Assembly (NCBI GenBank): GCA_977020255.1
Contig: CDROCS010001117.1
Location: forward strand, 1-64,000
Direction: 5' to 3'
Length of the DNA stretch: 64,000 nt
Source of the DNA: Obrimoposthia wandeli
Taxonomy: Eukaryota
Part shown: positions 1-64,000 of the stretch, piece by piece
How positions within the stretch are numbered: the first letter of the stretch is position 1
Layout: each line of letters begins with the position of its first letter
The notes under the pieces: generated by a model
Databases searched by the model: none
Seen by the model: only the letters and a program-made list of their open reading frames with translations
What the model was told of the DNA's origin: nothing
Program-made: the position numbers and the translations under genes

Positions 1-140
1 CTACACAGCTCGTTTATATTGTTAAAACCTACATAAATTCGAGATAGTTAGATAAAAAACAATAGCTACTCAGCTGACTGTTATCTCACTACGACACGCG
101 AATTCAGAAGTAAAATTAGTAAGCATTCAATGATAAAGCG

Positions 141-1145
141 CTATTGTTCTAATTCTAAAAACCTCTGTGTCACTTGTCTTAGCCGTTCTTGTTCACTTGG
201 TGAAACAAAACTTGCTTCAATGGCGTTAAAAGTAAATTGTGCAATTTCAGTTTTATTCATCGGGTGTGCATTATTTACCGCTAAAAAGTTATCTGTCATA
301 TAACCACCAAAATAGGCAGGATCGTCAGAGTTTATCGTGACACAAACGCCTTGGCGGAGTAATCCTACAATATTATGTTGTTCCATACGGTCAAACACTT
401 TTAGCTTAAGATTAGATAGCGGGCAAACAGTAAGAGGAATTCGTTCAGCAATAAGCTGCTCTACTAAGCTTGCATCTTCGGTGCAACGAACACCATGATC
501 AATACGAGTAATTTGCAATAAGCTTAATGCCTCACTGATATTACTTGCAGGCCCTTCTTCACCCGCGTGAGCAACAGTTAAAAATCCTTGCTCAATGGCT
601 TGTTTAAATACTCGCTCGAACTTACTCGCTGGGTTGCCAATCTCTGTAGAGTCTAAACCTACCCCGATAATTTTATCTTTATGTGCCTGTGCTTGAGATA
701 GCGTGTTAAATGCTGATTCTTCATCTAAATGACGTAAAAAACACATAATTAGCTTGCTGCTAATCCCTAATTCAGAAATACCTTTATCTAGTGCTCGATG
801 AATACCGTTAACTACCGTATCAAATAAAATACCGCGTTCTGTATGTGCTTGAGGGTCAAAAAATATTTCAGTGTGAATCACATTATCTTCTTGGCAGCGG
901 AGTAAGTAAGCCCACGTGAGATCGAAAAAATCTTGCTCGTGGATCAGTACATCAGCTCCTTGGAAGTAAATATCTAAAAATGATTGTAGGTTGTGAAAGT
1001 TATAGGCATCTCTAATCTCATCAACAGAATTAAATGGGATATTAATACTATTACGCTGAAGCATCTCAAGCATAAGTTCAGGTTCAAGTGTTCCTTCAAT
1101 ATGCAGGTGGAGTTCTACCCAGTAAAGACTGATAAATTTTTTCAC
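141..1145 (-). CDS. add: Adenosine/adenine deaminase (amidohydrolase fold)
   Basis: ELHLHIEG, HAGEE, RIDHG and NSDDPAYFGG motifs. GTG start 7 nt after GGGA. N-terminus reads ISLYWVELH where LPKxELH is expected, suggesting local compensating indels. Confidence 0.9.
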   Translation of the reverse strand: MKKFISLYWVELHLHIEGTLEPELMLEMLQRNSINIPFNSVDEIRDAYNFHNLQSFLDIYFQGADVLIHEQDFFDLTWAYLLRCQEDNVIHTEIFFDPQAHTERGILFDTVVNGIHRALDKGISELGISSKLIMCFLRHLDEESAFNTLSQAQAHKDKIIGVGLDSTEIGNPASKFERVFKQAIEQGFLTVAHAGEEGPASNISEALSLLQITRIDHGVRCTEDASLVEQLIAERIPLTVCPLSNLKLKVFDRMEQHNIVGLLRQGVCVTINSDDPAYFGGYMTDNFLAVNNAHPMNKTEIAQFTFNAIEASFVSPSEQERLRQVTQRFLELEQ

Positions 1146-1163
1146 ATCATGTTCCCAATAATT

Positions 1164-1198
1164 AAAAAAAGTTCATTCAGTACTTTCTTTTGAATGAA
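1164..1198 (-). terminator. Candidate terminator in the add leader (possible riboswitch expression platform)
   Basis: Minus strand TTCATTCA-11nt-TGAATGAA followed by C and 7 T. The stem is AT-rich and weak. Confidence 0.35.
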
Positions 1199-1237
1199 AA
1201 TTATTCGTACAAAGAGAAAGCACTAAAGCACTAAACT

Positions 1238-1304
1238 CTTCGTAATCAGGATTTATTGGTTCCTGGTAGAGACCCCCAATCCATATCACTGGGGTTATAC
1301 GAAG
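1238..1304 (-). promoter_or_regulatory. Purine riboswitch aptamer, adenine-sensing type
   Basis: Minus strand CTTCGTA-TAA-CCCCAGT-GATATGG-ATTGGGG-GTCTCTAC-CAGGA-ACCAATAAA-TCCTG-AT-TACGAAG. P1, P2 and P3 all pair, the L2 GG / L3 CC kissing bases are present, and the discriminator position is U (GAUUAC). Lies upstream of add. Confidence 0.92.
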
Positions 1305-1541
1305 GGAAGCTAGTTACTGTCGTTAAAACAATAATAAGCTATATATTTGATACTGCCTTATTTGATTTGACAAGTCTATAGTATCGACCAGCATTATCTG
1401 GCTTAGCTTAATGGTTCATTTTTCTTAATTGCATAAAGAATCATGCTCAATCGATGTGAAAATACGGTGGAATAGGTTAGAGGTTTCAGATTGTCATTTA
1501 TGGAGATGTTATTACAAAGTTAGTAAAGGTGATTATTAAAT

Positions 1542-1587
1542 CAAACCTATACTGTGCACTGAGCTGCATACTGAGAGTATAGGTTTG
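1542..1587. terminator. 12-bp inverted repeat downstream of the tetR gene
   Basis: CAAACCTATACT...AGTATAGGTTTG. Confidence 0.4.
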
Positions 1588-1615
1588 TCAGCCAGAGTGT
1601 CTTTTCTTCTAACCA

Positions 1616-2230
1616 CTATGCTTTATAACGCGCTAAAAACATTAGCACGGTATCATCAGCAATTATTTTCTGCTGCTCGGGTGATGGGAAAGTTTGACTC
1701 ATAAATAATTGCGGCCAAAAAGCACTGGCCTTAATCAAACCTAAAAATTGCTGAGCAGCAAAGTTAGCATCCGCTGTTTTTAGTCGACCGTCATTCATCG
1801 CTTCACTAATCCAAACATGTAAGCCATCTTTTTGTTGGCCTAGATGTTCTAAAGTACTCGACGCTAATTCAGGGGAGCGAATACATTCAGAAATGGTTAT
1901 ACGATTTAAGTCACGAAAACATTCAGATGCTAACAATTCAATCTCACTCGTCGCAGCAACATACAATTGCTCATCAAGTGGTTTATTCGGATGGTATTGA
2001 ATATTAGCCGCTTGACTGAAGGAGTCACAAAGTTCTTTAACAATATTATGAAACAAAACTTCTTTACTAGGAAAGTGATTATATACGGTACGTTTTGATA
2101 CTTCGGCTCTTTTTGCCAATGAATCCATGCTAGCGCCGAGAAAACCTTTTTCTTTAAACTCATCTTGTGCAGCAGCTAAAATGTCTAAACGCTTTTGCCC
2201 GGTTAGGTTACGCGTTTTTCCATTAGTCAC
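1616..2230 (-). CDS. TetR/AcrR-family transcriptional regulator
   Basis: N-terminal HTH (GFLGASMDSLAKRAEVSKRTVYNHFPSKE). Divergent from the RND operon. Confidence 0.93.
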   Translation of the reverse strand: MTNGKTRNLTGQKRLDILAAAQDEFKEKGFLGASMDSLAKRAEVSKRTVYNHFPSKEVLFHNIVKELCDSFSQAANIQYHPNKPLDEQLYVAATSEIELLASECFRDLNRITISECIRSPELASSTLEHLGQQKDGLHVWISEAMNDGRLKTADANFAAQQFLGLIKASAFWPQLFMSQTFPSPEQQKIIADDTVLMFLARYKA

Positions 2231-2294
2231 TTAATTATAAAAACGAACCATAACGAAAATAATAATTGCCTGGCTTCACGCTTAATAAAAATAG

Positions 2295-2317
2295 GTAAAC
2301 TGCACCGAGTAGTTTAC
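2295..2317. promoter_or_regulatory. Probable TetR operator
   Basis: Inverted repeat GTAAACT-N9-AGTTTAC in the tetR/acrA divergent intergenic region. Confidence 0.55.
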
Positions 2318-2392
2318 ATTTTGTTTTATTTTGTACTAAACCTGTAACTTTTTTTATAATTATGTGTTTGGTCATTTCCTTATAGGTTTTTT

Positions 2393-3616
2393 ATGTCAAC
2401 ATTTCGTTTTATGTTAAATGGTCAACTAAAACCATTTTTTAGTCGTCTATTATTGGTATCATCCAGCGTACTCCTTGCTACAGCACTTACAGGCTGTGAA
2501 CAAGCACAACAATCTGCCCCTAAAGGTATGCAACCTGCAGCAGTATCTGTGATGAGTATGACAACCCAATCAGTTCCTTTTAGTATTGAATTACCTGCCA
2601 CGTTATCTGGCGCTAAAGAAGTGGAAATTCGTGCTCAAGTGTCCGGTATTTTACAAACCCGAAATTTTAGTGAGGGTGATAAAGTCACAGCAGGACAGTC
2701 ATTATTTAGCTTAGATGCTAAAACGTATGCCGCTGAAATGGCAAAAAGTAAAGCCGACTTAAATGCAGCTACGGTTCGTCTTAAACAAGCCCAACGTGAA
2801 GTTAACAGAATAAAACCATTACGTGAAAAAAACTCAATTTCACAACGCGAATTAGACAATGCAATTTCGAGTGTTGATATTAACTTAGCTGATGTTAAGT
2901 CTATGCAAGCTAACTTAGAGCAAGCGAAATTACGTTTAGATTATACCAAGGTAACCTCCCCTGTTACCGGTATTGTTGGCCGTGAGTTAGTTTCTGAAGG
3001 TACTTATGTTTCAGGTCCTGAAGTGCTGTTAACACAATTAACCCAAATTGATCCTATTCGCGTTCGTTTTGGTTTATCTGAACGTGAACAATTACAAATG
3101 CGTAATGATGCAGCGGCTGGCTTACTTACTTTGCCAGAAGAAGGCCATTGGAAAACTAAAATAAAATTGTTTGATGGTTCACTGCACCCTCAAGTTGGGC
3201 AAGTTAACTTCAGCGATATCAGAATAAACAGTCAAACAGGTACAAGTGAATTACAGGCTATTACGCCAAACCCCAACTTTTCATTAAGACCAGGGCAATT
3301 TGTACGAATCATTTTAGAAGGTGCAGTACGTGAAAATGCCTATGTTGTGCCGCAAAGAGCTGTTTTAGATAATGGCCTTGGCAAGTTTGTTTATGTTATG
3401 GCTAAAAATGACAAGGGCATAACTGTCGCATTACCTGCTCCTGTAGTTGTTGGGGAATGGGTAACAAAAGCTGCGGGTATAGAAAATGGCTGGGTAATTC
3501 GCGAAGGCTTAAAAACAGGCGACCAAGTTATTATTGATGGCATGGCTCGTATTTTCTTCCCTGGTATGCCGATACGTTTAGCTGATGATCAGTTACCGTC
3601 TGCCGCACAGCAATAA
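2393..3616 (+). CDS. RND efflux periplasmic adaptor (AcrA/MexA family) lipoprotein
   Basis: Lipobox LTGC; EIRAQVSGIL, VTSPVTG and LRPGQFV adaptor motifs. Confidence 0.93.
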   Translation: MSTFRFMLNGQLKPFFSRLLLVSSSVLLATALTGCEQAQQSAPKGMQPAAVSVMSMTTQSVPFSIELPATLSGAKEVEIRAQVSGILQTRNFSEGDKVTAGQSLFSLDAKTYAAEMAKSKADLNAATVRLKQAQREVNRIKPLREKNSISQRELDNAISSVDINLADVKSMQANLEQAKLRLDYTKVTSPVTGIVGRELVSEGTYVSGPEVLLTQLTQIDPIRVRFGLSEREQLQMRNDAAAGLLTLPEEGHWKTKIKLFDGSLHPQVGQVNFSDIRINSQTGTSELQAITPNPNFSLRPGQFVRIILEGAVRENAYVVPQRAVLDNGLGKFVYVMAKNDKGITVALPAPVVVGEWVTKAAGIENGWVIREGLKTGDQVIIDGMARIFFPGMPIRLADDQLPSAAQQ

Positions 3617-3628
3617 GGGGGCAGATTA

Positions 3629-6600
3629 ATGTTTTCTCGTTATTTTATTGACCGACCTATTTTTGCTTTCGTCATTTCTATTTTTATTGTTTTGGCAGGA
3701 TTGGCTGCTATGCGCAGTTTATCAATTGCGCAATACCCAGAAATGTCCCCACCGGTGGTACAAGTTACAGCAGTATATCCAGGTGCGTCTGCTGAAGTAT
3801 TAGAACAAACCGTTGCTACTCCCTTAGAAAATGCGATTACCGGCGTTGAAGGCATGATGTATATGTCCTCAACTTCAACTAGTGCTGGTGCAACAACTAT
3901 CACGGTTACCTTTGAAATAGGGACAGATCCAGATCAAGCGTCGGTGAATGTTAACAACCGCGTTAAACAAGCCAGCCTGCTTGGCCTCGAAAGAAATTAC
4001 TGTCAAGGTGTTGTCGTTGCTAAAGGTTCATCAAGCTTACATTGTTCATGCTTTGGCCCACCTGATGATAGCGCAGCCATTATGGACTTCTAATTATGTT
4101 ACTTTAAACATTCTTGATAAAATTAAACGCATTCCAGGCACGACTAGCGTACAGATTTTTGGTGCAAAAGATTATGCCATGCGTATTTGGTTACGTCCTG
4201 ATGTGATGAGCCAACTAGGTGTTACTGTTGAAGAAATTAGCAGTGCGGTACGTGAACAAAATTCACAATATGCTGCAGGTAGAATTGGCGCAACTCCCAC
4301 TTCCGTTAGCCCACAATCCTTGGTTTACAGTGTAAAAGTACAAGGGCGATTAAGCACCGCAAAAGAGTTTGAAGATATCATTATTCGAGCGAATAATGAT
4401 GGTAGCTCGCTGCGTTTAAAAGATATTGCACGCGTAGAATTAGGCTCAAAAGATTATGACTTTGATGGGCGTATTAATGGTAAAAAGGCAGTACTACTAG
4501 GTATATTCTTACAACCGGGTGCTAATGCCCTTGATGTTGCCGATGAAGTTAATGCCACCATTGCTGAATTAGAGACCCGCTTCCCTACTGGGCTCGAGCA
4601 TTTATTGCCATACGACACGACCCGCTTTGTAAAAGTTTCAATTCGCGAAGTATTGAAAACCCTTGGCGAAGCTATGTTACTGGTATTCTTAGTTGTTTTC
4701 ATCTTTTTACAAAATTGGCGCGCTACGTTAATTCCTATTATGGCCGTGCCAGTTTCTTTGTTAGGCACGTTTGCTGGCCTGTATATTCTCGGTTATTCAA
4801 TTAATACGCTGACCTTATTTGGTATGGTGCTATCTATAGGTTGATGACGCAATTGTTTAAAATTTGAAAACGTAGAACGCAGCTTAAAGAAAGATGTTCC
4901 CTGGGGTTCAGACGCAGCTATCAAAGCGATGAAAGAAGTCAGTGGCCCCGTCGTTGCCATTGTATTGGTGTTATGTTCAGTCTTTGTGCCTATCGCCTTT
5001 TTAGGTGGCTTAACCGGTGAATTATTCCGTCAATTTGCTATAACCATTTCTATCTCGGTAAGTTTATCAGGCTTGGTGGCCTTAACCATGACACCCGCTT
5101 TATGTGTATTGGTTTTAAAGCATGAAGACAAAAAAACGAACTTCTTTTTACCATTTAACTGATTTTTTAATAAAGTTACTGGGCACCCAAGCAACGCTGA
5201 GGTAAGCTTTTCTTCGCTTTATTATTGTTAAGAGTTATTGGCATGGTCGTCATCACAGCAAATATGTGGTTAAAAACACCTAGCTCTTTAGTACCTGATG
5301 AAGACCAAGGTTTTTACATTTCAGCGGTATTTTTACCCGATGGAGCCTCATTACAAAGAACCAGTAAAGTAGTAGAGGAAGTAATAGCTGCGATAGAGTC
5401 AAATCCAGCGAATGAAAATGTTGTTTCTTTTACTGGCTTCGATTTTCTAGGTGGTGGTTATAAAAATAACGCAGCGACTCTTTTTGTTACCCAAAAACAT
5501 TGGGATGATAGAGAAATAAGTACACAGCAATTAGTGGGTGAGTTATTTATGAAAACCGCTAATATTAAAGAAGCCTTAGTCTTAGCTTTTAATCCACCAG
5601 CGATACCTGGTTTAGGTAATACCGGTGGTTTTGAATTCTATTTACAGAACCGTGGTGACGGCGGTGTAGCGAAGTTAAAACAAAGCAAGTGCTTATTATG
5701 CTGCCCAGCAAAGTCCTCAATTAAGCCGAGTTCAAACACTATATGCTCAGACTGACGAAATAGATTCAAAGCAAGTGATATTCCAACAACAATGCTTTTT
5801 AATGTTGGGTCAACCATGTGAAATCGTTATCTAAATGACTTCAATAAATTCGGTCGAACATGGCAGGTATTAATGTCGGCAGAGCCTGAGTTTAGAATGA
5901 GTCCTAAAGATATCTCGCGTATTTATGTCAAAAGTAATGGCGGTGAAATGATACCTATATCTGCCTTTGCCGAAATTAATTACAGCAGTGGTCCTGATAG
6001 CTTAGACAGATACAATAACTTATCTGCCGTGAAACTATTGGGTAGTGCAGCGCCAGGGTATGTTAGTTTCAGGCCGCCAATAGCTGAGATTGAAATCAGT
6101 ACAAGCATCAATCAGACATGAGTTAAGTAACGATTCTGGTGCTTTCATCTACAGCAGTTCTGGTTCTACCGCGATTGCATTAGGCATGGCCGTGATTATG
6201 GTGTTTTTGATTCTAGCTGCTCTTTATGAACGTTGGTCTCTGCCGTTATCAGCGTTTGGCCACTTTTTGGCAAAAGTTAGCTCTGTTTGATTGCCGGCAT
6301 GACTAGTATTTGTCCACAAATAGGCTTGGTCACACTACTGGATTAGCCGCAAACGCTTATCTTGATTGTGGAATGGTGCCTTAAAACAACAGGCCGCTGC
6401 ATTAGGAAGCCGCTCGTTTGGCTTTTGCACTGGCACAATTATGACATCGCTTGCCTTTATTTTAGGTGTTGTCCCGTTAGCATTAAGCTCAGGGGCGGGT
6501 GCAGGTGCTCGCCATAGTGTCGGAACAGGTGTTATGGGTGGCATGATAGCAGCAACATTTTTAGCAATCTTCTTTGTACCTTTGTTCTTTTATTGGTTAA

Positions 6601-6689
6601 CCGAACGCAAAGTATCTGAAAAAAGAAAGCAGCAAGCTATTACTGATGAAATAGCTCAGCATCACGAGCAAGAGCTAAATTCTAAGTGA
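3629..6689 (+). pseudogene. RND efflux permease (AcrB/MexB/HAE1), broken into many frames (decay or assembly error)
   Basis: AcrB motifs ([33 protein letters not shown] remnant, [28 protein letters not shown]) are spread over at least 7 ORF pieces. Confidence 0.85.
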
Positions 6690-6717
6690 TAAGAGGTTAC
6701 TTCGATCTGAAGTAGCG

Positions 6718-6747
6718 CTAAAGCTGAAACTAAAGCTGAAACTAAAG
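6718..6747. repeat. 12-bp tandem repeat, 2.5 copies
   Basis: CTAAAGCTGAAA CTAAAGCTGAAA CTAAAG. Confidence 0.6.
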
Positions 6748-6832
6748 TTACCAGCAACAAATGCTAACGTGCCCTCTCACGTTGGCAGTTTTAATTAAAC
6801 TAGAAAGTGTTGATTAAGTTGTGACCGACAAA

Positions 6833-6868
6833 AAAAAGCCCGAAATCCTTAAGGATTTCGGGCTTTTT
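6833..6868. terminator. Bidirectional rho-independent terminator (perfect 36-bp palindrome)
   Basis: AAAAAGCCCGAAATCCTTAAGGATTTCGGGCTTTTT between the convergent RND and icd genes. Confidence 0.85.
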
Positions 6869-6912
6869 ATTTACTACTAAACTTATTTATTAACTTTATT
6901 TACTAACTGAGT

Positions 6913-9138
6913 TTATTTAAACGCAGCTAATACATCATTAAAGCATTTCGAAGGTCGCATTATCTCAATTATCTTTTTAGAATCCGCTTTGTAGTAACCA
7001 CCGATATCAACGGAGTGCCATTGATCTGTTGTTAAGTCACTGACGATAGATGATTCATTTTCAGTTAATGATAGAGCCAATGGCGCAAAGTGCTTCTGAA
7101 GTTCAGTATCCTCAGTTTGCTCAGCTAACGCTTTTGCCCAGTATAGTGCTAGGTAAAAGTGACTGCCACGGTTATCAAGCTCGCCGGTTTTACGTGACGG
7201 AGATTTGCCATTTTCCAATAACTCAGCAGTTGCTTGATCTAATGTTTTTGCCAGCAGTTTTGCTTTAGCGCTGTCTTGTTTGATACCTAAATCTTCAAGA
7301 GAAGCACTTATCGCTAAGAACTCACCAAGAGAGTCCCAACGTAAATGATTTTCTTCTATCAACTGCTTAACATGCTTAGGTGCTGATCCGCCTGCCCCTG
7401 TTTCAAATAAACCGCCACCCGCCATTAATGGCACTATAGATAGCATTTTTGCGCTAGTGCCTAGCTCTAGAATTGGAAATAAATCGGTTAAGTAATCACG
7501 TAGAATATTGCCAGTCACAGAAATAGTGTCACCGCCGCGCAAAATACGCTCTAACGTATAACGCATCGCTCTTGTTTGTGACATTATTTGAATATCTACA
7601 CCTGTTAAATCATGATCTTTCAGGTATAGCTTAACTTTTTTAATTAATTCAGCCTCATGAGGACGGTATTCATCTAACCAGAATACTGCAGGGGTATTAG
7701 ATAACTTGGCACGGCTAACCGCTAATTTTACCCAATCTTGTATTGGTGCATCCTTAACTTGGCACATTCTCCAAATATCACCCTCTTCAACATCCATTGT
7801 TAATAAAACTTTGCCTTCATCATCAACAATGCGAATACAGCCTTCACCCTGTGCTTCGAACGTTTTGTCATGCGAGCCATACTCTTCTGCTTTTTGAGCC
7901 ATTAATCCAACATTTGGCACTGTCCCCATGGTTGCAGGATCAAAAGCCCCGTGAGTTTTACAAAAGTTGATGATCTCCTGATAAATTCTTGCAAAGGTAC
8001 TTTCAGGCATAACCGCTTTAGTATCTTTCAATTTACCATCAGGGCCCCACATTTTTCCGCCAGCTCTAATCATGGCAGGCATTGAAGCATCGACAATAAC
8101 TTCGTTCGGGGTATGTAAGTTTGAAATACCTTTAGCTGAGTCGACCATTGCTAATTCAGGACGTTTTTCATAACAAGCATGTAAGTCGGCTAATATTTCT
8201 TCACGCCAAGACTCAGGTAGTTGTTTTACTTTTTCATAAATACTGCTGACACCATCATTAGCATTAACCCCTAATTTTTCAAAGGTTTCAGCATGTTTAG
8301 CAAACAGATCTTTATAATAAACCTTTACCGCATGGCCAAAAACAATGGGATGCGATACTTTCATCATGGTGGCTTTAACATGGAAGGAAAACATCACCCC
8401 TGTTTCTCTTGCATCTTCCATTTCTTGCTCTAAGTATTCACACAAGATTTTTTTACTCATAAACATACTGTCAATGATTTCACCCGCTAGCAGTGAAGTT
8501 TTTGCTTTTAATACCGTTACGGCACCATCTTCTTTAGCAACAAACTCAATTTTCACATCACAGGCTTTATCCATCGTCATACATTTTTCACTGGCATAAA
8601 AATCGCCTGAATGCATGTGCGAAACATGGGTTCTTGATGCTTGGCTCCACTTCCCCATAGAATGTGGATTTTTTCTGGCAAAAGCTTTAACTGCTGGTGG
8701 AGCTCTACGGTCAGAATTGCCCTCACGAAGTACTGGATTTACCGCACTACCTAAGGTTTTTGAATATTTAGCTTCGTTATCTCTATCTTCATCTGTTTTT
8801 GGCGCTTCTGGATAATCAGGAATAGCATAACCTTGTGCTTGAAGTTCACTGATAACGTCTTTTAGTTGAGGAATTGAAGCACTGATATTGGGTAGTTTAA
8901 TAATATTAGTATCAGGGAGATGAGTTAAGGCACCTAGTTCAGCTAATGTATCAGGTACTTGTTGATCTGCGGGTAAGATATCGGAGAAGGCAGATAAAAC
9001 CCTAGACGCAAGAGATATATCTTTTAGTTCAATATCTATGTCTGCAGCTGCTGCAAAAGTTTTGATAATCGGCAGTAACGAGCAGGTCGCTAGCAGTGGT
9101 GCTTCATCGGTATAGGTGTAAATTATTTTTGAACTCAT
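6913..9138 (-). CDS. icd: Monomeric NADP-dependent isocitrate dehydrogenase
   Basis: 741 aa from MSSKIIYT; TDEAP, IIKLPNISAS, GSAVNPVLREGNSDRR and FETGAGGSAPKH motifs. Confidence 0.96.
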   Translation of the reverse strand: MSSKIIYTYTDEAPLLATCSLLPIIKTFAAAADIDIELKDISLASRVLSAFSDILPADQQVPDTLAELGALTHLPDTNIIKLPNISASIPQLKDVISELQAQGYAIPDYPEAPKTDEDRDNEAKYSKTLGSAVNPVLREGNSDRRAPPAVKAFARKNPHSMGKWSQASRTHVSHMHSGDFYASEKCMTMDKACDVKIEFVAKEDGAVTVLKAKTSLLAGEIIDSMFMSKKILCEYLEQEMEDARETGVMFSFHVKATMMKVSHPIVFGHAVKVYYKDLFAKHAETFEKLGVNANDGVSSIYEKVKQLPESWREEILADLHACYEKRPELAMVDSAKGISNLHTPNEVIVDASMPAMIRAGGKMWGPDGKLKDTKAVMPESTFARIYQEIINFCKTHGAFDPATMGTVPNVGLMAQKAEEYGSHDKTFEAQGEGCIRIVDDEGKVLLTMDVEEGDIWRMCQVKDAPIQDWVKLAVSRAKLSNTPAVFWLDEYRPHEAELIKKVKLYLKDHDLTGVDIQIMSQTRAMRYTLERILRGGDTISVTGNILRDYLTDLFPILELGTSAKMLSIVPLMAGGGLFETGAGGSAPKHVKQLIEENHLRWDSLGEFLAISASLEDLGIKQDSAKAKLLAKTLDQATAELLENGKSPSRKTGELDNRGSHFYLALYWAKALAEQTEDTELQKHFAPLALSLTENESSIVSDLTTDQWHSVDIGGYYKADSKKIIEIMRPSKCFNDVLAAFK

Positions 9139-9697
9139 ATTTGTAGCATCCTTTTTATTTAAATTAATTCCAACCGCAACAGTGTTATAACCTACAAGAA
9201 CATAATGCTTTTCCAAACAATCAGAAAAGGCCCATTATGATAAAGCGAGGCTAAACTTTTACTCTAGAAAAACGTTATAAGAAAATGTGTTTTAAGAAGA
9301 TTTATTAAAAATCAACTTGAGGTAATGAGTGCCGCTTAAATCTCGTTTCAGCCTTATTTTTTTAGTGCACAACAATTTTAAGAGAAAGTTAAAATCTCAA
9401 CGTACTATTGTATAGAAGAACGTCACTTGTTCAAATTAGACAAAAGTCCATTTTTTGTACTATTTTATTTCTCGAGGAGGGTTCAGTGAAGGTTATATTA
9501 GTTGAGCAAGTACACGCTGAATTTTATCTTCATCATACAAAAAAGCTTGGTGTACGCAACGTGAAATACAATGATAATACGGTGTACCAGCCAAGCTAAT
9601 CAGATGTTTTAGACGGTAAACATAAGAGAGCCCTTGAAATAAGATAATGCATTAACCTCAAGACAAGAACTAGATATACTTAAAAGCAATCAATACC

Positions 9698-10048
9698 CTA
9701 GTTATTTATTTTTACCCTATCTCCTAGCTTGAGATTTCCTTGAGTAATTTGAACATTAATATATTGCGGTTTGGTAACCTCATTAACCAAAACTTCACCT
9801 ACCTTTTGGTATGAATACAAAGGGTCACCTTCAAGCACACTGTTTGTTGCTAACAATCTATTGATCTGTAGTAGCTGTCCTTTCACAATTGAATTAGCTG
9901 TACCGACATAAACGCTGGCACTTTTTCCTTCAACCTTTACAATTTTTCCTTGTTTCAGATCACTGGCTGAAGCAGTAGCGACGGCCATCACAGAAAATAA
10001 ACCCAAAGCTGCTATTTTTAACGTTTTATTCAACATATTTTTTCTCAT
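9698..10048 (-). CDS. Secreted hypothetical beta-rich protein (FlgT C-terminal-like)
   Basis: Signal peptide ending ATASA; GKIVKVEG...GDRV beta-strand pattern. The family resemblance is from memory only. Confidence 0.6.
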   Translation of the reverse strand: MRKNMLNKTLKIAALGLFSVMAVATASASDLKQGKIVKVEGKSASVYVGTANSIVKGQLLQINRLLATNSVLEGDPLYSYQKVGEVLVNEVTKPQYINVQITQGNLKLGDRVKINN

Positions 10049-10703
10049 TATTTATAAAATTTAATACTAAACGCCGTAAAATAGGTATTTTTAAGATAGC
10101 CTGACAGAGTACTGCTATTGAAAACTTTTATTTTCACTCGGTATGTATTAACTATTTTTAACTAAAAATGTTATTGCATTTATCGAAGGCAATAACATGT
10201 AAATGTACCGGCTGGTACGAGAGGATGCGGAATGTAGCAATCAGAATATTAATGTTCAAGGGGTAATTTTGGCTTTAAAACAAGTGAAAAAAAAATAAAA
10301 TAGTATGAAAGAATAATCAGCTTTTTTTTTAGTTTAACTTATTGAATAGCAATAACATGAGGTTTTATATATTTTGGCGAGGTTAGATTGAAATAATATT
10401 TTATGATCATTTTTAGTATAAGGAACATAATGTTACTTATATTTTATGGCATAATAAAATGGACAGGATTTGCTATTGGTGTTTAAAACAGCTTCCTCCA
10501 TCATAGGTGATTTGTAGAAAGTAACCTGAGAAGGAAGTGTTGCCATTTGGCTATAACATTGAGCCTACCCGCTGCCAATAAAGTCCTTTAAACGGCCTTA
10601 AAATTAAATGATGCAAACCTCAAATACAGATTAAAGACTTATATTATCCTGCAGTCTCTTTTTAAGGTTAGGTATCTTATTATTAACATTTCATTTATAG
10701 CCG

Positions 10704-11939
10704 TTATAAGTTTTCAATATTTAAGCTTTGACACCATTCACTAGCTTTTAAAAACTCTTCTTGTACCATTTTTTGATCTAAAGAGTATTGATGTAAGGTC
10801 TCATTTAAATTGCCATTGGTTGTTAAATCTTCATGGCCCAATATATAGCTAGTCGTTAAATCAAGTAATTGGCCAAGTAAACCCGCATGTTTAACTAACG
10901 CACTTTCAATAGGCTGAGCTAATGGCATTGTTTTAACTATTTCAGCCATAGGCATTGAAAGCATCACTTCAATAGCACTGAGCAACCCGGTAATAAAGGC
11001 AAAGTCACTCACTGATTTAAATACGCCTTTATCACTTAAAGCAAACATCATTTTACCTGTGATAAGTGCTTGTTTACATACTTCATCTGTCGTTTCAGAG
11101 GTTAAATTAGATAGGGCTAAAACAGAAACAAACTGCCTTAATTTATCTTCACCTAAATATGCTGCCGCTTGTTTTAATGATGTTATTTCGACTCTTGTGC
11201 CTGTTGCGACATTATTAACCATCTTTAATAAACCAACGGTTAAATTGACATCGTGACTTATTATTTCGGCCACCGTTTCATAATTAAGCGGATAATTAAA
11301 TGTCTCGCTTAATAGTTGTAACATCTGTGTTTTTATTGGTGCGAGTGCTTGGCCTGCTATTATTTCAGGCTGATGGTAAAAATAGCCTTGAAAATAGTTA
11401 AATCCAACTTCTACCAGTGTTTGTTTTTGGTTTTTTGTTTCTACTTTTTCAGCGGCTATAGCGACATTAAATAGCTTCATTCGTGTGACAGCAGGAAATA
11501 AACGCTTGGTGTTTATTTTTCCAATATCGACTTTAACTATATCAATGTAAGGAAACAACACATCCCAATGTGGTGCTAAATCATACTCAGTTAACGCAAT
11601 TTTATAACCTTTGTCGTAATAAAACTTTATGATTTTTAATAATTTCTTGGTAGGTTTTTCATGTCCTACCAATTCAATGACGATAGTGTCTTTATCAAAC
11701 ATTAATGGAAATTTATGAATTAATGAATTTTCAGTGAAATTAATAAAGGCTAATTTACCCATAGTAATCTTTTGAATATCACCATGAATATGGTTTTGAA
11801 TAATTAACTTGGAGCTGGCGACATCTTGTTCTATATCAGGGAATTTATTATCCAGACTATCTCTAAATAATAATTCATAGCCTATGGTTTCTAGTTTTTC
11901 ATTTAAGATAGCTTGTCTAGCTATATAAGTATTTTTCAT
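10704..11939 (-). CDS. EAL + HDOD domain protein (YuxH-like)
   Basis: YIARQAI...GYELLFR, AEKVET and FQGYFY in the EAL-like half; HDVNLTVGLLKMVN...ITSLKQAAAYLG in the HDOD half. Confidence 0.88.
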   Translation of the reverse strand: MKNTYIARQAILNEKLETIGYELLFRDSLDNKFPDIEQDVASSKLIIQNHIHGDIQKITMGKLAFINFTENSLIHKFPLMFDKDTIVIELVGHEKPTKKLLKIIKFYYDKGYKIALTEYDLAPHWDVLFPYIDIVKVDIGKINTKRLFPAVTRMKLFNVAIAAEKVETKNQKQTLVEVGFNYFQGYFYHQPEIIAGQALAPIKTQMLQLLSETFNYPLNYETVAEIISHDVNLTVGLLKMVNNVATGTRVEITSLKQAAAYLGEDKLRQFVSVLALSNLTSETTDEVCKQALITGKMMFALSDKGVFKSVSDFAFITGLLSAIEVMLSMPMAEIVKTMPLAQPIESALVKHAGLLGQLLDLTTSYILGHEDLTTNGNLNETLHQYSLDQKMVQEEFLKASEWCQSLNIENL

Positions 11940-12133
11940 TTTAATTTTGATTTTTGATAAACTACTTTGTAGCCAGATTAGCATTATCGAGTAAAAAAGC
12001 TAGCGTAATTTTGTCGATTAGCAACGGATAGAGTTCGAACAGTAATTGAAATAAAAATTTACAATTACTATCTTGAAATAATAAATTTATCACTCAATAT
12101 AGATATAAGTAGTCGTTTATTTTTGAGGAACGT

Positions 12134-12436
12134 GTGTATAAATTAATTTTTGCAATATTTATATTTTGTGCAACCAACTCACATGCTGAGTCGGTCTATA
12201 ATATTGCCGATGAAATAAGTTCTAACACCTCAAGCCACTTAATTTTTGATGCCTTAACTGAAATAGAAGTTGATTCAGAGCTAGAATTTGATTTATCAAT
12301 TGACAACATTGATCATAATAATCGAATTCTTCAATTAACCTATTTATCTCAGTACTCACACAACAATAACGTCCTATTATTAAATAATAAATTTCAGTAT
12401 TTACGCCCTAGAGCCCCTCCTTTTTTCATCATTTAA
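12134..12436 (+). CDS. Small secreted protein with C-terminal RAPP motif (candidate translation-arrest leader)
   Basis: Signal peptide MYKLIFAIFIFCATNSHA; ends RPRAPPFFII-stop, with the RAPP codons at 12410-12421. Confidence 0.7.
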   Translation: MYKLIFAIFIFCATNSHAESVYNIADEISSNTSSHLIFDALTEIEVDSELEFDLSIDNIDHNNRILQLTYLSQYSHNNNVLLLNNKFQYLRPRAPPFFII

Positions 12437-12513
12437 ATTTCACAACTATAATTACATCAATATTAGTATCTATTTTCGATGTAATGTCGCCAATTTTTCG
12501 TGGAGATTTACTT

Positions 12514-12828
12514 ATGATGGTTACAACCACTTTTCGTCATAAAACTCAGGATTGTCAATTGAAATCCTATGTTAATAAAATTGTAGAAAACCTTAGCTTT
12601 TATACTGATTTGATTAATTGCATACAAGTAACTTTTGAAGCTGATAGCTGTAGAAAAGGCAATGCTAAATATGGTTGCCATATCTCACTACACTTACTTG
12701 GCAAAAAAAATATCGATATAAAAGTAATTTGTAGATATGCAAAAGATGCATTCGATCAGGCATTTAATCAATTAAGTAACAAGTTAAAAAATTCAGTCAG
12801 ACATAAAAAAGGCATTGAAAATTCGTAG
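12514..12828 (+). CDS. HPF/RaiA-like (S30AE) protein, divergent
   Basis: Pattern LKSYVNKIVENL...IQVTFE...CHISLHL...KDAFDQAFNQLSNKL. GGAG RBS ahead of the ATG at 12514. Confidence 0.65.
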   Translation: MMVTTTFRHKTQDCQLKSYVNKIVENLSFYTDLINCIQVTFEADSCRKGNAKYGCHISLHLLGKKNIDIKVICRYAKDAFDQAFNQLSNKLKNSVRHKKGIENS

Positions 12829-12877
12829 TTGTTTTTCCGTTACACACAGATAAATTTTAACATTATCAGAGGTTATT

Positions 12878-13438
12878 ATGAAAAATTTACAATTATTTGA
12901 TTTAGATTTAATAGACAACATTATCTCACCAGAAGATTTTAATCAGACTTCTTTAATGTCTCCCGCAACAGATATTTTTACAGACTTTAAAAAGCATAAG
13001 GCATTAATTATTGAAGATGAAACTCCGGCCGGTGAAGCTTTAAAACTGATGGTAAAGACTCACGTTCGAATGAAAATTGTTATGTCAAAAGACAATGACT
13101 TTATGGGAATCATTAGCACGAAGGAATTAAACGAGCAGACAATAGTCACCGCTATTGCTAAAGGAAGTGAGCGACATGAAGTATTGGTGAGTGACTTAAT
13201 GGTGTTAAGAAGTGACTTACATGCATTTGATTTTAATGAATTAGAGACAGCTACAGTTAATGATGTTGTTAATGTTTTAGAAAATTATGGATTACGTCAT
13301 TGCTTAGTTTTAGATAGAGAACACCACCACATTCGAGGTGTAATCTCTTCAAGTGATATTGCGAGAAAGTTACATTTACCTATAGATATTTTTTCAAAAA
13401 CTTCATTTAGTCACGTGTTTAAAGTTATCCATGGATAG
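12878..13438 (+). CDS. CBS-pair domain protein
   Basis: Two CBS repeats (DNDFMGIIS; HHIRGVISSSDI); GAGG RBS. Confidence 0.85.
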   Translation: MKNLQLFDLDLIDNIISPEDFNQTSLMSPATDIFTDFKKHKALIIEDETPAGEALKLMVKTHVRMKIVMSKDNDFMGIISTKELNEQTIVTAIAKGSERHEVLVSDLMVLRSDLHAFDFNELETATVNDVVNVLENYGLRHCLVLDREHHHIRGVISSSDIARKLHLPIDIFSKTSFSHVFKVIHG

Positions 13439-13804
13439 GTATTATTGGACCCTATTTGATGGTCTTCAACGATAAACATTAGTATTCAAAGTCTAGTATT
13501 TAATTAGGAACCAACATTATTTAAGTAAAAGAAATAATCAAAGTATAGTCATTCTATGCTTTGATTCTCTACCGCAATATAAAGTCATTTATCATCCCAT
13601 AGAAGCTTGTTTGCACTTTTATCGTGTCCACTCTATTCTCTACTTTATCCTAGGTAGTCTATCAATTACTCATAGTTTTCCTCACAGGCAGTTATTGTTA
13701 TTCATCCATGAATTCCGTTAATTAGCCGTATTTGAATATCCCAGTATTAATAACCTTGCTATGGTGAGTTATAAACTAAAAGCTCAACGAACCCTAGGAA
13801 ATTA

Positions 13805-15109
13805 ATGAAATTTTTAATGAAAGTATCTACGCTTATAGGGCTAACCCTATCTACTTTAGTCTCCACTCAAATATCAGCACAAACGCAGGTAATTCATGCA
13901 GGTGAAGTGTTAACCGTGCCTGGAAAAACGCCATTAACTAAACAAACCATTGTGATTGAAGATGGCGTTATTACCTCGCTGAAGTCAGGTTTTATTCCTG
14001 TAAATAAAATAGATAAACAAGCACAATTAATTGATTTATCTAAGAGCTTTGTTATGCCCGGTCTTATGGATATGCACGTGCACTTACAAGGTGAGTTAGG
14101 TCCTAAAAATGACAGTGAAAAACTTAGAATGTCAGATGCTGACAAATTAGTGAAAAGTGCTTACTTTGCTAAAAAAACCTTACTGGCTGGATTTACTACC
14201 GTAAGAGATTTGGGTGGCAGTCCTGAGCAGAGCTATGCGTTACGCGATGGTATTGCTAAAGGTTACTTACAAGGTCCAAGAATTATAGCAGCAGGTAGTA
14301 ATGTTGCTGTAACCGGCGGTCATGGCGACGTTGATGGCATGAACCCCGCTTTGTTAGAAATGCATACGGCTAAAACGGTGTGTGATGGTCCTTATGATTG
14401 TCGACGAGCGACCCGTCGTGCGATAAAGTTTGGTGCTGATGTTATTAAAATAACCTCTACAGGTGGTGTTTTATCAGACACTGACACAGGAACAGGTCAG
14501 CAAATGGCTGATGATGAACTAAGAGAAGTTATTGATTCTGCCCATGCATTAGGTAGAAAAGTAGCTAGTCATGCCCATGCCGCAGCAGGCATAAATGCAG
14601 CATTAAGAGCCGGTGTTGATAGCATTGAACATGGCAGTTATGCCAATGAAGAAAGCATTAAACTGTTCAAGAAAACAGGCGCTTACTTAGTGCCTACCTT
14701 GATGGCTGGCGATACCGTAGTTGCCTTAGCTAAAAATACTAACTTTATGTCGCCAGCGATTAGTGCCAAGGCCATTCGCGTGGGTGGCGATATGATCGAA
14801 AACTTTAAACGTTCATACAAGTCAGGGGTTAAAATAGCCTATGGCACTGACAGTGGTGTTTCTAAACATGGTGATAATGGTAAAGAAGCAGTGCTCATGT
14901 TTAACGCCGGCATGAAAGCTCAAGATATTTTAAAATCAGCAACAATCAATGCCGCTGACTTAATTGGTAAATCCGACTCGTTAGGCACAATAGAAGTAGG
15001 TAAAATAGCCGATATTATTGCCATGGATAATAGTCCATTAAAAGATATTAAAGAATTACTTGATGTTGATTTTGTTATGAAATCTGGTGTTATCGTTAAA
15101 CAGCAATAA
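13805..15109 (+). CDS. Secreted metal-dependent amidohydrolase (Xaa-Pro dipeptidase-like)
   Basis: Signal peptide; MPGLMDMHVH, carbamylation-site Lys in VIKIT, ASHAH, SIEHG and GTDSG motifs. Confidence 0.9.
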   Translation: MKFLMKVSTLIGLTLSTLVSTQISAQTQVIHAGEVLTVPGKTPLTKQTIVIEDGVITSLKSGFIPVNKIDKQAQLIDLSKSFVMPGLMDMHVHLQGELGPKNDSEKLRMSDADKLVKSAYFAKKTLLAGFTTVRDLGGSPEQSYALRDGIAKGYLQGPRIIAAGSNVAVTGGHGDVDGMNPALLEMHTAKTVCDGPYDCRRATRRAIKFGADVIKITSTGGVLSDTDTGTGQQMADDELREVIDSAHALGRKVASHAHAAAGINAALRAGVDSIEHGSYANEESIKLFKKTGAYLVPTLMAGDTVVALAKNTNFMSPAISAKAIRVGGDMIENFKRSYKSGVKIAYGTDSGVSKHGDNGKEAVLMFNAGMKAQDILKSATINAADLIGKSDSLGTIEVGKIADIIAMDNSPLKDIKELLDVDFVMKSGVIVKQQ

Positions 15110-15207
15110 ATTTATTAGCACTTTATAACCTTTGGATTAAAGTCGAATAATCAAAGGGCACTAGATTAAAAAACATATAAAACTAAAGCCTCAAAACAGA
15201 ATAGAAC

Positions 15208-15241
15208 AAAGCCAGTAACTCCTTAAGGAGTTACTGGCTTT
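15208..15241. terminator. Rho-independent terminator (perfect 34-bp palindrome)
   Basis: AAAGCCAGTAACTCCTTAAGGAGTTACTGGCTTT followed by more T. Confidence 0.8.
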
Positions 15242-15282
15242 TTATTACTAACGAAAGCATAAGTATACGTTCAATTTACAGC

Positions 15283-15471
15283 TTATATTTGATAACTAAA
15301 GGTCAGTTTCACGTTACGCTCTTCCTCTGGCATACCACCTAAGAACATTGCCTTGTTATAATAAACCTCATCGAACAGATTATGAATGTTCAATTGTAGC
15401 TTTCAACTTTCCGCATGATAACTTACTGAAGAATCAACCACGGTATAGCTTTGTACATAACCATCAGCCAT
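15283..15471 (-). pseudogene. C-terminal remnant of a TonB-dependent receptor
   Basis: My translation: MADGYVQSYTVVDSSVSYHAES*KLQLNIHNLFDEVYYNKAMFLGGMPEEERNVKLTFSYQI*. The LNIHNLFD...Y and RNVKLTFSY motifs are typical TBDR terminal strands; an internal TGA sits where Trp is expected. Confidence 0.8.
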
Positions 15472-15754
15472 ATAGTGACTCAATATCTCCCGGCTTTATT
15501 TAGTTTTTACTTGGCAACATTGATCGCCATAATAATTGTTTGAGTAGTTACAATTAACCGCCGATTTTTTAGTGCTCGTTAAATGTAAAAGTACTTTTAT
15601 TGTATTTATAATATTTTTCATTTTTGTTCACCTTGTACATTAAGATGATACTAGTGTGCGCCTCCTTTGTACTTCAGTAAATCAAACAAAATTGAACATG
15701 TAATTCTATAAAACTAAACCACTAACCATAGCGCTAAGCTAAAACAGTCAATAC

Positions 15755-16663
15755 TTAAGCCAAGTCACACTTTTTAGTAAGCTGCTGGGCAAAAATATCC
15801 TTGAGCATGGTTAATTCATTAGTCCTGACATAATTAGGCCTAATCACTAAGGCTATCGTTCTATGTGGACCAGGCTCATTTAAATGAACAGCCCTAAGTT
15901 CGGATTCATTATAGGTCAATTGATCTAATGCCATCTGTGGCACCAGTGTAGTGCCAAGCTTACCCGCGACCATTTGAACTAAGGTATGTAAACTCGCTGA
16001 ATCAAAATCAGAATCTTGTTTCTTATTTTGTAAACTACATGCTGCTAAAGCATGTTCTTTTAAGCAATGCCCCTCTTTTAACAACATCAACTTATCAATT
16101 TCTAATTCTTCGCTGGTAATTTCTTGTAATTTTTTAGGACATTCATCTTTATGACATACCCAATAAAAGTCCTCTTGCCAAAAATTAAAACTCATCAAGC
16201 CTTCTATAGGAAAGGGTAATGCGAGGATAGCGGCATCAATTTCTCCCGTGCGTACCTTTTCAACTAAAATATGGGATTGTTCTTCAATAATTTTTAATTT
16301 AAAACTTGGAAATTGCATTCTAACTTCAGGTAATACTTTAGGTAAAAGGTAAGGACCAATTGTCGGGATCACCCCGATAGACATGGGGCTATAAAAAGGT
16401 TGTTTATTGGTTTGCGCTATCAGTAATAGCTCATCTAATTCCAACTTCACCCTTTTAGCTTTATCAAGTATCAACTGACCATTATTGGTTATTAATACCT
16501 GTTTATTATTACGTTCAAAAACAGTAACCCCCAACTGTTTTTCAAGTTCAGTTATTGCCGTACTTAATGCCGATTGAGACACATTGCACGCTTCTGCAGC
16601 CTTTTTAAAGTGTAATGTTTTTTCAATAGCTAATGCATAGTGCAGTTGTTTTAATGAGATCAT
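15755..16663 (-). CDS. oxyR: OxyR-like LysR regulator
   Basis: LysR HTH; LLKEGHCLKEHALAAC has both redox cysteines at C199/C208 spacing; divergent from katG. Confidence 0.88.
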   Translation of the reverse strand: MISLKQLHYALAIEKTLHFKKAAEACNVSQSALSTAITELEKQLGVTVFERNNKQVLITNNGQLILDKAKRVKLELDELLLIAQTNKQPFYSPMSIGVIPTIGPYLLPKVLPEVRMQFPSFKLKIIEEQSHILVEKVRTGEIDAAILALPFPIEGLMSFNFWQEDFYWVCHKDECPKKLQEITSEELEIDKLMLLKEGHCLKEHALAACSLQNKKQDSDFDSASLHTLVQMVAGKLGTTLVPQMALDQLTYNESELRAVHLNEPGPHRTIALVIRPNYVRTNELTMLKDIFAQQLTKKCDLA

Positions 16664-16816
16664 ATTTTAATGATTAATTTTATTGAACATTAAAGTGATT
16701 TTAATCAGAAATACCAAATTAGTCATCCTAAAAAAATAGAACGTTATCTTCAATGTAATCAATTATTCAAAGACCCTTCTTTTTTCTATGCTTTATATGA
16801 GATTTTTATAACTAAA

Positions 16817-16870
16817 AGGGTCTGTTGACCTTTCGAGATTATTTTTGCAGCGAAAGATCAGCAGCCCCTA
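16817..16870. mobile_element. Collapsed MITE (two terminal inverted repeats only) in the katG leader
   Basis: AGGGTCTGTTGACCTTTCG...CGAAAGATCAGCAGCCCCTA. The left part matches the element starting at 63781. Confidence 0.75.
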
Positions 16871-16871
16871 A

Positions 16872-19109
<2,238 letters not shown>

Positions 19110-19177
19110 GTTTGCATTAATTAAATAAAATTTAGCTAGTTTTAGTTAATTTTAGTTATCAAAATCTAGCTTCACTT

Positions 19178-19214
19178 AAGTAACTAATACGCCTAATAGG
19201 TGTATTAGTTACTT
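19178..19214 (+). terminator. Hairpin between katG and the peroxidase gene
   Basis: AAGTAACTAATAC-N11-GTATTAGTTACTT followed by TATTTTT. Confidence 0.55.
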
Positions 19215-19253
19215 TATTTTTAACCTCTTACATCACGTATTTATAGCCAACTA

Positions 19254-20261
19254 ATGACTAAATATTATCTCTCTACAATATTGCCATTGTTATATTTTGT
19301 TGGCATTAGTCAAGGTTACACGCAATCCTCAACACACAAAGTTGCGCTATCCTTCTTTGAGCCGCTGCCACATATTATGAAAGGAGCTGAACAAGATACT
19401 TCAGCATTGATTAGCTTGGGTAAAAAATTATACTTTGAAAACGCGCTATCAATAAACCATTCTCAATCATGTAACTCTTGCCATGATCTCAACAATGATG
19501 CATCAGGCGTCGATCATTTAAGAGCTTCAATAGGTGCCTTGGGAAGTGTCGGTGAACGTAATGCTCCCACTACATGGAACGCTGGCTTACATGTCGCTCA
19601 ATTTTGGGATGGGCGAGCGAAAACATTAGCACAACAAGCTAAGTTTCCCCTCTTCAATGCCAAAGAAATGGCAATGACCTCTGAAAGTCAGGTGATTGAA
19701 CGACTCCACAGTAAAGGTTATTTAGCTAATTTTAAAGATGCCTTTCCAAAGAAATCATCACCAATTAACATAGAAAACACTTCTCAAGCACTTGCTGCGT
19801 TTCAAAGAACATTAATCTCAAAAGATCGATTTGACGATTACTTAGCAGGCGATAGAAACGCAATAAATCAAAGTGAAAAATCAGGTTTATTAGTCTTTAT
19901 AGAAAAAGGCTGTGTCGCTTGTCACAATGGCGCCGTACTTGGTGGTCAGCTCTTTATGAAAATGGGCATCGTTCACCCCTATCCCAATAAAAAAGATAAG
20001 GGCAAAGCGCAAGTAACGGGAAACCCTGCTGATAATTACTTTTTTAAAGTGCCTTCTTTGCGAAACATACTAAACACCGCCCCCTACTTTCATGACGGTG
20101 CAGCGGCAACCATAGAGCAAGCAATTGAAGATACAGGCTGGCATCAGCTAGGTATTAAACTCAACAAACAAGAAGTTAACTCTATTAAAGTATTTTTTAA
20201 TACGCTTAATAATCAAAAAAGCATCGAGATGGTGCCCAAAAATAAACCCGAAAATAAGTAA
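19254..20261 (+). CDS. Di-heme cytochrome c peroxidase (Ccp/MauG family)
   Basis: CNSCH and CVACH heme motifs; RNAPT, QFWDGRA and FKVPSLRN...APYFHDG. Confidence 0.93.
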   Translation: MTKYYLSTILPLLYFVGISQGYTQSSTHKVALSFFEPLPHIMKGAEQDTSALISLGKKLYFENALSINHSQSCNSCHDLNNDASGVDHLRASIGALGSVGERNAPTTWNAGLHVAQFWDGRAKTLAQQAKFPLFNAKEMAMTSESQVIERLHSKGYLANFKDAFPKKSSPINIENTSQALAAFQRTLISKDRFDDYLAGDRNAINQSEKSGLLVFIEKGCVACHNGAVLGGQLFMKMGIVHPYPNKKDKGKAQVTGNPADNYFFKVPSLRNILNTAPYFHDGAAATIEQAIEDTGWHQLGIKLNKQEVNSIKVFFNTLNNQKSIEMVPKNKPENK

Positions 20262-20430
20262 ATCTGTTTTGAGTTTTCTATTGGTTTTATTTCGCGGTAC
20301 TGGCAACAGCCAAAGAGTCCATTTTTATAGATAAATTACTGAACTTGGTCGTTATCATGCTTAATTAGTTTAATTTAATCATTTAACCTGGTCACTTTGG
20401 TAGAGGGTTAAAGTGACTAGGTTAAGCCAT

Positions 20431-20455
20431 AAAAAAGCGAACCTAAGTTCGCTTT
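20431..20455 (-). terminator. Terminator of the atc-like operon
   Basis: AAAGCGAAC-CTAA-GTTCGCTTT with a T-tract on the minus strand. Confidence 0.65.
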
Positions 20456-20531
20456 CTATTGTTGTAAATCGACTAATTACCTAATCTCTGAAGTATCACT
20501 ACCATTGAGGAGAGCCAATTGAGCAAATAAT

Positions 20532-21452
20532 TTACCTATCGTCTGGCATTAAATAAGCGAGGTCATCTTCATCGTCTGCATGAAAATCATACCCCCCCTC
20601 AAAATCACCATGTAATTCATTCGCAACAGTAAGAGGAAGTTCTAATATTTCTTGAATATGAATAGCAACATCAATTTGTTGATTAATGATGCCTTTAAAC
20701 TCATAGAAACTTAATAAATCTATTTCTTGTAAGTAACTCTTAGTCAATATTGACAACTGCCCTGTGAGCTTTAAGATGCAAAGCTCTACCTTTTCAAGTA
20801 AGTCATCTTTATTGGTGCTAGTAAGGTAAGTATTGAACGTTTGATATAGCGAGCTGGTAAATACTTTTTTATCCGAGTCGATCATTAATAAAGCAATCGC
20901 AGTATTAATGAATCGTTGCAATTCAAACAACAATATATCTTCATCATTATCAACCAGGATGGTGCTGGCACAATAGCTGGCGGCAATGTTTTTATAAACA
21001 TCTAATAGCTTCGCACTTTTATAACCTTCTTTGAGTAAGCTATCATGCATGACTCTAATATCAGCGGTGTCATTAATTGCTAAGGCATAACTAGTGATTG
21101 AAATGCTTTCAAAGTATGAAGGAGATATTTTCTTCAATTGCGCATATTTAGCCCAACCCGCTCTGAAGCAATACACAATGCCTTGAGTTTTTATAATCTC
21201 TTTTGCTTTAACTTCGTCTTTATCACAAAGATCTAATAAACCTAAGTTGGTGATACCTAGAACAATTTCACAGCCTTTATTAATTTGATCCGCATAAATA
21301 ATAGATAAATTATCAGAGGCTATCCTCAAAGACATATCAACTAATTGTTGTTTGATTTTATGCACTAACTCCGGAGAAAAATAGCCCTCGCTTTCTCCAT
21401 CTTTTAAGACCAAAAGTAGAAACGGATGGTTTCTTAACTCTGCAATTCTCAT
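20532..21452 (-). CDS. atcC: AtcC-like cold-adaptation protein
   Basis: Last gene of a four-gene operon led by a short PX7W J-domain protein; acidic tail. Assigned by synteny. Confidence 0.7.
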   Translation of the reverse strand: MRIAELRNHPFLLLVLKDGESEGYFSPELVHKIKQQLVDMSLRIASDNLSIIYADQINKGCEIVLGITNLGLLDLCDKDEVKAKEIIKTQGIVYCFRAGWAKYAQLKKISPSYFESISITSYALAINDTADIRVMHDSLLKEGYKSAKLLDVYKNIAASYCASTILVDNDEDILLFELQRFINTAIALLMIDSDKKVFTSSLYQTFNTYLTSTNKDDLLEKVELCILKLTGQLSILTKSYLQEIDLLSFYEFKGIINQQIDVAIHIQEILELPLTVANELHGDFEGGYDFHADDEDDLAYLMPDDR

Positions 21453-21498
21453 TAATGAATCCTACTTATATAAAACTTATAGACATAATTCGTAAATA

Positions 21499-22146
21499 TT
21501 AAAGCGGTGCAAACATGTCATCGGTATCTATTTCTACCGAGGTAACTCTTTGTTTATTTGCATTGTCTTTCAACGCTTTTTCAACATTTTCTAACGTACC
21601 ATTACTGCTTACCACCATAACTTCACGATAAGCTTCTTCATCTAATGTTTTAATTTTCATTAACAGTTCTTCAATACTGCCTGATGTTTGTTCTTCATCT
21701 TCTTCTATTTCAGAAAAGTCATGACCGACAAACGGTAGAGACAAATATAATAAGCCAAAATCATCTTCTACAATGGCTTTTAAAACTTCTAACTGTTTTT
21801 CTTCATCGTCAGAGGAGAGAAAAATTTGTGACAATAAACTATGTGCTTCTGTTTGTGCGCAAAATACGTGGTCTTCATCGATATTTTGCCAATAAGAAGG
21901 TTCAACATTTAATAACTGTTTAATTGACTCCGCATCCATTAACCAGGTAGCGATAGAAGGTATGGTGGCATCGTGTTCTCGAACAATTTTAGCGACGGTC
22001 AAAATATCCATCTCAGTTAACACGGCTAACATGGTTTCATCACCTTGCTCAGAAGCGATGGCCTCTAAAGATGTACCCGCGCGCCTACCGCTTTGTTGTG
22101 CGATTTCAATAATATCGGTAGCCAAAATGAGTGCATTTTTCGTCAC
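21499..22146 (-). CDS. atcB: AtcB-like protein (RNA polymerase-binding in Shewanella)
   Basis: Third gene of the operon, very acidic. Assigned by synteny. Confidence 0.7.
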   Translation of the reverse strand: MTKNALILATDIIEIAQQSGRRAGTSLEAIASEQGDETMLAVLTEMDILTVAKIVREHDATIPSIATWLMDAESIKQLLNVEPSYWQNIDEDHVFCAQTEAHSLLSQIFLSSDDEEKQLEVLKAIVEDDFGLLYLSLPFVGHDFSEIEEDEEQTSGSIEELLMKIKTLDEEAYREVMVVSSNGTLENVEKALKDNANKQRVTSVEIDTDDMFAPL

Positions 22147-22312
22147 GATTATTCCTTAAAAGTATTTATATCAAGTGAAAAAGTAGACTTGCTAATGCGG
22201 TCCACATTACTTCAATTGTTATTATATTTTTCCAATAGATGACCTAATTTAATCAATTAGGACAATCCGATTTTTAAAAGCGAAAGTTTTGTTAAAAAGC
22301 TAATATTTAAAT

Positions 22313-22774
22313 TTAATAGTTTTCATCAAAGTCGTCAGATCCATAATCATCAACTTGATCAAAATCATCTTCTTCTGCTTTTAATGGTGTTGCATCATAA
22401 CGGTTATAAAAATGAATAAGTAAAACGGCAATTTTTAAATCCTGCTCTTCATGTTTCATCATTTCAGTGATACAGGCTCTGGCATCCGCGTGTACACCAA
22501 CGAATGGCTTAACATCCGCCCATGAAGGTTCTTCGGCTAAATCGACTAAAGCCAAGTTTTTACTATCAATTCTAATTTTTGTTGTTATTGCCATGGCCAA
22601 TTGATCAACCATACCCGAAAATAATAACGGGGTAGCTTTTAACTGTTCAAATAAATTAGTTAGGTAAATTGATAGTAATTCAGGATTCTCAGGATCAGTT
22701 AACGACGTTACATTTTCTAAATACATAGAAAAATCATCAGTTAAATAATCAGGTATATTTTTGTCAGTTTGCAA
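22313..22774 (-). CDS. atcA: AtcA-like protein
   Basis: Second gene of the operon, acidic. Assigned by synteny. Confidence 0.65.
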   Translation of the reverse strand: MQTDKNIPDYLTDDFSMYLENVTSLTDPENPELLSIYLTNLFEQLKATPLLFSGMVDQLAMAITTKIRIDSKNLALVDLAEEPSWADVKPFVGVHADARACITEMMKHEEQDLKIAVLLIHFYNRYDATPLKAEEDDFDQVDDYGSDDFDENY

Positions 22775-22863
22775 AGATTTTTCCCTAAGTGCGTCTTTTT
22801 CAAATTAAAAGTATGGAGTATTTTCTGATTGAACCTTTTCTGATTAAATCAATTCATTGCCGT

Positions 22864-23124
22864 CTAGCTCAGCGCATTGCGCCAAAAAGAATCAGCAACC
22901 TCTCGGGGATCAGTGATTACGGTATAGTTACTTTTCAAATACAAAGCACGCTTTTTAGGATCCAAAATAGCATCGTAAGCTTCTTTAATTAATTGAAATT
23001 TTTCTTCAACTTCACTACCGCTGTTTTTATCTGGGTGATATTTATTAGCGAGTTTTCGATAGGCTTTTTTGATCTCGATGGTCGTCGCATCTCTACTTAA
23101 ACCTAACTGTTCAAAATGATCCAT
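22864..23124 (-). CDS. atcJ: Short J-domain co-chaperone, AtcJ-like
   Basis: 86 aa; KYHPDKN (HPD motif); C-terminal P-REVADSF-W is a PX7W motif; GAGG RBS. Confidence 0.85.
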
Positions 23125-23344
23125 ATATACAACTACCTCGTGTTGAAGTTTTACCTTAACAACATCATTAAATTTACTTATGGAACTAACTAAGGAGGGT
23201 AAACGTTAAACGTATTTTAAGCTAATCAAAACATTCTTGCTCACTTTTTTTAAATTAGCAAAAATGTTCGCTATCGCTGCTTCCATATATGAAAAGAGGA
23301 ACGAGCATTCCCCTTTCCATATCAGACTAACACGCAATGACTTA

Positions 23345-24679
23345 TTATTTGTTTATTGCCGCTGCCATTGATTGCTCGGCAACTTGCTCTAACCACTTAA
23401 GGTCAACTGTCTGGTGAGCCTCACAAATAAACCAAGGTTCACGTGAGTCTGGCTCTAACATAACGCCATTATCGATCAAGTTTAGGGCGAATTGAGTATA
23501 CAGATCGCTATTGGTTTGTTTCCAATCACGATAGTTTTGCGGTACTTTACTACCAAAATGTACACCAAACATTGCATCTGGGCCGGCAAAACAATGCTCA
23601 ACGCCAAACTTGGTAAACACCCGCGAAAGTAATGCTTGAATCTTTTGACCTACACTAGCGATAGTTTCAAGGGCATTCGTTTCTTTAAGCACGGTTAACG
23701 TGGCTTTGGCTGCACTTAAGGCAACCATATTTGCAGTATAAGTACCGCCGTGTGTAACCCCATCTTTAGCAAAAGAAATAGTATCCATTACTTCAGCTCG
23801 GCCACCAAAAGCAGCAACAGGGTAACCGTTACCCATGGCTTTAGCATAGGTGGTTAAATCGGCGAAAATACCATACAGCGCTTGTGCGCCGCCTTTGGCA
23901 ACACGAAAACCTGTTTTCACTTCATCCATGATCAACAATGAACCATTATTATCACAAACGTCACGTAATTTTTGCATATAAGCTTGAGTTGAAGCAATTG
24001 AGCCACAGTTGCCCATGATAGGTTCAATTAAGATTGCAGCAATGTCATCGCCATGATTTGCAAACACGGCATCTATAGCATCACAGTCATTCAATGGTAC
24101 GCTTACTTGATGTTCACGAGTACTTTGTGGAATTCCTCCACCAAAAGGCACGATATCTGGAACTTGTTGCGTGTTCACATCCCAGTTATCAACATCTGAT
24201 TTCCACATAACTTCATCGTGTAAACCATGAAAACCGCCTTCAACTACAACAATTTTATTTCGTTTGGTAAAACCACGTGCCGTGCGCACTGCACCAATAA
24301 CTGCCTCTGTTCCTGAGTTAGAAAAACGCATTTTATCGATATTAGGACAAAGTGATTTCACTAATTCAACGACATCAGAATCAAGACCGGTCGAAAAACC
24401 AGAAATAGTACCCACAGTAGTAATCGCGCTAATAACTTCGTTATCAATTCGTTCATCACGGTAGCCTAAAATAATTGGACCATAAGCTAAGCGAAAATCA
24501 ACGAAGGTTTGTTCGTCACAGTCAGTAATAGTGCAACCTTTCATACTACTTAAAAATACGGTATTTTCTTCCCCCCAATAACGGTAGCTATCAGCCACGC
24601 CTAACGGCATATTATCAATGGCTCTGGTAAACATAGCGTTGCTATTAGGTTTGTTTTTCTTGCTCATGGGGTTCTCCAT
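23345..24679 (-). CDS. Class III PLP aminotransferase, HemL/GSA-aminomutase-like
   Basis: FSNSGTEAV, ILIEPIMGN, MDEVKTGFR, YAKAMGNGYP and HGGTY motifs. N-terminus differs from the housekeeping HemL pattern. Confidence 0.85.
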   Translation of the reverse strand: MENPMSKKNKPNSNAMFTRAIDNMPLGVADSYRYWGEENTVFLSSMKGCTITDCDEQTFVDFRLAYGPIILGYRDERIDNEVISAITTVGTISGFSTGLDSDVVELVKSLCPNIDKMRFSNSGTEAVIGAVRTARGFTKRNKIVVVEGGFHGLHDEVMWKSDVDNWDVNTQQVPDIVPFGGGIPQSTREHQVSVPLNDCDAIDAVFANHGDDIAAILIEPIMGNCGSIASTQAYMQKLRDVCDNNGSLLIMDEVKTGFRVAKGGAQALYGIFADLTTYAKAMGNGYPVAAFGGRAEVMDTISFAKDGVTHGGTYTANMVALSAAKATLTVLKETNALETIASVGQKIQALLSRVFTKFGVEHCFAGPDAMFGVHFGSKVPQNYRDWKQTNSDLYTQFALNLIDNGVMLEPDSREPWFICEAHQTVDLKWLEQVAEQSMAAAINK

Positions 24680-24880
24680 CTTAATAAATAATTTTTAACA
24701 TTGTCTGTAAATTAAAGTGCGGTGGCTGTAAATTTAATAGCGGCAGCTTAATTGCGCAGATAATACAGCGCTAGTGCGATGACAGGAAGCGCTATGGGTA
24801 ATTTTTTGGGGATATTAGCACAAAAGTTCACCGTCGATGAACTAGCGTTATCAAAAACTGTTAATGCGTAGTAGAAGGTT

Positions 24881-25146
24881 TATACCAATCGTACTAATTT
24901 ATTGACCACTTAGCGAGAATTAAAAGGCTTAGAGGCAAGGCATTGATTGAAGAGAATGGTTATTCCCTTGTCAAAATCAATAACGCCGCATGTAAGCCTT
25001 TTAAACTCGCCCTTCGGGAGTTTCGTAGCAAACTGATAACATCACAAAATGAATGAAATATAGAATAACTATGTTTAACTCATTTTGTTTGTTCTAAGCT
25101 CGCTAATGTAGCTCTAAGCTGACCAATAAATTAGTCCGTTTGGTAT
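24881..25146. mobile_element. ERIC-like MITE, about 265 bp
   Basis: Ends TATACCAATCGTACTAATTTATTG / CAATAAATTAGTCCGTTTGGTAT. The right end abuts the TAA stop of the MarR gene. Confidence 0.8.
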
Positions 25147-25622
25147 TACTGTCCTTCTTGGATTTGTCCAACCACCAGTACTGGTGCAGCATCAAGTTCT
25201 TCAGCATCCATCATAGAAGCAATTCGCTCAACAGAGGATAATAGCTGACTTTGCTCCCAAGATTCTAGTGCTTGATAACGCTTGATGAAATGTTCTTGCA
25301 GCGGTTTTGGCGCACCTTGCAGTAGTGTTTCTCCGGCTGAAGAAAGGTATAGCTCTACTTTGCGCTTGTCTAACTGACTACGCTTACGCATAACCAATTC
25401 TTTTGCTTCCAAACGATCAATGATGCTGGTAACCGTTGCTGGGCTCAAATTAATTTCTTTAGCAACTTGTTTTGCCATGGGTGCATCTAACTGAGAAATT
25501 TTGGTCATTACCATGAGCTGAGGCCCAGTTAATCCTGACTCTTTATTCAGTTGTTTAGAGTGTATGCCAATCGCCCGGATCACTTGACGTAATGAAATTA
25601 AAAGCTGATCGTATTTTTCCAT
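25146..25622 (-). CDS. MarR-family regulator, CosR/EctR-like
   Basis: LRQVIRAIGIHSKQLNKESGLTGPQL and LSPATVTSIIDRLE...DKRKV; adjacent to osmolyte genes. Confidence 0.8.
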   Translation of the reverse strand: MEKYDQLLISLRQVIRAIGIHSKQLNKESGLTGPQLMVMTKISQLDAPMAKQVAKEINLSPATVTSIIDRLEAKELVMRKRSQLDKRKVELYLSSAGETLLQGAPKPLQEHFIKRYQALESWEQSQLLSSVERIASMMDAEELDAAPVLVVGQIQEGQ

Positions 25623-25675
25623 AATTATCTACTCATTTAGCCCCTGAACATTCAGGGGCTATCTAATAATGTAGA

Positions 25676-26395
25676 TTATAAACTAAATGTACGAGAAACC
25701 GATAGCACTACACGAGCATCAGCCGCATCATAATCCATATTAGTGTTTTCAAAGGCTAGATCAAAATCAAACCCTTTCCAACTTGTCATGTATTCAACAC
25801 GGTAATGATTGTAAGCATCTGTACCATCCCAAGCCCATTTAGCTTCATCAGCAGAGGTTGAACGGTCAAAAGTCACTTTAATATTATGTCCAGGTGCCAC
25901 TTCTACTGTATGAGCAATCATAGCGATATAGTGACTTACGTCTAAACCAAAATAATCCCAGCTGTACCAGAAGTTTAATTCACTATCACCCATAGATGAG
26001 CTGTAACCTAATTTTGCATAAGCTTCAGGGTAGTTGTATGTATCAGACGCAGAGTCACCATGATAGGTGTAATACGCAATACCTGTATCTAGACCAAATT
26101 TTTCATTAAGCTGAAAGTATTGTCCAACATAAGCATCCCATTCGATATTGGTGTCTTCACCTGAGCCAAAATCAACGTTTGAAGCCCAAGTTCCGGCATA
26201 AAATCCGCTATCTGCCGCATAATCCAAGCTCCCTTGTAACGCTGGATCATTATCTGTTTGGCTAACACCGTTGAACGTATAATCAGAAGCAAGGTTAACC
26301 GTTGCAGATACATCAGCTAAAGCTGAGGCAGAAAGAGTTAATAGACCAGTTGTTGCCGCTGCAATTAAAGTTTTATTCATTATTATTTTTCTCAT
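25676..26395 (-). CDS. TorF-family putative outer-membrane porin
   Basis: Signal peptide; SDYTFNGVSQT...PALQG...GFYAGTWASNVDF motif; terminal F. Confidence 0.85.
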   Translation of the reverse strand: MRKIIMNKTLIAAATTGLLTLSASALADVSATVNLASDYTFNGVSQTDNDPALQGSLDYAADSGFYAGTWASNVDFGSGEDTNIEWDAYVGQYFQLNEKFGLDTGIAYYTYHGDSASDTYNYPEAYAKLGYSSSMGDSELNFWYSWDYFGLDVSHYIAMIAHTVEVAPGHNIKVTFDRSTSADEAKWAWDGTDAYNHYRVEYMTSWKGFDFDLAFENTNMDYDAADARVVLSVSRTFSL

Positions 26396-26453
26396 TAAAT
26401 TTTTTATTTAGTATTTTTGACTTAGTGTTTTTGACTTAGTAATAGCAAACGAA

Positions 26454-27671
26454 CTAATTTATTAGTTCAATTTTATTAAAGTCGATTTTATTTTCTTTCG
26501 GTGAACACTCTATCTCGCTGACCACTTTAAATTTGGTCAATAAGATATAACCAAAACAAGTGAAGAACAGTCCGATAACTACGGCGCCAACCCATTGAAT
26601 TTGTAAGAAGTCCAATTTAAATAACAACGTAAGTAAGCTCAGCGCAATGATATTGCCCAAAAAGTATTTAACTTTTCCTACGCGGTCGACACTCAAATTC
26701 AAGTTATCGGTATATAAACGAATCAATGAATCAAGTGAGTTGATCACAAAGGTAACCCCAACAATAGCCATCATTATGTTATAGAAACCAGCGGTTTCCA
26801 GACCGTTAACACTGTAGTAATACAACACAGCAAACCATATCGCGATTGGAATAGACGGGAATATCAACATCGCGCCCAACACTTGATAAGTACGTAAACC
26901 ACCAACAAAACGGGCAGTAAACTGGCCAATCATAATGCTCCATGCAAACCACCAGTAAAGGTAAAACTCATGGTAATCATTTAATGGCAGAACAAATTCG
27001 TGGATATTACCAAAGTAGCCGCCAAGTAAGGCAATCGTACTGGCAAATTCGCCGATACTTGAACCTTCTGAAAGAAAAGCACCACCCCACATCAGGGCAA
27101 TCAATCCAATAAACAACCAAGTAGTCGCGAGGCTTAGCAAACGTACATAACGTATGCTGGTACTAGAATAGACCGCTGCAGCAATTACCAAGAAAACAAT
27201 CAGATAGAAACTACCAATAATTGATTCACCATCGCCAAGCTCAGGTACATACCACGGCAAGTTGGTTAGCAATAAATACGCGGTAAAGGCACAGGTTCCT
27301 ATGATGACAACATTGTTAATCAGCTTAACCAAAGGCAATTGAAAAAATTGCACGCGTGGCTCAATAACACAGAAGTAAAAACAAGTTAGAAAGTAGAAAC
27401 CCCAGATAAGAAACGCCCAGAAACCAAATTCAATAGATAAGGCATTAGTGAAGCTGTATTCAGGACTTGCCACTAAATCAGCATAACCTGCAAATTCCGT
27501 TAACGGGAACATGATAAGTCCAACATCAAGACCTGATGTGAACAATATAGCGATAAAGGTAAATGTTTTAACCGGCGTCACACCAACACAGCGAATATTT
27601 CCCCAGCGATATAACACAAAAGCAATGGCAGCAAAGGTAAATAAGATCCCTGCAGATAACCAAGCGGTCAT
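26454..27671 (-). CDS. BCCT-family (choline/betaine) transporter, short form
   Basis: LFTSGLDVGL, YWWFAWSIMIGQFTARF; many TM helices; located in the bet operon. Confidence 0.85.
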   Translation of the reverse strand: MTAWLSAGILFTFAAIAFVLYRWGNIRCVGVTPVKTFTFIAILFTSGLDVGLIMFPLTEFAGYADLVASPEYSFTNALSIEFGFWAFLIWGFYFLTCFYFCVIEPRVQFFQLPLVKLINNVVIIGTCAFTAYLLLTNLPWYVPELGDGESIIGSFYLIVFLVIAAAVYSSTSIRYVRLLSLATTWLFIGLIALMWGGAFLSEGSSIGEFASTIALLGGYFGNIHEFVLPLNDYHEFYLYWWFAWSIMIGQFTARFVGGLRTYQVLGAMLIFPSIPIAIWFAVLYYYSVNGLETAGFYNIMMAIVGVTFVINSLDSLIRLYTDNLNLSVDRVGKVKYFLGNIIALSLLTLLFKLDFLQIQWVGAVVIGLFFTCFGYILLTKFKVVSEIECSPKENKIDFNKIELIN

Positions 27672-27902
27672 AACTGACCACCAATGATGATTTTAATAAA
27701 TGTAAACACGTATTACTCCTCTTTCTTTTTATAGTTAGAGCACCCGTATTACCTAAGTAAAATGAAGCGAATTAAATAATTTTTAAGTTAATCCACTTGA
27801 TCTTACGTAGGTTTCAAATTTCAATTGTCGCAGCCATGATTAGTATCATGACGGCGATAATTAATGCCTGATGGAACCTCACGATTACACGATTAAATTT
27901 CG

Positions 27903-29630
27903 TTATTTTAAGCAAATACTACTCAACAAAAGTAAAGCGCTTTTATACAGCGTTTCTTTTTTTGGTTCGTTAGCACGTTGTTGCTGCTGCCAGTTAGGCG
28001 CAATGCTCACAGCAGCCTGAGATGGTGGTAATGTTTCACGACCTCGAATAAGATCAGCGGCACGTTCAGCAACCATTATTGTCGGTGCATTAAGGTTACC
28101 ATTTGGAATAGTTGGAAATATTGAAGAGTCAACAACCCGCAAACCTTTAATACCGTGTACTTTCGTTTGTGCGTCAACAACAGCCATTTCATCTGTGCCC
28201 ATTTTGCATGAGCACGAAGGATGATAGGCACTTTCAACAAATTGGCGAACAAAGGCATCAATTTCTTCATCGCTTTGCACACCAATACCCGGCTGAATTT
28301 CTTCACCACGATACTCATCGAGCGCGCTTTGGTTGATAATTTCTCGAGTTAAACGCACACAGGCACGGAAACCTTCACGATCTTCTTCGTGTTCAAGGTA
28401 ATTAAAACGTATTTGAGGATGTGCTTTAGGATCGTTTGATATCGCTTTAATAGAACCGCGACTTTTTGGTTTGTTATGGCCAATATGAACTTGAAACCCA
28501 TGACCAGCAAAGGCTTCTTTACCATCGTAACGCATTGCTGCAGGTAAAAAATGGTATTGTAAATCAGGCCATTCAACATTAGCTTTAGAACGAATAAAAC
28601 CACAAGATTCAAAGTGATTGGTAGCGCCTAGTCCTTTTTTAGTGAAGAACCAACGGCTGCCAATTAAAAACTTGTTCCATAACCCTAGTTGGCCATTGAG
28701 TGATATTGGTTTTTTACATTTGAATTGGAAGTAAAATTCTAAATGATCTTGTAAGTTTTGACCTACGCCAGGCAAGTCGTGCTGTACTTCAATGCCAGCT
28801 TCTTCCAAATCTTTTTTAGCACCGATACCTGAGAGTTGTAAAAGGTGTGGTGAGCCAACAGGACCGGCTGATAAAATGACATCTTTCTCAACACTTACAT
28901 CGAAAACTTGTCCTTTGCGTTCATAGCGTACGCCAACAGTTTTTTTGCCTTCTAACAATACTTTATGTACTAGAGCATGGGTTATTACTGTTAAATTACT
29001 GCGCGCCATTGCTGGGCGAAGATAAGCATTAGCAGTAGAACAGCGCACACCGTTTTTCACGGTCATGTGCATCGGGCCAAAACCTTCCTGTGCTGCAGCA
29101 TTATAATCGTCAGTTGCAAAGTAACCGGCTTCAACTCCTGCATCAACGAATGCTTGATACAAAGGGTTTTTCATTTCATTGCCGTTATTGACGCCTAATG
29201 GTCCACTTTTACCTCGGTATTCGTTACCATCAAAAGCCCAGGTTTCAGCTTTTTTAAAATACGGTAAACAATGGGCGTAATCCCAGTTTTGAGCTCCACT
29301 TTGCTGCCATTCATCAAAATCTCTAGCATGCCCGCGAACATAAACCATGCCGTTAATTGATGATGAGCCACCTAATACTTTACCTCTAGGGCAATGCATA
29401 CGGCGATCATCAAGAAATGGTTCTGGTTGGGTTTCAAACTGCCAAGCGTATTTTTTGGTATTCATCGGAATTGACAGTGCTGTTGGCATCTGAATAAAAA
29501 TACTTTTATCACTGCCACCGGTTTCAAGTAACAATACCCGATTATTACTATCTTCACTTAAACGGTTAGCCAGTACACAGCCTGCAGAGCCCGCACCAAC
29601 AATAATGTAATCAAATTTTTCGCTTTTCAT
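27903..29630 (-). CDS. betA: Choline dehydrogenase
   Basis: [20 protein letters not shown] and [14 protein letters not shown]-oxidoreductase motifs. Confidence 0.96.
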
Positions 29631-29770
29631 GTAAAACTCTTATCTGTTACTTATTTACTATTTATTACCACTTATCAGACACTTGTATTGCTACTATTAT
29701 TGCTAGCAATACAGATTTCTAAACGATTAAGTGTTTCGAAAGTGTGTCTAATAAACTGAGAAAATATCTT

Positions 29771-31234
29771 TTAAAAAGGACTTTCAAGTGGCTGAAGACC
29801 AACATATACAGATTTAATTTGAGTGTAATGGTTTAGTGTAACTAAGCCATTTTCACGTCCAATACCTGATTGTTTATAACCGCCAACAGGCATTTGCGCT
29901 GGTGATGCGCCAAAGCTATTGATCCAGCAAATTCCAGCTTCCATTTTATGGATAACACGGTGAGCGCAATTAATATCTTGCGTGAATACAGCCGCTGCTA
30001 GCCCATACTCGGTAGCATTGGCTCTAGCAATCACTTCATCTTCATCAATAAATATCAGTACTGACATCACAGGCCCAAAAATCTCTTCACGGCAAATTGT
30101 CATGTCATCAGTACAATCGGTAAAAATAGTTGGCGCAATAAAATAGCCATTGGGTGCATTGTCTGGCTGCAGTGATGTGCCGCCATGAAGTAACGTCGCG
30201 CCTTCTTTAATACCTACTTTGATATAATCTGATACCAAATCAAAATGCTTTTTCGAGATAAGTGCACCAAAATTAGTCTCGGGATCCATAGGATCACCAA
30301 CAATAATGTTTTGGCGAGTACGTTCGAGTAATTTCTCAATAAATTTTGGGTATGCAGATTCTTGAACGAATACGCGTGTGCCATTGGTGCAAACTTCACC
30401 TTGAGTATAAAAGTTACCTAACATGGCAGCAGAAACGGCATTGTCGATATCTGCATCATCAAAAATGATCAATGGTGATTTTCCACCAAGTTCCATAGTG
30501 ACATCTTTAAGTGTTGTAGCAGCACCCGCCATTACTTTCTTGCCTGTACCCACTTCACCGGTAAAAGAAACTTTAGCAATATCTGGGTGATGGCTTAACC
30601 AAGAACCCACTTCGCCTGCACCTTGAACAACATTAAATACGCCGTCAGGAATACCTGCTTCAGTGAAAATTTCAGCGAGTTTTAATGCCCCTAACGGTGT
30701 TTCTTCTGATGGTTTAAAAATCATCGAATTACCACACGCTAATGCAGGTGCTGCTTTCCAACAAGCTATCTGTAGTGGATAGTTCCACGCACCAATACCA
30801 GCGCAAATACCTAGTGCTTCACGACGAGTATAATAAAAATCACCATCAACTTGCTGTTGATTACCTTCAATTCCAGGAGCCAAACCAGCAAAAAATTCGA
30901 TAGAATCAGCACCTGATTCAACATCAACTACTGAGGCTTCTTGCCATGGTTTACCGGTATCAAGTACTTCAATTTTTGCGAGTTCATCATTACGCTCGCG
31001 TAACAAAGCTACTGCTTTGAGTAAAATTCGGCTGCGCTGTATAGCGCTCATTGCTGACCAAGTAGCAAAACCACGCTGGGCACTTGCTATCGCTGCTTGT
31101 TTAACTTGTTCATCGGCGACTTCAACCTGATAGATTACTTTTCCCGTTGCTGGGTTAATCACATCGAATGTTTCACCACTGTCGTTTGCCATGTAGGCAC
31201 CATCGACAAAATTTCTATAACGTACTAATGACAA
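29771..31234 (-). CDS. betB: Betaine aldehyde dehydrogenase
   Basis: [23 protein letters not shown] and EEIFGPV motifs. Confidence 0.96.
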
Positions 31235-31830
31235 TTGACATCTCCGGACTGCTTAAGCAGATCGTCTATAAATTTTTTACATAATTGTTCGGCCTGTTTA
31301 AATTCTTCTTCAGGCCTTGGACTTAAAGCGCTTCGCAACCAAAAACCATCAATCATCGCAGCGGTCTGTTTAGAGGCTATTACTGCGAGGTCATCAGTTA
31401 ACAACTGACGGAAAGAAAAAAGTAAGTTGCTGTATAAGCGCTTGCTGTTGATATGTTGCAGGCGAGCCAATCCGGGCTGATGCATTGACTGCGCCCAGAA
31501 GCTAAGCCAGGTTTTTGTTGCCGGCGCTGAACGTTGCAATTGGGTAAAGTTTGCCTCAATGATCATTTCAAGTCGTTCGGTCGCAGTAAGCTTCTGCTGA
31601 CCGATACGATCAAGCAGTGCTGATTTCAATTGATCCAGCAAATGTTTAACTGTTGCTTCGACTAATTCCTGCTTACCACCAAAATAATGACTAATGATCC
31701 CGGACGATAAGCCGGCAATCCTACTAATGGTAATAATCGTGGTGTTTTGTAAACCATATTGCGCCACCGATTCCAAAGTAGCGTTGATTAATTGTTGTTT
31801 ACGTACGGGTTTCATTCCAACTTTTGGCAC
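31225..31830 (-). CDS. betI: BetI transcriptional repressor
   Basis: [29 protein letters not shown] and IDGFWLR motifs. Confidence 0.96.
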
Positions 31831-31848
31831 AAACTTCTCAAAATTATT

Positions 31849-31868
31849 TTAATTGAACGTTCAATTAA
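31849..31868. promoter_or_regulatory. BetI operator
   Basis: Perfect palindrome TTAATTGAACGTTCAATTAA 18 nt upstream of betI, matching the ATTGAACGTnCAAT BetI box. Confidence 0.88.
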
Positions 31869-32315
31869 TTATAATTGTAATAGTTTGAACAGAAATTATC
31901 AAGCCACTATTAACGTAGTACTAAATACGTACTAATCAGTGCTAAATTGGTATTAGTTGAGATTAGTTAGCAATAATTGAGACTTGTTGAGCAAAATCCG
32001 ATGGATATCGTAAAAATAGATAAACAATTATAAGTTCGTACACTAACTATATTAAGAATATTAGTTAGCTATAAAAGTACTGTGAAAACTAATTTCGTTA
32101 AGATTAGGTGCGATATCCTGTTGAGCAATTAACAGGCGTAAAGTTAGACTGTTTTCTTGCTTGCTGTATCAACAAAAAGGGCAAGATATAAAATTTTTGA
32201 TAAAATCTTTTATATTTCAACTATATGTTAACTAAAGGTTAATGTTATCATTTAAGCTATCAAGCTTTTTGGCATTCATTTATTTCCACATGATAAATCT
32301 ATTTAGGAGAAGGAT

Positions 32316-32549
32316 TTGATTACGCTCATCAGAATCTGTTGTGCCATGTTAAGTTTATGCGTTTTGAATGTTTATGCCTTGGCAGAAAAGAGTGGCAATC
32401 ATCCAAAAGAATTAACTTTAGCAACAACGAGATGGTGTCCTTATACCTGTTTTGATGAAAGCAAAAAGTTTGGTATTGTCGGTTTATATATAAGAAAAAT
32501 TATTGCTTCGCATAACATCACTCTTTCAATTGCTATGGCAGCTCATTAG
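32316..32549 (+). pseudogene. Truncated N-terminus of an extracellular solute-binding (family 3-like) protein
   Basis: Signal peptide followed by LTLATTRWCPYTC...GIVG, then an early stop at 77 aa. Confidence 0.6.
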
Positions 32550-32736
32550 TTAAATACAAGGTTAAATTTCAATGAGAGTTTTTGTGTTAAAAAGAAGACA
32601 TATCAATTGAATCATATAAAAAGAATCTATTACTGATATAAATCAAGACATATAAGCTATTGCTGTGTTCAACTTCATCACACCATTTTAGTAAATTATT
32701 TTGTCTTTCAACTGAGACAATCAAGTGTGAAATCTT

Positions 32737-33195
32737 ATGAATAAAACAGCAAAAATCTTATTGTTAATCTTAGCCGCCTTCTTTTTATTTCTCGGTATAA
32801 AGAGTTCACAACACTCAAAATCGTATGCTGAATTAACAGATATTCAAACAATTAAAGGCACTATATTTCAATTACATTGTCCGCCAAAAGGCGCCGCTTC
32901 ATTAAGTATTGCTGATTCTGATCTTACTTATAATTTATCGGTTAAATTTAGGAGTGATTATTGTGATGAAAAAAAATCTCCTGTGCTTATAGGTAAAGAA
33001 GTCACCATGCAATCGGTACAAGTAAATGGAAAATTTCATCAAGTTTATCAAATAGAGAACAATGGCCGGGTAATTCTTCGTCCTGATGATGTATTGTCAG
33101 ATCAAACAAGTGCCACATTAGGTTTATTTTTCTTAGCCTTTTTATTGATTGCTTTAGTCCTTTATAAAAGCCGTCCAGTCAGAAAAAATACTTAA
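32737..33195 (+). CDS. Hypothetical membrane protein (N- and C-terminal TM helices)
   Basis: Clean 152-aa ORF with two hydrophobic segments. Confidence 0.7.
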   Translation: MNKTAKILLLILAAFFLFLGIKSSQHSKSYAELTDIQTIKGTIFQLHCPPKGAASLSIADSDLTYNLSVKFRSDYCDEKKSPVLIGKEVTMQSVQVNGKFHQVYQIENNGRVILRPDDVLSDQTSATLGLFFLAFLLIALVLYKSRPVRKNT

Positions 33196-33430
33196 TACTT
33201 AGCTCAATTTATTTGAGCTTTTTCTCTTTTTGGCACTTTATCAAAGTGCCAAAGGTAGACGACAACATACTCAATAAAAATGATTCTTCATATTTACCGC
33301 TGAAATATGTTCTCTGATACTTGAGATTTCAGACTTGAGAGCTGATAACATTCACTTTAGCAATTCGTATTACAACTTGAAAAGTTAGAATACTTTCACC
33401 AAATTGAATTAAAACCATAAGATATTTTAT

Positions 33431-34090
33431 ATGAACACTATGAAAAAGATCATCGCTAGCCTTTTTTTAACAATGACACTAACTGCCTGTTGTGGCAGTG
33501 ATGATGCAGTAAAAAAAACAAATAAGTTGATCACTAAGCAAGCTATAGATAAAACAGATCCTGCTTGGAAAACCAAGTTAAGTCAGCCGCCATTACTTAC
33601 TTTTGCCCCAGGTAAAGATTATTTTTGGGAGCTGCAAACAAACCAAGGTAATATCACCATTAAGCTTTTAGCAGATACAGCACCGATGCATGTTTCTAGC
33701 ACAATTTACTTAACTAAACTTGGTTTCTATGATGACTTAACTTTCCATCGTGTTATTCCTGGTTTTATGGCACAAGGCGGTGACCCTACAGGAACTGGTG
33801 CAGGTAATCCTGGTTATAAGTATGATGGCGAATTTGAAGGTGAAATAGGTCATAGCGAAGCGGGAACGTTAAGCATGGCAAATGCTGGTCCCGGCACTGA
33901 TGGCAGTCAATTTTTCTTAACTTTTATACCGACACCTTTTTTAGATGGTAAACATACTGTTTTTGGTAAAGTAGTCGCAGATGCAGAAAACAGCTTAGCT
34001 AAAATTGAAGCGTTAGGTAGCCGAAATGGAAGAACCATGGAAGCGGTTAAAATTAATAAAGCATTGATTCGTATAGCCAACAAAAAATAG
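33431..34090 (+). CDS. Cyclophilin-type peptidyl-prolyl isomerase, probable lipoprotein
   Basis: [31 protein letters not shown] and LDGKHTVFG motifs; LTAC lipobox. Confidence 0.94.
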
Positions 34091-34235
34091 ACTAGGTTAA
34101 GTGATTAGTATTCACCTGGACGTTAGATTCAGTATAAAGAGACATCATCAGTTTTAGATAACAGCCAGACCTGCCGATAATCATCTATGAAAAGCGGCAG
34201 TTTTAGTGCAGTTGCGTCGAATTGTCTTAATTCGC

Positions 34236-34625
34236 TCACCCTTCCCAAGTATCAATAATTTCTTTAGCCGCTCTCATTGCTTCAATAGCGGCAGGAAATC
34301 CGCAATAAACGCTAGCATGCATAATTACCGCTCTTATTTCGTCTTTAGTAACACCGTTACGTAAGGCTCCACGTACATGTCCTTTTAATTCATTAGGTGC
34401 TTTTAGGGCGATTAACATAGAAATAGTCACCAAACTTCGGGTATCTTTCGGTAAGTCATTTCTATTCCAAGTACTTCCCCACGCATTTTCCATAACTAAG
34501 TCTTGCAATGGCTGATCAAATTCACTGGCATTATTTAAAGCGCGATCAACAAATTCATCACCCATAACTTCACGACGAACTTGCTCTCCATTTTTATAGT
34601 TTTCATTTTTTTTTTCTATGCTCAT
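34236..34625 (-). CDS. Carboxymuconolactone decarboxylase (AhpD/PcaC) family protein
   Basis: AWGSTWNR...RSLVTISML...ELKGHVRGALRNG...HASVYCGFP. Confidence 0.9.
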   Translation of the reverse strand: MSIEKKNENYKNGEQVRREVMGDEFVDRALNNASEFDQPLQDLVMENAWGSTWNRNDLPKDTRSLVTISMLIALKAPNELKGHVRGALRNGVTKDEIRAVIMHASVYCGFPAAIEAMRAAKEIIDTWEG

Positions 34626-35031
34626 TTTTATTTCCAATAACGTCAAGATGCTTTAATAATAAAAAGAATGGCAAACAAAAAACAGAAATAAAAATCTATT
34701 GCTAACATAAGCAACCGTGATATTTGATCATGTCTATTTCAAAATATTGCTTATTAGTCAAAAAACTCCACTAAGTTGAGAGACATCTTTGCTTAACAAA
34801 TTAGAGCGACTCCCCCCAACAATGAATTACTCGACAGCACTTTCCCTTTTATAAAATAATGATAAGAGATTGAAATAATAAATAAAAATATATATAGTTC
34901 ATCGAAATTTAAAAACACCTTTCTGTGTCTTATTCACTATCTCTGCCTAAATAATTTTATTTTTATATAAATTCAATTTAGCCATCAGCAATGCGATTAA
35001 AAGTTTCAGATCAATATATAAATCCTCGGTA

Positions 35032-36330
35032 ATGGAGACCCCCATGTTTTTTCTTAGTGATCACGATAGTCTAATCAGCTCAATTGAGGCCATTGGCGCT
35101 AGTTTCGCTGTCTTTGAGTTCGACCCTCAATCGGTAGCTTTTGAACTGGTCAGTTGCAATAGCCGATATGAGGATCTTATGGGATACTCAAGTGCGAAAG
35201 CGCTTGGTCAGCCACTGACAACAATATTCCCAAGATACATTCACAACCCCCTAAAAGAAGCATTCATTCATTGTATGAATGAGCGCATGGCTTTAGAAAC
35301 AGAGATAGTGCTTGACTACAAAGGACAAGAAAGATGCTGGCGTTCAATAGTCTCTCCTATCGTGAACTCAAAAATAGAAGCATTCAGAATAATCCAAACC
35401 TGTGTTGAGATCACAGAGAAAAAGATCTTAGAAAAACAACTTAACCTCTCGATGAAACGATTTGAAGCCGTGGTGAATAATGCCTATGACGGCATAATCA
35501 CCATAGATGAACAGCAAAATGTGAAGCTTTTCAACGAAGCCGCCCAATCAATGTTTGGTTACAGTGAACAGGAAATAATTGGTCAGCCACTAACCAAGTT
35601 ATTACCTGAGAAATACCAAGCTAAACATCATAGTTATGTCGAAGGGTTCAAAAGATCACAGGTAGATTCTAGACCCATGCAAACCCGTGCAGCCGTACAA
35701 GGTCTTAGAAAGGACGGTAGCGAATTTGCCATTGAAGTGACCATATCAAAAATTCGCATTGCTGATAATGTTGAGTTTACTGCGGTTATCAGGGATATTT
35801 CTGAAAAGAATCAACTGCTGGAAGAGTTAATCTTATCCTCAAGAAGAGACCCTTTAACGGAACTTTACAACCGCCGATATTTTACCGAATTACTCAGTTC
35901 AGAAATCACCCGTTCTAAAAGATTCAAACGAGGTTTCTCGCTGTTAATGTTAGATATTGACCATTTTAAGTCAATCAACGATAGATTCGGACATGCATGT
36001 GGTGACGCTGCTTTAATCGCCTTTTCAAAAACTGTGACCAATAGCATTAGGGAAGTAGATACTATTTGCCGATGGGGCGGAGAAGAGTTTTTGGTACTAT
36101 TGCCAGAAATACCAAAAATAACAGCTATGATTGTCGCTGAAAAAATCAGAAAAAACATTGAAAACCTTGAAACAATCTATGAGGGTGATTTGATAAAACT
36201 GACCGTATCTATTGGCTTAGAATACTTTTCTGGCGACGCTATTGAAATGAGCAGCATGGTCAATAAAGTAGATCAGATATTGTATAGAGCAAAAAACACT
36301 GGAAGAAATAAAACTTCTACTGAAATTTAA
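35032..36330 (+). CDS. PAS-PAS-GGDEF diguanylate cyclase
   Basis: PAS motifs (GLRKDGSEFAIEV); DPLTELYNRR, DIDHFK, REVD I-site and GGEEF. Confidence 0.93.
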   Translation: METPMFFLSDHDSLISSIEAIGASFAVFEFDPQSVAFELVSCNSRYEDLMGYSSAKALGQPLTTIFPRYIHNPLKEAFIHCMNERMALETEIVLDYKGQERCWRSIVSPIVNSKIEAFRIIQTCVEITEKKILEKQLNLSMKRFEAVVNNAYDGIITIDEQQNVKLFNEAAQSMFGYSEQEIIGQPLTKLLPEKYQAKHHSYVEGFKRSQVDSRPMQTRAAVQGLRKDGSEFAIEVTISKIRIADNVEFTAVIRDISEKNQLLEELILSSRRDPLTELYNRRYFTELLSSEITRSKRFKRGFSLLMLDIDHFKSINDRFGHACGDAALIAFSKTVTNSIREVDTICRWGGEEFLVLLPEIPKITAMIVAEKIRKNIENLETIYEGDLIKLTVSIGLEYFSGDAIEMSSMVNKVDQILYRAKNTGRNKTSTEI

Positions 36331-36340
36331 CGTTTTATAC

Positions 36341-36411
36341 TATACCCGTCCCACTTGAATATGCTCGTATCAGGACGTCTGAGTGATTCATAATCAAGTG
36401 GAACAGGTATA
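36341..36411. mobile_element. ERIC-like MITE, 71 bp
   Basis: TATACCCGTCCCACTTGA...TCAAGTGGAACAGGTATA between convergent genes. Confidence 0.75.
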
Positions 36412-36415
36412 AATG

Positions 36416-37636
36416 TTAATCACACTTTGGCTGGTTCAATGGTGCTGGTAAAGTAGTACGACGCGTAGCGACATAGGCGATAACAACACAAATCAGCCCC
36501 ATAGTGACGAGCGTGACGGGATACCCCACAGACTCGGTAAACACACCGAATAACAAGCCACCTAATGCACCACCACCAATATTAATGGCGCCCCATAAAC
36601 TCATGACTCTGCCTCTAAAAGCACTTGTCACTGACACCTGAATAAGTGACTGAGTACCGACGCCGCAGACAGTGGCACAAAAACTTAATGCCCCTATAAT
36701 CACTAAACCTAACTCATAACTACGGGTATAACTAAAGACTACCAACAGTAAACCGGAGGCAATCACTGCTATACGCATTGCCGGTAATAAGCGCCCGGCA
36801 CTAAAAGATGACAGCAGTAAACCCGCAATAATAGCACCGATTCCCGCCGCTGAATTCATCCAAGCTAATGCTTCCACGCCCCGCCCGTAGAGTACATCAA
36901 CCGCTGCAGGTAAAATTTCTAGCAACCCTCTGCCGAACATAGCAGAGACAGCAATTAACATTAATAAACGCAGAATTAAGTCCGAACTCAGGGCGTAATT
37001 TAGCCCAGCTTTTATATCCATAAAAAAAGTAAATTGCTTTGCCCCAGCAATCCTTTGGCATTCATCAAGTTTTAACAACAGTAATACGATAATTAACGGT
37101 ATATAACAGGTCGCAACCACGGCCAATGAAACCGCATTTCCCTGATATTTTATCAGGAGTCCGGCAATAACCGGTCCAATAAAACGCGAGGTATTATATA
37201 AAATAGCATTGATAGCCACTGCCTTGGGCATGTTAGCGTCACTGACTAATTCTGGCACGAAAGACAGTCGTATCGACTGATAGGCACTATTGGCGATGCC
37301 TATTCCAAGGGCAAAGAACAACAGCATCATCTCATCAGCTAACTGTTGCCATACCAATAAGGACAATAGTAGTGATAACAATCCCAGTATAATACTGGTT
37401 ACAACCGCTGCCTGGCGACGGTTAATGCGATCTACCATCACCCCAAATAAGGGACCTACCACTACAGATGGGAAGAACATTAGGAAAGCCAACATGCCTA
37501 ACCAGCTTTCTGAATGGGTTTGATCCCACATCATCCAGCCCAGTGTCATGCGCTGAATCCAAAGACCCTGAGTAGAAAATATACTGCCACACAAGTAGGT
37601 CAGGTAATTACGTTCAGTAAATATAGAGCGCTGCAC
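36416..37636 (-). CDS. MFS transporter (MFS_3/MefA-like)
   Basis: About 12 TM helices; GVMVDRINRR and FRGRVMSLW motifs. Confidence 0.9.
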   Translation of the reverse strand: MQRSIFTERNYLTYLCGSIFSTQGLWIQRMTLGWMMWDQTHSESWLGMLAFLMFFPSVVVGPLFGVMVDRINRRQAAVVTSIILGLLSLLLSLLVWQQLADEMMLLFFALGIGIANSAYQSIRLSFVPELVSDANMPKAVAINAILYNTSRFIGPVIAGLLIKYQGNAVSLAVVATCYIPLIIVLLLLKLDECQRIAGAKQFTFFMDIKAGLNYALSSDLILRLLMLIAVSAMFGRGLLEILPAAVDVLYGRGVEALAWMNSAAGIGAIIAGLLLSSFSAGRLLPAMRIAVIASGLLLVVFSYTRSYELGLVIIGALSFCATVCGVGTQSLIQVSVTSAFRGRVMSLWGAINIGGGALGGLLFGVFTESVGYPVTLVTMGLICVVIAYVATRRTTLPAPLNQPKCD

Positions 37637-37907
37637 TGGCTGTTAATATCCCAATAAAATCGGGCATCATACAGTAAAACCTCACAGGGAAATATCAAAT
37701 TAATGCAGGCCTAAATGCATGTTCTGCGCTGTACACAGCAACCTTATTGAGTCGTTGTGATATTAAAAAATAAACTTATCAAACCATAAAAAATACTCAT
37801 GACAAAGCCGTCCTCCTCAGCTTTACAGCTCTGCGTAGTCCCAGTAGCATAGCGTTATTGAACGGCACTTAACTGTCAATTTCTACAAAATAAAAGGCAC
37901 CAATATC

Positions 37908-38366
37908 ATGTCAGATAACATTAATTTAATTACACAACAAATTGAAGATAAGTTTAATGAAATAGAGAAGGAAGTTTTTTCTGGAAGTATGTTTTCACAG
38001 TGGCGAGGATCTTTTGAAGTAAAAAAAGTCTACTTAAAAAAAGAAAATTCCGACATTAAGTGTGACCTCGATATTCGTTTAAAAAACTGGCCTGAAGGGG
38101 TTTCGATTAAAGTGTACAAACATAAAGCATTAGCGGTTTTGCCTTATGTAAAAGATCAACAGCTGTGCAAAGATCACTTAACCACCGAATCGACACCGTG
38201 TAAGTATTGGAAAGATGCTTTCTACTTTTCCAACATGATAGACCTGGATCAAGACCGCTATGTGTTATTAGAAGGTAATGCTATGTCAGATGAAGATACC
38301 GATATTTGCTTGAGTAAGCTAAAAACGCATATTGAAGAAATTAATGAAATTCTAGCGACTGATTAG
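37908..38366 (+). CDS. Hypothetical cytoplasmic protein
   Basis: Clean 152-aa ORF with AAGG RBS; no motif recognised. Confidence 0.7.
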   Translation: MSDNINLITQQIEDKFNEIEKEVFSGSMFSQWRGSFEVKKVYLKKENSDIKCDLDIRLKNWPEGVSIKVYKHKALAVLPYVKDQQLCKDHLTTESTPCKYWKDAFYFSNMIDLDQDRYVLLEGNAMSDEDTDICLSKLKTHIEEINEILATD

Positions 38367-38509
38367 CCAAAGAAATTTATACTGCATAAAGAAAACTATT
38401 GTTCACAGCTCGAGAGATACCAAAATGAGTAGAAAAAGCGAGACAACCTCCACTCTTTCTACTTTATTTTTTGGAGGCTAGTATCGCAACAAATATCTCC
38501 AAAGTAAGC

Positions 38510-39295
38510 TTACAATTCGAATAAAACATCGGTACGGATTATATATTTAACCCCGTCTGTAATAGGTACTGAACTGTGTATACAATGCAATGGGTGCATA
38601 CCGTGAGGGAAGCATAATATTCCGCCAGCCGGGGTCCGAATATCAACATTTTTAACATTGTCATTCGATGTTGCCGGTTTAGTCGGATCATCAGCATTCA
38701 CTAAGAAGCGCGTTTCACCACCTTGGAAATCTTCACTTAAGAATATTAAAAAAGTCATTTGGCTATAACGATCAGGATAAGCATTAGCAATCAGCTCGTT
38801 ATTAATAATACGGCTACCCGGCCAAGAACCATCAGAATGAGGTTTGAAATAGTCCTCAGGATTATAACGATAGAAGCGGAAACGCGCATTGATCCCCAAC
38901 GCCTTGCTGCCATCAAAAATAGCCTGTCTATCATCCATTAAATGCGCAATTCGCTGCCAAATAATGCCATCTGTTTGTTCATCAACTATCCAAGTTAAGC
39001 TATCGTTATGACGAACACTACGTGGTAAAGAGACAGCGGCATCGGGAAGAAACCCCAACTGTTCACTAATACTAATCAGCTTTTCACACTCACCTTTTGT
39101 CAATACATTGAATAATTGAAATGCGCCAGGCACCTGAGTCAACTCGTGTCTTTCAATATCACTGATATCAAAAGTATCACTCAAGTTTGCAGGGTTTACC
39201 TGGTGATTACCCCATGCAGGTAAAGCAGGATGCTCTGCTCCGGGCTCTAAAGCGGCGACAAAAAAGTCAGCTGTTGTGTCTATTTTTTGATTCAT
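38510..39295 (-). CDS. 2OG-Fe(II) oxygenase (prolyl-hydroxylase-like)
   Basis: RFRFYRY, FKPHSDG (HxD), GGETRF, distal His in IHSS and KYIIRTDV. Confidence 0.88.
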   Translation of the reverse strand: MNQKIDTTADFFVAALEPGAEHPALPAWGNHQVNPANLSDTFDISDIERHELTQVPGAFQLFNVLTKGECEKLISISEQLGFLPDAAVSLPRSVRHNDSLTWIVDEQTDGIIWQRIAHLMDDRQAIFDGSKALGINARFRFYRYNPEDYFKPHSDGSWPGSRIINNELIANAYPDRYSQMTFLIFLSEDFQGGETRFLVNADDPTKPATSNDNVKNVDIRTPAGGILCFPHGMHPLHCIHSSVPITDGVKYIIRTDVLFEL

Positions 39296-39311
39296 ATTTT
39301 TCTCTATTATT

Positions 39312-39348
39312 TATACCAAACGGATTAATTTATTGGTCCGATTGGTAT
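39312..39348. mobile_element. 37-bp internal-deletion derivative of the 24881 MITE
   Basis: TATACCAAACGGATTAATTTATTGGTCCGATTGGTAT carries both end sequences of the larger element. Confidence 0.7.
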
Positions 39349-39351
39349 GAC

Positions 39352-40683
39352 TTATTTGTTAATAATTCGTAGCTGGGAAAACTGGCGATGACCCGCAGCA
39401 GTTCCATGAAAACCAAAGCCACTTTGTTTAGCCCCAACCCAGGGTCCAAGGCCACCAGCACCTTGATTGACAGCCACCATGCCAGCTTCCATTTGCTCTG
39501 CAACAGCATTGGCGCCAGCACCACCAAATACTACTGCGCCTAAACCATATGGGCTAGCATTAGCTCGTTCAATCGCCTCAGATAGTTGCTCAAAACGACT
39601 GATAGCTACTACTGGACCGAAAGTTTCATCTCGCTCTAAAAGCATATCGGGTGTGATGCCAGTTACCACTGTAGGCTGTATATAAGGTAATGCATAATGG
39701 TGCTTTCCTAATAAGAATGATGCACCTTTTGCTTGAGCATCTTCGAGTTGAGACAACACATTAGCATGCTGCTTAGGATTAACAATCGGGCCAATATTGA
39801 CATTATTTTGATCCCAAGCGCCCGCTTGATAACGACTCGCTAACGCAACCACTTTCTGCTCAAATTCATCAGCTATACGTTCATCAACATAAATACGCTC
39901 AGTCGAAGTACACATTTGACCGGTATTTTCAAAAGAGCTAGCCACCGCAAACTGAACTGCTTTATCAACATCAGCGCTTGCCATAACGATAAGTGGATCA
40001 TTGCCGCCCAATTCCATCACTAAACGTTTAAGTCCTGACGCAGCACTTGCCATAATGTGCTTGCCAGCAGCTAATGAACCAGTGAAAGCCACCATATTGA
40101 TGTCGGCATTAACCAAAGCTTTACCGGTTTTTGCATCACCATGTGCTATTTGTAGTACATTCTCAGGTAGCACCTGATTTAATGTTTTAACAAAAAGGTC
40201 TGCAACTAAAGGGGTTTCTTCCGAAGGCTTTAATACCACGCTATTACCTGCAATCAGCGCAGGCAACAGTAAGTTATTCGCCATCGCCAATGGATAATTC
40301 CAAGGTGAGATAACGGCGACTACGCCTAATGGCCGATATTGCATTTCAGCATTTCGTCCCATTGACTCCGCTTTTAAGGCTTGCGCTATTTCCTGAGTAA
40401 AATAGGCCGCATTTTGGACAGTGCCAGTGACCTCATAACTTGCTCTACGATAATCTTTACCCATTTCTTTACTGATCAATAATGTTAGTTGCTCTTCTAC
40501 CGCAGCAAGACGCTCGTAGGCCTTCATTACATTTTGTTGGCGTTCATCAAGAGACAGAGCCGACCATGATTTTTGCGCTTTTTTTGCACGTAAAATAAGC
40601 GCTGACATATCTGTTGGTTCCGTAATGGGAACTTCACCTAATGGCGCTCTATTAATGGGGTCAAAAGAGGTGAGTATTGGCAT
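39352..40683 (-). CDS. NAD(P)-dependent aldehyde dehydrogenase
   Basis: ISPWNYP, KPSEETP, FTGS, ELGGND, GQMCTS and ETFGPV motifs. Confidence 0.94.
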   Translation of the reverse strand: MPILTSFDPINRAPLGEVPITEPTDMSALILRAKKAQKSWSALSLDERQQNVMKAYERLAAVEEQLTLLISKEMGKDYRRASYEVTGTVQNAAYFTQEIAQALKAESMGRNAEMQYRPLGVVAVISPWNYPLAMANNLLLPALIAGNSVVLKPSEETPLVADLFVKTLNQVLPENVLQIAHGDAKTGKALVNADINMVAFTGSLAAGKHIMASAASGLKRLVMELGGNDPLIVMASADVDKAVQFAVASSFENTGQMCTSTERIYVDERIADEFEQKVVALASRYQAGAWDQNNVNIGPIVNPKQHANVLSQLEDAQAKGASFLLGKHHYALPYIQPTVVTGITPDMLLERDETFGPVVAISRFEQLSEAIERANASPYGLGAVVFGGAGANAVAEQMEAGMVAVNQGAGGLGPWVGAKQSGFGFHGTAAGHRQFSQLRIINK

Positions 40684-40820
40684 AAAATGGCTTCCTAAAA
40701 TTTCGCTAAAGTTAATGCTTCATAAAGTGTAAATTGGTTATAGAACAGTATTATGCTAGAGTGGTTAATTAAAGCAACCAGTATACTTTTAGTAACCACT
40801 CAGTTAGAAATAGAAACATA

Positions 40821-41177
40821 ATGAAAAGCACAACAAAAACAAATAGTAATATTAAAAAAATAAATTTAGAAAGCTGTGAAGAACCTTGTCTTATTGAGCG
40901 GGGCATGCGGGTTTTAGGTGGTAAATGGAAAGCGTCTATTCTTTGGCATCTAAAAGATGGTCCAGTTCGTTTTAACGAATTATCTCGCATGTTAGGTGGC
41001 GCAAGTAAGAAAATGGTCGACCAACGCCTGAAGGAATTGGAAGCGCAAGGACTAGTTACGCGTGAAGTGATCAGCGATCGCCCTATTGCCGTCGCTTATG
41101 AAATCACCGATTTTGGCCGCACGGCATTAGATCTTTTAGAAAAACTCAAAGATTGGACCGAAGATAACGGTCTTTAA
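40821..41177 (+). CDS. HxlR/HypR-family winged-helix regulator
   Basis: PC...VLGGKWK...RFNEL...LKELE...YEITDFG. Confidence 0.92.
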   Translation: MKSTTKTNSNIKKINLESCEEPCLIERGMRVLGGKWKASILWHLKDGPVRFNELSRMLGGASKKMVDQRLKELEAQGLVTREVISDRPIAVAYEITDFGRTALDLLEKLKDWTEDNGL

Positions 41178-41251
41178 CCCTTTTTTTTGGATTACTACCT
41201 AGCAATAAGGAGAACAATTCATTCCCCTTATTTTCAATCAACAAATTAACT

Positions 41252-41363
41252 TATACCAACTCCATTAGTTTAGTCCGTAGTAAAATCGATTGAGCAATAG
41301 CGTGCTATTGACAACATATTTTAACCAGCACAAGTGGGCAATAATTTAATGGAATTGGTATTA
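41252..41363. mobile_element. ERIC-like MITE, about 110 bp
   Basis: TATACCAACTCCATTA...TAATGGAATTGGTATTA. Confidence 0.72.
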
Positions 41364-41381
41364 CCGGGCTAATTAAACACG

Positions 41382-42392
41382 TTAACGGTGACGGTGGATA
41401 AATTTCACTTGCTCGTTATTTTTTACTTGTTCTTCACATACAGCCATCACTCTTGCTGGACCTCCGGTACCGCCCACATGGTTTAATGCGCCAACCATCA
41501 ATGAGCAATCACCTTGATGTTGAGCTAATAATGATAGATTTGTTAGATTTTCAACAATTAAGATATCACGCTGATATAAACGAACATGTGCTGGCCACGC
41601 ATTGCTCCATTTGTCGTCACTGCCTTTAGCCCCCTGTCCTGAGTCAGTACTAAAACTGTCAGCGGCAATACCCGATATCTTGATCTTTTTTTCGTTCATA
41701 ATTTTGATGATTTCTTCAATAGCTTCTCCGGTAAATCCAGGGTGGTTTAGTCCATTAACATACTGCGACTTATCCCAATCTTCAGTACCTGAGAAATAAA
41801 ATTGTTCCCAACCAACACGGCCGACTAACCACGAGCCATCAGTAATTTGATCTGCAACGGCTCGAATATCAGCAGCTCTAATCGTCGCTTGTGAATTATC
41901 AGAAAAGTCGGTGATATTTAGATCTATGCTTGGTTTACCATCATTTTTTGCCAGTTCGGCTTTTACCCTATTCGATACATCAATTAGCACAATATTCCCC
42001 GTTAGTTGCTCGCTGTCCAATTGATGTGCTGCTTTGCGTTTACTGGAAGGTATCGCTCCTTTTTCTGTGCTGTTTTCATCATTTTGATAGTGATTTGGGG
42101 CATTAAAACTGGTGCCGTTGTGCTCTTGAATTAAAATGGCTCTACTGTTGAAATGGCCTTGGCTAGTTGCCCATTTATCGATTGGATAGAGTATTGCTTG
42201 TTGATAAAACCCTGCGATTGGTGTGCTGTTACTAATAGGTTTATTAAGATCTGGTTTGGTAGCATCGCTTTTACTTGGTGAAAATGTTGGGATAGGATGG
42301 CTAAGATCAATAAATTCCAAATGGTTAGGTTGTGATACCGATGCACAGCCTACGGTAAGTAATATGGTGCCGCCAATAATTAATTTTTTCAT
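41382..42392 (-). CDS. Cyclase/kynurenine-formamidase-family lipoprotein with an atypical metal motif
   Basis: LTVGC lipobox; FIDLSHP, HPGF, IVENLTNL and GGPARVMA motifs; HNGTSFNAPNH in place of HxGTHxDxPxH. Confidence 0.8.
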   Translation of the reverse strand: MKKLIIGGTILLTVGCASVSQPNHLEFIDLSHPIPTFSPSKSDATKPDLNKPISNSTPIAGFYQQAILYPIDKWATSQGHFNSRAILIQEHNGTSFNAPNHYQNDENSTEKGAIPSSKRKAAHQLDSEQLTGNIVLIDVSNRVKAELAKNDGKPSIDLNITDFSDNSQATIRAADIRAVADQITDGSWLVGRVGWEQFYFSGTEDWDKSQYVNGLNHPGFTGEAIEEIIKIMNEKKIKISGIAADSFSTDSGQGAKGSDDKWSNAWPAHVRLYQRDILIVENLTNLSLLAQHQGDCSLMVGALNHVGGTGGPARVMAVCEEQVKNNEQVKFIHRHR

Positions 42393-42496
42393 TTTATTAT
42401 TCCTTAAAACATTAAATTCTCTGGCAACATAGTAACCGTCCTGATGATGTGATTAAATATCACCAACTTCATATTACTTGTGACGAAACTTCACCT

Positions 42497-43450
42497 ATGG
42501 ATAAGTTAAGCTTGCTAAAGCTATTTGTTAACGCGGTTGATCATGGCGGTTTTGCAGCGGCTGCAAATCACTTGGGTTTGTCTGCATCGACCGTAAGTAA
42601 AGGAATGGCACGCCTTGAAGATAACCTTAGTATTAAACTATTCAACCGCTCTACCCGTCAGGTTCACTTAACTGATTCGGGTTCTCGTTATCTAGTCACT
42701 GCACGGCGAATAGTATTAGAGTTAGAACAATGTGAACAAGAGTTAAAACAAAGCAATGATCTGCCATGTGGCCAGGTTAAAGTAAACCTGCCAGTATCTT
42801 ATGGTCGGCTTTATGTCATGCCATTATTACAGGAGTTTACTCAGTTATACCCAGACATCACCTTGGAAGTTTCGTTTAATGATAGTTATGTTGATATTTT
42901 AGAACAGGGCATTGATTTAACCATTCGTACCGGTAAACTCGATGACCAACGACTGGTTGCACGAATGCTGAGCCCAATCGATTTCATTCTTTGTGCCTCC
43001 CCTGCTTATATTGCTGCTAATGGTTTTCCTACCTGCGCCGAAGAATATTCTCAACATAGTTGGATTCGTTTTAAATACCCTCAGTCTGGACGTTTAATGC
43101 CTATCACTGTCGATGAAGGTCAAGGGGTTGAGAGTTATGATCCTGGCAGTCAGTATATTGTCAATGATGGTGAAGCTGTGGCTGAGCTATGCGCCCAAGG
43201 GCTTGGTTTAACTCAATTACCCCATTTTATTGCCCGCGACTGGCTGAAAACGAACAGGATTGTCCCTATTTCATCTTTTCTTCGTTCATCTGAAGGGGTT
43301 TATTGTGTTTATCCAAAGCGTGAGTTTTTGCCCACCAAAGTAAAAGTACTCATTGACTATTTAATAATGAAAATTGAACAAAATGGTGAGAATACTTACC
43401 ATACTTGGGCTGAAACCTTACAACCTGTAGCACATGAAATAAAACGGTGA
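42497..43450 (+). CDS. LysR-family regulator (CrgA-like)
   Basis: GGFAAAANHLG...LFNRSTRQVHLT and DLTIRTG; divergent from the cyclase gene. Confidence 0.92.
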   Translation: MDKLSLLKLFVNAVDHGGFAAAANHLGLSASTVSKGMARLEDNLSIKLFNRSTRQVHLTDSGSRYLVTARRIVLELEQCEQELKQSNDLPCGQVKVNLPVSYGRLYVMPLLQEFTQLYPDITLEVSFNDSYVDILEQGIDLTIRTGKLDDQRLVARMLSPIDFILCASPAYIAANGFPTCAEEYSQHSWIRFKYPQSGRLMPITVDEGQGVESYDPGSQYIVNDGEAVAELCAQGLGLTQLPHFIARDWLKTNRIVPISSFLRSSEGVYCVYPKREFLPTKVKVLIDYLIMKIEQNGENTYHTWAETLQPVAHEIKR

Positions 43451-43533
43451 TTAATGATTGTTATCAAGGTAAAATTTAGCAATGGAATTGCTACTTATTC
43501 TTAACTTTCAGCTTTAGCCAAGGATGCTCATTC

Positions 43534-44784
43534 ATGCTCTCGTCAAATCGTCTTATTAAAAAAACACTTACTTTTTTTCATTATAAAAAATTAATCATGC
43601 TTTGCGCATTTTTTCCTATTATGGCTAATGCCACCATTGCCGATGAGGATTTTCTTCAGTGCAAAATTAATTTAGTTAAACGTGCTGAAACCGCGGGGTT
43701 TTCATCTTATATAACCCAAACCGTTATTGAAAATATTTCCCCTATTAAGCGAGTGATAGCTTTAGATAAAAAACAACCCGAATTTACCCAAACCTTTGAG
43801 CAGTATATTAAAGCGAGAGTAACCGCTTATCATGTTCGAGTAGGAAAGGAAAAACTGAGTAAAAATAAAAAACTGTTTGATAAGTTAGAGAAGCAATACG
43901 GGATCCCACGCCAATATTTAGTCTCTTTTTGGGGCTTAGAAACAGTTTTTGGTAAACACAAAGGTAAAATGTCAGTACTTAATTCCTTAGCAACATTAGC
44001 CTGTGATGAACGTCGTAGTGAGTTTTTTACTCTAGAAATATTAAACTTGTTCACCTTAATTGAAACAAAGCAAGTTGCTGTTGAACAACTACAAGGCTCT
44101 TGGGCCGGTGCAATGGGGCATATGCAATTTATGCCTACCGCGTTCTTAAAATATGCCGTTGATGGTGATAATGATGGCAAAGTCGATATTTGGAAAAGTG
44201 AGGTTGATGCATTAACAACGGCGGCCAATTATTTAAATAAAATAGGTTGGCAGCCTAAAGAACGCTGGGGCAGAGAAGTTAAATTACCAGAAAACTTTGC
44301 CTTTGATAAAGTGGCTTTTGATCAATATTACCCACTTAACTATTTTAAGGAACTAGGCGTTAAAAAAACAAATAACCAATCATTATCTACTTATGATATT
44401 CAGGCTGAGCTATATCTTCCTTCAGGCCATAAAGGTCCTGCATTTTTACTCTATCCTAACTTCAATGTGATTATGACGTGGAACCTTTCGAAAAGTTATG
44501 CACTGTCAGTAGGTCTATTAGCCAATAAATTAGTTGGTGCTAAAGGCCTTGAGTTTTCACACAAAGCGCAAACTAAAGTGAAACCTTATAGTGTTGCACA
44601 AATGAAAAACCTACAAAGCCAACTCAATTCATTAGGCTTTGAAACAGGCGAACCCGATGGGATCTGGGGACCTAAAAGTAGACAGGCCATTCGATCATTT
44701 CAGCTACAACATCAACTGATTGCCGATGGTTACCCAAATAAAGAAGTTTTTGTAACAATCAAATCAGTGGGGAGTAAAGCATAG
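43534..44784 (+). CDS. Lytic murein transglycosylase (MltB/SltB family) with C-terminal PG-binding domain
   Basis: FWGLET, GSWAGAMGHMQFMP, AVDGDNDG and PDGIWGPKSRQAI motifs. Confidence 0.93.
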   Translation: MLSSNRLIKKTLTFFHYKKLIMLCAFFPIMANATIADEDFLQCKINLVKRAETAGFSSYITQTVIENISPIKRVIALDKKQPEFTQTFEQYIKARVTAYHVRVGKEKLSKNKKLFDKLEKQYGIPRQYLVSFWGLETVFGKHKGKMSVLNSLATLACDERRSEFFTLEILNLFTLIETKQVAVEQLQGSWAGAMGHMQFMPTAFLKYAVDGDNDGKVDIWKSEVDALTTAANYLNKIGWQPKERWGREVKLPENFAFDKVAFDQYYPLNYFKELGVKKTNNQSLSTYDIQAELYLPSGHKGPAFLLYPNFNVIMTWNLSKSYALSVGLLANKLVGAKGLEFSHKAQTKVKPYSVAQMKNLQSQLNSLGFETGEPDGIWGPKSRQAIRSFQLQHQLIADGYPNKEVFVTIKSVGSKA

Positions 44785-44797
44785 GCTATTACGCCCT

Positions 44798-44824
44798 GCA
44801 TCAATCAAGCAAGTTGATTGATGC
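44798..44824. terminator. Hairpin between convergent genes
   Basis: GCATCAATCAA-GCAAG-TTGATTGATGC. Confidence 0.6.
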
Positions 44825-44875
44825 TTACATTTACGGGTTAAGTTACTAACTTTTATTTTGCGTCTAGCTACTCAA

Positions 44876-45676
44876 CTAGGTATTAGAAAAAGGCGCATTA
44901 GCTAAATTTTGCGTATATTTCGCTTCTTTTTCTAATGCTTCTAAATCTTTAACAATCAATTGATTACGTTTTTTATCAATGATGTCTGCTTTTTTCCAAT
45001 GTTGTAACTGTTTATTAATGACTTGCCTGACTGAGCCCGTCATTCGCGCCAATGTTTCATCATTTAAACCATTTACTAAATGGTGCTGATGTTCTTCTTC
45101 TTTGGATCCCGTATAAAACTTAATTTTATTAATATGCTCTAAAATAATGCGGCTTAAGCGAGTCGTAACATCGTGTAAAACTAAACTACTGGCCTGCTCT
45201 TCTTTTTCACGCATTTTTTTCGCTAAATAAGGCATAAATTGCTGATTAAATTCTGGATAGGTCCATAACCAATGTCGCATAGTTGACAGTTCAACTGATA
45301 ATAATTTTACAGTGGTTAAAGGTGAAATAATTACGTCGTGAGGTTGATCATCTAATAGAACCATTAAATCAAAACAATCACCAGCATAAAGCATATCTAA
45401 TGTGGCTTCTCTGCCTGTATCAGGATTACTTTGTTTGATTTCTAAACTCCCCTCAATCACCACAAAAAAGCGTTTAGTTAATATGTCACAATTAATGTAA
45501 TCGCCTTTATGCCACTCATTAAGCTGAAATTCTTGTTGAAAATCCTCAATTAATTTTTCTGGTAAATCTGCAAAAAGATTAGCTTGTTTCACTAACACAG
45601 GACTTAACACCGGACTTAACTCTGGACTTAACTCTTGAGTAGATTTTTGAGGTAAATCAGTCTTATTTTTATGCAT
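44876..45676 (-). CDS. Crp/Fnr-family regulator
   Basis: cNMP-binding domain (FFVVIEGSLEI, AGDCF) plus C-terminal HTH (ETLARMTGSVRQVINKQL). Confidence 0.9.
   Translation of the reverse strand: MHKNKTDLPQKSTQELSPELSPVLSPVLVKQANLFADLPEKLIEDFQQEFQLNEWHKGDYINCDILTKRFFVVIEGSLEIKQSNPDTGREATLDMLYAGDCFDLMVLLDDQPHDVIISPLTTVKLLSVELSTMRHWLWTYPEFNQQFMPYLAKKMREKEEQASSLVLHDVTTRLSRIILEHINKIKFYTGSKEEEHQHHLVNGLNDETLARMTGSVRQVINKQLQHWKKADIIDKKRNQLIVKDLEALEKEAKYTQNLANAPFSNT
45600..45635. repeat. In-frame 12-bp tandem repeat in the Crp/Fnr N-terminus
   Basis: GGACTTAACACC GGACTTAACTCT GGACTTAACTCT, encoding ELSP-ELSP-VLSP. Confidence 0.7.
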
Positions 45677-46080
45677 AAATAAAATAATTTTAACGGTTAC
45701 GTAAGTAGGTATTTTAATTCTACCCCGTTGTGACTATATAGCAAAAGTTAATATTATTTTTTAGTCACGTCACTTTAACTGCTCTCTTAATCCATTGATT
45801 TATAAATTTAAAACATTGAATAATAGAAAATAATGCGGAGTGTCATATTTATGACAGAAGCATTTACTTACCTTGAGTATCATAGCCTCATTAACCAAAC
45901 ATCCAACAGTAAACCATTTATGTGAACCGGTTTATACAGGTTGTTTAACTAGGTTTTTTATACGGTCAAAGTACTCATTTGGTAATAGCCATGGGTAACA
46001 GACCATTTTATTAGATTCTATATATTAGACTTTTTATTAGACTATTTATTAAACTTTTTATTAGATAACAGGTGATTATT

Positions 46081-47997
46081 ATGTCTAAGATTATTGGTAT
46101 TGATTTAGGTACAACAAATTCATGTGTAGCGGTTATGGAAGGTGGCACTGCCAAAATTATTGAAAATGCAGAAGGTAGCCGTACAACGCCTTCAATTGTT
46201 GCTTATGCAAACAATGAAACGTTAGCGGGTCAACCGGCAAAAAGACAATCCGTAACAAATTCTACCAATACATTATTTGCGATTAAGCGATTGATTGGTC
46301 GTAAATTTGATGATAAAGAAGTACAAAAAGATATTAAGTTAGCGCCTTATAAAATTGTCAAAGCAGACAACGGTGATGCGTGGGTTGAAGTGAATGGTAA
46401 AGCTCTATCACCACAAGAAGTATCAGCACAAATTTTACGTAAATTGAAAAAAGATGCTGAAGCCTATTTAGGCGAAACCGTCACCGACGCGGTCATCACA
46501 GTACCGGCTTACTTTAATGATTCACAGCGCCAAGCAACAAAAGACGCAGGTAAAATTGCCGGACTTAATGTTAAGCGTATTATTAATGAACCCACTGCCG
46601 CAGCGTTGGCCTATGGTGTTGATAAAAATAGTAACGCTGACCAAAAAGTAGTGGTTTACGATTTAGGTGGCGGTACCTTTGATATTTCTATTATTGAAAT
46701 ATCCAATGTAGACGGTGAAAAACAATTTGAAGTATTAGCAACCAATGGTGATACCTTTTTAGGAGGTGAAGATTTTGATTTACGCTTAATTAATTACCTT
46801 GCTGATGAATTCAAAAAAGAAAGCGGCATTGATATCTATCAAGACTCTTTAGCTTTACAGCGAATTAAAGAGGCGGCAGAAAAAGCGAAGATTGAACTCT
46901 CATCTGCACTACAAACTGATGTAAATCTACCTTACGTTACAGCTGATGCTAGTGGCCCTAAACATTTAAATGTGAAAGTTACTCGAGCAAAATTAGAGTC
47001 ATTAGTTGATGATTTAGTTAAAAATACCATTGCGCCGTGTGAGCAAGCATTAAAAGATGCAGGTTTAAGTAAAAGTGATATCGACGAGGTTATTTTGGTG
47101 GGTGGTCAAACACGTATGCCAAAAGTACAAGAAGCCGTTAAAAGCTTCTTTGACAAAGAGCCACGTAAAGATGTCAACCCAGATGAAGCCGTTGCTTTAG
47201 GTGCTACCATTCAATCGGGTGTGTTGTCAGGTGCGGTTAATGATGTGTTATTACTTGATGTAACACCACTATCACTGGGTATTGAAACTTTAGGCGGTGT
47301 AATGACTAAGCTTATTGAGAAAAATACCACGATACCAACACGTGCTTCTGAAACGTTTTCAACCGCTGAAGATAACCAAGCTGCGGTAACCGTACATGTG
47401 TTACAAGGACAACGCGAAATGGCGACAGATAATAAATCGTTAGGTCAATTTAACTTAACGGATATTAACCCTGGCCCACGAGGATCGGTACAAGTTGAAG
47501 TCACGTTTGATATTGATGCTAATGGTATTTTAAATGTGTCAGCGAAAGACAAAGCAACAGGCAAGGAGCAAAGCATTAAAATTACCGCCTCAAGTGGTTT
47601 AACGGAAGATGAAATTAATCGCATGGTGAACGATGCTCAGCTGCACGCAAGTGAAGACAAACAAAAGCGTGAGTTAGTTGAACAACGTAACCAAGCAGAC
47701 CAATTAATTCATACTGTGCAAACGTCAATGACCAGTTTAAGCGATGGTCAGCAAGCAGAGCTAAAAGCATTAATTGAGCAGTTAAAAATGGCGGTTAATG
47801 GCAGTGACAAAGCAGCAATTGAAATGCGACAAAATGCTTTGCAAGAAGCTTACAGTAAAACTATGCAAGCAGAGCAATCACAAGCAGAACAACAAGCGCA
47901 ACAGCAAGCAGGTCAGCATCAAGGTAATGCTGCCAATGATGGCGCTAAGGACGAAGATATAATTGATGCTGATTTTGAAGAAGTAAGCAACGGTTAA
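46081..47997 (+). CDS. dnaK: Hsp70 chaperone DnaK (orphan, probably a paralogue)
   Basis: [43 protein letters not shown] and DADFEEV motifs; no grpE or dnaJ adjacent. Confidence 0.95.
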
Positions 47998-48102
47998 TCA
48001 TTATATGATTGCTGTTAAGTTAACGCTTAGATTCAAATAAGTAAGTGCATAACTTAAATGAGTTTGAGTGAAACTTTTAACAAGCTTTTCTTATCAATAC
48101 TA

Positions 48103-48137
48103 AAAAAACCTTTAACATTAATTGTTAAAGGTTTTTT
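48103..48137. terminator. Terminator after dnaK
   Basis: AAAAAACCTTTAACA-TTAAT-TGTTAAAGGTTTTTT. Confidence 0.8.
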
Positions 48138-48587
48138 ATTGCATAGTAAAATAATTTTAGTCAATAACGCCATTGCTTCAATCCCTCCCCTCCCTTAAAT
48201 CCCTTTGAATAATGACATTGAGTTGAATGCTCAGTTACATCACATATAGCACTAATTAACATTCAATATGAGCAATGGATTACTTTTACCATGAACAGGT
48301 AATCACAATTAATGATGCTACAAAGTAAAAATTATCTATCAATTGCTCTTAAGGTCACGGCTAGCGCTAAAAGGAAATGTTAGACAAACTGGCGGTATTC
48401 AGTACTCTGCTCTAAAATATAAGTAAGAAAGGACAATGATATTTCCACTCAGGATGTGCGAGTGGGTGTCTATATCAAGGGTAATTCCTTTCAGGGTCTT
48501 GTATAAGACGCATATCGAAACAGTTTCCACGTCTCACGAGATCGATTCTAGCTTATAGAAGATATTGGTCAAACAGGAGAAACTGTC

Positions 48588-48788
48588 ATGTACAAGACTA
48601 TTACAGCAACATATACAGATAAAATAGCCCTTAAAAATGTGGCTGATGAACTGGTGAATAAGGATATCCCAAGGGAAAATTTTTTCATCGATGAAAAAGT
48701 TTCACAGGTCAAGGTAATGATGCCAGAGAGTGCAGAACCGGAAATAATGGATATCCTCAATCGTCATGGACCGACAGAGGTTCACTAA
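48588..48788 (+). CDS. Small hypothetical protein (66 aa)
   Basis: CAGGAG RBS, clean ORF and a downstream terminator. Confidence 0.75.
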   Translation: MYKTITATYTDKIALKNVADELVNKDIPRENFFIDEKVSQVKVMMPESAEPEIMDILNRHGPTEVH

Positions 48789-48874
48789 ACAAGTAACTGT
48801 CCAGAGCCGTCACGCAGTGTAGCTACTGACAGCTGAAATAATAATCTGCAATGGAATGCTCAGTGAGATATTTT

Positions 48875-48900
48875 AAAACAGGCGAATAGCCTGTTTTTTT
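48875..48900 (+). terminator. Rho-independent terminator
   Basis: AAAACAGGC-GAATA-GCCTGTTTTTTT. Confidence 0.75.
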
Positions 48901-49152
48901 GGTTTCGGTACAGAAACTGTCATTAATCAGTAGCCCGGATGAAGACGGTAATGTCTTCAAATGAGGGGAATGAAGCTCTCAACGGGTAATTCAGTAATAT
49001 TTTTAATTAGTGTCCCTTTTTATCGGGCAAGATCAAAGAACCTATAGCGGTCGTTGAATAGTTCTCTAAACCTTTCTATCAAAAGATCACTTTGATTCTG
49101 ATACTGTTCATTATTGGTTGTCTATGGTGATTCGTTCCTATATGGAGGGATT

Positions 49153-49353
49153 ATGTTAAAAGGCATGACGTCACAACGCTTGATTGCTCTATCACTGACA
49201 GGCATAGCATTTCTGAACTTCCCACTTCTTGCGCTATGGGATAAGGATATACATGTACTAGGATGGCCACTCCTGCCATTTGGATTATTTCTGATTTGGG
49301 GAATATTAATTGCAGCCCTGGCCTGGGTGATGGAAAAACGGAAAACTACCTAA
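49153..49353 (+). CDS. Small 2-TM membrane protein coupled to the SLC5 kinase
   Basis: GGAGG RBS; two hydrophobic helices; stop overlaps the next start (TAATG). Confidence 0.8.
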   Translation: MLKGMTSQRLIALSLTGIAFLNFPLLALWDKDIHVLGWPLLPFGLFLIWGILIAALAWVMEKRKTT

Positions 49354-52094
49354 TGCTCTCCCCGCCTCTGGTCATAACCGTCTCTTTTAGCTATCTGTTT
49401 ATTCTGTTTGCTGTCGCCTATTTCGGTGACAAACGTGCAGAAACTGGGCAATCCATCATTGCCAGTCCGTGGGTATATGCCCTGTCCATGGCCGTGTATT
49501 GCACCGCATGGACCTACTTCGGTAGCGTGGGACTTGCCGCCAGCGCCGGAGTGTGGTTTCTGCCCATTTACCTCGGGCCAATGCTATCCATGATCTTGGC
49601 CTGGCTCGTTGTTCGAAAAATGATCCGCATTGCGAAAACCTACCGCATTACGTCTATCGCCGATTTCATTGCCAGTCGCTATGGCAAAAGTCCCTTGCTG
49701 GCTGGGCTGGTAACAATAATCACAGTAGTCGGCATCGTTCCTTATATCGCCTTGCAGCTAAAAGCCATTTCCAGCGGTTACGATGTAATGACCACCCCTC
49801 TGGGTGGCATTGCCATACCACCGTCCGATTGGTGGTTTGATGGAACACTTTATATGGCACTGATACTGGCGGGGTTCACCATCATATTCGGTACCAGGCA
49901 TCTGGACAGCAGTGAGCGACATGAAGGCCTAGTGGCAGCCATTGCCCTCGAATCAGTCGTCAAGCTGGTGGCTTTTCTGGCGGTAGGACTATTTGTAACT
50001 TATGGCATTTTTGACGGCATGTCAGACATATTTGCCCAGGCATCAGCAATAGCAGAAATCAAGGAGTTACTGACATTTGACCAAGGACGCTCGTTTGCCT
50101 ACACCCAATGGTTTGCTTTGACACTACTGGCCATGCTGTCGGTTATTTTTCTACCACGCCAATTTCAGATCATGGTTGTGGAAAATGTCGATGAGCAACA
50201 CTTGAAACGAGCAGTTTGGGTGTTTCCGCTTTATTTATTATTGATCAATATTTTTGTCTTACCCATAGCATTGGGGGGACTGCTTTATTTTGGTACTGCT
50301 CCCGTTAATGCTGAGACCTTTGTACTTTCGCTGCCACTGGCACATGGCCAAAATATGCTGGCCTTATTCGCTTTTGTTGGGGGTCTATCGGCTGTGACCG
50401 GTATGGTAATTGTCGAAGTCATCGCTATATCAACCATGGTGTGTAATGACCTGGTCATGCCGGTGTTATTGCGCACCACACGCTTTGGTGAACGCTCCGG
50501 CGGCGACCTGACCAAGTTACTACTTTTCATTCGCCGTATTGCCATCATCGGCATCCTGTTGTTGGGCTACCTGTATTTTCATTTAGCCGGGGAAGCCTAT
50601 GCCCTGGTTAGCATCGGCCTGATCAGCTTTGCCGCTGTCGCACAATTCGCACCCGCTATGTTGGGCGGAATGTACTGGAAAAACGGTACACGCAACGGTG
50701 CGCTTGCGGGACTTTTACTGGGGTTTTTGATGTGGTCTTACACTTTAATGTTACCTTCACTCGCCAAATCTGGATGGATATCTGTAGATTTCCTTAATCA
50801 GGGTCTATTTGGCATTGAATGGCTTAAACCAGAACAATTTTTGGGGTTGGCAGGCCTTGATAATCTGACCCATTCCTTGTTTTGGAGCCTTTTTATTAAT
50901 GTAGTGGCATACGTGGCGGTATCACTCTGGAAACGCCCAACAGCCCATGAAACCAGTCAGGCCTTATTGTTTGTCGATGTTTTTCAACGTACTCGCTTAT
51001 CCCATCCGGTATTCTGGCAGGGCCAGGCAAAAGTAAATGACCTGTTACACCTGACAGGACGTTTTATGGGTGAAACAAAGGCACAGCAATTGTTCACCGA
51101 CTATGCTCAGGAAGTGGGTGCCGATGATATCGGGAAAATCCCCGAAGACGCAACACTGGTACACTTTGTAGAAACCCATCTGACCGGAGCCATTGGCAGT
51201 GCCTCTGCGCGGATTATGGTGGCTTCAGTAGTGGAAGAAGAAGCTCTGGAACTGGATGACGTAATGCGCATCCTGGAAGAAGCCTCTCAGTTACGCGCCT
51301 ATTCGGAAGCACTGGAAGAAAAGTCGTGTTCGTTGGAACAGGCCACCAAGGAACTGCAAACGGCTAATGAACAGCTTAAAAGTCTGGATAGATTGAAAGA
51401 CAACTTTATGTCATCCGTGACCCATGAGTTACGTACTCCGCTGACCTCCATCCGCGCTATGACAGAGTTAATGCTGGATGACCCCAGCATGGAGGAGGAA
51501 CAGCGCCTTGAATTTCTCAGTATTGTGGTGTCAGAAGCAGAGCGTCTCAGCAGACTGGTAAACCAGGTACTGGATATGGCAAAGATAGAAGCAGGACATG
51601 CCGAGTGGCATAGCAGTGATGTGGACATACTGGAACTGGTAACGCAGTCAGTCAATTCCATCTCTGGCATCTATAAGGAACGTGGTGCTGTATTGGAAGT
51701 CCATGCCCAGAAACATGTGTCATTGATCCGCGCCGATGCTGATCGCTTGATACAGGTGCTGATAAACCTGCTATCAAACGCCGTAAAGTTTGTGCCCGAG
51801 GATAAAGGCAAGGTTGAAGTGCATATACGAGATGCAATGGAAGGCATCACGGTTGAAGTGATTGACAACGGGCCAGGTATCGCACCGGAAAAACAGAAGC
51901 TGGTGTTTGAAAAGTTCCGCCAGGTAGAAGGTGAAACAGATCGCCAGCTAGGTACTGGCCTTGGCTTGCCGATAAGCCGTCAAATTGTGGAGCATTTTGG
52001 AGGTCGCATGTGGTTACAGTCAAACATAGGCGAAGGCGCCTGCTTTGGCTTTTTCTTACCTAGGCAAAAGGACAGTCTGGCCGATACATCATAA
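49353..52094 (+). CDS. SLC5 (Na+/solute symporter)-STAC-histidine kinase, CrbS/CbrA superfamily
   Basis: SLC5 domain (YALSMAVYCTAWTYFGSVG, IADFIASRYGKS), STAC (GAIGSASARIMV), H-box THELRTPL, N-box NLLSNAVKF, DNGPGI and GTGLGL. No PAS or REC domain. Confidence 0.92.
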   Translation: MLSPPLVITVSFSYLFILFAVAYFGDKRAETGQSIIASPWVYALSMAVYCTAWTYFGSVGLAASAGVWFLPIYLGPMLSMILAWLVVRKMIRIAKTYRITSIADFIASRYGKSPLLAGLVTIITVVGIVPYIALQLKAISSGYDVMTTPLGGIAIPPSDWWFDGTLYMALILAGFTIIFGTRHLDSSERHEGLVAAIALESVVKLVAFLAVGLFVTYGIFDGMSDIFAQASAIAEIKELLTFDQGRSFAYTQWFALTLLAMLSVIFLPRQFQIMVVENVDEQHLKRAVWVFPLYLLLINIFVLPIALGGLLYFGTAPVNAETFVLSLPLAHGQNMLALFAFVGGLSAVTGMVIVEVIAISTMVCNDLVMPVLLRTTRFGERSGGDLTKLLLFIRRIAIIGILLLGYLYFHLAGEAYALVSIGLISFAAVAQFAPAMLGGMYWKNGTRNGALAGLLLGFLMWSYTLMLPSLAKSGWISVDFLNQGLFGIEWLKPEQFLGLAGLDNLTHSLFWSLFINVVAYVAVSLWKRPTAHETSQALLFVDVFQRTRLSHPVFWQGQAKVNDLLHLTGRFMGETKAQQLFTDYAQEVGADDIGKIPEDATLVHFVETHLTGAIGSASARIMVASVVEEEALELDDVMRILEEASQLRAYSEALEEKSCSLEQATKELQTANEQLKSLDRLKDNFMSSVTHELRTPLTSIRAMTELMLDDPSMEEEQRLEFLSIVVSEAERLSRLVNQVLDMAKIEAGHAEWHSSDVDILELVTQSVNSISGIYKERGAVLEVHAQKHVSLIRADADRLIQVLINLLSNAVKFVPEDKGKVEVHIRDAMEGITVEVIDNGPGIAPEKQKLVFEKFRQVEGETDRQLGTGLGLPISRQIVEHFGGRMWLQSNIGEGACFGFFLPRQKDSLADTS

Positions 52095-52112
52095 TGATAG
52101 GAGTTCCAAAAA

Positions 52113-52484
52113 ATGAGTAAAACTATCCTGATTGCGGACGATGAGAAGAATATCCTGATTTCTCTGGAGTTCCTGATGAAAAGGGAAGGCTACCTTGTGG
52201 TGACAGCACATGACGGCCAGGAAGCGATTGATGCCATATCCAGGGAGCATCCCGACCTGGTGTTACTGGATGTCATGATGCCCAAAAAGACTGGCTTTGA
52301 TGTTTGCCAAGAAGTACGCGCAAACCCCGTTATGAAAGATATCCTTATTCTGATGTTGACGGCTAAAGGGCGTGATACGGATATCGCCAAGGGACTGGCA
52401 ATGGGTGCTAATGGTTACGTCATCAAGCCATTTTCCACTAGGGAACTGGCACAAAAAGTGCGCGACATGCTGGATCAGGCATGA
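52113..52484 (+). CDS. Single-domain response regulator (REC only)
   Basis: IADDE, LLDVMMP, LTA and KPF catalytic set intact; 123 aa. Confidence 0.94.
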   Translation: MSKTILIADDEKNILISLEFLMKREGYLVVTAHDGQEAIDAISREHPDLVLLDVMMPKKTGFDVCQEVRANPVMKDILILMLTAKGRDTDIAKGLAMGANGYVIKPFSTRELAQKVRDMLDQA

Positions 52485-54652
52485 GACGCTTTGACTGGAG
52501 GGTAGCTATTGGTGTGGCCATCATTGGCATTATCTGCCTGTTATGGCTGCTGGCAACAGGCATATTAATCTGGTCTACCCTTGACGAAACAGGTCGTGAT
52601 GCAGTTGCAGCCACACTGAGGCCAAGCCTTGAATTGTTGATTTTAATGTGGGCAATATCTCTGGGTGCGGTTGGTATCGCACTGCGTTGGCTAGTGGCCT
52701 ACTTCATGACCGCCCCTGCCCGTCTCGCAGAAGATGCCCAAGTTTTGCTTGGCACCGATGTAAAACGCCAACTTAAACCAAGTGGTAGTATTGAAAACCG
52801 TAGCTTGACCGATCTGTTCAATCAGTTAGTGCAGCAGCGAGAAACATTACGTGAGGAAATGGGTGCACTTGTGCAGGAAGCAGCCCACAACACAGAACTG
52901 GAAAAAAATCGCCTGGCCGCACTGATGTCCGAACTCAGTAAAAGTGTCGTGGTTTGCAATCTGGATGGACGTATCCTGCTATACAACAACCGAGCCCGAA
53001 GACAGTTCCAACGATTATCACAAGCCACCAAGGTTGCGGCTGGGGTTGAATTGATCGGTCTTGGCCGTTCAATCTATGGTCTGTTCGATCGCAAATTACT
53101 CACGCATGCACTGGAAAATATTCAACACCGTTTACAACATAACGTAGCATCCCCATCAGCACAGTTTGTAACCACCACACAGTCCGGGCAATTGCTACGA
53201 GTACAAATGGCACCGGTACGCGCTGTCCAACTTGAAAACAGGGAATCCGCTCAGATGACGGGATTTGTACTCTTAACCGAAAACATCACCCATGAATTTG
53301 AAGCACTATCACAACAGGATCACGTTCTAAATACGCTTACCGAACGCAGTCGTGCTGCAATAGCAAACATGCAGGCAGCTCTTGATGTACTGGAATACCC
53401 CGATCTTGAACCAGGCATGCAAGAAAGTCTGCTGGGTGTTTTGCGTGAAGAGACGCAGGGATTGGGGGAACGTATCCATGAACTCAAATCAACCACCGTA
53501 AATGGCTTCATGTCACACTGGTCCCTCGAAGATATGCTGGGAGCTGACTTGGTTGAGGCCGCCATAAACCGTATTAATGCACTGGAGGGACTTACCGCTA
53601 CCGAATTCAGTGTCGATACTTCCGTTTGGCTGAAAGTGGAAAGCTTTACATTACTAGAAGCAATCACCTATCTGACCGAACATGTACACCTGGAATGTGG
53701 CGTGGACACGGTGCAATTTCGTCTTAGCATGACCGAAACTCATGGTCAGCTTGATCTTTGCTGGACTCCACTAAACAATAAAAAGGACACTAGGTTAAAT
53801 TGCGAAAAAGATTTCATTCGGCTAGGCGGTGAAAAAAGCTCATTGACAATCCAGGATGTCGTTGAACGCCATGATGGTGCGTTCTGGTATGAACACGAAA
53901 CAGAGGGTAATCAGGCATTCTTTCGTTTCCTTGTACCACTGGCTAAACCACAAGAGCAGCTGGATACATCGGCTTTGATGCGCAAAGGTAGCCGCCCGGA
54001 ATTTTACGACTTTGACCTGTTTCAAGCCTCGGAACAAACGCGTTCACTGGAAGATTGCAAGCTTACCGAACTCTCCTACACCGTCTTTGATACAGAAACG
54101 ACCGGGCTAGATCCATCTGGCGGTGATGAAATTATCCAGATCGGAGCCATACGCATAGTCAACGGTAAGCTGTTGCATCAGGAAACCTTTGATCAACTGG
54201 TAGATCCCAGGCGCTCTATACCGACAATAACTATACCGATTCACGGCATCCAGCCCGATATGGTGAAAGGACAGCCAGTCATTGAAGAAGTATTACCAGC
54301 CTTTCATGCGTTTGTGGGTGATACCGTGTTGGTAGCACACAATGCCGCATTTGACATGCGCTGCCTGCAAGTGAAGGAAACGGCTACCGGGGTGGTGTTC
54401 GATCAGCCCGTACTAGATACCTTACTACTGTCTGCTGTCGTCCATCCCAATCAGGAATCGCACGGGCTGGAAGAAATTGCCGAACGCTTTAACATTAATA
54501 TTCATGGGCGCCACACGGCCTTGGGTGACGCCATGGCAACAGCGGAAGTATTCCTGCAACTGATTCACCTTTTGGCAGAGCAAGGCATCTATACCATGGG
54601 ACAGGCACGTGTCGCCGCGCAAAAGACCTACTATGCTCGTCTCAAATACTAA
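52481..54652 (+). CDS. Membrane-anchored HAMP-PAS-degenerate kinase-DEDDh 3'-5' exonuclease fusion
   Basis: 2 TM helices, HAMP-like segment, PAS (VVVCNLDGRILLYN); Exo I VFDTETTG, Exo II AHNAAFD and Exo III HTALGDA. ATGA overlap with the REC gene. Confidence 0.88.
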   Translation: MRRFDWRVAIGVAIIGIICLLWLLATGILIWSTLDETGRDAVAATLRPSLELLILMWAISLGAVGIALRWLVAYFMTAPARLAEDAQVLLGTDVKRQLKPSGSIENRSLTDLFNQLVQQRETLREEMGALVQEAAHNTELEKNRLAALMSELSKSVVVCNLDGRILLYNNRARRQFQRLSQATKVAAGVELIGLGRSIYGLFDRKLLTHALENIQHRLQHNVASPSAQFVTTTQSGQLLRVQMAPVRAVQLENRESAQMTGFVLLTENITHEFEALSQQDHVLNTLTERSRAAIANMQAALDVLEYPDLEPGMQESLLGVLREETQGLGERIHELKSTTVNGFMSHWSLEDMLGADLVEAAINRINALEGLTATEFSVDTSVWLKVESFTLLEAITYLTEHVHLECGVDTVQFRLSMTETHGQLDLCWTPLNNKKDTRLNCEKDFIRLGGEKSSLTIQDVVERHDGAFWYEHETEGNQAFFRFLVPLAKPQEQLDTSALMRKGSRPEFYDFDLFQASEQTRSLEDCKLTELSYTVFDTETTGLDPSGGDEIIQIGAIRIVNGKLLHQETFDQLVDPRRSIPTITIPIHGIQPDMVKGQPVIEEVLPAFHAFVGDTVLVAHNAAFDMRCLQVKETATGVVFDQPVLDTLLLSAVVHPNQESHGLEEIAERFNINIHGRHTALGDAMATAEVFLQLIHLLAEQGIYTMGQARVAAQKTYYARLKY

Positions 54653-54685
54653 AAACCTATCGGAGTTAAAAGTATCGCTGCCGAC

Positions 54686-54720
54686 TGACCTAATGACCTA
54701 ATAACCTAATGACCTAATGA
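54686..54720. repeat. 8-bp tandem repeat at the right edge of the GC-rich block
   Basis: TGACCTAA TGACCTAA TAACCTAA TGACCTAA TGA. Confidence 0.75.
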
Positions 54721-55016
54721 CGCCAATCATCCATCGTTCACGCTTACCTTAAAGGCACTTGTTCAAAATTAAATCCCTCCTGCCCGTCAATTATTCCCTT
54801 TAATTGCTCAGTCGTTCCCAAAGGACTAGTTTAGAAACGTTTGATGCTGCGTTATTTATTTTGATAGTGGCGCAACACGGATAGTAGCTTATTAGAGAAT
54901 GCAGTCGGTAAAGGAAGTACCTTATTAGATAATGCAGGAGCTATTATCCTAAGCATATTCTACTGAGTAAGCATTATTTTCAATAAAGGCCTTGCTTAAA
55001 GACGTCTCTAATTGCA

Positions 55017-55050
55017 GCTGAATCCTGCATTTTGAAGTCACTTGGGTATA
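55017..55050 (-). mobile_element. Isolated end of an ERIC-like element
   Basis: Minus strand TATACCCAAGTGACTTCAAAATGCAGGATTCAGC matches the sequence at 63706. Confidence 0.6.
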
Positions 55051-55487
55051 AACCGGGGTTTCATCAGTGTCTCCAAAAAACAACATAAAGAGAAAGAAAA
55101 CTCGCATACCTTTCCTTTTGTGAATTATAACCTCAAATGAATCATAACTAATTTCAACCATGGGAAGGCCTTAACGGTAATATCCTCTATGCTCAAAGTT
55201 TTTGATGGCATAAATAGCTAGATGCAACGAAAAGTAACTTAAATTTTAATGTAGCAGCTGTGTCCTTAAGGCCAATTTTCTAATGCCCGTATTGTCTGAT
55301 CAGTTGCCGTTAAATAAATAAGGGCTAACGTCAGCTTTCGTATCTAAACAATCTATTCAGAGGTCGTTTTTTCATTCATGAAATATTCAGGTTTTATAAC
55401 TTACTATGCTTTTTCCTAATGATTGTTTTGCATAAAAACCCATAAAAGCGTAATATTTATCTACTTTTATATTATTAATAATTTTTT

Positions 55488-56759
55488 ATGCCTGTTAATT
55501 TACCTGAAATAATTCCTGCTTCACTTACGCCAATTCAAGGCATTCGCCTAGGTTGGGCCGAGTCAAATATTAAAAAACCAAACCGTAAAGATTTACTCGT
55601 TATTGAAATCTGTGATGGTAGTGCAGTATTCTGCTTTTTACTCAAAATCGATTTTGTGCTGCACCGGTTACCTTATGTAAAAAACATTTAGACGCAGTAA
55701 AAAAGATTGATATTACGGGCACTAATGTTTCAGGTATAAAAGCATTAGTAATCAATACAGGTAATGCCAACGCAGGAACAGGCGAGCAAGGCATGTTAGA
55801 TGCACTCACGACCTGTCAAAATTTAGCTGAAATTATGTCAATTCCAGTCGAGTCGATATTACCTTTTTCAACAGGCGTAATTTTAGAACATTTACCTATG
55901 GATAAGCTCTTAACAGGTTTACCACTGGCCGTTGCTAATTTGACCACCGATAATTGGGCTGATGCGGCTTCAGCAATTATGACCACAGACATTGCGCCTA
56001 AAGCTTATGCTACTAATGTAAAAATTGGCGATCATCGCGTAAATATTACCGGTATATCGAAAGGTGCCGGTATGATCCATCCTAATATGGCCACCATGTT
56101 AGGTTATGTGGCAACCGATGCGAATATAACGCAATCGTTGTTAGATAGTATGACCAAAAAAATTGCAGATTTATCATTTAACTGTATTTCTGTTGACGGC
56201 GATACCTCAACCAATGATTCCTTTATTGTTATCGCCACCGGAAAAAGTGACGCTACCGCTATCACAACCCCTAACGATGAAGGTTATCAGGAAGTGTTTA
56301 ATGCCTTGCTTGAAACCTCTCAGTATTTGGCCAGTTTATTGTTCGTGATGGCGAAGGCGCAAACTGCTTATAACAGTAACGGTTAAAGGTGCACAAACAC
56401 TTGATGAAGCAAAAACTATCGGTTTTTCTATCGGTAAAAGTCCATTAGTTAAAACGGCAATGTTTGCTTCTGATCCTAATTTAGGCCGTGTACTTGCTGC
56501 TATTGGTTACGCTTCAAGAGAGTGTGAGTCATTAGCTGATTTAGATACTAACCAATTAGAGCTCTATTTTGGTGGTTTATTAGTGGCTGAAAAAGGCGGC
56601 CGTGCTGCCAGTTATAAGGAAGATGAGGGGCAAGCGATAATGAACGAAGCAGAAATTGATATTACCGTGCAACTTCATCGAGGCAATGAAGAGTCAACTA
56701 TTTGGACCTGTGATTTTAGCTATGATTACGTAAAAATTAATGCAGAATACAGAACCTAA
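55488..56759 (+). pseudogene. argJ: Bifunctional ornithine acetyltransferase ArgJ, frameshifted (possibly assembly error)
   Basis: KDLLVI, NTGNANAGTG, KGAGMIHPNMATMLG, VDGDTSTND, IVRDGEGA (shifted frame) and DFSYDYVKINAEYRT motifs. Single-base losses near 55630, 56335 and 56365. Confidence 0.88.
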
Positions 56760-56932
56760 ATACTGAACCTAAATAGCGTCTCCATATTACTTTCAGATAG
56801 TAAATTCCTAAAAAATAATAACGGTGGGTAAAACCACCTTTATTATTTGAATCTAATATTTAAAATACCAGCGCGACAATTCACTCGTTCCTGTTATGCT
56901 GTCTTAGTCTAAAAACCTAGTTTGGAAAGCTC

Positions 56933-57925
56933 ATGTTTGAGGTATTTACAGATTTAGCCTCGTGGTTAGTTGTTGATATATTCGGTCTATCGAAGACAAC
57001 AAAATTAGGTGATGCCCTCCATTTTTTTATTGAAGATACCACTAAAATATTCTTTTTACTGCTAGTGATGATTTACGCTATTGCCTTGTTAAGAGCGTCA
57101 ATGAATGTAGAGCGTGTTCGTGATTATTTAGCAGGTAAGCATAAAGGTATCGGTTATTTATTAGGCTCTAGTTTTGGCGCAATAACACCGTTTTGCTCTT
57201 GTTCAAGTATTCCAGTATTTTTGGGTTTCACATCCGCAGGGATTCCTGTGGGTATCACTATGTCATTTCTCATTACATCACCACTGATAAATGAAGTCGC
57301 TGTATTATTATTACTCAGTTTATTGGGATGGAAGTTTACCCTGCTTTACGTTGTGGTTGGAATGACAGTGGGAATATTAGGTGGTGTTTTTCTTGATGCC
57401 ATCAAAGCTGAACGTTGGCTGCAATCTTTTGCCGCAAAAGCTTTAGAACGAGGTCAAAACGCCCCCTATAAAGTGACCGCCAAAAACTCCGACGTTTTAT
57501 CCTTAAAAGAAAGACATACTTTTGCAAAAGAAGAGATGTTGGAAATATTTGGTCGAGTTTGGAAATGGGTCATCATTGGTGTTGGATTAGGATCCGCTTT
57601 ACATGGCTTTGTTCCTGATGGTTGGATTGAAGAACATTTAGGAAATGGTCAATGGTGGTCGGTTCCTTCAGCCGTATTACTTGGAATACCTTTATATTCT
57701 AATGCCACAGGTGTTATTCCTGTGATGGAAAGCTTAATTAAACAAGGGCTTCCTATCGGCACGACACTCGCCTTTTGCATGAGTACCGTTGCTGCAAGTT
57801 TCCCAGAGTTTATTTTATTAAAGCAAGTGATGCAGTGGCAATTATTGGCTGTGCTTTTCGTACTACTACTAGTCGCATTTACATTAATTGGTTGGATTTT
57901 TAATTTTCTAACCCCGTTTATTTAA
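56933..57925 (+). CDS. UPF0718/ArsP-like permease
   Basis: GAITPFCSCSSIP, FLITSPLINE and GIPLYSNA motifs. Confidence 0.88.
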   Translation: MFEVFTDLASWLVVDIFGLSKTTKLGDALHFFIEDTTKIFFLLLVMIYAIALLRASMNVERVRDYLAGKHKGIGYLLGSSFGAITPFCSCSSIPVFLGFTSAGIPVGITMSFLITSPLINEVAVLLLLSLLGWKFTLLYVVVGMTVGILGGVFLDAIKAERWLQSFAAKALERGQNAPYKVTAKNSDVLSLKERHTFAKEEMLEIFGRVWKWVIIGVGLGSALHGFVPDGWIEEHLGNGQWWSVPSAVLLGIPLYSNATGVIPVMESLIKQGLPIGTTLAFCMSTVAASFPEFILLKQVMQWQLLAVLFVLLLVAFTLIGWIFNFLTPFI

Positions 57926-57946
57926 GGTCTGAATTAAAGAGGAAAT

Positions 57947-58186
57947 ATGATGAAAGAAATCAAAGTATTAGGTACAGGCTGTGCTAAATGTACAAAAACA
58001 GTCGAGATTATTTCAGCAATAGCTAATGAGCTAAATATTGATATCGACATAAAAAAAGAGACTGATCCAGAAGTGATTATGGCTTATGGCGTAATGAGTA
58101 CGCCTGCAGTAATTATTAATGAAGTAAATGTACACAGTGGCTCTATTCCTCATAGAGAGGCTATTGAGTCATGGTTGAGAGACTAG
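57947..58186 (+). CDS. Small thioredoxin-like redox protein (MTH895-like)
   Basis: IKVLGTGCAKC and YGVMSTPAVII motifs. Confidence 0.88.
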   Translation: MMKEIKVLGTGCAKCTKTVEIISAIANELNIDIDIKKETDPEVIMAYGVMSTPAVIINEVNVHSGSIPHREAIESWLRD

Positions 58187-58302
58187 ACTACGACTAGTTT
58201 TTTAAATTGCTCATTTAAGCAACGATACTGTTTTGTTTAAAATAATTTCAGTAACGTCTGCTTTGTGATCTAATACCAGATGAAATATACTAACTTATCT
58301 CA

Positions 58303-59031
58303 GTGTTTCCTAATTATGAAGTTATCGTGTCTATTCAAACAAAAGCTAAACGCCCTAATAATACCCTGTTAGAAATAATTTTTAATATTGCTGTTCCGTC
58401 GATTATTTTAATGAAATTATCGGGGGATGAATATTTAGGCTCTATGTACGCCTTGGTTTTAGCATTGTTATTTCCTATTGGTTATGGCTTGTATGACTTC
58501 ATTAAAAACAAGTCGATGAACTTTATTTCATTACTTGGTTTTTTAAGCACCTTCTTAACCGGTGGTATTGGTTTATTTGAGTTAGATGTGGAATGGTTGG
58601 CTATTAAAGAAGCGGCAATTCCCTCAGCCATAGGCTTAGTAGTGCTAATATCTGGCTTTTGGGGCAAACCACTCATTGCCAAAATTTTATTAAATCCTAT
58701 GTTGTTTAATTTAGATTTAATCTATGAGTCGCTATCAAATAAAAATAAAACCGATGAATTTAAAGCTAAAATTCAGTGGGCAAATCACCTGTTAGCAGCA
58801 ACATTTGTTTTTTCTGCGACGATGAATTACCTTTTAGCTAAATGGATTGTAGTTAGCCCTGCTGGTACAACACAGTTTAATGAGCAACTTGGTGAAATGA
58901 CCATTTTAAGTTATCCCGTTATTGCCATACCTTCAACGATAATGTTAATGGCGATCATGTATTATGTGGTAAAAAGTGTGATGAAATTAACGGATTTAAA
59001 GTTGGAACAAATTTTAAACGCTGACAAATAA
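58303..59031 (+). CDS. VC0807-family membrane protein
   Basis: NIAVPSIILMK...WLAIKEAAIP...FNEQLG motif pattern, multiple TM helices. Confidence 0.75.
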   Translation: MFPNYEVIVSIQTKAKRPNNTLLEIIFNIAVPSIILMKLSGDEYLGSMYALVLALLFPIGYGLYDFIKNKSMNFISLLGFLSTFLTGGIGLFELDVEWLAIKEAAIPSAIGLVVLISGFWGKPLIAKILLNPMLFNLDLIYESLSNKNKTDEFKAKIQWANHLLAATFVFSATMNYLLAKWIVVSPAGTTQFNEQLGEMTILSYPVIAIPSTIMLMAIMYYVVKSVMKLTDLKLEQILNADK

Positions 59032-59232
59032 CAATAGAAATACACTTAACCGCTTCATTATTGTGGCGGTTAATACGAATAAAAAAATCAAACCGTCACT
59101 GCCCTTCCTCGCCAGTTTTTAATACTCATTATTACCCGCTTATCTTAATCACTTTTAAACTTCATTAAACTTCATCAACAGAGCACCGCTGTTCTATTAT
59201 TACTGGTTTTAATTTGATAACTTTACTTAACG

Positions 59233-60441
59233 ATGAGGTACAATTATCTCTCATCACTTAGAAGAGTTAACATCATCATCCATAGCGATAACAAAGACCA
59301 AAATCAGCAATCACCTTCCGTATCAGTATCTGTGGCAAATACGCAACTTAAAATTGCTACTTTCAACTTGTTTAATTACCTTGAGCCGCCAAATGCTTTT
59401 TATGAGTTTGAGCGTATTTATAGTGCTGAACAGTGGGCAAAAAAACAGAAATGGGTTGCTGAGTATTTACGTGAATTTCAGCCTGACATTATTGGTTTTC
59501 AAGAAGTTTTTAGTGCCGATTCATTAAAAGCGTTAGTTGCCGAGCAGGGTTATAGCTATTTTGAAGTGGTTGATCAACCGGATGTCATTGATGACTTTAT
59601 TTATCGAAGTCCTGTGGTAGCCATTGCCTCTCGTTATCCTATTGCTGAGGCGACTGCGGTAGAACCAAACACTGAACTTGCGCAAACATTAGGGTTAACC
59701 AAAGATTTTTCTTTTAGCCGTAAAGTCATAAGAGCGACGGTTGACCTACCTCATATGGGCAATTGTGATTGTTATGTTGTGCACTTTAAATCTAAGCGTT
59801 CGATGATTGAAATCGATGAGAAAAAGAACCATTGGTCGCCAGAAAAAACGATTATTGAAAGCCTAAAAGCTAACGTCGCTGGTGGTTGGGGTTCAACCAT
59901 ACAACGTGGCAGTGAAGCGACATTATTAATGATTGATATGATTGAACGACGCGAGGCTACAGGCAACCCTATGGTATTAATGGGTGATTTTAATAATACC
60001 TTAGCGGATGGTGTGTTGAGTCATTTACTAACAAACACTTTACGTTTTGTATCGCATATTGACCGTGATGCTTATCTTGCTAAGTATTGTTTAAATGATG
60101 CTTGGGATTTATTTCAAACAGCAGTTACTAATGAGAAAAATGAAGCGAATAAAGCTGATGATGTGAATGAAATAGATAGTGAAGATGCAACTGATATATC
60201 TGATATAAGTAAACGAGAAGAAAAAGTGGTGCGTACCCCAACCCATTATTTTGGTGCTGGTAGCTCGGTACTCGATTACATTTTATTATCTTGTGAATTT
60301 GATGCCAGTTACCACGACAGTCTTTATCAAGTCAGCGCGTACGATACTTACGATCGACACTTAATTAACCCTATTTTCGAGCGTGACGGTGAAAGTACAG
60401 ATCATGGCATTGCGTTGGTGACATTAACGTTAAGATCTTAA
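59233..60441 (+). CDS. Endonuclease/exonuclease/phosphatase-family protein
   Basis: ATFNLFN, GFQEV, VVHFKS, MGDFN, LDYIL and STDH motifs. Start position uncertain. Confidence 0.88.
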   Translation: MRYNYLSSLRRVNIIIHSDNKDQNQQSPSVSVSVANTQLKIATFNLFNYLEPPNAFYEFERIYSAEQWAKKQKWVAEYLREFQPDIIGFQEVFSADSLKALVAEQGYSYFEVVDQPDVIDDFIYRSPVVAIASRYPIAEATAVEPNTELAQTLGLTKDFSFSRKVIRATVDLPHMGNCDCYVVHFKSKRSMIEIDEKKNHWSPEKTIIESLKANVAGGWGSTIQRGSEATLLMIDMIERREATGNPMVLMGDFNNTLADGVLSHLLTNTLRFVSHIDRDAYLAKYCLNDAWDLFQTAVTNEKNEANKADDVNEIDSEDATDISDISKREEKVVRTPTHYFGAGSSVLDYILLSCEFDASYHDSLYQVSAYDTYDRHLINPIFERDGESTDHGIALVTLTLRS

Positions 60442-60443
60442 GA

Positions 60444-61595
60444 TTACTCTTCAGCTATTAACCTATAAATGCCCTCTCCATCAACCGCAACATAAACATA
60501 ACCATCTGGCCCCTGTTTAATGTTGCGCACTCTAGTCAGTTCATCTTTAATAACGTCAGCCTTAACAACCTTATTCCCCTCTAAAGTTAACATAACGATC
60601 TGACCAAACTTTAATGAGCCAACAAGTATATTTCCTTGCCAATAAGGGTATTTTTCACTGGTTACAAAGACCATACCTGAAGGTGCTATAGAAGGATCCC
60701 AATACCATAACGGTTGCTCCATTCCTTTCTTTTTGGTTAAGTCGGTAATCTCAGTACCTGAGTAGTTAATGCCATAACTAATTGTTGGCCAACCGTAGTT
60801 ATTACCTTTGCCAATAAGGTTGACTTCATCACCACCACGCGGGCCATGTTCATGGCTCCAGATATCGCCAGTTATAGGGTGTTTAACCATACCTTGTGGA
60901 TTACGATGTCCATACGAATAGATGGCTTTTTTAGCTTTATCATCGTTAACAAAAGGATTGTCATCAGGTATACGGCCATCATCATGTAATCGATAAACCT
61001 TACCTGCGTCGCGAGTAATATCTTGTGGGTTAACATCTCTTTGGCCTCTATCACCAATAGAGAAATACAAATACCCTTGGTTATCAAAAGCTAATCGACT
61101 ACCAAAATGAACACCTTTTCGACCATAAGCTTGAGCGACATAAATATCTTCTTGTTCGGTTAGCATCATGCCATTGAGCTTAGCGCGCATGATGGCCGTA
61201 CTTTTATTACCTTTGTCGTCTGCCTTGACGTAAGAAAAATATATCCAACCATTACTGGCATAGTCCGGATGCATAGCGATATCAAGTAACCCTCCTTGAC
61301 CGCCAACGACTACCTCTGGCACGCCAGAAATGGTTTCTGCGACAGATTTACCTTTCTTTAACCTTTTTAATTCGCCATCACGCAGGGTAATTAACAAGTC
61401 ACCATTAGGTAACCACGCCATTCCCCAAGGTATACCGGCATCAGCAAGATGCAATTGAGCAGTGATATTTTCATTAAATTGACTAAGGCTGGCCGGCAAA
61501 GTTTCATCGCTATTTGCAAAAAAAGGCACAAGTGTACAACAGGCTATTATGGATAAAGTTTTTCGGGCTAACTTTAAATTACGTAACAATGGCAT
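60444..61595 (-). CDS. PQQ-dependent sugar dehydrogenase (GSDH/YliI family)
   Basis: GQGGLLDI, HFGSRL, YSYGHRNPQG, EHGPRGGDEVN and NYGWP motifs. Confidence 0.92.
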   Translation of the reverse strand: MPLLRNLKLARKTLSIIACCTLVPFFANSDETLPASLSQFNENITAQLHLADAGIPWGMAWLPNGDLLITLRDGELKRLKKGKSVAETISGVPEVVVGGQGGLLDIAMHPDYASNGWIYFSYVKADDKGNKSTAIMRAKLNGMMLTEQEDIYVAQAYGRKGVHFGSRLAFDNQGYLYFSIGDRGQRDVNPQDITRDAGKVYRLHDDGRIPDDNPFVNDDKAKKAIYSYGHRNPQGMVKHPITGDIWSHEHGPRGGDEVNLIGKGNNYGWPTISYGINYSGTEITDLTKKKGMEQPLWYWDPSIAPSGMVFVTSEKYPYWQGNILVGSLKFGQIVMLTLEGNKVVKADVIKDELTRVRNIKQGPDGYVYVAVDGEGIYRLIAEE

Positions 61596-61786
61596 GGCGG
61601 CTAATCATTATGAGTCGATATTTCATCATAATCAATTTAGCAGTAATTTAAAGCGAAATTTGTTACAAGTAATGTCAACGGATTAACTTCTGCTTTTTCT
61701 GCGGACGAGTTTTTGTTGAATTACTAGTGTGATGGATCTTTAACTAACTTTTACTCTGGCTCACCTAGTGTCGAAGCGCAAGCCTG

Positions 61787-61831
61787 CACAAAAAAGGCAT
61801 TATACCCATAGGATTAAATGCCTTTTGTGTG
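61787..61831. terminator. Bidirectional terminator-like hairpin
   Basis: CACAAAAAAGGCATT...AATGCCTTTTGTGTG. Confidence 0.6.
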
Positions 61832-61873
61832 AATCAACTTATGAGTAGCCTTTATTTTATTCAGCTATATATT

Positions 61874-63424
61874 TTAAGACTTGGTTACTACTTCTTTAAC
61901 CGCGATATCTTGCATAGCAATGGTGGTTATCAAGTTGCTAACTCTAAGCGGTAAACCTCTAATAGATTGGTTTTGAGCATGTAACCCTTCAACTAATGCA
62001 GTACAGCTATCAACTAATGCATCACTATAGGCGAACCCTATCAGGGCAACTAACTTAACCATAGCGACTTCATCAAGCATCTTACTATTTTCGTCTTGCT
62101 GCTCATAAACGATATTAACCAATTCGATAGTACTGACCAGTTTTTCCATTCGAGGATTTAACCGGAGTAACGCAGCTGCTCTATTACTTGCTGCTCTATC
62201 AACGAGTTCCTTGCTAGCAACTAACCCGTCTCGAGGTTTTCTGCGAATAACAGGTGCTCTTTTCTTAACAACTTTACGCTCGATTGACTCATTATAGGTG
62301 AACTCGCCATCAACAAACTGACCTATGTTAGTTACGCTCAATCGTTCAGCCATTATCGCTGCAGATTTCGAGGTTTTTCGCGTAAAGTCTCTACAATCCT
62401 CAGCAAAACCATGAGTAGAAATACATTGCGCTAAATCTAGTATTAACGCACTAGTCTTGCCCTTTGACGCTCGTAAACAACGGCCGATAATCTGCAAATA
62501 CAATCTTAATATCTTGGTCGGTCGTGCTAAAACAACGCAATCAGTCGTGGGATCATCAAAGCCAATAGTTAGCATCGACATATTGATAATTAGCCTAACG
62601 TCGTTTGACTTATATCTTCGAATGCTTTCATCATTTTCATCAGAGGAACGCTGAGAGTGAACACGCTCATGCTCAACACCCAATAAATCAAAAGCCTCAG
62701 ACAGTGATTCTACGTGATTGATAGAGTTAGCAAAAAGCATAACTTTACGACCATGAGATAGTGCGTCATCAACAGTTTGTTGTGCCACTAAAGAACAATG
62801 TTCCAGTAATATATTATCTAAACCAGAGACACTAAAGTCACCTCGATACATTTTGACTGCGCTATAATCTATCTCTTGAGATAGGCTAGGCACTTTGTAA
62901 ACAGGCTTAGCTAATTCACCCGCGTCAATTAGCATTTTAGTGGTCGTTTCTTCAATCAATTGCATCGACTTATCAATATAAACGCCTAATCTATCAATGG
63001 GCGTGGCAGTGAGGCCTATAATCAAGTCAGGAGATAGCTCTTCACGCATAGCGATATAAACGCCGCCCATGCACCCTACATGATATTCATCACGTAAAAG
63101 CACATCGCACTGTATGTTTAGGTGTTTTCTTCTGCCAAATGACTGCTCCATTACCAAAGTAACATCGCCGCCAGCTATATACTTATAGCCTGATTTAACG
63201 ACACTAACAGACAAGCCATTAATGGTTAGGGTGTGCAATAATTGAGGAACCAATGCCGCATTACGTAAACTAATGACGACTTTCTTGTCCGGCATTGCTT
63301 GGCACAATTTAAGTATACAGATACTCTTACCGCCCCCCGTAGGTAATGCAATAATGGAGTTAGCTCCAGCGTCAATAGCCTTACGGACGCTGTTAATCTG
63401 ATAATCTTTTTCTAATACCTTCAT
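61874..63424 (-). CDS. SF2 DExH helicase, phage-type (RadD/YejH-related)
   Basis: LPTGGGKS, RDEYH, GLTATP and LTIGFDDP...LARPTKILRLYLQIIGRCLR motifs; C-terminal region unrecognised. Confidence 0.88.
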   Translation of the reverse strand: MKVLEKDYQINSVRKAIDAGANSIIALPTGGGKSICILKLCQAMPDKKVVISLRNAALVPQLLHTLTINGLSVSVVKSGYKYIAGGDVTLVMEQSFGRRKHLNIQCDVLLRDEYHVGCMGGVYIAMREELSPDLIIGLTATPIDRLGVYIDKSMQLIEETTTKMLIDAGELAKPVYKVPSLSQEIDYSAVKMYRGDFSVSGLDNILLEHCSLVAQQTVDDALSHGRKVMLFANSINHVESLSEAFDLLGVEHERVHSQRSSDENDESIRRYKSNDVRLIINMSMLTIGFDDPTTDCVVLARPTKILRLYLQIIGRCLRASKGKTSALILDLAQCISTHGFAEDCRDFTRKTSKSAAIMAERLSVTNIGQFVDGEFTYNESIERKVVKKRAPVIRRKPRDGLVASKELVDRAASNRAAALLRLNPRMEKLVSTIELVNIVYEQQDENSKMLDEVAMVKLVALIGFAYSDALVDSCTALVEGLHAQNQSIRGLPLRVSNLITTIAMQDIAVKEVVTKS

Positions 63425-63430
63425 GCCATA

Positions 63431-63496
63431 CTACTCGGGCTTATTTCTAATGTTTGTCTGGTAAAATCCAGTAAGTGCTACGTCTACATTATTCAT
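63431..63496 (-). other. 21-codon ORF with strong SD, in frame with the helicase and ending in TAG
   Basis: AAGGGGAGCGTT-ATG; MNNVDVALTGFYQTNIRNKPE*YG-MKVLEK. Confidence 0.5.
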
Positions 63497-63705
63497 AACG
63501 CTCCCCTTATTCAATGAGATTCATACCTGATTTAACAGAAGTCTTTTCAAGAGGGGGCATCATTATATACCTAAACTACTGCAAGATGCAGAATTGAGCG
63601 TGACTAAAAAAGTATTTAACTGCAGATCAAGATCAAGATCATAGATAGTTGACTGCTGTAGTTGAGTTTTTTACTTATATTCACCCCAAAAAAGGAACGT
63701 TATTA

Positions 63706-63780
63706 TATATCCAAGTCAGCTCAAAATGCAGGATTGAGCAAGAATTAGAAAGGTTTAGCCAACAATATGTGAGTTAAGGT
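63706..63780 (+). mobile_element. Left part of an ERIC-like element, interrupted by a second MITE
   Basis: TATATCCAAGTCAGCTCAAAATGCAGGATTGAGC, similar to the 55050-55017 end. Confidence 0.55.
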
Positions 63781-64000
63781 TAGGGTCTGTTGATCTTTCG
63801 AGATTGTTTTTGCAGCGGTTTGTTGGGTATTTATACAAGGCAGAGCCTTTGTCATGTGGTTGTTCCACATAAAAAGGCGATAACGCCGTAAAAATGACCA
63901 ACAAACGCTGTCCGAAGGATTCGGCTAAAAGCGTCTTACTCATTGTTGAGTAGTATTTGCTTAGAGTGACTAGGCTACACACTACTCGCCGCGATTAAAA
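63781..64000 (+). mobile_element. MITE with TAGGGTCTGTTGATCTTTCG end (continues past the window)
   Basis: Same terminal sequence as 16817-16870; several internal hairpins. Confidence 0.78.

What the first reader, a model, noticed from the sequence alone, without database searches (positions are those of the whole stretch)
12134..13438. Secreted RAPP-motif leader ORF ahead of HPF-like and CBS genes: possible new arrest-peptide regulatory system
Seen: a 100-aa ORF with a Sec signal peptide, a low-complexity middle and RAPP four codons before the stop, followed 77 nt later by an HPF/RaiA-like gene and then a CBS-pair gene. An 8-bp hairpin (ATTACATC 12451-12458 / GATGTAAT 12478-12485) lies in the spacer. 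Known: RAPP/RAGP motifs behind a localisation signal define ribosome-stalling monitors (SecM, ApdA, ApdP, CruR/DUF2946) that control the downstream gene, which is usually protein-localisation machinery or a TonB-dependent receptor. Inference: here secretion-dependent stalling may control a ribosome-hibernation-like factor and a nucleotide-sensing CBS protein, an output I do not recognise as described.
Basis: partly seen in the sequence, partly recalled or inferred. Interest (0 to 1): 0.72.

Follow-up and report, generated by a model that had tools for sequence, protein, structure and literature searches.

The report
Ribosome-stalling leader before CBS gene
A small secreted leader peptide in a marine Colwellia ends in RAPP, a motif known to stall ribosomes, and the RNA just after that motif pairs with the start site of the next gene; the leader-CBS pairing is conserved in over a hundred related bacteria and is listed but unstudied in a 2025 survey, while the extra hibernation-factor-like gene in this genome is a local addition.

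Summary
The 100-aa ORF at 12134-12436 has a signal peptide and RAPP four codons before the stop. A divergent HPF-fold gene (12514-12828) and a CBS-pair gene (12878-13438) follow, and the 8-bp hairpin is real.

Of 133 related loci, 120 carry a ~91-142 aa signal-peptide ORF ending in RAPP, RGPP or RSPP directly upstream of the CBS gene. Only R, P and P are invariant across 59 leader clusters. Two further features are conserved:
- The predicted pairing partner of the downstream ribosome-binding site lies 0-29 nt after the Arg codon, whatever the spacer length.
- An acidic patch lies 37-48 residues upstream of Arg, the published ribosome-to-SecYEG distance.

Most likely this is a RAPP-type arrest leader that unmasks the next gene's start site. 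Stall release by Sec- and membrane-potential-driven pulling is inferred, not shown.

The HPF-like gene is an insert in one Colwellia subclade; the conserved partner is the CBS gene. Fujiwara et al. 2025 (EMBO J) already list "CBS domain-containing protein" among genes downstream of RAPP/RGPP ORFs, without experiments or discussion.

The scan also noted a signal-peptide/RAPP ORF upstream of a CBS gene on another piece of this assembly (s1-208532).

The parts
12125..12136 (+). Shine-Dalgarno sequence (GAGGA, 12125-12129) and GTG start of the leader
   Evidence: Read from the sequence. Relatives start the same ORF with ATG or TTG.
12134..12436 (+). Leader ORF, 100 aa, a candidate RAPP-type arrest peptide
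   Evidence: ORF list. No Pfam or NCBIfam family matches. Orthologous leaders occur in 120 of 133 loci. R93, P95 and P96 are the only invariant columns.
12134..12187 (+). Signal peptide (residues 1-18, predicted cleavage after S-H-A)
   Evidence: Read from the sequence. In 55 of 59 leader clusters an N-terminal 10-aa window has mean Kyte-Doolittle hydrophobicity of at least 2.0, and only 2 clusters have a second TM-like stretch. DeepTMHMM in Fujiwara 2025 calls a signal peptide in 257 of 266 leaders of the RAPP-upstream-of-CBS class.
12260..12313 (+). Acidic patch (E43-D60, eight D/E residues), 33-50 residues upstream of Arg93
   Evidence: Across 59 clusters, D/E make up 42-48% of positions 37-44 upstream of R, against about 5% elsewhere. 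The centre of the most acidic 8-mer is a median of 42 residues upstream (IQR 39.5-44.5).
12410..12421 (+). RAPP codons (AGA GCC CCT CCT). The expected stall has Pro codon 12416-12418 in the P site and 12419-12421 in the A site.
   Evidence: Read from the sequence. The stall geometry of RAPP peptides comes from PMC10951233. Motif counts by cluster are RAPP 47, RGPP 10 and RSPP 2.
12426..12444 (+). Anti-RBS segment: the last leader codons, the stop codon (12434-12436) and 8 nt beyond
   Evidence: In both the MFE and the centroid fold it pairs with 12501-12520. The expected number of pairs is 8.4, against 1.7 +/- 1.6 in shuffles. The family-wide partner profile peaks at +12 to +23 nt from the R codon.
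12451..12485 (+).
   Evidence: Two pairs carry compensatory changes (C-G to G-C, A-U to G-C), and 94% of cells are paired in 9 Colwellia sequences.
12501..12520 (+). Ribosome-binding site of the HPF-like gene (GGAG at 12502-12505, ATG ATG at 12514-12519), sequestered by 12426-12444
12514..12828 (+). Divergent HPF/YfiA-fold gene, 104 aa, pI 9.4
   Evidence: Pfam PF02482 at 25.6 bits. The AlphaFold model has beta-alpha-beta-beta-beta-alpha topology and pLDDT 78. The top Foldseek hits are HPF, RaiA and pY, with TM 0.76-0.89 and rmsd about 2 A. The family is small, 16 clusters. It is the fourth PF02482 paralogue in the near-identical C. demingiae genome.
12878..13438 (+). Stand-alone CBS-pair (Bateman) gene, 186 aa; the conserved partner of the leader
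   Evidence: PF00571 at 1e-12. Model pLDDT is 84. Foldseek returns only generic stand-alone CBS pairs. Homologues occur in 167 of 401 sampled genomes of the same GTDB family. G77, G154 and S157 are invariant and D160 nearly so.

Best explanation
The ORF at 12134-12436 is a RAPP-type regulatory arrest peptide that controls translation of the gene behind it.

Proposed sequence of events:
1. The leader is made with a Sec signal peptide.
2. [quoted passage not shown]
3. In the free mRNA, the leader's last codons, stop codon and the next few bases (12426-12444) pair with the Shine-Dalgarno sequence and start codon of the next gene (12501-12520).
4. A stalled ribosome covers or abuts this segment, so that start site opens for as long as the stall lasts.

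In most relatives the gated gene is the CBS-pair gene. In this Colwellia clade a divergent HPF-fold gene has been inserted and its start site is the gated one. The CBS gene follows 49 nt later on what is presumably the same transcript.

Inferred, not shown: the stall is normally released by the pull of Sec translocation. At the stall, the conserved acidic patch sits about 40-50 residues from the peptidyl-transferase centre, which is at the SecYEG channel. There the membrane potential pulls outward on negative charges. Weak export or a de-energised membrane would therefore prolong the stall. That would switch on a cytoplasmic adenosyl-ligand-binding CBS protein and, in this genome, an HPF-like protein that may silence ribosomes.
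For: Motif and leader conservation:
- R-x-P-P is conserved with everything else divergent. 120 of 133 loci carry the leader, in 59 clusters below 45% identity, and only R, P and P are invariant.
- RAPP, RGPP and RSPP are exactly the arrest-competent or arrest-permissive variants, and they are strongly depleted from proteomes (PMC12992588).
- The stall geometry comes from cryo-EM of ApdA and ApdP (PMC10951233).
- 55 of 59 clusters have an N-terminal signal-type hydrophobic region.

mRNA architecture:
- In a partition-function profile over 59 clusters, the pairing partner of the downstream RBS is confined to +0 to +29 nt from the R codon (peak +12 to +23). It is close to zero elsewhere, for spacers of 46-330 nt.
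- Duplex energy between this segment and the RBS is -9.9 kcal/mol, against -7.7 for control windows inside the leader (p = 2.6e-11).
- Expected pairs are 6.0 against 2.65 in composition-preserving shuffles (p = 2e-8); in the window, 8.4 against 1.7.
- Masking the stalled-ribosome footprint raises RBS accessibility, whereas a control mask does not (p = 4e-5).
- In the Colwellia clade the tail residues change (FFII, FNIV, LNIV, LKIV) while the pairing bases stay the same.

Acidic patch:
- It sits at a fixed distance from the motif.
- 40-50 residues from the PTC is the SecYEG position in force-profile work (PMC7886326).
- Membrane potential releases SecM arrest most strongly through acidic stretches (Ismail 2015, as reviewed in PMC6028853).

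Module autonomy: no neighbouring gene is conserved, so leader plus CBS is a self-contained module.
Against: - No experiment or RNA/ribosome data exists for this class.
- The equilibrium simulation of a stalled ribosome opens the RBS only modestly: 0.35 to 0.42 on average, and 0.25 to 0.31 in the window.
- In the window the footprint reaches only to about 12431-12432. It therefore covers the helix over the AUG, but the SD-pairing helix (12434-12441) starts just beyond it.
- Anti-RBS helices show no covariation within the narrow Colwellia clade, where most pairs never vary.
- An anti-RBS at the end of an upstream ORF also fits ordinary translational coupling.
- 13 of 133 CBS loci lack the leader, and one lineage keeps HPF-like plus CBS without it. 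The output genes can therefore be expressed without this control.
- In the window the CBS gene's own RBS is predicted to be unstructured, so its dependence on the leader is unclear here.
- The membrane-potential idea rests on geometry alone.
Confidence: 0.72

Rival explanations
1. The architecture is the same, but the leader senses a periplasmic ligand, as proposed for CruR and copper. The exported alternating D-x-D patch binds a divalent cation such as Ca2+ or Mg2+. Binding or folding generates the pull that releases the stall, so the CBS protein is induced when the cation is scarce.
For: The conserved patch often reads D-x-D-x-D. CruR is a precedent for ligand-dependent release (and the Discussion). 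CBS modules regulate Mg2+ transporters; an archaeal CorB CBS module is among the fold hits.
Against: At the stall the patch is only about 39-50 residues from the PTC, so it is at or in the SecY channel and not yet in the periplasm. No transporter or metal gene is a conserved neighbour. The leaders have no conserved Cys or His, unlike the metal-class leaders listed in the 2025 survey.
Confidence: 0.1
2. There is a constitutive pause and ordinary translational coupling. Every ribosome that finishes the leader melts the anti-RBS helix. RAPP merely lengthens that moment and sets a fixed expression ratio. Nothing is sensed.
For: The anti-RBS spans the last codons and the stop, which any terminating ribosome also covers. 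The simulated opening by a stalled ribosome is modest.
Against: This does not explain why a signal peptide (55 of 59 clusters) and an acidic patch at a fixed 37-48-residue distance are conserved while all other residues drift. It also does not explain why a motif that is otherwise purged from proteomes is kept.
Confidence: 0.1
3. The stall acts mainly on transcription, not on initiation. A ribosome parked at the end of the leader blocks Rho loading on the long A+T-rich spacer, as with TnaC, and so allows read-through into the downstream genes.
For: Spacers reach 233-598 nt at 21-39% G+C with no conserved ORF in several lineages. In this window the CBS gene has an open RBS, so polarity would be a way to keep it under leader control.
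Against: The sharp position-specific pairing between the post-RAPP segment and the RBS is not needed for a Rho mechanism. Many spacers are too short for one (minimum 19 nt, median 109). The scan found no intrinsic terminator. This reading may add to the main one and need not replace it.
Confidence: 0.06
4. The ORF encodes a genuine secreted peptide whose C-terminal RAPP works outside the cell, for example as a processing or binding motif. Its position next to the CBS gene has no regulatory meaning.
For: It has a signal peptide and is a stable ORF of conserved length.
Against: The mature part is unconserved apart from charge pattern and spacing (18% mean identity). The pairing with one cytoplasmic gene is kept across several families of Gammaproteobacteria. 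The RNA complementarity to the next RBS is position-specific.
Confidence: 0.02

Closest known systems
RAPP/RGPP small ORFs upstream of 'CBS domain-containing protein' genes in Fujiwara, Tsuji, Sakiyama, Niki and Chiba, EMBO J 2025 (PMC12992588), Fig. 4A/B source data
   Same: This is the same class. The leaders are ~90-108 aa signal-peptide ORFs ending in RAPP or RGPP, directly upstream of ~190-aa CBS genes in marine Gammaproteobacteria. There are 266 RAPP and 87 RGPP cases, and 257 of the 266 are predicted to be secreted.
   Different: The paper only counts the class. Its text never mentions CBS, and no arrest assay, mRNA analysis or sensing model is given. The HPF-like insert, the anti-RBS position and the acidic-patch spacing are not in it.
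ApdA / ApdP / ApcA (RAPP or RAPG arrest peptides; Sakiyama 2021, PMC7897499; Morici 2024, PMC10951233)
   Same: These have a C-terminal R-A-P-P core near the stop, an N-terminal localisation signal and a variable middle. [quoted passage not shown]
   Different: They lie upstream of protein-localisation genes and monitor the machinery they regulate. Here the output is a cytoplasmic CBS protein, plus an HPF-fold protein in this genome. There is no sequence homology outside the motif, and no assay has been done.
SecM-secA and VemP-secDF2 monitoring substrates
   Same: A secreted leader stalls, the pull of export releases the stall, and the stalled ribosome disrupts an mRNA helix that hides the downstream Shine-Dalgarno sequence.
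   Different: The arrest sequences differ (SecM ends in RAGP; VemP is unrelated). No Pfam SecM match was found. The regulated gene is not a Sec component.
CruR (DUF2946) upstream of a TonB-dependent copper receptor (Roy et al. 2022, as cited in PMC12992588)
   Same: This is an exported RAPP leader that regulates a gene outside the localisation pathways.
   Different: CruR-class leaders carry Cys/His metal sites (examples). The present leaders have none and do not match DUF2946 in Pfam.
HPF / YfiA (RaiA) / pY ribosome hibernation factors (PF02482)
   Same: The fold is the same, beta-alpha-beta-beta-beta-alpha, with TM 0.76-0.89 to V. cholerae HPF and others. The protein is basic (pI 9.4). NCBI names a member 'HPF/RaiA family'.
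   Different: Identity to solved HPFs is 15-20%. There is no detectable pairwise similarity to the three canonical paralogues of the same genome. The family is restricted to a few Colwellia-like lineages and is always next to this CBS gene. Ribosome binding is untested.
Archaeal CBS-domain hibernation factors Dri / Hib / Sri (PMC13004131)
   Same: These are CBS-domain proteins that act on ribosomes. Here a CBS gene is coupled to an HPF-fold gene in two lineages that are 49% identical.
   Different: Those proteins have four tandem CBS domains, whereas this one is a single pair. The structural match to Dri is no better than to any other CBS pair (rank 30). This is an analogy only.

Membership tests
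RAPP-type regulatory arrest peptides | R-A/G-P-P (or permissive RSPP) core within a few residues of the C-terminus | tested here: met
   RAPP lies 4 codons before the stop. The tail after PP is 1-10 residues, median 3, in 59 clusters. Motif counts are RAPP 47, RGPP 10 and RSPP 2.
RAPP-type regulatory arrest peptides | Core motif conserved while the N-terminal part diverges | tested here: met
   Only R93, P95 and P96 are invariant, and mean column identity is 18%.
RAPP-type regulatory arrest peptides | N-terminal signal peptide or TM segment | tested here: met
   The hydrophobicity test is met in 55 of 59 clusters. The published DeepTMHMM call for the class is 257 of 266. No dedicated signal-peptide predictor was run here.
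RAPP-type regulatory arrest peptides | Elongation arrest at the motif shown by toeprint or peptidyl-tRNA accumulation | not testable with these tools
   This needs in vitro translation or ribosome profiling.
RAPP-type regulatory arrest peptides | Stall-dependent control of the downstream gene, typically through an RBS-sequestering mRNA helix | tested here: met
   Met in silico only. The RBS partner is confined to +0 to +29 nt from the R codon. Shuffle and window controls support this. The stall-mask effect is modest.
Monitoring substrates of protein localisation (SecM, VemP, MifM, ApdA/P) | The downstream gene encodes the Sec/YidC component whose activity releases the stall | tested here: not met
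   The downstream genes are an HPF-fold protein and a CBS pair. No Sec or YidC gene is a conserved neighbour.
CruR / DUF2946 | Match to the DUF2946 profile; conserved Cys/His metal site | tested here: not met
   No Pfam or NCBIfam family matches at E up to 1. The alignment has no conserved Cys or His.
HPF/YfiA (PF02482) | Profile match above the curated cut-off | tested here: met
   25.6 bits against 23.7, which is marginal; 28.1 bits in six-frame search. The NCBIfam yfiA equivalog is not met, at 15.3 against 40.9.
HPF/YfiA (PF02482) | beta-alpha-beta-beta-beta-alpha fold | tested here: met
   The model has pLDDT 78. The top 29 Foldseek hits are all HPF, YfiA, pY or RafH.
HPF/YfiA (PF02482) | Binds the 30S decoding region and silences ribosomes | not testable with these tools
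   Only a basic pI of 9.4 is known.
CBS pair (Bateman module, PF00571) | Two CBS motifs forming a pair, with the G-h-h-S/T-x-x-D ribose-phosphate motif | tested here: met
   PF00571 matches two stretches at 1e-12. The model and PDB matches agree. G77, G154 and S157 are invariant and D160 is at least 90% conserved. The ligand is unknown.

The most novel reading that the evidence does not exclude
These leaders are natural force or voltage gauges. A signal peptide, an acidic patch placed exactly at the SecY channel at the moment of the RAPP stall, and an anti-RBS tail together report membrane energisation or export capacity to the ribosome. The readout is a cytoplasmic adenylate-type sensor (the CBS pair) and, in Colwellia, a private HPF-fold ribosome silencer. 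This would be a direct translational link from membrane potential to ribosome hibernation.
Probability: 0.22. Interest if true: 0.85.

Novelty: new variant of a known kind. Interest (0 to 1): 0.6.

Why it matters
RAPP arrest peptides have been shown to work only upstream of Sec-pathway genes, a copper receptor and a handful of Streptomyces genes. The 2025 survey that listed hundreds of further cases asked three questions outright: whether arrest controls the downstream genes, how it does so, and where the releasing force comes from.

For the CBS class, which occurs in about 40% of sampled genomes of this GTDB family, the present analysis offers a concrete and testable answer to each:
- A position-locked anti-RBS segment inside or next to the stalled ribosome's footprint.
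- A charge patch at the ribosome-to-translocon distance.
- A natural variant in which the gated gene has the fold of a ribosome hibernation factor.

If confirmed, this would be the first arrest peptide whose output is a cytoplasmic nucleotide-sensing or ribosome-silencing protein. It might also be a native sensor of membrane potential.

Tried and rejected
- Relatives of G000 could not be searched, because the window lies in a 1.35-Gb multi-organism assembly with no relatives in the collection. I worked from the near-identical C. demingiae genome instead.
- Class-wide sampling was too sparse to be useful: 2 of 401 genomes.
- A sequence search of the HPF-like protein against PDB found nothing. 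Only the fold search settled its identity.
- The CBS fold search gave only generic CBS pairs, so no specific function could be assigned.
- The search for a conserved neighbour was negative. The best cluster, a CitMHS/NhaD-like transporter, occurs in 16 of 133 loci.
- Long spacers hold no conserved ORF.
- Rfam gave no match.
- The promoter and terminator scan was uninformative: 14 promoter-like sites against 11.9 expected, and no terminator. A separate promoter for the downstream genes is therefore neither shown nor excluded.
- The stall-mask simulation gave a significant but small effect.
- Covariation in the anti-RBS helices cannot be judged within the narrow Colwellia clade.
- Ismail et al. 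2015 is not held, so it is cited through a review.
- The metal-sensing reading was rejected for lack of Cys or His residues.
- Whether the acidic patch is specific to the CBS class was judged only by eye, on about 30 leaders of other classes.
Full report
**What is in the window.**

The window is a Colwellia contig. Its proteins are 99% identical to those of C. demingiae ACAM 459. It lies inside a 1.35-Gb, 6912-contig assembly that also holds other marine bacteria.

The features on the + strand are:
- Leader ORF 12134-12436, 100 aa, with a GTG start preceded by GAGGA. It has the signal peptide MYKLIFAIFIFCATNSHA, an acidic middle, and then R93-A-P-P-F-F-I-I and a stop.
- After 77 nt, a 104-aa gene at 12514-12828.
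- After a further 49 nt, a 186-aa gene at 12878-13438.

Pfam gives PF02482 (HPF/YfiA) at 25.6 bits against a cut-off of 23.7 for the second gene. It gives PF00571 (CBS) at 1e-12 for the third. The leader matches nothing. In six-frame translation of the whole 64 kb, the leader is the only ORF with an RxPP-type motif near its C-terminus.

**Conservation test.**

I collected 133 loci that encode a relative of the CBS protein at 31-99% identity. The family occurs in 167 of 401 sampled genomes of the GTDB family of C. demingiae. It is also found in Methylophaga, Methylophagaceae and Cocleimonas.

In 120 of the 133 loci, a same-strand ORF of ~91-142 aa lies directly upstream and ends in RAPP, RGPP or RSPP plus 1-10 residues.

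The leaders fall into 59 clusters below 45% identity:
- In an alignment of 44 representatives, only R, P and P are invariant, and mean column identity is 18%.
- By cluster, the motif is RAPP 47 times, RGPP 10 times and RSPP twice. The residue before R is most often Ile.
- 55 of 59 clusters have a signal-type N-terminal hydrophobic region, and only 2 have a second TM-like stretch.

No flanking gene is conserved; the best flank cluster occurs in 16 of 133 loci. Leader plus CBS is therefore a self-contained module.

**The mRNA switch.**

In the window, both the MFE and the centroid folds pair two segments:
- 12426-12432 pairs with 12514-12520, which is the ATGATG start.
- 12434-12444 pairs with 12501-12510, which includes the GGAG Shine-Dalgarno sequence.

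The family-wide evidence is as follows:
- I computed, for each locus, which bases pair with the downstream ribosome-binding site (-13 to +2), and aligned the profiles on the Arg codon. Over 59 clusters the partner is confined to +0 to +29 nt, with a peak at +12 to +23. It is essentially zero from -90 to -1 and from +36 to +180, although the spacers range from 46 to 330 nt.
- Duplex energy between this segment and the RBS is -9.9 kcal/mol, against -7.7 for five control windows inside the leader (Wilcoxon p = 2.6e-11).
- Shuffling the segment lowers the expected pairs from 6.0 to 2.65 (p = 2e-8). In the window the figures are 8.4 against 1.7 +/- 1.6, with 0 of 20 shuffles reaching the observed value.

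[quoted passage not shown] That puts the P-site codon at +6. From general knowledge of toeprints, the leading edge of the ribosome then lies near +21. The anti-RBS segment is therefore in or at the edge of the stalled ribosome.

Two cautions apply:
- Forcing that footprint to be single-stranded raises predicted RBS accessibility only from 0.35 to 0.42. A control mask gives 0.36 (p = 4e-5). In the window the change is 0.25 to 0.31.
- Within the Colwellia clade the anti-RBS helices hardly vary, so covariation cannot be judged. Only the inner hairpin shows two compensatory pairs.

One further point supports selection at the RNA level. In that clade the tail residues change (FFII, FNIV, LNIV, LKIV) while the pairing bases are kept.

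**A molecular ruler in the leader.**

Measured back from the Arg residue:
- The signal-peptide core sits 77-88 residues upstream.
- D/E make up 42-48% of positions 37-44 and 19-24% of positions 45-52, against about 5% elsewhere.
- Basic residues are depleted around the patch.
- The centre of the most acidic 8-mer is a median of 42 residues upstream (IQR 39.5-44.5).

In the window the patch is E43-D60. Counted from the P-site Pro, this is about 39-50 residues from the peptidyl-transferase centre.

Force-profile studies place the SecYEG translocon 40-50 residues from the PTC (PMC7886326). The membrane potential was shown to release SecM arrest, most strongly through acidic stretches (Ismail et al. 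2015, cited through the review PMC6028853).

I infer that the stall is timed so that the acidic patch is in the channel. Export pull, helped by the membrane potential, then ends the stall. This step is inference only.

About 30 leaders of other classes in the 2025 list (TonB, copper, SecD and others) carry Cys/His motifs instead and show no such patch by eye. This was not quantified.

**The two output genes.**

*CBS protein.* It models well (pLDDT 84) as a plain Bateman pair with an N-terminal extension of ~35 residues and a C-terminal helix. PDB matches are generic stand-alone CBS pairs. G77, G154 and S157 are invariant and D160 nearly so, which fits the usual ribose-phosphate motif. An adenosyl-type ligand is therefore likely, but its identity is unknown.

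*HPF-like protein.*
- It models as beta-alpha-beta-beta-beta-alpha (pLDDT 78).
- Its best PDB matches are all HPF, RaiA, pY or RafH, with TM 0.76-0.89 and rmsd about 2 A at 15-20% identity.
- It is basic, with pI 9.4.
- It is a fourth, very divergent paralogue beside three canonical ones in C. demingiae.
- Its family is small, with 16 clusters, and NCBI names one member 'HPF/RaiA family'.
- It occurs only between the leader and the CBS gene in a Colwellia subclade (window, L002, L004-L006, L026, L027, L030, L031).
- It is decayed or broken in L009/L028, L033 and L007.
- A 49%-identical relative sits next to the CBS gene without any leader in a metagenome contig.

In this window the gated RBS is therefore that of the HPF-like gene. 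The CBS gene's own RBS is predicted to be open. Its dependence on the leader here may run through the shared transcript or through polarity, and this is unresolved.

**What is already known.**

Fujiwara et al. (EMBO J, December 2025, PMC12992588) surveyed RAPP/RGPP small ORFs in 52,895 genomes. Their source data for Fig. 4A/B list 'CBS domain-containing protein' as a downstream class:
- RAPP 266 against AAPP 94, an 11-fold enrichment with p = 7e-106.
- RGPP 87 against AGPP 28.
- 257 of the 266 RAPP leaders are predicted to be secreted.
- Example entries are of exactly this type.

The main text never mentions CBS, hibernation factors or Colwellia. The Discussion leaves open whether and how arrest controls such genes, and where the pulling force comes from.

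The leader-CBS pairing is therefore catalogued but uncharacterised. Within the library searched, I found no description of the anti-RBS position rule, the acidic ruler or the HPF-fold insert.

The scan itself noted a signal-peptide/RAPP ORF upstream of a CBS gene on another piece of this assembly (s1-208532). The assembly holds three copies of the CBS gene: C1117, C253 and C882.

**Verdict.**

- The arrest-peptide reading is well supported in silico (about 0.7) but entirely untested at the bench.
- The conserved partner is the CBS gene, and the HPF-like gene is a clade-specific addition.
- The system belongs to the RAPP-type arrest peptides. It does not meet the strict definition of a localisation-machinery monitoring substrate, and it is not DUF2946/CruR.
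- I rate it a new variant of a known kind, of moderate-to-good interest, mainly because it turns open questions of the 2025 survey into specific experiments.

**Limits.**

- No dedicated signal-peptide predictor was available.
- The promoter and terminator scans were uninformative.

Noticed in passing
whole window; G000 contigs C1117, C253, C882: The window is a bacterial (Colwellia) contig inside a 1.35-Gb, 6912-contig assembly that also holds other marine bacteria. A second Colwellia (C253:2221610-2222903) carries the same leader/HPF-like/CBS trio, with the leader 64% and the CBS protein 91% identical. A third CBS copy at 62% identity lies at C882:95123-95677.
   Followed up: partly
window 6913-9216 (-): A 767-aa ORF contains an internal RAPP (context DRRAPPAVK) 593 residues from its C-terminus. 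This is notable because the motif is reported to be purged from proteomes.
   Followed up: no
window 10704-11984 (-): The gene divergent from the leader is a 426-aa protein with an HDOD domain (PF08668, 2e-13) and an EAL match below the Pfam cut-off (24.2 against 31.3 bits). It may be a degenerate c-di-GMP phosphodiesterase-like regulator. It is the upstream neighbour only in close Colwellia relatives (8 loci).
   Followed up: no
L139:919-3419 (also L008, L010): A CitMHS/NhaD-like transporter gene lies upstream on the same strand in 10 loci. In L139 the order is transporter, HPF-like, CBS with no leader. In L008 (C. ponticola) the order is transporter then CBS, with neither leader nor HPF-like gene.
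   Followed up: partly
L009/L028 spacer, L033:1036-1515, L007:3436-3950: The HPF-like gene is visibly decaying in some Colwellia. L009/L028 keep only remnants in a 306-nt spacer, and L033 has a lost start and in-frame stops. In the MAG L007 an in-frame stop splits the HPF-like gene and only the C-terminal part of the leader remains open, behind upstream stops, while the CBS gene is intact.
   Followed up: partly
L013, L015, L023, L068, L069, L073, L075, L077, L078, L080: CBS-family copies without any leader. In Catenovulum these are second paralogues alongside a leader-bearing copy (for example G002 contigs C48 and C7).
   Followed up: no
window 13805-15109 (+): The gene downstream of the CBS gene is a secreted amidohydrolase (PF01979, 2e-52). 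It follows a 366-nt gap and is conserved as a neighbour in only 7 loci, so it is probably not part of the module.
   Followed up: no

Follow-up and report, generated by a model that had tools for sequence, protein, structure and literature searches.

What does a two-component pathway control when its kinase resembles a solute transporter, its response regulator consists of a receiver (REC) domain only, and the next gene product ends in an exonuclease? Outputs of two-component systems are overwhelmingly transcription factors, cyclic-nucleotide enzymes and chemotaxis proteins, and the SLC5-STAC kinases CrbS, CbrA and MxtR are sensors of carbon sources that normally signal via the DNA-binding regulators CrbR and CbrB. 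The question is raised by an operon at 49153-54652 of the window, by which we mean the whole stretch of 64,000 nucleotides analysed here. The assembly from which the window comes is mixed (1.35 Gb in 6,912 contigs), and a near-identical Colwellia demingiae genome (G001) was used as a stand-in.

Gene organization of the operon

Four co-oriented, tightly packed genes were found by direct reading of the open reading frames and their junctions, in agreement with a sequence-only reading that had described four packed genes with TAATG and ATGA overlaps at two of the three junctions. A terminator-like hairpin closes the upstream unit, and the 5' boundary of the operon and a rise in GC content come after it:

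48875-48897, + strand: terminator-like hairpin
49153-49353, + strand: small 2-TM protein (66 aa), with GGAGG upstream
49353-52094, + strand: SLC5-STAC histidine kinase (913 aa), non-hybrid and without a PAS domain
52113-52484, + strand: REC-only response regulator (123 aa; Pfam Response_reg, 98 bits)
52481-54652, + strand: fusion protein (723 aa) with a TM hairpin, signalling helix, PAS, pseudo-DHp, pseudo-CA, linker and DEDDh exonuclease

The TAA of the small ORF overlaps the kinase ATG at 49353 (TAATG), the REC stop overlaps the ATG of the fusion (ATGA at 52481-52484), and the 18-nt spacer between kinase and REC carries a GGAG 7 nt upstream of the REC ATG; the genes are translationally coupled. 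All three junctions are bridged by RNA-library contigs from two marine metatranscriptome studies. Furthermore, the arrangement of the cassette cannot be put down to chance, since related loci are, with hardly an exception, collinear with it.

The sensor kinase and its small upstream partner

Three parts could be delimited in the kinase:

49365-50837, + strand: SLC5 (sodium:solute symporter-like) domain, ~aa 5-495, from phmmer and family-profile matches
50910-51227, + strand: linker and STAC-like region, ~aa 520-625 (approximate boundaries), from profile alignment to 10ed_A 490-589
51396-52067, + strand: kinase core (DHp and CA ATPase), with the phospho-His H691 at 51423-51425

Residues 7-474 matched the solved SLC5-STAC chain 10ed_A in phmmer (E=1.5e-73), and the kinase-family profile (positions 5-624) aligned to residues 8-589 of that chain at E=5.6e-100, while Pfam SSF scored 16 bits, below its cut-off. 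It is through the family profile alone, by alignment to the linker and STAC region of 10ed_A (residues 490-589), that a STAC domain is assigned to the kinase: a single-sequence search for it with aa 481-680 against the PDB returned nothing. The position of the domain in CbrA was taken from PMC13022988. The kinase core was recognized by Pfam HisKA (67 bits, aa 682-748) and HATPase_c (101 bits, aa 795-905), and H691 was invariant in 75 of 75 operons. With an SLC5 domain, STAC, a phospho-His DHp and an ATP-binding CA, the kinase has the composition of the SLC5/STAC family.

The 66-aa protein had no match in Pfam or NCBIfam. A small ORF was found by tblastn upstream of the kinase in 59 of 67 related loci, and the position, size, two hydrophobic helices and TAATG overlap of the protein all fit the pattern of CbrX, a 58-aa, two-helix protein that is coupled to CbrA and bound to the CbrA SLC5 domain (PMC8871633, PMC13022988). 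By position and build, then, it looks like a CbrX-like hairpin peptide.

A response regulator consisting of a receiver domain only

The regulator is a WalR/PhoP-type receiver without a DNA-binding domain, its closest solved chains being the receiver domains of YycF and PhoP. Residues D9, D10, D53 (52269-52271), T83 and K105 are present, and the alpha1 specificity residues N13, I14, S17 and L21 were invariant in 75 of 75 operons. The identities proposed earlier for the first three genes (a 2-TM protein, an SLC5-STAC kinase and a REC-only regulator with all phosphorylation residues) are upheld.

Comparison with CrbS/CrbR (MxtR/ErdR), CbrA/CbrB with CbrX, and RpuS/RpuR revealed a shared SLC5 domain, STAC and HisKA/HATPase core, a small overlapping two-helix peptide upstream that may correspond to CbrX, and an acetate/pyruvate gene context that recurs at cassette loci. 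The operon differs from these systems in three ways: i) its kinase has neither a PAS nor a C-terminal REC; ii) the partner is REC-only, where those systems have a LuxR-type, NtrC-type or other DNA-binding regulator, so that the regulator beside the kinase is not a cognate one of the CrbR/CbrB/RpuR type; iii) an exonuclease stands inside the operon, joined to a dead kinase, instead of serving as a transcriptional target. No recurring DNA-binding regulator was seen in the neighbourhoods of 80 loci (the best of at least 576). The earlier claim that the operon encodes no DNA-binding output is thus borne out; a distal DNA-binding phosphoacceptor may exist elsewhere in the genome.

A dead histidine kinase joined to an exonuclease

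The fourth gene product had been read as a membrane protein ending in an intact exonuclease, which is right as stated but incomplete, since aa 100-490 are predicted from profiles and models to form a genuine PAS-DHp-CA fold, that is, a PAS domain and a pseudo-histidine-kinase that has lost the kinase catalytic residues:

52481-52753, + strand: TM hairpin, aa 1-91 (model helices aa 2-33 and 36-91; hydrophobic stretches in the translation)
52943-53284, + strand: cytoplasmic PAS domain, aa 155-268 (profile match to the WalK/VicK PAS; AF2 model)
53288-53497, + strand: pseudo-DHp two-helix hairpin, aa 270-339, with Glu288 (53342-53344) at the phospho-His position and R291 kept
53528-53941, + strand: pseudo-CA domain, aa 350-487, with the HATPase fold kept and the N, G1 and G2 ATP-binding boxes degenerate
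53993-54022, + strand: near-invariant linker motif R-P-E-F-Y-D-F-D-L-F, aa 505-514
54074-54640, + strand: DEDDh 3'-5' exonuclease domain of PolC/epsilon type, aa 532-720

AF2 models had a pLDDT of 83.9 for the full-length protein and of 85.9 for the middle part, which Foldseek matched to WalK, VicK, YF1, ThkA, NifL and DivL; a profile of the same part matched VicK (1.4e-19) and DivL (6.6e-7) in the PDB. The loop of the TM hairpin is short (~18 aa) and hydrophilic, leaving no periplasmic sensor domain, and the PAS is the best-conserved sensor part of the protein (E141, N169 and G193 invariant across the PAS region; C159, Y168, R196, S197 and H209 at 90% or more).

At the phospho-His position the loss is general. 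In the family profile against the PDB, the segment T-E-x-x-R aligns with S-H-E-L-R of VicK, and the corresponding column in 60 relatives holds Glu (29), Asp (6), Gln (5), Lys (4), Val (3) and Thr (3) but His in none (0/60), with Glu or Asp in 35 of 60 and Glu in all 75 of 75 close operons. The pseudo-DHp still resembles the core of the operon's own kinase (hhalign probability 97.6%); it is only moderately conserved under deeper divergence, where R291 is its sole position at 90% or more. In the pseudo-CA, D425-L-x-W428-x-G430 stands where a G1 box (DxGxG) would be, and a G2 box is missing.

The linker segment is predicted to be disordered (pLDDT below 50, aa 492-520), and yet few parts of the fusion are as well conserved as the linker motif and the exonuclease domain (R505, P506, D510, F511, L513 and F514 of the linker at 90% or more). 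The exonuclease domain was recognized by Pfam RNase_T (126 bits, aa 535-691). Its DEDDh residues D537, E539, D625, H678 and D683 were invariant in 60 of 60 relatives, so the nuclease chemistry is evidently under selection; judged by these residues the domain is catalytically intact.

Among solved chains the best match to this domain is 2p1j, the exonuclease domain of PolC (3.6e-31), with DinG-exo and epsilon next, and the fold and all catalytic residues are shared with DNA polymerase III epsilon/PolC. In contrast to epsilon (~240 aa, with an alpha-binding tail), the fusion has 723 aa, is membrane-anchored, carries ~520 additional N-terminal residues and is no replisome subunit. Assignment to epsilon was rejected on model scores (TIGR01406, dnaQ_proteo, 108 against a cut-off of 223; NF004316, 99.5 against 196). 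The fusion is listed in databases as "DNA polymerase III subunit epsilon", a mis-annotation based on the domain.

The nearest precedent for the middle of the protein is DivL, partner of DivK in Caulobacter, in which the PAS-DHp-CA fold is kept, the acceptor His is lost and the partner is a stand-alone receiver. By sequence and model the fusion shares this retention of fold with loss of His and catalysis, and information in DivL flows from REC~P to the kinase-like domain (PMC4211667), the same reversal that we propose below. On the other hand, DivL carries Tyr in place of the His and acts on the kinase CckA, while in the fusion family this residue is mostly Glu or Asp and the pseudo-kinase is covalently tied to an enzyme.

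Conservation and neighbourhoods of the cassette

The operon recurs in hundreds of species of proteobacteria. The fusion family spans at least 576 species genomes and, at 50% identity, forms more than 150 clusters; the full-length architecture is kept down to ~35% identity. Neighbourhoods were counted in 80 loci from named genomes, the best of at least 576. REC lay directly upstream of the fusion in 78 of 78 testable loci and the SLC5-kinase accompanied the fusion in 67 of 68; a refuting condition named earlier, an exonuclease gene not conserved beside the kinase, did not apply. The ATGA overlap of REC and fusion persists at 35% identity (loci L091, L094 and L095) and is kept even where the neighbour is a plain SSS permease instead of a kinase.

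Frequent flanking genes were DUF294, DUF4212-SSS permease, acs and a PEP synthase with PSRP; the neighbours of the cassette are monocarboxylate-assimilation genes. A DUF294 nucleotidyltransferase was present within 10 kb in 53 of the 80 loci (immediately downstream of the cassette in 34 of 68) and acs in 5 of 80. Among the partners predicted earlier, DUF294, acs and DUF4212-SSS were thus all encountered near the cassette, although within the 64-kb window we found no acs, SSS permease or DUF294; an upstream 641-aa ORF considered as acs is dnaK.

A proposed pathway with a nuclease output

We propose the following order of events: i) the SLC5-STAC kinase, stabilized in the membrane by the CbrX-like hairpin peptide, would sense a small solute as it is bound or transported, with acetate, pyruvate or a similar monocarboxylate the likeliest, to judge from neighbours that the cassette has elsewhere and lacks in this window; ii) the kinase would autophosphorylate on H691 and phosphorylate the stand-alone REC at D53; iii) phospho-REC would dock, in analogy to DivK on DivL, on the dead DHp-CA of the fusion, repurposed as a reader of REC phosphorylation; iv) docking would switch the PolC-type DEDDh exonuclease at the C-terminus, in either its activity or its accessibility; and v) the fusion's own cytoplasmic PAS would serve as a second input. 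The direction of the switch and the substrate of the nuclease belong to the conjectural part of the model.

Our preferred reading, drawn in analogy to DivL, has the operon as a self-contained two-component pathway whose output is a nuclease and not transcription, reached through docking of REC on the pseudokinase; we judge it about as likely as not. We regard as possible, if rather doubtful, a broader version in which solute flux through the SLC5 part would set the phosphorylation of REC, REC would gate the membrane-tethered exonuclease by docking on the dead kinase, and the exonuclease, in many genomes, would be paired with a cNMP/CBS-regulated DUF294 in a cycle of nucleotide addition and removal, controlling acetate/pyruvate assimilation post-transcriptionally. 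The earlier idea that phospho-REC controls the exonuclease directly has gained a conserved cassette and a candidate docking platform in the dead DHp-CA; the control itself we infer.

Complex prediction for a DHp-CA dimer with REC lent weak support to docking, with a score of 0.38 against 0.02 for the best control, the controls being unrelated proteins and not other receivers. Contacts agreed by at least 94% among runs, and partner pLDDT was at least 83. Of 78 solved complexes 51 reach the pass mark, as do 2 of 108 mismatched pairs; those that reach it with 0.60 or lower are just 5 of the 78 solved complexes, together with all 4 passing mismatches (of 180). The score may moreover reflect the model's memory of solved HK-RR complexes.

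The HK-RR specificity positions are frozen across the 75 operons (NISL in REC, TSA[LFMV][LMI] in the true DHp and [AG][NS][AV]A[MVLI] in the pseudo-DHp), and being invariant they gave no covariation signal between REC alpha1 and either DHp. These positions do vary in the three deeper operons (L091, L094 and L095), which are too few for statistics.

We know of no earlier description of a nuclease output that is read through a pseudo-kinase, and found none in the literature searched; searches on SLC5-STAC, CrbS, DUF294, DEDDh and PAS with exonuclease returned no description of the fusion or its family. If the proposed pathway is true, it would constitute a second, independent case of the DivL principle, in which a kinase core is run backwards as a sensor of receiver state, here wired to an enzyme. 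The family is large and tightly conserved, with members in environmentally important Burkholderiales, Thiotrichales and marine Colwellia, and the cassette offers a handle on what SLC5-STAC "transceptors" signal beyond transcription as well as on the role of the enigmatic DUF294/exonuclease pair in the acetate (CrbS/R, MxtR/ErdR) regulon.

Alternative explanations

The alternative that survives best, which we nevertheless consider unlikely, is that REC has another or an additional target (DUF294, Acs, the SSS permease, or a distal DNA-binding regulator via phosphorelay), that the fusion is governed mainly by the ligand of its own PAS, and that the genes travel together as a monocarboxylate regulon. 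Paralogous small-ORF/kinase/REC modules without the fusion exist (L001, L002, L003 and L008), beside acs, DUF4212-SSS and DUF294 with a short exonuclease, and therefore a REC of this kind can have other targets. Moreover, in a deep lineage (L092 and L093) the fusion comes after DUF294 without an intervening REC, and the high conservation of the PAS would fit control by a ligand. At L094 a REC-less sigma54 activator adjoins the cassette, but as a hidden DNA-binding output it was rejected, being absent from all 80 loci. Against such targets, the adjacency of REC and fusion is without exception among the testable loci, with an overlap kept to 35% identity, and so is much tighter than that of DUF294 or acs; furthermore, the retention of a DHp-like hairpin with HisKA-like helix-1 features but no His is difficult to account for unless it has a receiver as partner.

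A rather unlikely variant leaves the signalling of our proposed pathway intact but has the DEDDh domain hydrolyse the product of DUF294, either a short or cyclic oligonucleotide or a nucleotidyl group on a macromolecule, in a write/erase cycle. It draws on the frequency of DUF294 (cNMP-binding, CBS, NTase and substrate-binding domains) close to or immediately downstream of the cassette, and on the existence of canonical DUF294/short-exonuclease pairs with overlapping genes. In Pseudomonas the MxtR/ErdR regulon includes such a DEDDh exonuclease and DUF294, PP_0353/PP_0354 (PMC9927547), both genes being MxtR/ErdR targets (PMC9927547; bioRxiv 10.64898/2026.09.07.749794). The short exonucleases belong to the same superfamily as the fusion and share its metabolic neighbourhood, and where the fusion stands beside DUF294, as it often does, it occupies exactly their place. 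However, they have 220-240 aa, lack the TM-PAS-pseudokinase part and the RPEFYDFDLF linker, and are only 25-29% identical to the fusion, which for these reasons was rejected as a DUF294-associated short exonuclease of the PP_0353 type. The closest relatives of its domain are DNA proofreading exonucleases (PolC, DinG-exo and epsilon), not Orn or RNase T, and DUF294 is missing from the 64-kb window.

It is improbable that the fusion serves to feed back on the kinase instead of being an output, its dead DHp-CA sequestering REC or heterodimerizing or docking with the true kinase, its TM hairpin perhaps packing on the SLC5 domain like CbrX, and its exonuclease constitutive or housekeeping. The likeness of pseudo-DHp and true DHp, the membrane anchoring of both proteins and the precedent of DivL, which itself modulates another kinase, CckA (PMC4211667), would be in keeping with such a role, as would a conserved 72-aa 2-TM hairpin ORF that follows REC in the paralogous modules, in the same place as the TM hairpin of the fusion. 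What feedback leaves unexplained is an intact, invariant exonuclease that is always fused, across all of the more than 150 clusters, and the strong conservation of the disordered linker motif along with it.

The cassette as a GC-rich island

The cassette in this Colwellia-like contig is a horizontally acquired, GC-rich island: its GC content is 0.48 against 0.36 in the surroundings, with the rise at ~49100, and of the 81 genomes of the family that were sampled, 1 carried the fusion. The island borders showed neither insertion scars nor flanking direct repeats, and we found no mobile-element genes there. That the cassette is an anti-phage defence island in which the signalling module sets a nuclease effector free is highly improbable, since the points in favour of this view (an anomalous GC content and patchy distribution in Colwellia, domain-level PADLOC hits to a Cas-associated DEDDh domain and to the candidate PDC-S48, and a TIR-STAND gene beside the cassette in one Thiothrix locus) are met by PADLOC matches that cover generic REC and DEDDh domains only, by cassettes of Burkholderiales and Thiotrichales that have acs, SSS, PEP synthase and DUF294 genes around them and not defence genes, and by a sensor that is a solute-transporter homologue. 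The Colwellia demingiae genome carries the cassette and, elsewhere, a canonical DUF294/short-exonuclease pair.

Architecture of the four-gene operon

Read directly in the sequence, 49153-54652 holds four genes in the same orientation (domains by Pfam and NCBIfam):

49153, forward: most plausible ATG of the small ORF (GGAGG upstream; 66 aa, two hydrophobic helices)
49353, forward: TAATG junction, the small ORF's TAA stop overlapping the kinase ATG
49353-52094, forward: kinase gene (HisKA at aa 682-748, HATPase_c at aa 795-905), then an 18-nt spacer containing GGAG
52113, forward: start of the REC gene (Response_reg only)
52481-52484, forward: ATGA junction, the REC stop overlapping the start of the fourth gene (a fusion protein with RNase_T/DEDDh at aa 535-691)

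The tight packing described in the sequence-only reading, with TAATG and ATGA overlaps at two of three junctions, is thus present in the DNA. RNA-library contigs from two marine metatranscriptome studies bridged each of the three junctions between the genes: X2 record 29 covers 51747-53530, and X2 record 25 reaches from the upstream side across the small ORF into the kinase. Such contigs are compatible with a polycistronic transcript without proving it.

The same reading had named the second product an SLC5-STAC-histidine kinase. In a single-sequence search it matched 10ed_A, a solved 606-residue "histidine kinase" chain, over aa 7-474 (1.5e-73), while a profile of 17 kinase-family members (A4) matched at 5.6e-100 (positions 5-624, chain residues 8-589). 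Judging by chain length and name, 10ed_A would be the CbrA SLC5-STAC cryo-EM construct, which gives the position of the STAC four-helix bundle (PMC13022988). Since the profile match spans SLC5, linker and the STAC region as placed in that construct, the architecture is SLC5-STAC-DHp-CA, in agreement with the name; unlike CrbS and CbrA, the kinase has neither a PAS domain nor a C-terminal receiver. The small ORF would have a direct precedent in CbrX, a 58-aa helical hairpin whose translation is coupled to that of CbrA and which stably binds CbrA's SLC5 domain (PMC8871633, PMC13022988). The third product is, as proposed, a REC-only regulator with all phosphorylation residues (D9, D10, D53, T83 and K105), of WalR/PhoP type.

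A dead kinase core fused to an intact exonuclease

The fourth product had been described as a membrane protein ending in an exonuclease; the TM hairpin and C-terminal DEDDh domain are there, and the description was incomplete in that PAS and dead kinase modules lie between them. Residues 1-520 had no Pfam match. From a representative search 60 full-length relatives (33-60% identity) were aligned, and the profile of aa 85-520 matched PAS-DHp-CA kinases in the PDB (VicK 4i5s, 1.4e-19; ThkA 3a0r, 1.1e-12; also WalK) as well as the pseudokinase DivL (4q20, 6.6e-7). In the AlphaFold2 model of this sub-alignment (pLDDT 85.9) the PAS is accompanied by a long helix, a DHp hairpin of two helices and an alpha/beta domain resembling CA, and Foldseek with this model returned WalK, VicK, YF1, ThkA, NifL and DivL; the pseudo-kinase is WalK/VicK-like. 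The full-length model (pLDDT 83.9) further shows a TM hairpin at the N-terminus, its loop short, as well as the exonuclease domain at aa 532-720 and, before it, a linker predicted to be disordered (aa 492-520).

At the phospho-acceptor position the window has Glu288, and the residues in the 60 relatives include E (29), D (6), Q (5), K (4), V (3) and T (3) but never His; moreover, column counts show degenerate N, G1 and G2 ATP-binding boxes. Therefore the kinase core is dead. Nearby Arg291 is retained in 54/60. The PAS is the best-conserved sensor part, with E141, N169 and G193 invariant and C159, Y168, R196, S197 and H209 near-invariant.

All 60 relatives share the five catalytic residues (D537, E539, D625, H678 and D683), so the exonuclease is intact, as had been claimed. 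Among solved chains it comes closest to the proofreading exonuclease domain of PolC (2p1j, 3.6e-31), then to DinG-exo and epsilon. The fusion fails the epsilon equivalog models, and thus calling it "DNA polymerase III subunit epsilon", as databases do, is a domain-level mis-annotation. The PolC-type similarity would favor DNA 3' ends as substrate, with RNA and small nucleotides also possible.

Within the predicted disordered segment lies a near-invariant motif, R-P-E-F-Y-D-F-D-L-F (aa 505-514; 53993-54022), whose D-F-D-L-F end resembles the beta-sliding-clamp-binding consensus, Q-L-[SD]-L-F. This candidate clamp-binding motif could equally be a docking or an autoinhibitory peptide.

Conservation and gene neighborhoods

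A word-index search found >5,000 relatives, an exhaustive search >150 clusters of full-length proteins (50% level), and a genome scan the non-exonuclease part in at least 576 species genomes, with carriers including Colwellia, Thiothrix/Thiolinea, Wenzhouxiangella, Thioalkalivibrio, Hydrogenophaga, Rubrivivax, Rhodoferax, Polaromonas and Zoogloea. In the suggested co-conservation survey, counted on the best 80 of these at least 576 (the closest relatives), REC lay directly upstream of the fusion at 78/78 testable loci, the SLC5-kinase upstream of REC at 67/68, and the small ORF (tblastn) at 59/67. The sole locus lacking an adjacent kinase (L061, Thioalkalivibrio) has an SLC5-type kinase elsewhere in its genome. 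The partners anticipated earlier did occur, DUF294 (cNMP-CBS-nucleotidyltransferase) within 10 kb at 53/80 loci (directly downstream at 34 of 68 testable) and acs at 5/80, but neither these nor other metabolic partners are in the 64-kb window. Furthermore, an SSS permease was found at 44/80 loci and DUF4212 at 27/80. Loci of the Hydrogenophaga type carry PEP synthase and the kinase that regulates it directly upstream of the cassette; at L023:2712-6187 (and L025) PEP synthase and this regulatory kinase/pyrophosphorylase (PSRP) sit between cassette and DUF4212-SSS permease pair.

Because the best 80 loci are the closest relatives, four lineages at ~35% identity were also sampled: L091 and L095 retain the overlapping REC-fusion pair; L094 retains the whole cassette, adjoining two acs genes and DUF4212-SSS; and in L092/L093 the fusion directly follows DUF294 with no REC. 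At L092:535-6627 this DUF294 is short (496 aa), hemerythrin and two cNMP-binding/Crp-like genes follow the fusion, and its DHp helix-1 region aligns poorly with the window's.

No DNA-binding regulator recurred across the 80 loci and four deep lineages, consistent with the earlier statement that the cassette encodes no DNA-binding output. Just upstream of the L094 cassette (L094:2139-3182) is a sigma54 activator without receiver (AAA+ and HTH only, 347 aa), found in none of the other 80 loci; its adjacency to a bare REC is suggestive.

The assembly holding the window carries elsewhere four paralogous small ORF/SLC5-kinase/REC modules (~40% identity), which adjoin acs, DUF4212-SSS and DUF294 + short exonuclease pairs. 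Two of these fusion-less modules have, after REC and before acs, a conserved 71-72-aa two-TM hairpin ORF (L001:7183-7398 and L002:5754-5966; 51% identity between the contigs) in the position of the fusion's N-terminal TM hairpin. The Colwellia demingiae genome likewise has a canonical DUF4212-SSS/DUF294/short-exonuclease locus elsewhere.

A signaling reading and its alternatives

We read the operon as a candidate case of two-component signaling in which a pseudo-kinase would serve as adaptor and a nuclease as output. The most economical reading, which we infer from phosphotransfer onward, has four steps: i) the transceptor kinase would phosphorylate the adjacent REC; ii) REC~P would dock on the dead DHp-CA of the fusion; iii) docking would switch the exonuclease; iv) the fusion PAS would give a second input. 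As to the sensed solute, cassette neighbors in other genomes serve as the guide. A precedent for step ii is DivL, whose kinase core has been repurposed as a sensor of whether a single-domain regulator is phosphorylated (PMC4211667). This reading is further supported by the pseudo-DHp, which keeps HisKA-like features and resembles the operon's own DHp (hhalign probability 97.6%), by canonical specificity positions (from HK853/RR468 rewiring structures) that are frozen on all three partners, REC included, in 75 operons, and by the pairing of a WalR/PhoP-type receiver with a WalK/VicK-like pseudo-kinase. Complex prediction weakly supported fusion DHp-CA + REC docking (0.38 versus 0.02 for the best control; runs agreeing in at least 94% of contacts, partner pLDDT at least 83). 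The pass mark was reached by 51/78 solved complexes and 2/108 mismatched pairs, and passes at 0.60 or under came from 5 of those 78 and all 4 passing mismatches (of 180); the prediction adds little, since many HK-RR complexes have been solved and the controls did not include other receivers.

In one alternative, REC would act on other targets and the fusion would respond chiefly to the ligand of its own PAS; the PAS is well conserved, but REC-fusion linkage is extremely tight, which we count in support of REC~P docking. The fusion might instead be a feedback regulator of the kinase, whose DHp its pseudo-DHp resembles. In a third alternative the DEDDh domain erases a DUF294 product rather than degrading polymers, for which the frequent DUF294 neighbors speak and the DUF294-free window does not. 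A defense island is poorly supported. The TIR-STAND NTPase gene of defense-type architecture beside the cassette in one Thiothrix MAG (L015:114-1808) is probably a coincidence.

For REC~P control of the exonuclease, the setting differs from known systems: the only three characterized SLC5/STAC systems that the literature yielded all have DNA-binding regulators (PMC9100948). In Pseudomonas the stand-alone exonuclease and DUF294 (PP_0353/PP_0354) are targets of MxtR/ErdR, a related system, and affect pyruvate use (PMC9927547; bioRxiv 10.64898/2026.09.07.749794), so that the link between SLC5-kinases and DEDDh exonucleases is general, whereas here the exonuclease sits within the signaling operon, fused to a dead kinase. 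We found no description of such a fusion in the literature; many Atlas clusters carry automatic names, e.g. "PAS fold/Exonuclease domain-containing protein". The cassette is widespread and open to experiment.

Origin of the cassette in the window

GC content is 0.46-0.49 over exactly the four genes (window:49100-54700) and 0.33-0.41 in the flanks (~0.48 versus ~0.36 on both sides), which hold dnaK upstream and a broken argJ downstream. The contig is Colwellia-like and the fusion 99% identical to a C. demingiae protein; beyond Colwellia the closest proteins are from Thiothrix (73% identity), and among 81 sampled family genomes the fusion was found in only one, that of C. demingiae itself. Thus the GC block, patchy presence and Thiothrix as next relative indicate that a small Colwellia clade acquired the cassette horizontally. 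The island has no integrase, transposase, tRNA or flanking repeats, and neither scars nor mobile-element genes were found at its borders.

Where the GC-rich island ends on its 3' side, and starting 29 nt past the fusion stop, an 8-nt unit (CCTAATGA-like) stands in ~5 tandem copies (window:54681-54721). A Crp/Fnr-type regulator (cNMP-binding + HTH_Crp_2; window:44876-45676, minus strand) upstream of dnaK has no evident link to the cassette. The size (1.35 Gb), 6,912 contigs and many different bacterial paralogues of the assembly point to a mixed or metagenome-like assembly. Within argJ (window:55488-56759), one ORF (55793-56386) matches ArgJ profile positions 75-245 and a separate one (56460-56759) positions 286-377, and the gene is probably a pseudogene.

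Follow-up and report, generated by a model that had tools for sequence, protein, structure and literature searches.

Nearly all two-component pathways have as their output a transcription factor, a second-messenger enzyme or a motor switch. One described kinase relative, DivL of Caulobacter crescentus (4q20), has a PAS-DHp-CA architecture in which the phospho-acceptor His is replaced by Tyr; it operates in cell-cycle control, carries no output enzyme and works in trans, on CckA. The DivL kinase core is reported to be a sensor of DivK~P, a phosphorylated single-domain receiver (PMC4211667). The CrbS/CrbR (MxtR/ErdR) and CbrA/CbrB pathways begin with a fusion of an SSS-like transporter to a kinase, share a theme of monocarboxylate uptake, and end in DNA-binding transcription activators. 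By actP-acs, gene pairs of the PA3233/PA3232 type consist of a small stand-alone DEDDh exonuclease and a cNMP/CBS/DUF294 protein, with an SSS-type carboxylate transporter encoded close by; in P. aeruginosa we take PA3232 to be the exonuclease and PA3233 the DUF294 protein. CrbS/R control acetate use (PMC5715377, PMC5436829), and PA3232–PA3235, with ActP, are induced by propionate under MxtR/ErdR control, the cluster responding to both propionate and acetate (PMC9765439).

The window analysed here, the whole 64,000-nucleotide stretch of contig CDROCS010001117.1, carries a cassette of three genes (Table 1). Gene 1 appears to resemble CrbS and CbrA in joining an SSS-like transporter to a kinase, with an SSF match over residues 69–487 that is weak and below the cut-off (16.5 versus 22.8 bits). 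Its kinase part is intact (HisKA at residues 712–778, E 1.3e-18; HATPase_c at 825–935, E 8.5e-29), with His721 invariant in 73 loci; it has no REC domain of its own and no PAS domain by Pfam. Gene 2 codes for a lone receiver in which D9, D10, D53, T83, Y102 and K105, as well as the alpha-1 residues N13, I14, S17 and L21, are invariant in the same 73 loci. The gene 2 stop codon overlaps the start of gene 3 as ATGA, and the two reading frames often overlap or nearly abut across loci. The gene 3 product belongs to a marine Colwellia and shares 99% identity with a protein of Colwellia demingiae that bears the name 'DNA polymerase III subunit epsilon'. Unlike the CrbS/CrbR and CbrA/CbrB pathways, the cassette includes no DNA-binding regulator and instead pairs the lone REC with a nuclease-bearing pseudokinase; this composition suggests that signalling ends in a nuclease rather than in a transcription factor.

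Table 1. The three cassette genes and the parts of the gene 3 protein, with nucleotide positions in the window.
Feature	Residues	Position	Strand	Basis
Gene 1, SSS (SLC5)-like transporter with intact histidine kinase	943 aa	49263..52094	+	Pfam
Gene 2, stand-alone receiver (REC) without output domain	123 aa	52113..52484	+	Response_reg, E 4.4e-28
Gene 3, TM-TM-HAMP-like-PAS-dead DHp-dead CA-linker-DEDDh exonuclease protein	723 aa	52481..54652	+	ORF
Two TM helices with a loop of about 15 residues between them	about 3–35 and 48–76	52487..52708	+	Kyte-Doolittle, 19-aa windows >=1.6
HAMP-like helical hairpin and signalling helix (tentative)	76–150	52706..52930	+	AF2
Cytoplasmic PAS domain	155–268	52943..53284	+	AF2 five-strand PAS topology; PAS_4 in relatives
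Dead DHp (HisKA-like) helical hairpin	270–342	53288..53506	+	Alignments to WalK, VicK and the cassette's own kinase
Dead CA (HATPase_c-like) domain	350–487	53528..53941	+	VIA-align, Foldseek, column counts
Near-invariant linear motif S-R-P-E-[FY]-Y-D-F-D-L-F	504–514	53990..54022	+	Alignment of 88 relatives
DnaQ/PolC-type DEDDh 3'-5' exonuclease domain	532–720	54074..54640	+	RNase_T

The cassette is conserved and mobile between bacterial classes. The order SSS-kinase, lone REC, pseudokinase-exonuclease is found in 73 of 80 fetched species loci and also in the distant members L081 and L083; a third distant member, L082, has neither REC nor kinase on its 4.8-kb contig. The pseudokinase-exonuclease gene is spread over at least 546 beta- and gammaproteobacterial species (552 sequence clusters), under no annotation other than 'DNA polymerase III subunit epsilon' or 'exonuclease'. 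Among the 80 loci, frequent neighbours are a cNMP/CBS/DUF294 nucleotidyltransferase (51 loci) and a DUF4212 plus SSS transporter (42 loci). A gene for a PEP-utilising enzyme also lies nearby. This setting recalls the PA3233/PA3232-type pairs and the monocarboxylate theme of CrbS and CbrA, with the difference that the exonuclease is here the C-terminal domain of a membrane pseudokinase of ~720 residues encoded with a two-component pair; no second exonuclease gene is among the neighbours in these loci. In Colwellia, the GC content of the cassette (48.6% relative to 37.9%) suggests horizontal acquisition. No flanking repeats were found at its borders, and a promoter scan gave results at chance level.

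The gene 3 product is a membrane-anchored signalling protein. Its two TM helices are joined by a short loop, and a periplasmic sensor domain is absent; the AlphaFold2 (AF2) model places helices at residues 6–33 and 36–91 in this region. The second helix is followed by a loop (92–103) and a further helix (104–150); a helix-loop-helix at residues 76–120 occupies the place expected for HAMP after TM2. The HAMP assignment is tentative, since among ten relatives only P0161 gives a Pfam HAMP match, and a weak one (residues 76–115, E 0.041). The PAS match of the window protein itself falls below threshold (E 0.11), and the relatives P0193, P0161 and P0260 exceed the PAS_4 cut-off of 23.1 bits with 28.4, 25.1 and 24.5 bits, respectively. 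The PAS core is strongly conserved, with N169 and G193 invariant and C159, Y168, R196, H209 and R240 present in at least 90% of members. The architecture given in an earlier note on this DNA, TM-TM-HAMP-PAS-pseudokinase-DEDDh, thus stands for the TM helices, the PAS domain, the DHp/CA core and the DnaQ-type exonuclease, and is provisional for HAMP. The full-length AF2 model (pLDDT 86, pTM 0.72) is uninformative about any CA–nuclease domain contacts.

That note had also proposed, from the letters alone, that a dead histidine kinase is hidden between the PAS domain and the nuclease. Individual sequences give little sign of it. Pfam detects RNase_T alone in the gene 3 protein (residues 535–691), with no significant match in residues 1–530 and neither HisKA nor HATPase_c above gathering score in the middle region, and a phmmer search of the PDB with the middle region as a single sequence returned only chance matches (E 0.4 or worse). 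Across 89 relatives, weak Pfam matches appear for HisKA in 23 (best E 2.6e-5) and for HATPase_c in nine (best E 5e-4). The core is therefore hidden at the level of single sequences, and homology surfaces only with a family profile. An hmmsearch of the PDB with that profile gave E-values between 5.5e-11 and 2e-7 over profile positions 2–228; the 12 top significant matches are all histidine kinases, among them WalK (5c93/4u7n, E 5.5e-11), VicK (4i5s, E 4.5e-9), HK853 and DivL (E 2e-7). In an hhalign comparison, the gene 3 core matches the cassette's own kinase with 94.9% probability (E 4e-8) over 212 columns at 17% identity. The AF2 model of the core (pLDDT 87.9) retrieves kinases in all 50 Foldseek matches listed, at E-values of about 1e-9 to 1e-10 and with DivL and RetS (6dk7) included. 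Superposition by VIA-align gives Z 15.6 for the CA domain against that of PrrB (1ysr; rmsd 2.5 Å over 129 residues) and Z 14 for DHp-CA cores, and DivL scores E 1e-9 with Foldseek and Z 13. Judged from profiles and models, the similarity to kinase cores is far beyond chance. The agreement of family profile, hhalign, AF2, Foldseek and VIA-align confirms the predicted identity of residues about 270–487 as a histidine-kinase core, composed of a DHp hairpin and a CA domain, and bears out the proposal of the earlier note, including the fold that it had expected from AlphaFold and Foldseek.

Relative to WalK/VicK, HK853 and CpxA, the gene 3 core has the same DHp hairpin and alpha/beta CA fold, with H-box, N-box and C-terminal motifs recognisable at profile level, and like canonical HisKA kinases it follows a TM-HAMP-PAS input (HAMP being tentative in gene 3). 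Unlike them, it lacks the His, the phosphatase Thr/Asn, the N-box Asn, G1 and G2, has a remodelled ATP-lid, and carries an appended nuclease. The three motifs that had been aligned by eye, at about 53330–53945, correspond to residues 284–489 and align to the kinase boxes as proposed. The H-box-like stretch TLTERSRAAIANM aligns with SHELRTPLTSL and places Glu288 (53342–53344) in the phospho-His column, which among 88 relatives holds Glu in 55, Gln in nine, Asp in eight, Ala in five and His in two, so that Glu, Gln or Asp account for 72; the 73 closest loci all have Glu there. The phosphatase Thr/Asn position (H+4) is Ala292, with Ala, Ser or Gly in 73 of the 88 relatives, and the Arg at H+3 is conserved. 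LLEAITYLTEH aligns with the N-box and puts His401 in the column of the Mg/ATP-binding Asn, where Arg is found in 62 relatives and Asn in two. In the G1 box, LDLCW places Trp428 in the Asp column (Trp in 85 of 88 relatives, Asp in none). The stretch LTIQDVVERHDGAFW...FFRFLVPLA aligns with the part of HATPase_c from G2 to the C-terminus and keeps only the first Gly of GxGxG, together with the RHGG...FRxLLP tail. The same box alignments were obtained independently by hmmsearch against WalK (5c93/4u7n) and VicK (4i5s) and by hhalign against the cassette's kinase. In the core model, the former ATP-lid region is a loop and a beta-hairpin. Unlike in DivL, the ATP-binding boxes are supplanted across the family by new conserved residues, Trp383, Trp428 and Trp441, and the His site is typically Glu, Gln or Asp rather than Tyr. 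By these alignments, the phospho-acceptor His, the phosphatase Thr/Asn and the ATP-binding boxes have been lost family-wide from a retained kinase fold.

The nuclease end of the protein has been preserved, so that homologues combine loss of the H, N and G boxes with retention of DEDDh, as had been predicted. RNase_T matches with E 3.1e-36 (125.8 bits against a cut-off of 24), and all five catalytic residues, D537, E539, D625, H678 and D683, are present; 85 of 88 relatives keep the complete set. The exonuclease fused in cis to the dead core thus keeps a full catalytic set and is predicted to be intact. Among solved structures, residues 520–723 match the PolC exonuclease domain best (2p1j, E 3.6e-31); E. 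coli epsilon (1j53) matches at E 5.6e-14. Unlike in PolC and DnaQ, the domain lies outside a polymerase, is membrane-tethered, and follows a signalling module and a conserved linker motif. From its sequence, the most likely substrate is a 3' terminus, either of DNA or of a short oligonucleotide. A search for stand-alone or split relatives of the nuclease yielded only fragments of the same gene on short or frameshift-rich long-read contigs. The apparent absence of the nuclease from P0137 is an artefact of a frameshifted, out-of-frame C-terminal tail, not a sign of another output domain. P0137 is one of the three members of 88 without the full DEDDh set, and a frameshift is shown for at least that one. 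The linker between core and nuclease (488–530) is variable and modelled with low confidence (pLDDT 38–52 over residues 491–520). Within it, D510, F511 and L513 are each found in 86 of 88 relatives, and the flanking columns are variable and gapped. The YDFDLF portion of this motif presumably resembles beta-clamp-binding peptides of the QL[SD]LF type. The variant QFDLF occurs in one paper, there as a control peptide only.

We consider it fairly probable that these features belong to a single pathway in which a dead kinase fused to an exonuclease allows the nuclease to be gated by docking of REC~P on the dead DHp. The transporter-kinase would sense or transport a small carboxylate, for which the genes neighbouring the cassette make acetate, pyruvate or propionate likely candidates. 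It would then autophosphorylate and hand the phosphate to the lone REC. REC~P would dock on the dead DHp, at its conserved alpha-1/alpha-2 face, like a receiver on a real kinase, and the resulting shift in DHp/CA conformation would act as an on/off switch for the tethered exonuclease. Information would flow backwards through the kinase fold, as in DivL; here the output would be a DEDDh exonuclease in cis, within a transporter-kinase cassette. The HAMP-like and PAS modules may add a second, cytoplasmic input, and the nuclease probably partners with the cNMP/CBS/DUF294 nucleotidyltransferase usually encoded alongside. By analogy with DivL, docking of REC~P on the dead DHp is a good inference. 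It is favoured by the near-universal synteny with a lone REC, the ATGA overlap, the invariant REC alpha-1 residues and the near-invariant alpha-1 face of the dead DHp. In the 73 paired loci, pseudo-DHp positions +7, +8, +11 and +12 are near-invariant and +9, +13 and +17 are variable; the conserved alpha-1 positions are those of the receiver contacts in HK853-RR468 (positions named in the titles of PDB entries 4jas and 4jav). The contact residues of REC and of the dead DHp are invariant or nearly so across these loci, and thus offer no variation for covariation analysis. Dimer packing, or contact with another partner, could account for the conserved DHp face just as well. A more specific version of the gating model is possible but doubtful: REC~P would gate a membrane-tethered, proofreading-type exonuclease through the fused dead kinase as a new two-component output, with the nuclease as an 'eraser' partner of the DUF294 nucleotidyltransferase, maybe recruited to DNA by the YDFDLF motif.

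Because gene 3 has PAS and HAMP-like inputs of its own, REC need not be the regulator. The dead DHp-CA could be a dimerisation and signal-transmission scaffold through which the HAMP-like and PAS modules, for example through a PAS-bound metabolite, control the exonuclease, with REC acting elsewhere or as a phosphate sink. The very strong conservation of the PAS core, the distant member L082 without a REC nearby, and the possibility that the conserved DHp positions are bundle or dimer contacts fit such an arrangement. It is nonetheless unlikely, as the REC gene immediately precedes gene 3 in 73 of 80 loci, and does so in distant members too, often in an overlapping or near-abutting frame; a lone REC requires a protein target, for which the cassette conserves no other candidate; and the conserved alpha-1 positions match receiver contacts of HK853-RR468. 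It is also conceivable, though quite improbable, that the dead DHp behaves in a RetS-like manner, heterodimerising with the DHp of the real transporter-kinase and either modulating its kinase/phosphatase balance or being controlled by its conformation, with REC on a parallel branch. The structural match to the RetS kinase region, the homology between the kinase cores of genes 1 and 3, and the co-encoding of two membrane-anchored proteins are what would be expected of this arrangement; however, the two cores are only 17% identical, the invariant lone REC is left without a role, and an exonuclease has no obvious link to kinase modulation.

A core that still takes part in phosphoryl chemistry, as a REC~P phosphatase or an in-trans phospho-acceptor in an unusual but active two-component enzyme, is very improbable indeed. 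The His at the H-box site in two of 88 members, the retained H+3 Arg and the RHGG motif point in that direction, but both His-bearing members lack every ATP box, the G1 Asp occurs in no member and the N-box Asn in only two of 88, Glu288 does not vary across the 73 closest loci, and 73 of 88 members have Ala, Ser or Gly at the H+4 phosphatase position. Gating of the exonuclease by REC~P docked on the dead DHp is thus the preferred reading.

No paper on the pseudokinase-exonuclease family, on DUF294 with an exonuclease, or on a pseudokinase with an exonuclease was found in a literature search that was thin on subscription journals. The family is widespread, very conserved and mobile, and is annotated only as a nuclease or polymerase subunit. 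If the proposed gating is true, a nuclease output read through a dead kinase would be a new kind of two-component output, and would add to DivL another clear case in which a kinase core works in reverse to sense a receiver. Under the more specific, doubtful version, carboxylate availability would directly control how 3' ends of nucleic acids are processed, rather than transcription. The uncharacterised DUF294/exonuclease pair of acetate and propionate uptake loci would also be tied to a defined signalling pathway, which may provide a handle on its role.

Gene 3, whose middle region the earlier note had read as a hidden and catalytically dead histidine kinase, is the last member of a three-gene cassette. 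The ATGA in which the REC gene stops also starts gene 3, and no runs of N interrupt the window. Pfam finds no significant match in the first 530 residues of gene 3. Its closest named protein is a Colwellia demingiae 'DNA polymerase III subunit epsilon' (99% identity), and the family otherwise appears in databases as '3'-5' exonuclease' or 'exonuclease domain-containing protein'.

Coordinates of the cassette genes, gene 3 domains, matching transcript contigs and nearby features
Feature	Window position	Strand	Gene 3 residues	Description
Gene 1	49263-52094	+		943-aa ORF; HisKA and HATPase_c intact, behind a weak SSS-transporter match (Pfam)
Gene 2	52113-52484	+		123-aa ORF; receiver domain only (Pfam)
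Gene 3	52481-54652	+		723-aa ORF
RNase_T/DnaQ exonuclease			535-691	Pfam
TM segments			3-35, 48-76	Hydropathy
Helix-loop-helix			76-150	Full-length model
PAS fold	52943-53284		155-268	Full-length model
DHp			270-342	Full-length model
CA			350-487	Full-length model
Linker			488-530	Full-length model, low confidence
Linker motif	53990-54022		504-514	S-R-P-E-[FY]-Y-D-F-D-L-F, near-invariant
Exonuclease			532-720	Full-length model
Antisense ORF	53320-53667	-		115 aa, within the pseudokinase region; most likely spurious
1784-nt contig	51747-53530			Kinase 3' end through REC into gene 3
709-nt contig	52026-52734			
8-nt tandem repeats	54681-54721			~5 copies of a CCTAATGA-like unit, 30 nt past the gene 3 stop
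argJ	about 55560-56759			Split over three reading frames, at least 2 frameshifts
argJ pieces (ORFs)	55793-56386, 56460-56759			N-terminal part in another frame

As a single sequence the middle region matches no Pfam family, and phmmer with residues 265-520 against PDB sequences returns chance matches only. A search over 1.84 billion cluster representatives recovers 552 clusters with an E-value of at most 1e-3; among the matches listed, nearly all full-length members are 690-770 aa long and carry the middle region at the same position. From these, 88 full-length members (alignment A1) and 89 middle regions (alignment A2) were aligned. The best matches of the A2 profile among PDB sequences are histidine kinases, spanning both DHp and CA: WalK 5c93 (E 5.5e-11), 4u7n (7.5e-11), VicK 4i5s (4.5e-9), DivL 4q20 (2e-7) and HK853 (5.6e-6), with ZraS and KdpD also matched. 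When hhalign compares the region with the DHp-CA of the gene 1 kinase, as compiled from 73 paired loci, the probability is 94.9% (E 4.3e-8, 212 columns). The AlphaFold2 model of A2 (pLDDT 87.9) comprises two long helices followed by an alpha/beta sandwich, and the Foldseek matches listed from the PDB are kinases only (E about 1e-9 to 1e-10), including DivL, HK853, WalK, CpxA and RetS. By VIA-align, the model superposes on the PrrB CA domain with Z 15.6 (rmsd 2.5 A, 129/136 residues) and on the CpxA DHp-CA with Z 14.0 over 211 residues. The recurrent weak Pfam matches in individual relatives are HisKA (23/89) and HATPase_c (9/89), and no others. The hidden kinase core seen by eye is thus recovered by profile, model and structure comparison alike.

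The residue register, on which independent PDB-profile and hhalign alignments agree, likewise bears out the proposed loss of the H, N and G boxes. Glu288 occupies the phospho-histidine site, where the 88 relatives carry E (55), Q (9), D (8), A (5) or H (2), and the Glu is invariant across the 73 closest loci. At H+4, the Thr/Asn phosphatase residue is replaced by Ala292 (A in 52, S in 14 and G in 7 of 88). The N-box Asn is His401 (Arg in 62/88, Asn in 2/88), the G1 Asp is Trp428 (Trp in 85/88, Asp in none), and only the first Gly of the G2 GxGxG aligns; the kinase ATP-lid region is a loop and beta-hairpin in the AlphaFold2 model. Both His-bearing members, P0186 and P0225, also miss every ATP box. 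The exonuclease residues D537, E539, D625, H678 and D683 are retained in 85/88 relatives, and of the three that deviate at least one, P0137, has a frameshifted C-terminal end. Because the His, Thr/Asn, N-box, G1 and G2 are gone family-wide, kinase chemistry is, as judged from these alignments, lost across the gene 3 family as a whole and the nuclease kept. New near-invariant residues of the CA-like domain (W383, W428, W441, R463 and R482 in A1) argue for a new function of the core rather than decay.

Around this core, most of the proposed TM-TM-HAMP-PAS-pseudokinase-DEDDh architecture stands. In the full-length model (pLDDT 86, pTM 0.72) PAS, DHp-CA and exonuclease folds follow the TM segments predicted by hydropathy; PAS exceeds the Pfam cut-off in relatives, where HAMP is only hinted at. 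By hydropathy there is no periplasmic sensor domain, the TM segments being joined by a loop of ~15 residues. The PAS core is unusually conserved family-wide (N169 and G193 invariant; C159, Y168, R196, H209 and R240 in at least 90% of A1), which points to binding of a particular small molecule, possibly a carboxylate or an acyl metabolite. The linker motif lies in variable, gapped, low-pLDDT surroundings between the dead CA and the exonuclease, and its last five residues presumably resemble QL[SD]LF-type beta-sliding-clamp-binding peptides. The nearest match to the nuclease domain is the proofreading domain of PolC (2p1j, E 3.6e-31), followed by DinG-N and epsilon; by similarity, the enzyme is predicted to act on a 3' end, either of DNA or of an oligonucleotide.

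With each species represented by one genome, relatives of gene 3 are found in at least 546 species. The best 80 loci include Colwellia, Thiothrix, Thiolinea, Wenzhouxiangella, Hydrogenophaga, Rhodoferax, Polaromonas, Zoogloea, Methyloversatilis and others, and by tblastn the order transporter-kinase, REC, gene 3 holds wherever the upstream sequence suffices; 73/80 cover the three genes well enough for pairing. Outside Colwellia, identity is 59-76% for the kinase and 62-79% for REC. Two distant members (L081 and L083, whose middle regions are 24-26% identical) share the cassette order. A third, L082 (1-4768, protein P0232), has a PEP-utilising enzyme upstream, a CBS/DUF294 gene downstream and no kinase or REC on its 4.8-kb contig, and may represent a form that is not coupled to the two-component pair.

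A cNMP-binding/CBS/DUF294 nucleotidyltransferase adjoins the cassette in 51/80 loci and a DUF4212 and SSS transporter pair lies nearby in 42/80 (examples of such neighbours, within the range L009-L080, are L009:13466-15331, L010:7318-9543 and L019:9894-10199); some loci also have a PEP synthase or PPDK-like enzyme. These recurrent neighbours are absent within 8 kb of the Colwellia locus. The neighbourhood is similar to the known, uncharacterised DUF294-exonuclease pairs beside actP, although there the exonuclease is small. No second exonuclease gene is present in any of the 80 loci, and the fused nuclease seems to replace the small one usual beside DUF294. We take the PA3232-PA3235 cluster to include such a small exonuclease and a DUF294 protein. 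That cluster is propionate-induced and controlled by MxtR/ErdR (PMC9765439).

Gene order and residue conservation show joint inheritance of a real kinase, a lone receiver that can be phosphorylated, and a fusion of dead core to live nuclease. REC residues D9, D10, D53, T83, Y102 and K105 are all invariant across the 73 loci, as are alpha-1 positions 13, 14, 17 and 21, which govern partner specificity in HK853-RR468. Numbered from the His site, the receiver-contact equivalents in the dead DHp (+7, +8, +11 and +12) are near-invariant; +9, +13 and +17 vary. It is plausible that the dead DHp serves as a docking site for REC~P and that the docked receiver would switch the exonuclease, with the same reversal of information flow that PMC4211667 describes for DivL and DivK~P. 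Alternatively, PAS may drive the dead core, which would then be purely a scaffold, or the core may pair with the real kinase in a heterodimer of the RetS kind. That the core retains some activity as a phosphatase or phospho-acceptor is the least likely of these readings, since the Thr/Asn and the ATP boxes are missing.

The cassette (49263-54652) has 48.6% GC vs 37.9% in the rest of the window, and GC3 of 0.47-0.55 vs 0.27-0.36. Its proteins are 70-79% identical to Thiothrix counterparts (73% for gene 3), and together these features make horizontal acquisition of the island probable; neither flanking repeats nor an integrase are seen at its borders. The 8-nt tandem repeats open an AT-rich stretch of ~900 nt without ORFs, and the broken argJ downstream appears to be either a pseudogene or the result of clustered sequencing errors.

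Marine metatranscriptome libraries from two studies contain contigs that are 95-100% identical to the cassette; as assembled contigs only, with DNA carry-over possible, they fit its expression as one unit in nature. Our full-text literature search, in which subscription journals were scarcely covered, found no paper on the gene 3 architecture. Taken singly, pseudo-histidine kinases, lone receivers and DEDDh nucleases are already known; within that same coverage, a conserved pathway that combines a pseudo-histidine kinase and a lone receiver with a nuclease output was not previously known.
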